A stretch of 20,000 bases of DNA from Thelocarpon superellum (Eukaryota): positions 45,211 to 65,210 of the forward strand of contig JAPEUG010000053.1 of NCBI GenBank assembly GCA_026025795.1, given 5' to 3'. Shown here piece by piece: positions 1-20,000 of the stretch; the first letter of the stretch is position 1, and each line of letters starts with the position of its first letter. Both the position numbers and the translations under genes were made by a program. The notes beneath the pieces were generated by a model that saw only the letters and a list, made by a program, of their open reading frames with translations, was not told the DNA's origin and did not search any database.

Positions 1-151
1 CTCTGCTTCTTCTACAGCTTCTTTGTCAACCAGGATCTTGATCTGCAATTGTTGTAGCTTCTTTGTTCAAGGATATCCTGTGTTTGTTCTGCTCCTGTTC
101 TGCTTCCATCAATCCACTTCTGCCTCTGTTCTGCTTTTGCCAAACCTCACA

Positions 152-836
152 ATGTCTGCTGTGTTCCCTGAGCAGGTAGCTGCACCTAGCCCACCTCCTG
201 TGTTGGATCAGAGCACCTGTTAACACTGCATCAAGTGGATTAGCCACAACCACAGCCATAGGTGCCATAAGCCTAATCTGTATGGGAAGTGTGATAGGTG
301 CCAAACTGCTGGGCACCCCTGTCTCTTAGTACATTGATTGCTCTGCTACATAGCTGTACTGATTTGTTGACCAGATCCTGATGAAGTTTGTGGGATAGGT
401 GAACACCATCTTCTAGCTGCAAGAGCAGTACATGAACTTGCTCCTTCATCCTCCTACTAACACCATTGTAGTGGAATCACAGCTAGAGACCTATAGGTCT
501 AGCCTGCTGCTCCACATCTCAAAGTTCTGTTCTACTGTCAAATTCAATGAGTGTGGATAGTGTGACAGCAGCACTCTTCTTGCTGCAACTGAGCATTTGA
601 ACTTCCTCCTGATGGAGATCCTGAACCAGCTGTGCTACTTGGTAGGTGTCTGTGTTGTCTCTGCTGCTTGCTGGGTGTTGCTCACATTGTGGCAGAATCG
701 ATTCTCTACAGTCTGCCTGTTTGGTCCTGATGAGGACCCTGACCTTCTAGACAAACCACTTGAGGGTGAGGCTGCTCCTCAAGTGTGTGGTTTCACAATT
801 GGCAGAGTCAACCCTAGCACAAACCCCAGTTCCTGA
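152..836 (+). pseudogene. Mutated two-intron gene for a ~194-aa Cys6 (Zn2Cys6-like spacing) protein, antisense to pol; exons 152-328, 375-641, 696-836
   Basis: cacaATG at 152; exon 1 reads ...TC*HCIKWISHNHSHRCHKPNLYGKCDRCQTAGHPCLL (C-x2-C-x11-C-x8-C-x2-C-x6-C). Intron 329-374 is GTACAT...ACTGAT...CCAG and intron 642-695 is GTAGGT...GCTCAC...GCAG. Splicing joins track ORFs 23..223 and 597..836 into one frame; internal stops are TAA/TAG, consistent with C>T. Confidence 0.65.
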
Positions 837-1247
837 TCTGCTAGGTGTTGTGGATGTGGGCGTAGATTGACCCAAGATGCTCCATTGTCTCTATTGTCTA
901 TTGCCTCAACCCCAAGCCAAGGTCCTTCAGGGGGGACAATGACCTTAGAACCATCCCCAAGTGCTAGCTGCTAGGCCTTGCAGTCTGCAACTCCTCACAC
1001 CCCACATGGCTGAACAGTATCCAGCACTTCCCACATAGCTCTTGACAGAGCTGAGGCCTCCTGTTGTCCTCTAGCTGACAACTAGCTGCTTGTTGGTCAC
1101 ACCTTGTAGGTCCTTTCCTGTTGAGGTGATCTTTGTATCTCCTACTATGTGGTTAGGCCCTAGGCCCCCAGCTACTAGAAGCTAAGCCCACATGCCACTA
1201 GCTTTCTAGGTTGCTGTGGCTTCCCTACAGAGGGACTGAATCCATTC

Positions 1248-4200
1248 TTAATCAACTGCCTAGTGTTGTGCCTGTGATTGTCTTGTAGGAGCTGTAGGAT
1301 GCTTGTGTTGATGTTGTTTGAACTTGTTGAGTAGGTCTTGTGAGTGTAGCAGGTCTTCCTCAGGCACCTAGGAGTTGTGAGCCTCTGAGTATCCTTTCTA
1401 TTGTATAAGGTAGAGCTGCTTCCTATACTGCTTGTGTTCTACTAGTATAGACTCTATTTCCTATTTGTCTTTGCTGTTGATCTGGATAGGGCCTGGTTGC
1501 TCCTCATTGCTGTTGTCTCTCTGCCTGTGGGGTTCCAACAGGGAGATGTGGAACACAGGGTGTATCTTGCCCAGCTTGCTCCCTAGGTCCAATTAGTAGG
1601 CCTGCCTGCCTACTGCTTCCAATATGTGGAATGGGCTATAGTATTTTGTGTCAAGCTTCTTGCTTGGTCTTGTAGAGCAGATGTTGTGTGCTGATAGCCA
1701 CACCTGCTGTCCAACTGCATATGTCATTTGCTTTGTCTTGCAATTGTAGTATCTGGCCTGTGTTTTTTGGGCTTTCTAGAGCTGCTGCACAAGTTCCCCT
1801 TGTAGCTCCTGTAGGTGGCTAACCCTCTATGTGATATCTGGGACCTTGCAAGGGGGTGGATCCCTAGTCAGGTTGAGCACAGGGTTGTAGCTGTACATTG
1901 CATAGAACAGTGATACTCCCAACAAGGTGTGGCGACTGTTGTTGTAGGAGAATTTGGCTAGGGGTAGCTATTAGACCCAATTGTCTTGATGCTAGTTGAC
2001 ATAGCTGCAAAGGTATTGCTTAAGTGTCTAGTTCTGTTGTTCTGTCTGTCTGTCTGTTTGCAGATAGAATGCAGAGCTCAAGCAGTGCTTGATCCTTGTG
2101 TGGTAGCACAGTGTAGACTAGAAGCTTGCTGTGAACACTGTGCCTCTGTCAGAGACTATAGAGCTTAGTAGCCTATATCTGCTAACAACCTGCTCAATGA
2201 AGACATCTGCTAGCTCAGGTGTGTCAATTGTCTTGCAAACTGCAATGTAGCACACCATTTTGGTGAAGTGGTCTATGACAACTAAGATGGAGTTGTAGGC
2301 CTTCCTGCTGCTACCACTTGGGGGTAGGTTGGTGACAAAATCCATGGTTAGGTCTTTCCATAGTTCCAATAGTGGAGGAAGCAATTGTAGCTCTCCATAC
2401 TACTTGTGCCTTGCTAGCTTCATTTGTCTACACATAGCACAGGTAAGGATGTACTCCTCAATGTCCTAGGCCATAGTAGGCTAGCTGTACTTTTGCTGGA
2501 CCAGCTCTATAGTCCTGTGTACACCAAAGTGCCCTGCTAAAGGGTTGTCATAGTGGGTTTGCATAACCTCTGAGTGTCCTGCTCCCTAAGCAGGAACATA
2601 CAGGTGCCCCTTGTGGAGCACAAGGCTGTCTGTGTCCTTGCTCCATACCCCTGCAGGGTTGTTGTGTTCTTGTGTCAATGTATTAGTGTTGTCTTGCAGG
2701 AAGCCCTTCTGTGTCATATGTACAATGTTAGGGTCTGCTTGCTACAGTTCTGCAAGGACCTTGCAGAAATCGCTTGTAGCTTTGCTGTAGGCTGTCTTGG
2801 TGTGTGATGCTGCAATCACTGTTTGTCACAGTGTAATGCACACATGGCTGCCACTGCTAACAATCAGGGCAAGTGCTGCTGCTCCTCCTGGTTCACCTGT
2901 CACATGGGGTTGGTTGTGGCCAGCCATGGTATTGACAAACCATGTGGGAGTTCCCTGCTTGGGGGCAGTGGCTTGCTTGTAGTCTGGATGTCTTAATAGA
3001 GCATCAGCTGGGTTTAATCTCCCTGGCTGATGTATGATTTAGAAGTTATATTTGGATAGGTTGCTATACTACCTCTTGTGGTGTCCACTCAGTGTCTTAG
3101 CTGAGGTGAATGTGTGGAGATTGTTGTGATCTGTCACCACCTTGATCTAGTGTGCTGTACCCTGGAGGTAGTGTCTCCACTGTGCAAATGCTGTGACAAT
3201 TGCTAGCATCTCTAGGTTGCCTGTATTGTAGTTGTACTTAGTGTCTCTGAGCTTGCACAAGTAGAACACAATGGGTTGCTATTGGTGGTGTAGCTTCTCA
3301 TCTTCCTAGTGCTGCTAGCACAGGATTCCTGAGATGCCTATCTGTGAGGCATCTGTCTTGACCTGTAGGGGGAGGCAGGGATCAAAGTGGCCTAAGACTA
3401 GTGCCTTGGTGAAGGTGTTGTGTAGTTGTTTGAAGGATTGGTGAGCTTCCTGTGTCAACACCACAGGTGTGTTTGACTTCTTGCTTGGTGTCTTCACCAG
3501 TGCATTGAGTAGCTGCACAAGCTCTGCAAAGCCCTTGATGAAGCGCCTGTAGAAGTTCACAAATCCAATGAATGATTGGATATCCCTTGTAGTCTTGGGA
3601 GCTAGCCATTCTACAACAGCTTCCACCTTGCTAGGGTCTATATAGACCCCCTGAGGTGTGATGACATACCCTACAAAGGGGACTCTGTTGACATTGAACT
3701 GGCACTTTTCTAGCTTGAGAAATAGGCTGAGGTGTAGGAGGTGTTTAAGCACCTTGTGCATGTGCTGTGTGTGCTCAGCCTTGACTTCACTGTATATGAC
3801 AATGTCATCCAAGTATACTACACAGAAGTTGTCTAGGTATTCTGCTAGTCCTCTATTGATATAGCTCTAGAATGTAGCAGGGGTGTTGACAAGCCCAAAT
3901 GGCATCACCTGGTATTTGAAGTGTCTATATCTTGTTTGGAAGGCTGTCTTCCACTTATCCCTGTCCTTGATGCAGATCAGGTTGTACACAGTGTGTACAT
4001 CAAGCTTGGTGAACACCTTGCCCTGTGAGAGTCAATCTAGCAACTTGCTGATTAATGGTAGTGGGTGCTGGTTCTTCTTAGTGATCTTATTAAGACCCCT
4101 GTAGTCCATGCAGAGTTGCAGTCCCCCACCTAGCTTAGGTGTGAAGAGGACTAGAGCTCCTGCTAGTGACTTGGAATACTGGATGAACCCCTTTTCTAGG

Positions 4201-4967
4201 TTGGTTTCCATGTAGTCCTTGAGGACACTCAGCTCTGTAGCTGATAGGTTGTAGAGGGGCCCCTATAGTGGCTCTCCCTCTATGAGGTCAATGGCCATGT
4301 CATGTGGCCTGTGTTGTGGTAGCTGGTTTGCTAGCTCCTCAGAGAAGACCTGCTCAAGGTTGGAGTATTCAGGTAGTATAGATTGACTAGTAGACACAGC
4401 TACCATGATGTAGTGCTCTTGTTGGCTGTTGTCCTTGTAGGACATGTGGATTGTGAGGACACTGATGTGCTCCTACTCTACTACAGCAGCCAGCTCTCAG
4501 GCCTTCACAATTGTGATGTTGTTGCACTACTGCAGGACCTCGCCCCTGTGAGTCTATGTCTTTGTTGTCTAGCAGATGTCTGGGTTGTGCTTGTTAAGCT
4601 ACAGGTAACCTAGAACCATCTTGTACTAGTTGAACAGTGTAGCCACAAAGGAGTCCTTTGAGCCTAGGACCTGCCCTTTGCTGTCTCTAGCACAGCTGGT
4701 CAATTGCTTGACCCTATATGTAGAGATGCGATGTCCTCTGAATGCTATTACCTGTGGGGTAGGCTTGTCACAGTCACATAGCTGCAGCTCCTTAGCTAGC
4801 AGATGTGACACAAAGTTTTGTTCTACTCTAGAATTGATTAGCACTATGGCTGCAACTGTCCTGTTATCTTGCAGGATCTTAATCAGGACAACTAATTGTC
4901 TTGTGTTGGTCTCAGAATGGCAACTCAGTAGCACTGACACAATGTCTACTAAGCTCCTGCTTTTGGG
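1248..4967 (-). pseudogene. pol: Gypsy pol: aspartic protease, reverse transcriptase, RNase H, integrase with GPY/F, C-terminal chromodomain
   Basis: Protease LINSRVEQNFVS (degraded LIDSGAEQNF); RT YLDD at 3804-3815; RNase H TDASQIGISGIL; integrase MDFVTNLP...ILVVIDHFTKM and SIVSDRGTVF; IHPVFHISLLEP; chromodomain *EIESIL...YLIQ*KGYSEAHNS*VPEEDL at ~1320-1470. Track ORFs starting at 4940, 4445, 3812 and 2384 and the chromodomain are all in one frame. 3' end approximate. Confidence 0.95.
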
Positions 4968-6241
4968 TTGTGTGCTAGCTTCCCTTGCTTCTTGCCACAG
5001 CAGTCTTTCTCCTTATAGCCCTTGTAGCCACACTAGTTGCATTCACCACTAAACCTCTTTGACATTGTATGGGTTGAACTGCTGCTATGGTCCTGGGGCC
5101 TAGTTGACATAGATGAGGTGTTTGATGTTGACAGGGTGGACATGCAGTTCCACATACAGCTCCCTCCTGTCAACCAGTTTAGTAGGGATCAGCCTGACCA
5201 TGACATCAATTGACTGCTTCCACACAGCTGTGGCACTGATCCACAGCCCTGTTCAGGCCCCAAGCCTAGCCCTAGGGCCCTGCTTGCAGCCTGAGGGTTC
5301 AGGAGTTGCTGAACCTTGGACACCTCTGCTATTAGGCTCTCTTGATCAGTAGGGTGTTTGTCCTTAGCATCAAGTTCTTGTTGTATCTCTGGTAACAAGC
5401 CAGCCTGTAGCACTCCAACACAGGCTGTGTTGTCAATAGGGTCCATGAGGTCCTCTAGTAATTCCAGGTAGGATACAAAGCGAAATAGGTCCTGTCCTAG
5501 CTTCTGCTTTGCTCTATAGTATGACTGTGCTGCACTGTCAGCTCAGGTGTTGCTAGGGTTGATCAAAAGTTGGAAGAAGTCTTTGACTTCCTTCTAGGTT
5601 GTCAGTGGTGTGGCCCCTGCTTGCTTGTGTACAAACTGGTTGACTATGCTAGGTCCTAGCCAGTTGCTCATGAGGGTAAGCTAGTCCTCATCTGTCTTAT
5701 AGGTGTACAGCTTGGTTTGTAGAAGGTGTTTGACATAGTAGACCTAGTATTGCCACTTGTTGTAGGTGTGACTGTTGTAGTAGGGCAGATTACCCACATC
5801 CCTGTCCTTCTCCTCTCTGTGTCACTTCTGTGTGGTGCCTGAGGATGCAGACAAGTCAGGTGAATGGGGTTGTTGTTGAGGAGCGTTCCTAGCTGTCTGC
5901 TTGGGTGTGGTGTCAAGCTGTGTTTCTCTAGAGGTCTTATTGGTGGTTTCTCTAGGTGTGGTGTCTGTTGTGTGGCTCTGCCACCTAGCAATCTCTTGCT
6001 CTAGTTTTCGAATATCAGCTTCCTCCTTGAGGACATACAGCTGTTCTTCAAGGGTCTGCTTGTGTTGTAGGTAGGATATTGTGGCTGTAGGTGGTGTAGG
6101 GGCTTCTGTGCTTGTTGAGGCCTACTGGGTCTTATAGTCTTGTTGGCTGTCTGCTAAGATCTTGGTGTTGGTGTTGATGTTGTCAATCCTGGTCTTAGTG
6201 TCAGGTCTGCTTAACCCCTGCATGGCTCCTAGGTAGGACAT
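4949..6241 (-). pseudogene. gag: Gypsy gag with CCHC zinc knuckle
   Basis: ATG at 6241 is in frame with track ORF 5189..5446; capsid-like YRAKQKLGQDLFRFVSYLELLEDLM...LQAGLLPEIQQEL; knuckle CN*CGYKGYKEKDC at 5000-5041 (W>stop, H>Y by transitions); frame closes with TAG TAG at 4951-4946. Confidence 0.85.
4961..4967 (-). other. Candidate -1 ribosomal frameshift heptamer C CCA AAA at the gag/pol junction
   Basis: Gag codons AAC CCA AAA give X XXY YYZ in the correct phase, three codons before the gag stop; pol is in the -1 frame. Confidence 0.6.
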
Positions 6242-6304
6242 TGCTCAAGTCTCCACTATGGTGCCTGTCTGACTAGTTCCAGCTAGCACCCTGCTAGGTA
6301 TCTG

Positions 6305-6313
6305 AGTGTTCAA
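6305..6313 (-). other. Self-priming type primer-binding site (TTGAACACT)
   Basis: Lies 3 nt inside the LTR end; lacks the TGG of a tRNA-3'-end PBS; exactly complementary to AGTGTTCAA at 6437-6429 in the LTR. Confidence 0.7.
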
Positions 6314-6316
6314 AAC

Positions 6317-6791
6317 TGTGACAACAAAGGCCTACAGCTAGGCAGAAACAGTAGACATAGTCAATAGAGTTGACTCTATAGCTCCTAGGGCTTATAGACC
6401 TATAGCTAGCCTCCTTGTGTTACTTGAGTTGAACACTGGGGCTCTGCTAGCTTACAGCAGGACTTGGTTTATATACAGTGTGCTAGGTCATGTGCTGTAT
6501 CATGTGACCATCACATGGCCATCACATGATCACTCCTATCCTTGTAGCAAGGCGTGGAGCTCCTAGCCTCACAACTGCTAACTGATCTACAGGTCTGTTG
6601 GAATCACCACCTCTACTATGTCTACAGAGATCTAGCATACTCAAACTCCTTTGCCACCCTATCCCTGTGGTCTCACCTCCCTCCTAGCACACCTGCTAAC
6701 AACCCACAGCAGGTGTTCAACACTAGGATGAGTTACACCTAGATCACTATCAAGCACTTGTTTGGAAAGACCACCAATCTGTAGTGTTACA
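6317..6791 (-). repeat. 5' LTR (~475 bp), TGTAAC...GTCACA
   Basis: TG...CA termini with imperfect inverted ends (plus strand TGTGACA at 6317, TGTTACA ending 6791); 75 bp upstream of the gag ATG; internal TATA box; transposase-like coding sequence starts immediately at 6792. No partner LTR in the window to confirm. Confidence 0.78.
6468..6530 (-). promoter_or_regulatory. LTR promoter: TATATAAA (6475-6468) with four degraded RTCACGTG E-boxes upstream
   Basis: GTCATGTG 6487, ATCATGTG 6499, ATCACATG 6510, ATCACATG 6521, each one transition away from RTCACGTG; TATA box ~30 nt upstream of the predicted transcript start at ~6437. Confidence 0.6.
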
Positions 6792-6793
6792 AC

Positions 6794-6943
6794 CAATTCA
6801 ACATGTAGCTGTAGCTAGGCAACTAGCCCATTGGTTTGTATTATTAGACATCTGTTCTACTAACAAATATATACACATGTATAAAGCAGAGGCCAACCCT
6901 GTTCAACCTCCTCCCTCCATCACTAGAGGAATATCTCTTTCTA
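6794..6943 (+). pseudogene. C-terminal fragment of a PIF/Harbinger (DDE_Tnp_4/HARBI1-like) transposase
   Basis: Manual translation QFNM*L*LGN*PIGLYY*TSVLLTNIYTCIKQRPTLFNLLPPSLEEYLFL matches my recollection of the fungal Harbinger transposase tail P(V/I)GxYYxxAVLLTNxHTC...PP(S/T)LEEY(L/F). Absent from the ORF track because of stops. Confidence 0.72.
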
Positions 6944-6970
6944 GGTGAGTCCCTCCTGTCTACCACATGG

Positions 6971-8026
6971 CTACTGATTCTGCAGCTGACTGATGTAGGC
7001 AAGAAGCAGATTGATCTTTAAGTTAACCACCCTGACCTGGTCCCTTAACACCTCCACATTGTCACACAGATTGTCTTGTGAGTTGCCTGATCCCTGCACA
7101 TTCCATCTCTCAATTGTACTAACTAACTAGTTAAAGGAATCCACTATTGAGGTCAATGTGTCACTATCCCTCTTCCACTTCTAGCCACCTGCCAACAATG
7201 CTAGGGATGTCAACACTGTGGAGTTGTTAGAGGATTGTTGCAGCTGCCTAGGACACAGCTGCGCTAGGTGCCTAGGATGTCAATTGACATGGACACTAAC
7301 CAAAGGTAAGTTGTCCACTTCCATATCACTTTGTTCAATATCAACATCATTGTCAACAACCTCATCATCATCAGAGTCTTCTGCTAACAGTGAAACAGGG
7401 CCTCTTTCAGAACAAAGCTGCATCAGCAACTGATGTACATTGTCAGCCTCTCCCTGTCTCACAATTCTCTCCTCTTCAGTAATTTGTTTCACTTCTTTCT
7501 CTGTGTTGATATAGTCAATGTGCTCAAGCCATTGGTCAATGGATTGAGTCTTCTCTGTCACAGTGTGTTTGGTCCCTGTTGTTTCTCTTTCCTTCTCTTG
7601 TCATCGCTTTCTCTCTATATTTGCTATCTTGAGCCTTGTGTTTGAGAACCTCTTTCCTGTCTGCTGTTCAAGCTGGTTGCTAACCAGCTTCTAGAACACT
7701 TGCTTCTTCCTATACTGATGTACTGACTTGTGGCATATACAGATCTGAATGAGTTCAATCTCCTTGTCTTCTGTCAGCATTGACTGTGGATTGGAGAATG
7801 GAGGAGGACAACTAGAGGTGACAGGGGTGGAGGTTAGCCATTCCAAGGCTGTGGCTCCACTGCCTGAGCTATTGGCAGAGGGAGCAGGTGTGGCTGTGGC
7901 CTGACTACTGTGTCTTGTCAATTGAGGAGATGGACTAGGGGACCAGGTGGCAGGGGATGACAGAAGTGGCAGGTCTGGCAGGGAGTTCTTGGAGTGGGTC
8001 ACACAGAACAGAGGAAGCTGAGCCAT
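6971..8026 (-). pseudogene. Harbinger-type accessory ORF (~350 codons; Myb/SANT-like N-terminal region, acidic tract, basic NLS-like motif, C-terminal coiled coil)
   Basis: Track ORFs 7691..8107 and 7280..7561 share a frame that continues to TAG 6973-6971: LTEDKEIELIQICICHK...KKQVF*KLVSNQLEQQTGKRF...TQSIDQWLE...EDSDDDEVVDND...GG*KWKRD (restorable to RKRKR)...VEVLRDQVRVVNLKINLLLAYISQLQ. Start at ATG 8026 inferred; family call rests on architecture and position next to the transposase. Confidence 0.6.
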
Positions 8027-9439
8027 CACACACAGTATATGATTACTATATAGATCCAATTGTATTCTGTTCCTACATACAATCTCACAATGTGGTTGAA
8101 CTGACATCTAGGATAGTAGTATAGCTAACTATAATAGGAAATCGATCATGAGCTCAGGAGGTGTGCAGGCCTGCTCACATGCTAAGCAGTGTAGGGGTTA
8201 TTCTGAGCAGCTAGTCTACTCTGGGCTGACCCCTCAGTAGAGACTATACCTAATTAGGAACTAGCAACAGAATCTACCCAACCCAAACCTTCCTGCGAAA
8301 ACACTCTAATCAGAATAAAAAATTGAGTTAGGCAAATATAAAAATGGGTGAGATACTTTTGGGCGGAAACGGATTCAACCCAATACCAGAATGAATCCAC
8401 GACCCAATCGACGAGGGGTCCCCAAAATCCAATGACATATACTTCGCCAACGCCACGGTGAAACTTGCAACTACAGCTAAGACGTCTAGAGAGATGCCCA
8501 TGGAAGAGCGACGCTCTGATGTGATCACTCGTTGATGGCTAGGCCACCCAATGCTACAAACGTGCGTATTCATCTGCTTCATCGCGCTTCATCGCGCGGC
8601 CAAGGCATCGGAAGAGGTCTTCATGACCGCACGCGGATACTAGCGACCGTGGAAGATACGTTTCGCCCATCACGACCAAAGCCACAAAAGGACGACATGG
8701 CCCAATCTCATCAACCGGCAGATGGGACAGACCGGCCTGGCTGGTCTTACTGGATCCAAGCAGTGATCGTCGAGGGTAAACAATTCGTGAACCGCTTTTC
8801 CTTTTTACTTCCGTCGACCCTAGTAATGTGAGTAGAGGGTGTTTCAAACTCAGATCGGCCAGGCCTGAGAAGCGCCGTGTCTTGAGTGACGGGGAGGGTG
8901 GTGGGACATGTGCTGCTGGTCGCGTCATTCATTCATTCGTCTCGCCGTCGCCGTTTTTGATGTTCTGCTTACGTCGCTTGGCTGATCGTTCGATCGAACT
9001 GGGGAAGAGGTTGGCATGTGCTTCCTGCTGCTACTCTTGCTCCTGCTCCTGCGCCTGCTGTGGCATTGTCTTGGCTATAACTATCGATCATGCACCAGCG
9101 AAGAGGAGCGAAGAGAAGAGAAGACGAGAGGAGATGCGGAGCGGGGGCAACAGCAGCAGGAGAAGAAAAAGAGAGAAAACGAACCGACTCATTACCGGCA
9201 CATTGTACGTGGTCAAGTCATCCATGAAGGGATATATGCACATGCGAAGATATCTCTGTCTACATCATTCGTACGAGTGCTTACGACATTTGCCTGTCTG
9301 TCTGTTCCTGATGGTGACGCTCTCGTAGCTCATCCATGTCCTGTCTCCTGCGTCTTGCGTCCTGACCTCTTTCATATGCCTGTGTGTCGTGATGATCATG
9401 ATCCATGAGGTTGAGTGAGATGGATTGACACGAGACTAA

Positions 9440-10361
9440 TCACACATGCTCGCGGAAGAACTCCAAGACCGTCTTGTAGCCGCGCGTAAACTCCTCCACG
9501 TTTCGCTCATCGGAGAGGTCGCTCCTAGAATCGGTCGCGAGTGGTTAGACAACTGGATCCAATCATCAGTACGAGTATGTCAGAAGAACTTACCGCGCGC
9601 CCATCCAGCCATGGATCTGATCAGAATAAGTCTCGACGTGCTTCGGAGTCTTCAAGGCCTTTTCAAACTCCGCTACGGCCTCCGCAGACTCGTCCTTACT
9701 AGCCAGGACGGCAAAGGGAATCGTAATCTTCGCGGCATCCGCGGCGTTCACAAAGGCCGGATGAGCCATAGCCGCCGCGTCGAAGGGCGTATCTGGTCCG
9801 CTGCTGAGCGCAATCACCTTTCCTCCCCAGCAGAGTCCCAGGGCGCCCCACGCAGTCGGGCTGTCTTTCTCCTGCACCGCCTTGACTACCCCAGGGACAC
9901 GCTCCACCGTCTGGGTCGGCGGGCCGATCCTCGACCAGAACGCAGCCGACTTGGCCTTATCCTCGTCCGTCTTGGGCGGGTGCCAGGCGCGCTGGGCTGG
10001 TTGGCCTTCAAACCAATCGGGAACGTAGACGCGGTACGGGCTCTCGGTGTTGGAATAGGCCAGGATGTCGGCCCCCTGGAGTGTCTGGTCGCAGTAGCCG
10101 AAGATATCGTAAACGAAGAGGATGGCTTTTTTGGCCTCCGCAGGGCCCGTCACATCTGTTTGGATCCAGAGGAGGAAAATGTCAATGATTGCCAGTCACA
10201 TAGTCCTTCGTGGGAGGGGGAGTGGGTGGGAGCGGAAGTGGTGAACATGCACCCGTACATGTCTTCAGGCCCGCGTACTCCGTGTATGTGCCTTTGGTCT
10301 CATAGCCCGACGCCTTGACCGCGGGAATGGTCAGGCATGCGGCGCAGGGTTTCGACGCCAT
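9440..10361 (-). CDS. Dienelactone hydrolase family protein (alpha/beta hydrolase), 249 aa; exons 10361-10259, 10155-9594, 9524-9440
   Basis: Splicing gives LKTYVTGP, FVYDIFG, nucleophile elbow GLCWGG, AHPAFV, ASKDE, IHGWMGAR-SDL and GYKTVLEFF. Introns GTACGG...CAG and GTAAGT...CTAAC...TAG; exons total 750 nt. Confidence 0.93.
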
Positions 10362-11100
10362 GATGGATGACGACGTGGATGATGCGACGCTGGTATGCAG
10401 GAACACGCGAAGGGACGACGGCGGCGTTATGGAAATGGTGGTTTGATGCTCTTGTAATTGGTGGAATGATAACACCAGGAATTGGTACCGTGATGAATCG
10501 ACAAATTGACGAAGAAGGAGGGAGATGGAATAGTGACGCTCAACGACCGGCAATGCGGGGTGGTGGCGTCTTTCGAGCTCGCTCTATCTGCATGACGCGC
10601 GGTGGAGTCGAATGGCGTAAGAGGCGCAAGTCGAATGACGGACTCGCCCTCTCCGACCAGAGAGGGTGGATGAGGGCGATGCACTCTACCATAGGGTGTT
10701 GTGATGCCGTTCTTTCCGCGTTGCCGCTGCCCACGCACGATTGGCTTTCTCTCGCGGGGATATCGCAGGCCCGGTCGACCTTGGGCCTCCGACCTTGGGC
10801 CTCCGACCTCGGACCTCGGGCCTGCTCCACCTTCACCTTCGCATCGAAAGCGCCAATGAGTTGAGCGGATCACGTCATCAGCGTCGACGTCTATGGGCAA
10901 AGGTTGCATCGGACCATGTCTATTGTCAGTGTGCAGCACAGCTACGTCATACATTGGTGTGTACATGGCCATTGTGAGAATGCCATTCTAAGCAGGCGCC
11001 ACCGGCGAGCCGCCGCAACGGAAGCCACAGGTATCCCTGATGTGCACCGAACGTCCAGCACCCAACAAGCTCATGCTCAGGCGCGAGCGTGCCTCACACA

Positions 11101-11220
11101 CATCCTCATCCTCATCCTCATCCTCATCCTCATCCTCATCCTCATCCTCATCCTCATCCTCATCCTCATCCTCATCCTCATCCTCATCCTCATCCTCATC
11201 CTCATCCTCATCCACATCCA
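11101..11220. repeat. Hexanucleotide microsatellite (CATCCT)18 plus 2 CATCCA variants
   Basis: Direct reading: 18 perfect units 11101-11208, then catcca catcca; starts 10 nt downstream of the prp4 stop codon. Confidence 0.98.
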
Positions 11221-11230
11221 CGTCGACGTC

Positions 11231-13876
<2,646 letters not shown>

Positions 13877-14556
13877 CGTGCGTCTGCAGACGACGGGTGG
13901 GGATGGTGGACGCTGCGCAGCGCCTGGACGAGCCGTGATCGAGTTAGCTTGAGTATCAAGGACACGACGAGACGTTGGTGAGAAGGCCAACCAGCTACGC
14001 GTTCGGGCTCGGTGTGGTAGATCGGTGGATATCGAGATGGAGCAGGCGCCGCGCGGATGGTCGGAGATCCCGGCACGACCAGATGCGGTCCATAGGCTCC
14101 GTGCGAGATGCAAGAGTACGTGGCTGGTGAAGCCTCACGATGCGTCCCTCGCGCTACGCGATGCTTGTCGGCAGCGAGCACAGTCCAGGTAGATGCGCAA
14201 GAATGATGGAAAGAGGGGAGCACGCCAGCAGGCTTGAATTCGACAACGCCTGGTGGTTGCCACGACCGGACTAGGAGATGCAGGCAACTGATTATTCAGA
14301 CAGGCCCCCCAAGCGCCGACCCGTGGCGCTAGGGAGGGCCCCAGCAAATCACACCATGGTCGGTCATCCGATCCAAGCCATTTTGTTGCCCCACATCATC
14401 CTGACCTGAACCTGTCCAACTCTTCGTCACCCTGTACATCAAAGGATGCATTAGGGCTCTGGAGCCTCTCGGCCATTTCCTACACATCGAACGCGGAGAT
14501 ACTCGATCGCCGTCGCGGAGCCACGTTCCCAGCACCAGGGCGAGACTCCCCTCATC

Positions 14557-14895
14557 ATGGCCGGAGGCAATCGAGAAGGTGCGCCTGGAGGATGGCTCCC
14601 CCTGGAGGATGGCTCCCCCTTCCACCACCAAGACTGACCTCGGCGTGGCGAGCAGGTGGCAAGGCAAAGCCCCTGAAGCAGCCCAAGAAGGAGAAGAAGG
14701 AGATGGACGAGGAGGAGGTGGCTTTTAAGGAGAAGCAAAAGGCCGGTACGTTGGCCGTGTCGCACTTCCCCGCGCCTTCGCGTGCTGACGACGTACTTTG
14801 CGGCAGACGCCAAGGCACAAAAGGAGATGGCGGAGAAGGCGAAAGGGAAGGGTCCGCTGGCCACGGGCGGCATCAAGAAGTCGGGCAAGAAGTGA
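14557..14895 (+). CDS. tma7: Translation machinery-associated protein 7, 66 aa; exons 14557-14578, 14656-14745, 14807-14895
   Basis: Spliced product [66 protein letters not shown]; introns GTGCGC...CTGAC...CAG and GTACGT...GCTGAC...CAG; exons total 201 nt. Confidence 0.95.
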
Positions 14896-15241
14896 GGTTG
14901 GCGGCATGTTATCACGCTGGTTCAGCCATCTCGAGAAGAGAGGATTATGATTCGATTCACGCTCGAGAAGTGACGCTCGCAACGGCTACCAAAAATCTGC
15001 TCCTCTCGGCCGACAGGCAAAGCCGTGGCCCCGCCCCTCTCCCAGCATCAACGTCGACGCCTCTAGTGTACACAAGCAAATCGCTCCGTGATTGCGCCTC
15101 CGCAAACATAAGTCGTATCCGTCGTATCCGCCCTGAAATCCATCCATCTAAGGGTATCAAGGCTGGAAGAAGCCGGACCTTCGAGGAGTCACAATGTATG
15201 AACACGAATCCGCCCTCCGCCGGCGATGTCCTGGCGAGTGA

Positions 15242-17020
15242 CTACCCAGCCACACGTCGCACCCACAGCCCCGTTGGTTCGCCCGAATTCTCTTCTGCGT
15301 CCCTGCGACGCCACGCGCGGTGTAACTTGATGCCCAAGTCGTGCTCCTGCACCGCGACCTCGGCCAGCTCGGAGCGACAGGTGTCGGCCCGGCGATCCAA
15401 CTCCCACGCCGACGGGGTGCCCGCGGTGTTGGGTAGCAGGTTGGTCAGCTCCTTGATGATGCGCTCCAGATTCCGGCGCCGATTGTGGAGGCTGTCAAGC
15501 TGAGCTTGCAGGCTGGTGATGAGATCGACTGATTCGGCTTCGGGCGGGGACTGCGGGAGTGACTTATTGGGGCTCGCAGGCGTGACCTTGCGTGGCGTCG
15601 CCTTGCTGGTCGTGGGGGTACGCGCTGGCACGGCCTTGCGCGCAAGACTCTTTCGCTCTGGGCTGTTGGGTCCAGGCACGGGTCGCGGCCTGTCGAGCAC
15701 GCCGTAGGGAGGCGTGCGAGTGCCGCTGTTGACCGTGGCATTCGTGCCCATCGGCGTGCTGGAAAGCGGCGTCCGAGGCGCCGTCGCCGAGGCCGAGTCC
15801 CTGTTGCGGACGCCGGTGTTCTTACTCCCGTCCGCGACTGGGGTGTTGCTGACACCCGCGATGCTGTTGATCGTGGACAAGCCGAGGTCGTTGGACGGCG
15901 CTTTCTGATGGGTCCCTTGAGCAGGGCTCTTCGCCCGCGGCGGCGGGGAGATGCGTTGTGGTGGCGTATGCCGCCCCAGTTTGAGGGGCGGCGTCGGCCG
16001 GATGCCGTCCTCACCACGGGCCATCTTGACCGCGCCCGCGTGTGAAGCCGATCCAGGAGAGTACACGGCGCTGGCGGGGCTGGGGTCCCCGAACGGGCCC
16101 AACATGCTCTCTGTGCGGGGAGGACGGGCAGGCGGGGTCCGGTATGCGAGGGCGTCGACCGTATTTTGCAACACGGCCACGCCCCGCTTGACATCGTGCA
16201 CTTTCGCACCCTCGGGCCGGAGCCCTGTCTGGCGCGCCTTCAACACCCGCTCGGCGAAGCTAGCATTGCCAGGCCGCGCTTGACGCTCGGTCGCAAAGTC
16301 GCCCCAGCTCGTCATGACGGAGCCGCGCTCGGTGGTAACGTGGGCGGCATCGTGCGCCTGTGCGACGGCTACGGGCAAGCGAGATGGCTCTCTGGCCGTG
16401 TACGATGGCCCCGTCAGGGGGGGCCCCCACTGGAACGCACCGGCCTCGGATTGCGTGACCCGATCTTCGACGGGCGAGACCCGGGATGCCCCTCTGCCGC
16501 CGTCGGATGTGCCCGGTGAACTTGGCGGGGAGATCTCGCTGGGGGCGGGCGGGAAGGTCGACGTGGTGGCGGTGTGAGGATGGTGACCCTGACGAGACGG
16601 TGGGGGTGAGTGCGTGAGCGATGATGGCGCCGTCGTCGGCGGTGACGGCTGTTCCGGGTGACTGGCCAAGGGTGAGTGCTGTTGATGGGTCGGCGCGGTC
16701 GCGATGTTTTCCCAGTCCGATGGTCCCTCGAGCCGATATGACATGGGCGGAGACTCACTGCCAATCGAATCATGGTACGTTAGCTGGACATCTTCATAGC
16801 TGTCGTGCCCGAGGCCGTTGGGAGAGACATACAACGGCATCGGCGGGAGGGCTCGCTCGTCATGTTCCGGCTTGGCCAAAATCTCACGGTGGTCATATGG
16901 TCCCTCGACGCCGGGAGGGGAGCTACCGTGTAAAGCGTTCTCGTCCAGCGTGGTCTCGATGAGCACGGGATGGCCGATGACGGGCCGGTGATGGCCCTGC
17001 AGGCGCTTCCACATCATCAT
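15242..17020 (-). CDS. Uncharacterised P/S-rich fungal protein with a C-terminal coiled coil ending PTGLWVRRVAG (~592 aa)
   Basis: Uninterrupted 592-codon ORF; low-complexity body followed by an ordered heptad region DLITSLQAQLDSLHNRRRNLERIIKELT...ELAEVAVQEHDLGIKLHRAWRRRD. The C-terminal motif resembles a family of filamentous-ascomycete hypothetical proteins (recollection, not searched). Which of three tandem ATGs is the start is uncertain. Confidence 0.8.
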   Translation of the reverse strand: MMMWKRLQGHHRPVIGHPVLIETTLDENALHGSSPPGVEGPYDHREILAKPEHDERALPPMPLYVSPNGLGHDSYEDVQLTYHDSIGSESPPMSYRLEGPSDWENIATAPTHQQHSPLASHPEQPSPPTTAPSSLTHSPPPSRQGHHPHTATTSTFPPAPSEISPPSSPGTSDGGRGASRVSPVEDRVTQSEAGAFQWGPPLTGPSYTAREPSRLPVAVAQAHDAAHVTTERGSVMTSWGDFATERQARPGNASFAERVLKARQTGLRPEGAKVHDVKRGVAVLQNTVDALAYRTPPARPPRTESMLGPFGDPSPASAVYSPGSASHAGAVKMARGEDGIRPTPPLKLGRHTPPQRISPPPRAKSPAQGTHQKAPSNDLGLSTINSIAGVSNTPVADGSKNTGVRNRDSASATAPRTPLSSTPMGTNATVNSGTRTPPYGVLDRPRPVPGPNSPERKSLARKAVPARTPTTSKATPRKVTPASPNKSLPQSPPEAESVDLITSLQAQLDSLHNRRRNLERIIKELTNLLPNTAGTPSAWELDRRADTCRSELAEVAVQEHDLGIKLHRAWRRRDAEENSGEPTGLWVRRVAG

Positions 17021-18781
17021 CGTGACCTGCCACCGCGGCCCCCGGCTGCGGTTCCGTGGATGTCGCGGATGATGTCGGCGGGGGATGTGTGCCGGCCGCG
17101 AGGTGGTGATGAAGGTGAGGAAGCGGGGCCGTCCGCGAACCTTGGCTCAAGATGATCCACGATGACGGCGAGAGTCCGGTGAAGGAAGGTGAAATGGGCA
17201 GCCGAAGAGAACGGAGAGGAAGGGGGGCTTAGGGATGGAGGCTGCTGGCTTTAGGCTTGAGGCTTGCGCGGCTGGGTTTAGCGGGCCGATGATCCTACAG
17301 CTGTTGCTCGACAACGTGCGATGACAAAGGCCCGAGGTTTGGCGTAGTATTTGTTGTGGCGGCCACGCATGAGGGATATGTCCCATGTGAAGGTTCGCTT
17401 GCTGAGGCGTCAGCTGGAAGGGTAAACGTCCGTGCTAGGGCGCCGTGCTGTGCGCCCTCCTCTAAGCATTGACGACCGCGAAGCGACGACCCAACCAGCA
17501 CGATAGATCCTTCGGAAGACGTTTAAAATAGATCAAAGGAGCAGCGCCGTCATCCACGCCTGACACCACCAGTATGTACGCACCTGCACGACAGAAACAA
17601 GCAGATTCGAGGGGCTCCAGCGGCGATGTAACGAGGGTGAGTGAAATCAATATCACGTCCGGACACAAAGTACTTGTACGGTGCCCGTCGGTCGTGCGGC
17701 GCGGTAGATCATCGTTCTCTGTGGTGGGGCGACACGAACTAACGGACGCGGAGCGTTTCGCATCGTCCCCCTGGTCTCGGTGGTGGGGGGAGAAAACAGA
17801 ACCTGCCGGTCTGACGGCAACTCCAGTACTAGGCAATCCTACCCCGGTCCAATCCCACCGATCGGCGGAGGACCGTGATCACGTCCATGGTTATGGCATG
17901 AGCTTCAACAGTAACTCGGTCCTGGTCGCCATGCCGATGCAGCTGTTGCCACAACAGGAGGTAACAAAGGAGGGAAGACCTCGATGACTCGATGAAGGAG
18001 ATGTGGACATGCTGGGGGATGAACCATGGGGCGCTGCTCGATTCTCCATCTTGTCGTAGCCGGAAGTGGAGTCTGAGCCGGAGCCCGAGCCGGAGCCGGA
18101 TCCACGCGCACGCGTCCTCTTGATCAGACGAGTTTGCACCAGTCCCTCGTCGCCATTAAGTGGACTGACCTCCCCAACGGTCACGTGTGGTTACGATAGC
18201 GTTGGCCGCGGGCCTTATTTCATACCAAGGAAAATATTAAGGGGCTGGCATCGGCACGGATCCTTTACCAACAACGCCCTCGGGAGTCCCGAGAGTGTGT
18301 GATCGCTTTTATTGCAGTGCCTGCACAGACCTAGGCGAGTATGCTAGGGCATGCAGCCCCAGAGGGAGCCTGAGGGCGCTCGCTTGCCCGGCCGCTCGTG
18401 CAGCGACACAGCCACTCGGCCGCAGGACTCGAAAAGGCCACGATTGCGCCGCCTGGTCCGTGCGGCCGGCACGATTTTCGGGCGAGCAACCTTGAGACTC
18501 GTAAGGCCTGTCCTCTGCAGGCCGCACGTCGGCGTCGGTACGCATAAGCATAGAACAGAATACTTTTCTGCCACCGCGGTGCATGTGGAGCATGATCTGC
18601 GGCAAGTCGGCACGAACAGACTACGATAATGCCCTGTGATTCCTTGCCGAGTCCATCACGGCGATATCGTTCAGGACTCCGGCTTACGGCTACGGGGCAT
18701 GTCTGCTCCCGACACGGACGATCAACGTGAAAGCCCGCGTCCTATTACGCTCCTGCAGGGGTCGATCCCAGCCCGCTCTAG

Positions 18782-19420
18782 CATGAGTCCGTGACCTCGA
18801 TCGATCTACGCGATCTCCATGACACCATCACCAGAAGAAGTCCCCAGGTTTCCTTCACCAGCGATATCACCTGGTCTCTGACTGCTCTTGGTTTTGACGC
18901 GGACTTGGCTGTCGTAGCTGTCGCTGATATTCCGACGGAGGGGGGATTGTCATCAGTCGTAAGAATTGATCCTCAAGGACCCGACCTGCACAAGCGAGCG
19001 TGGCATGAGAGCATTCGCTTGATATGTAGAGTCCCAGCAGATCAGGTGTTCTGGTCCGACTCTCGCTCGGTCTGTTGCGTGAAACCGACGTGCGAGAAGT
19101 GGGCATCGTGGAAAGCATTCGAAGATGCCCGAAAACTTGAGTCGAATGGAGTACTATCGATGAAGAGCAAGAGGATCCGGCAATCTCAGGGGATGTTGCA
19201 TCAATTTGTCAAGCTTGTACATGGGCTTCATCAACAAGACGTACGAACAAGACTTAGTCATGCCTACTGCATCGCTTCGGGTTGCGTAAGTACGTAGGAT
19301 GTGACGATACTTCCCGTGGCGAGATATGCTCGGGAGCCGTAAAGCCACGGATGCTGATCGAACAAGTTTGCGCAATTGAGTGGATGTGTGGAGGCGAGGG
19401 AAGCGGTGAATCACTCATAG
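18782..19420 (+). CDS. Possible internal and terminal exons of an orphan gene or pseudogene
   Basis: 168-codon open frame bounded by ctcTAG (18779-18781) and a GTAAGT donor at 19286; downstream GCTGAT...AAG (19366) would add FAQLSGCVEAREAVNHS*. No recognised domain and no convincing first exon. Confidence 0.25.
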
Positions 19421-19583
19421 GGCGCTCCTCAAAGATTCCCGCCAACGTAAAACAACAACCATGGTGCTTAGGATCGTAAGCTCGTGAGCATACTACTACT
19501 TCTACTAGTAGTAGTAACATACTACTGTAGGAATGAGAGCTGAATTGCTAATCTACGCGTAGTCGGGATAGTAATAGGAGTTG

Positions 19584-19604
19584 GCACGTGACCAAATCAC
19601 GTGC
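19584..19604. promoter_or_regulatory. Inverted pair of E-boxes GCACGTGA-ccaaa-TCACGTGC (bHLH, Cbf1-like sites)
   Basis: Perfect 8-bp inverted repeat with a 5-nt spacer, each arm containing CACGTG, in non-coding DNA. Confidence 0.5.
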
Positions 19605-20000
19605 GCGCTCCTACACTACTAGAGTTACTGATGGCTTAGTTGGTGAAGTTAGTGAGAGGAGCGCATCGACCTGGAGAAGACTGCCAAGTGGGTTGAATGT
19701 GCAACCGTACAGTGTGCGCCGGTCCCCTGTCAGTGGCCCATCCTCGCAGCCCTGGGGTACGAGTACGAGTACGTACCTCCGGTACATGGTGCCCGGTACC
19801 GAGGGCACGCGGAAGTAGGTGATCATCTAAACCTCCAATGTCTCGTCCGTCCATGTCTCGCGGGTCGTACTTCTGATCCTCAAATTGCTCGGCAGGCGGC
19901 TGGCTACAACCCAGCGGCGCTGTCCCAGCGCGTCATGTGCGGATCTCAGTGAGGCTTGAGACCGTTGGTCGCTCTTCACGTCGGCTTCCGACCTTCAGGA

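Follow-up and report, generated by a model that had tools for sequence, protein, structure and literature searches.

A RIP-decayed chromovirus copy with a possible antisense accessory gene downstream of pol

Introduction

Does the DNA that follows pol in a decayed chromovirus hold a gene of its own and, if so, on which strand and of which kind? The question is raised by positions 152-836 of the window, by which we mean the whole stretch of 20,000 nucleotides that was analysed, where a first-pass annotation had placed a spliced gene with a six-Cys motif on the strand opposite to pol. Few LTR retrotransposons carry accessory genes, about which little is understood, and for fungi essentially one named accessory gene, brtn of Boty, is cited in the available excerpts of the literature. 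A second, unrelated-looking and intron-bearing antisense gene in another ascomycete lineage would suggest repeated origin or capture and, if true, would provide a second system for asking what antisense accessory genes do.

Results

Based on Pfam searches the element left of position 6317 was identified as a Ty3/gypsy chromovirus (Table 1), with RT, RNase H, integrase, SH3 and a C-terminal chromodomain following one another in a single minus-strand pol frame. E-values were 4e-26 for RVT_1, 3.5e-22 for RT_RNaseH, 1.9e-16 for SH3_Tf2-1 and 3.2e-13 for Integrase_H2C2. The matches to rve (2.8e-5, 24.8 bits) and Chromo (1.2e-4, 22.4 bits) were under the curated cut-offs, as expected because this copy has decayed, and pol contains 33 stops in 1129 codons. 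As the chromodomain ends near 1311 and the first stop of the frame follows at 1260-1262, about 424 nt separate the 3' end of the proposed antisense gene from that of pol, in good agreement with the about 410 bp on the opposite strand given before.

Table 1. Position, strand and main properties of the features discussed in the text.
Feature	Position	Strand	Remarks
CT-rich stretch, possible leader of antisense gene	1-151	+	Letters read directly
Putative exon 1	152-328	+	59 codons; ATG context CACAATGTC; in-frame TAA 221-223
Cys/His-rich segment	218-322	+	35 codons: 6 TGY, 6 CAY, 1 TGG, 1 CAA, 1 TAA; 'Cys6' of the first-pass annotation
Intron-like motif 1	329-374	+	46 nt, GTACAT ... ACTGAT ... 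CAG; open frame moved from frame 0 to frame 1
Putative exon 2	375-641	+	Leu-rich; in-frame TAG 396, 414, 558
Further intron-like motif	428-471	+	44 nt, GTACAT ... TACTAAC ... TAG; inside exon 2
Intron 2 of the first-pass annotation	642-695	+	54 nt, GTAGGT ... CAG; in frame, stop-free, without CTRAY branch site
Putative last exon	696-836	+	Acidic/Pro-rich tail; TGA 834-836 at its end
Spacer between 3' ends of antisense gene and pol	837-1259	.	No coding signal; depth as in rest of element
Decayed gag-pol, Ty3/gypsy chromovirus	1260-6316	-	Pfam hits confined to one frame
RT of pol	3660-4115	-	
Integrase core of pol	2073-2348	-	
Chromodomain of pol	1311-1460	-	
Stop of pol	1260-1262	-	
5' LTR of the first-pass annotation	6317-6791	-	TGTAACA ... 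TGTCACA; TATA-like box near 6475

Within the 5' LTR only 6341-6657 was high-copy by depth, with a summed depth of 23,505 compared to 1,116 in 6658-6974. A second LTR copy was not found within the window, and neither a repeat search nor LTR-level depth indicated one in 1-1268; this includes 836-1248, where a 3' LTR would have spoken against the first-pass annotation. The 3' LTR would lie beyond the left end of the window. The depth of X1, which is summed over Logan contigs and does not equal copy count, was 4,990-7,090 over 1-1268, 4,520-8,290 over 1269-6340 and about 143 in the single-copy stretch 8560-8876, the segment and pol sharing about 35-55-fold summed contig depth. Relatives in X2 and X4 also cover 1-1268. 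By contig depth the segment is thus common to most copies of the family, and with a depth equal to that of pol and no LTR in between it is repeated DNA of the element, as had been suspected.

The CpG observed/expected ratio was 0.00-0.07 in all 16 intervals of 500 nt in 1-8000 compared to 0.85-1.34 in 23 intervals from 8501 onwards, so that the CpG loss is common to the proposed gene and the element, as noted before. In the decayed region TG was at 1.3-1.8 and CA at 1.0-1.8. The copy comparison covers 40 of the 1201 variable places, and a site outside these counts as no evidence; among those listed, 11 of the 21 analysed differences of the window copy were CpA-to-TpA. In X1 about 974 places were variable, 940 of them by transitions, and the comparison implies that the family includes CpG-intact copies. 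PRP4 matched ascomycetes at 79-82%, which identifies an ascomycete host and rules out a basidiomycete with methylation-driven CpG decay. CpG loss together with CpA-to-TpA changes in an ascomycete therefore reads as RIP-like decay, and the element shows the C-to-T transitions with dinucleotide preference of a RIP-type mutated repeat.

The start codon of the proposed gene, ATG 152, is present in the good fungal context claimed for it (Table 1). Its frame is open already from position 2, upstream of the ATG, with a translation of low complexity, and on the sense strand of the element 1-151 forms the end of the internal region and is rich in purines. No pyrimidine run of at least 10 nt was found on the plus strand in 1-1400. 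Only one model yields the 194 amino acids proposed, joining 152-328, 375-641 and 696-836, and its frame is closed in the window copy by four in-frame stops (TAA 221, TAG 396, TAG 414 and TAG 558), so that the gene is not intact here. Among two-intron GT-AG models with introns of 35-150 nt, none kept the frame open from 152 to 836, and 847 were obtained when the TAA was tolerated. At position 221 the other copies mostly carry C (CAA), which accounts for 3548.8 of a summed depth of 4083.6 in X1 and for the whole of it in X2 (48.1) and X4 (4.65); TAA 221 is a change private to the window copy and of the CpA-to-TpA type. The window copy is dead, with no CpG left, the four in-frame stops and the stops in pol, through RIP-like C-to-T change.

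We used the distribution of nucleotides over codon phases to look for coding signal. Periodicity was detected in 218-325 (p=0.0008) and in 375-833 (p=0.0049), most clearly in 375-641 (p=3.7e-5), and reached p=0.071 over the 138 nt of the last exon, whereas it was absent in 2-151 (p=0.86), 837-1260 (p=0.13) and the LTR (p=0.18). As a control, pol segments of 459 nt gave p<0.05 in six of seven cases. Sliding windows of 420 nt straddling the frame change showed weak periodicity (p=0.016-0.6). Similarly, TG/CA dinucleotides were distributed over the codon phases of 375-833 as 19, 29 and 41 (p=0.017), the same ordering as in pol (157, 194 and 276), and the spacer 837-1259 had no such bias (p=0.64). 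The GC contents at the three codon positions were 0.50, 0.37 and 0.57 in 375-833 and 0.50, 0.34 and 0.57 in pol. The best one-intron path from 152 contains two stops, which was equalled by 0.54% of 6615 other plus-strand starts. Differences from other copies at 178, 596, 740 and 830, among those listed, are synonymous in the proposed frames. We dropped these as a sign of selection because 178, like 221, is a private CpA-to-TpA hit of the window copy and comparable pol sites were non-synonymous.

Additionally, the intron-like motifs were compared with three host introns in the window that were fixed by homology or by Pfam frame breaks. These start with GTACGT, GTACGT and GTAGGT, have CTGAC or CTGAT as branch site and are 47-61 nt long. 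Of the two canonical short introns in the first-pass annotation, the one at 329-374 has a host-like donor and branch site, as GTACAT is the host GTACGT after CpG to CpA, and the periodic register moves by one base exactly across this motif. An alternative acceptor at 416 would skip both TAG 396 and TAG 414. The other, at 642-695, was missed by the strict intron pattern and is optional, nothing requiring it, because it is in frame and stop-free and has no CTRAY branch site. With the motif at 428-471 spliced out, the frame beyond it would be closed, frame 0 having stops at 494 and 500. The stretch 100-900 contains three strict intron-like motifs where 0.36 would be expected (P=0.015 from 2000 shuffles), and over 8.2 kb there were eight on the plus strand and none on the minus strand. 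As the intron pattern and the segment boundaries were set after viewing the sequence, the P values given here are optimistic.

These results have to be weighed against the possibility that the region from pol to the 3' LTR is non-coding (3' untranslated), the ATG, the frames, the Cys pattern and the GT..AG pairs being due to chance and to the T- and TG-rich composition left by RIP. The four in-frame stops, the 847 models and the lack of homologues or families for the product (see below) fit such a view. So do nine other stretches of the decayed 8.2 kb that are open over 85-165 codons, and a relaxed Cys6 pattern that turned up, once or more, in 12% of 200 sequences obtained by dinucleotide shuffling of the same 8.2 kb. 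A codon model trained on pol was also negative, scoring the plus frames at about -12 and true pol blocks at +10 to +51; this model ranked the true frame best in eight of eight pol blocks and is biased against the T-rich antisense strand. However, the periodicity (p=3.7e-5 to 0.005) is confined to the proposed exons, the frame change falls on a host-type intron motif, intron-like motifs are locally enriched and few plus-strand starts (0.54%) are as open. We therefore regard a non-coding region as unlikely, though it deserves to be taken seriously.

If the region is coding, the signal could also belong to the sense (minus) strand of the element, as a third ORF or an extension of pol, with the plus frames open as its mirror image. 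Periodicity is blind to strand when frames are codon-aligned, and the codon-aligned minus-strand frames are similarly open: ORF 26-316 (96 aa) mirrors exon 1, and 375-833 read in pol's own frame has only four stops and gives a Gln/Glu/Lys-rich helical sequence. In another minus frame, one 420-nt window scored +14.9 in the pol-trained codon model. However, a gene on the minus strand could cross the register change at 329-374 only by a frameshift or an intron; intron-like motifs are absent from that strand, and the sole indel reported in other copies is in one X2 contig, which lacks 2 bases at 128. Beyond 1260 pol's own frame is interrupted by 17 stops in about 420 codons, the minus path has no ATG close to its upstream end, and it continues through 26-151, which has no periodicity. 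At codon position 2 of the plus reading G is rarer than C (0.16 vs 0.21), as in pol, and the minus reading reverses this. A minus-strand gene is in our view improbable.

The spacing C-x2-C-x11-C-x8-C-x2-C-x6-C was found in the ATG frame, with Cys codons at 218, 227, 263, 290, 299 and 320, as annotated before. Like the Gal4-type family PF00172, the segment has six Cys near the N-terminus, a C-x8-C-x2-C-x6-C part within the family range and a helical region that follows, together with a Pro after the third Cys; the periodicity of 218-325 points to a meaningful frame, and ascomycetes, to which the host belongs, are a group rich in Zn2Cys6 factors. However, the family spacing C-x2-C-x6-C-x5-12-C-x2-C-x6-8-C is not matched, as the first loop has 11 residues and not 6, and the first x2 reads TAA-CAC and so contains a stop codon. 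In view of the shuffles the Cys motif alone does not stand out from chance. The Leu-rich middle that was annotated as a helical region is present, but the helices drawn by AlphaFold2 (single sequence, 375-833 with X at the stops) come at a mean pLDDT of 46.5 and the model is not trustworthy.

The composition of the segment points elsewhere. TG/CA dinucleotides fall on its codon phases as 14, 1 and 8 (p=0.004), and at codon positions 1-2 there are seven TG (6 Cys and 1 Trp) and seven CA (6 His and 1 Gln), the 1:1 ratio that arises from CGN codons, with TG 1.7-fold and CA 1.4-fold over expectation. His, with codons at 224, 245, 251, 257, 266 and 314, makes up 6 of 35 residues (P=0.0008 vs the plus-frame background), so that, unlike in PF00172, the abundance of Cys is paired with that of His, as from decayed Arg codons. 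Cys content is 6.8-7.9% in plus-strand frames of the decayed element compared to 2.2-4.0% in host frames, and three of six conserved Arg columns of RT are now H, C or Q. The equal TGY and CAY counts therefore point to decayed CGY (Arg) codons, in line with the caveat given in the first-pass annotation, and much of the Cys6 pattern probably arose by CGY decay to TGY and CAY. That all six Cys are ancestral appears very improbable (about 5%, a rough estimate that assumes about 40% former CpG among TG dinucleotides). RIP-type decay can thus create Cys-rich 'zinc finger' patterns from Arg codons.

Searches for relatives of the gene product gave no homologue. An hmmscan of 152-334 gave no Pfam family at E<=1, PF00172 included, and phmmer against 1.84 billion representative proteins gave two matches, both tandem-repeat artefacts and neither a Zn2Cys6 protein. 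A word search of the protein collection with 417-833 had no match; a control with an RT segment in the same search had 4695 matches, the best at 52% identity, and the blank for the passenger protein says little about other copies because the element family is not in the word-search collection at 128-410 aa. In the ESM Atlas plus 561-833 had a recognition value of 1350 and minus 522-746 one of 1892; neither reached the 2300 mark, and there was no usable named match. Neither a CpG-tolerant IUPAC pattern from 231-267 nor a purine/pyrimidine pattern from the chromodomain (1356-1400) was found in viral_contigs or metagenome_contigs, and a related-locus search with the decayed pol C-terminus matched eight stretches, of which none was confirmed. 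With spacing, Pfam model, homologues and the equal TGY and CAY counts all against it, a true six-Cys Zn2Cys6-type cluster with an expanded first loop, in an element-encoded Gal4-like transcription factor, is highly improbable.

Discussion

We favour, with about even confidence, the reading of 152-836 as a RIP-killed copy of an antisense accessory gene borne by the element, of unassigned family and read from one decayed copy. Of the third, element-encoded gene proposed in the first-pass annotation, the antisense gene itself is backed by depth, periodicity, host-like introns on the plus strand and openness, whereas the four stops and the failure of the Zn2Cys6 identity speak against it as annotated.

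Such an accessory gene would run opposite to gag-pol in the stretch, 1.26 kb long or more, that separates pol from the 3' LTR in this Ty3/gypsy chromovirus of roughly 40 copies. In intact copies the antisense transcript may begin near or in the 3' LTR and cross the CT-rich leader, and at least one short intron, 329-374 or 329-416, would be removed from it. This intron would outlast retrotransposition because the gene is antisense and the genomic RNA is the other strand. The predicted product of about 190-212 aa would start with a basic segment rich in either Arg or Cys/His, continue with a Leu-rich helical middle and end in an acidic/Pro-rich tail. That it binds nucleic acids or has a regulatory role for the element can only be guessed from this layout. 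We consider it rather unlikely that the CpG-intact copies carry a working spliced antisense gene of an undescribed protein family, with a new Cys/His metal-binding module or an Arg-rich nucleic-acid-binding motif at the N-terminus, that is expressed from the 3' LTR and regulates transcription, RNA handling or silencing of the element like the antisense regulators of retroviruses. The value of the locus, a dead copy with a protein without relatives, is as a pointer to the intact copies of the family.

Antisense genes of complex retroviruses such as HBZ and APH-2 are transcribed from the 3' LTR side, and their products are nuclear regulators that combine a basic region with a helical or zipper part. 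The likeness to HBZ (HTLV-1) and APH-2 (HTLV-2) (PMC11963269) is an analogy of layout only: there is no sequence relation, the host belongs to another kingdom and the putative gene of the window is known from DNA alone.

The idea that this might be an undescribed kind of system did not hold up, as the excerpts available of PMC7264820 and PMC11963269 describe ORFs in antisense orientation between pol and the 3' LTR for Boty, Grande, RIRE2 and Retand, and brtn and the plant ORFs already show this layout (also PMC4227169, PMC8365987). The excerpts of PMC11963269 and PMC7264820 describe the antisense ORFs of maize Grande, rice RIRE2 and Silene Retand as present in most family copies and suspected of a DNA-binding or regulatory role. 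They resemble the present case, as read here, in their antisense orientation and their location between pol and the 3' LTR. However, as far as these excerpts go, they belong to non-chromovirus lineages with 2.9-6.6 kb from pol to the LTR, and most have a TRP28 domain (PF04195). The segment in the window has no Pfam match and belongs to a chromovirus of a fungal host.

A close counterpart in layout is brtn, for which Zhao et al. 2011 (Virology 417:248) is reportedly the source. In the excerpts available it is described as an antisense additional gene of Boty-like Ty3/gypsy elements in Botrytis cinerea and Sclerotinia (PMC7264820, PMC8365987, PMC4227169), the elements having a gag-pol with CHROMO domain in addition to brtn (PMC4227169), and as missing from the current B05.10 annotation (PMC8365987). 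Unlike brtn, the present putative gene is represented by a RIP-decayed copy only, the comparison of the two covers their layout, and no pol fragment of the protein collection exceeds 52% identity to the pol of the window. As far as brtn is described there, the two share an ascomycete host, a gag-pol with a chromodomain and, on the reading favoured here, a family-wide extra gene that is antisense to gag-pol and placed between pol and the 3' LTR.

The element, its decay and its extent

From position 1 to about 8200 almost no CpG remains (observed/expected 0.00-0.07 in 16 of 16 windows of 500 nt up to 8000), and from 8501 onward the ratio is 0.85-1.34 at a G+C of 51-69%. Pfam scans in six frames, with stops coded as X, placed all Ty3/gypsy chromovirus domains in one minus-strand frame and gave zero matches in the remaining five. 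As pol carries 33 stops in 1129 codons, this copy of the element is dead. Compared with other copies (40 of 1201 variable places listed), the window's copy showed a CpA-to-TpA change at 11 of the 21 listed differences, a pattern that, combined with the loss of CpG, is read here as RIP-type mutation of repeats. The PRP4 exon of the flanking DNA is 79-82% identical to proteins from lichen-forming and related ascomycetes, which places the host in the Pezizomycotina. Directly past the PRP4 kinase stop lies a long simple repeat (~10980-11230), whose minus-strand translation is (Asp-Glu)n and whose plus-strand frames give runs of His-Pro, Ile-Leu or Ser. In run X6 (organism B), numerous unrelated contigs match a short GC-rich stretch at 9023-9059 at a depth of up to 435; this looks like a common low-complexity repeat rather than common ancestry.

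Features of the window, with Pfam matches, summed contig depth in run X1 and coding periodicity (segments defined after inspection, so p values are generous)
Feature	Position	Strand	Result
RVT_1		-	Pfam 4e-26
RT_RNaseH		-	Pfam 3.5e-22
Integrase_H2C2		-	Pfam 3.2e-13
SH3_Tf2-1		-	Pfam 1.9e-16
rve, Chromo		-	weaker Pfam matches, under curated cut-offs
Chromodomain end	near 1311	-	
First stop of pol frame	1260-1262	-	
Flanking genes			PRP4 kinase, TMA7, dienelactone hydrolase
Depth, post-pol segment	1-1268		4,990-7,090
Depth, gag-pol	1269-6340		4,520-8,290
Depth, LTR core	6341-6657		23,505
Depth, single-copy flank	8560-8876		143
Periodicity	218-325		p=0.0008
Periodicity	375-833		p=0.0049
Periodicity	375-641		p=3.7e-5
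Periodicity	2-151		p=0.86
Periodicity	837-1260		p=0.13
Periodicity	LTR		p=0.18
Periodicity	329-374		p=0.48

Logan contigs of X1, the sequencing run best covering the window DNA, were aligned at a likeness of at least 80% and their depths summed. The equal depth of the post-pol segment and gag-pol means that this segment is as repeated as pol, at about 35-55 times single copy (a ratio of summed contig depth, not a copy count). No stretch of LTR depth occurred inside 1-1268 in the X1 contigs, and a repeat finder, blastn and purine/pyrimidine word matching found neither a second LTR in the window nor a copy of 1-1400 elsewhere in it. The 3' LTR must therefore lie to the left of the window, at least 1.26 kb from pol, and the post-pol segment is part of the repeated element, as the first-pass annotation had proposed. 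Within 1-1400 there is no polypurine run of at least 10 nt.

The 5' LTR previously drawn at 6317-6791 is bounded by proper TGT..ACA termini and includes a TATA-like box. LTR depth is confined to its core, falling to 1,116 at 6658-6974, and many contigs stop near 6573, within the drawn LTR; either copies vary in the outer U3 part, or an LTR of about 250-340 bp, shorter than drawn, is the common form. Adjoining it is a second CpG-free repeat (6658-8242; summed depth 830-1,580 versus 143 for single copy). Its coding-type periodicity is strong at 7259-7717 (p=1e-5), and its minus strand has ORFs at 7280..7561 and 7691..8107. Pfam gave no match for this repeat, which may be what is left of a different mobile element.

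One loose-end consensus kept CpG in other copies where the window has CpA. At 6298-6327, loose ends of X1 and X2 read, for example, ..TGTGACGACG in other copies versus ..TGTGACAACAA in the window copy. Judging from the kept CpGs, unmutated or less decayed copies of the family exist. Contigs 95-99% alike to the window, single-copy flank 8463-8964 included, occur in runs labelled as moss metagenomes.

Coding signal and gene model behind pol

A spliced 194-aa gene had been proposed on the plus strand at 152-836. Its ATG at 152 (context CACAATGTC) and its TGA at 834-836 are present, as is the C-x2-C-x11-C-x8-C-x2-C-x6-C spacing at 218-322, but the frame is not open. The first 'x2' is TAA-CAC and thus contains a stop codon. 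With two GT-AG introns of 35-150 nt we obtained 0 open models for 152-836, and 847 when TAA was allowed; 194 aa resulted only from exons 152-328, 375-641 and 696-836, with four in-frame stops (TAA 221, TAG 396, TAG 414 and TAG 558). Most other copies read C at site 221 (CAA, Gln; 3548.8 of 4083.6 depth in X1, 48.1 of 48.1 in run X2 and 4.65 of 4.65 in run X4), so the TAA there is private to the window's copy.

Coding status was initially doubted, because a pol-trained codon model scored the proposed plus frames at about -12, periodicity in sliding 420-nt windows was only weak, and open stretches of 85-165 codons were also found elsewhere in the decayed DNA. On held-out pol blocks this codon model put the true frame at the top in 8 of 8 cases (+10 to +51), and it is biased against the T-rich antisense strand. 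Nucleotide-by-phase chi-square tests on exact segments (table) changed this assessment; in the pol control, 6 of 7 segments of 459 nt gave p<0.05. GC at codon positions 1, 2 and 3 was 0.50, 0.37 and 0.57 in 375-833 versus 0.50, 0.34 and 0.57 in pol. TG/CA dinucleotides by phase numbered 19, 29 and 41 (p=0.017), the same ordering as in pol (157, 194, 276), with both flanks flat (p=0.63 and 0.64).

Between the two periodic blocks the reading register shifts by 1 nt, and the shift coincides exactly with the 46-nt motif GTACAT...ACTGAT...CAG at 329-374. With tblastn of PRP4 homologues and Pfam frame breaks, three host introns were located in the window; they start with GTACGT, GTACGT and GTAGGT, measure 47-61 nt and contain a CTGAC or CTGAT branch site. 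A CpG-to-CpA change turns GTACGT into GTACAT. In the 8.2 kb, matches to a strict intron pattern numbered 8 on the plus strand and 0 on the minus (shuffle expectation 4.55 +/- 2.39 and 2.06 +/- 1.54). Three matches fell in 100-900 versus 0.36 expected (P=0.015 in 2000 local shuffles, generous because the pattern was defined after sequence inspection). When one intron is allowed, the most open path starting at 152 contains 2 stops, a result equalled by only 0.54% of 6615 other plus-strand starts. The second of the proposed introns (642-695, 54 nt) keeps the frame, has no stop and lacks a CTRAY branch site, and is therefore not required. Proposed exon 2 itself contains a near-perfect motif of a small intron, GTACAT ... 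TACTAAC ... TAG (428-471, plus strand, 44 nt); splicing it would move into a frame closing at 494, and the actual exon structure may therefore depart from the earlier model.

Periodicity does not discriminate between codon-aligned strands. A coding sequence on the minus, gag-pol sense strand could use an ORF at 26..316 (96 aa), codon-aligned exactly opposite proposed exon 1, and a frame across 375-833 that, with 4 stops, is about as open as the plus frame. However, it would require a frameshift where the plus strand has its intron signal, lacks a start close to its upstream end and would continue through the non-periodic 26-151. We therefore favour the plus strand as the probable source of the coding signal.

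Nature of the putative product

The Cys spacing had been taken for a Zn2Cys6-like cluster, which now appears very unlikely. Its first loop has 11 residues versus 6 in that family, Pfam at E<=1 gave zero matches in 152-334 and 417-833, and phmmer of 152-334 against 1.84 billion representatives yielded two tandem-repeat proteins, each of which matched weakly ten times. Cys makes up 6.8-7.9% of plus-strand frames in the decayed element versus 2.2-4.0% in host frames, and 12% of 200 shuffles produced one or more relaxed Cys6 patterns. The 35-codon segment holds 6 Cys (TGY), 6 His (CAY; P=0.0008 versus the plus-frame background), 1 Trp (TGG) and 1 Gln (CAA). Codon positions 1-2 thus carry TG 7 times and CA 7 times, compared with 1 such dinucleotide at positions 2-3 (phase p=0.004). 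Such a 1:1 TGN/CAN split is expected of Arg (CGN) codons with CpG decay on either strand. In the reverse transcriptase (RT), 3 of 6 columns with Arg kept in 60 homologues are now H, C or Q, and 8 Arg remain versus a homologue average of 15. The segment was thus probably basic originally, with part of its Cys and His derived from Arg. A true Cys/His metal site at 218-322 is possible; that all six Cys are ancestral is, on a rough estimate, very unlikely.

A word search of the protein collection found no relatives of the proposed product. The RT segment as a control gave 4695 matches there, the best 52% identical; the element family itself is therefore absent from the collection, and the blank is uninformative on other copies. 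Both the plus (1350) and minus (1892) translations fell under the recognition mark of 2300 in the language-model Atlas, and AlphaFold2 on 375-833 gave helices at an untrustworthy mean pLDDT of 46.5.

Comparison with known antisense genes

Periodicity, intron signals and openness make an element-borne antisense spliced gene plausible, with about an even chance of being right, in a copy that is now dead. Calling it an undescribed system went too far. Excerpts of PMC7264820 and PMC11963269 describe antisense ORFs between pol and the 3' LTR in maize Grande, rice RIRE2 and Silene Retand and, outside plants, in Boty of Botrytis and Sclerotinia. The putative product would belong to no known family, and the layout appears to be of a known kind in another ascomycete lineage. 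In excerpts of PMC4227169, Boty-like elements carry gag-pol with a CHROMO domain plus brtn, and in those of PMC8365987 brtn lies on BcGypsy1, with additional ORFs on other Botrytis elements. By this described layout, Boty/brtn resembles the gene proposed here, which would likewise lie antisense between pol and the 3' LTR of a chromodomain element.
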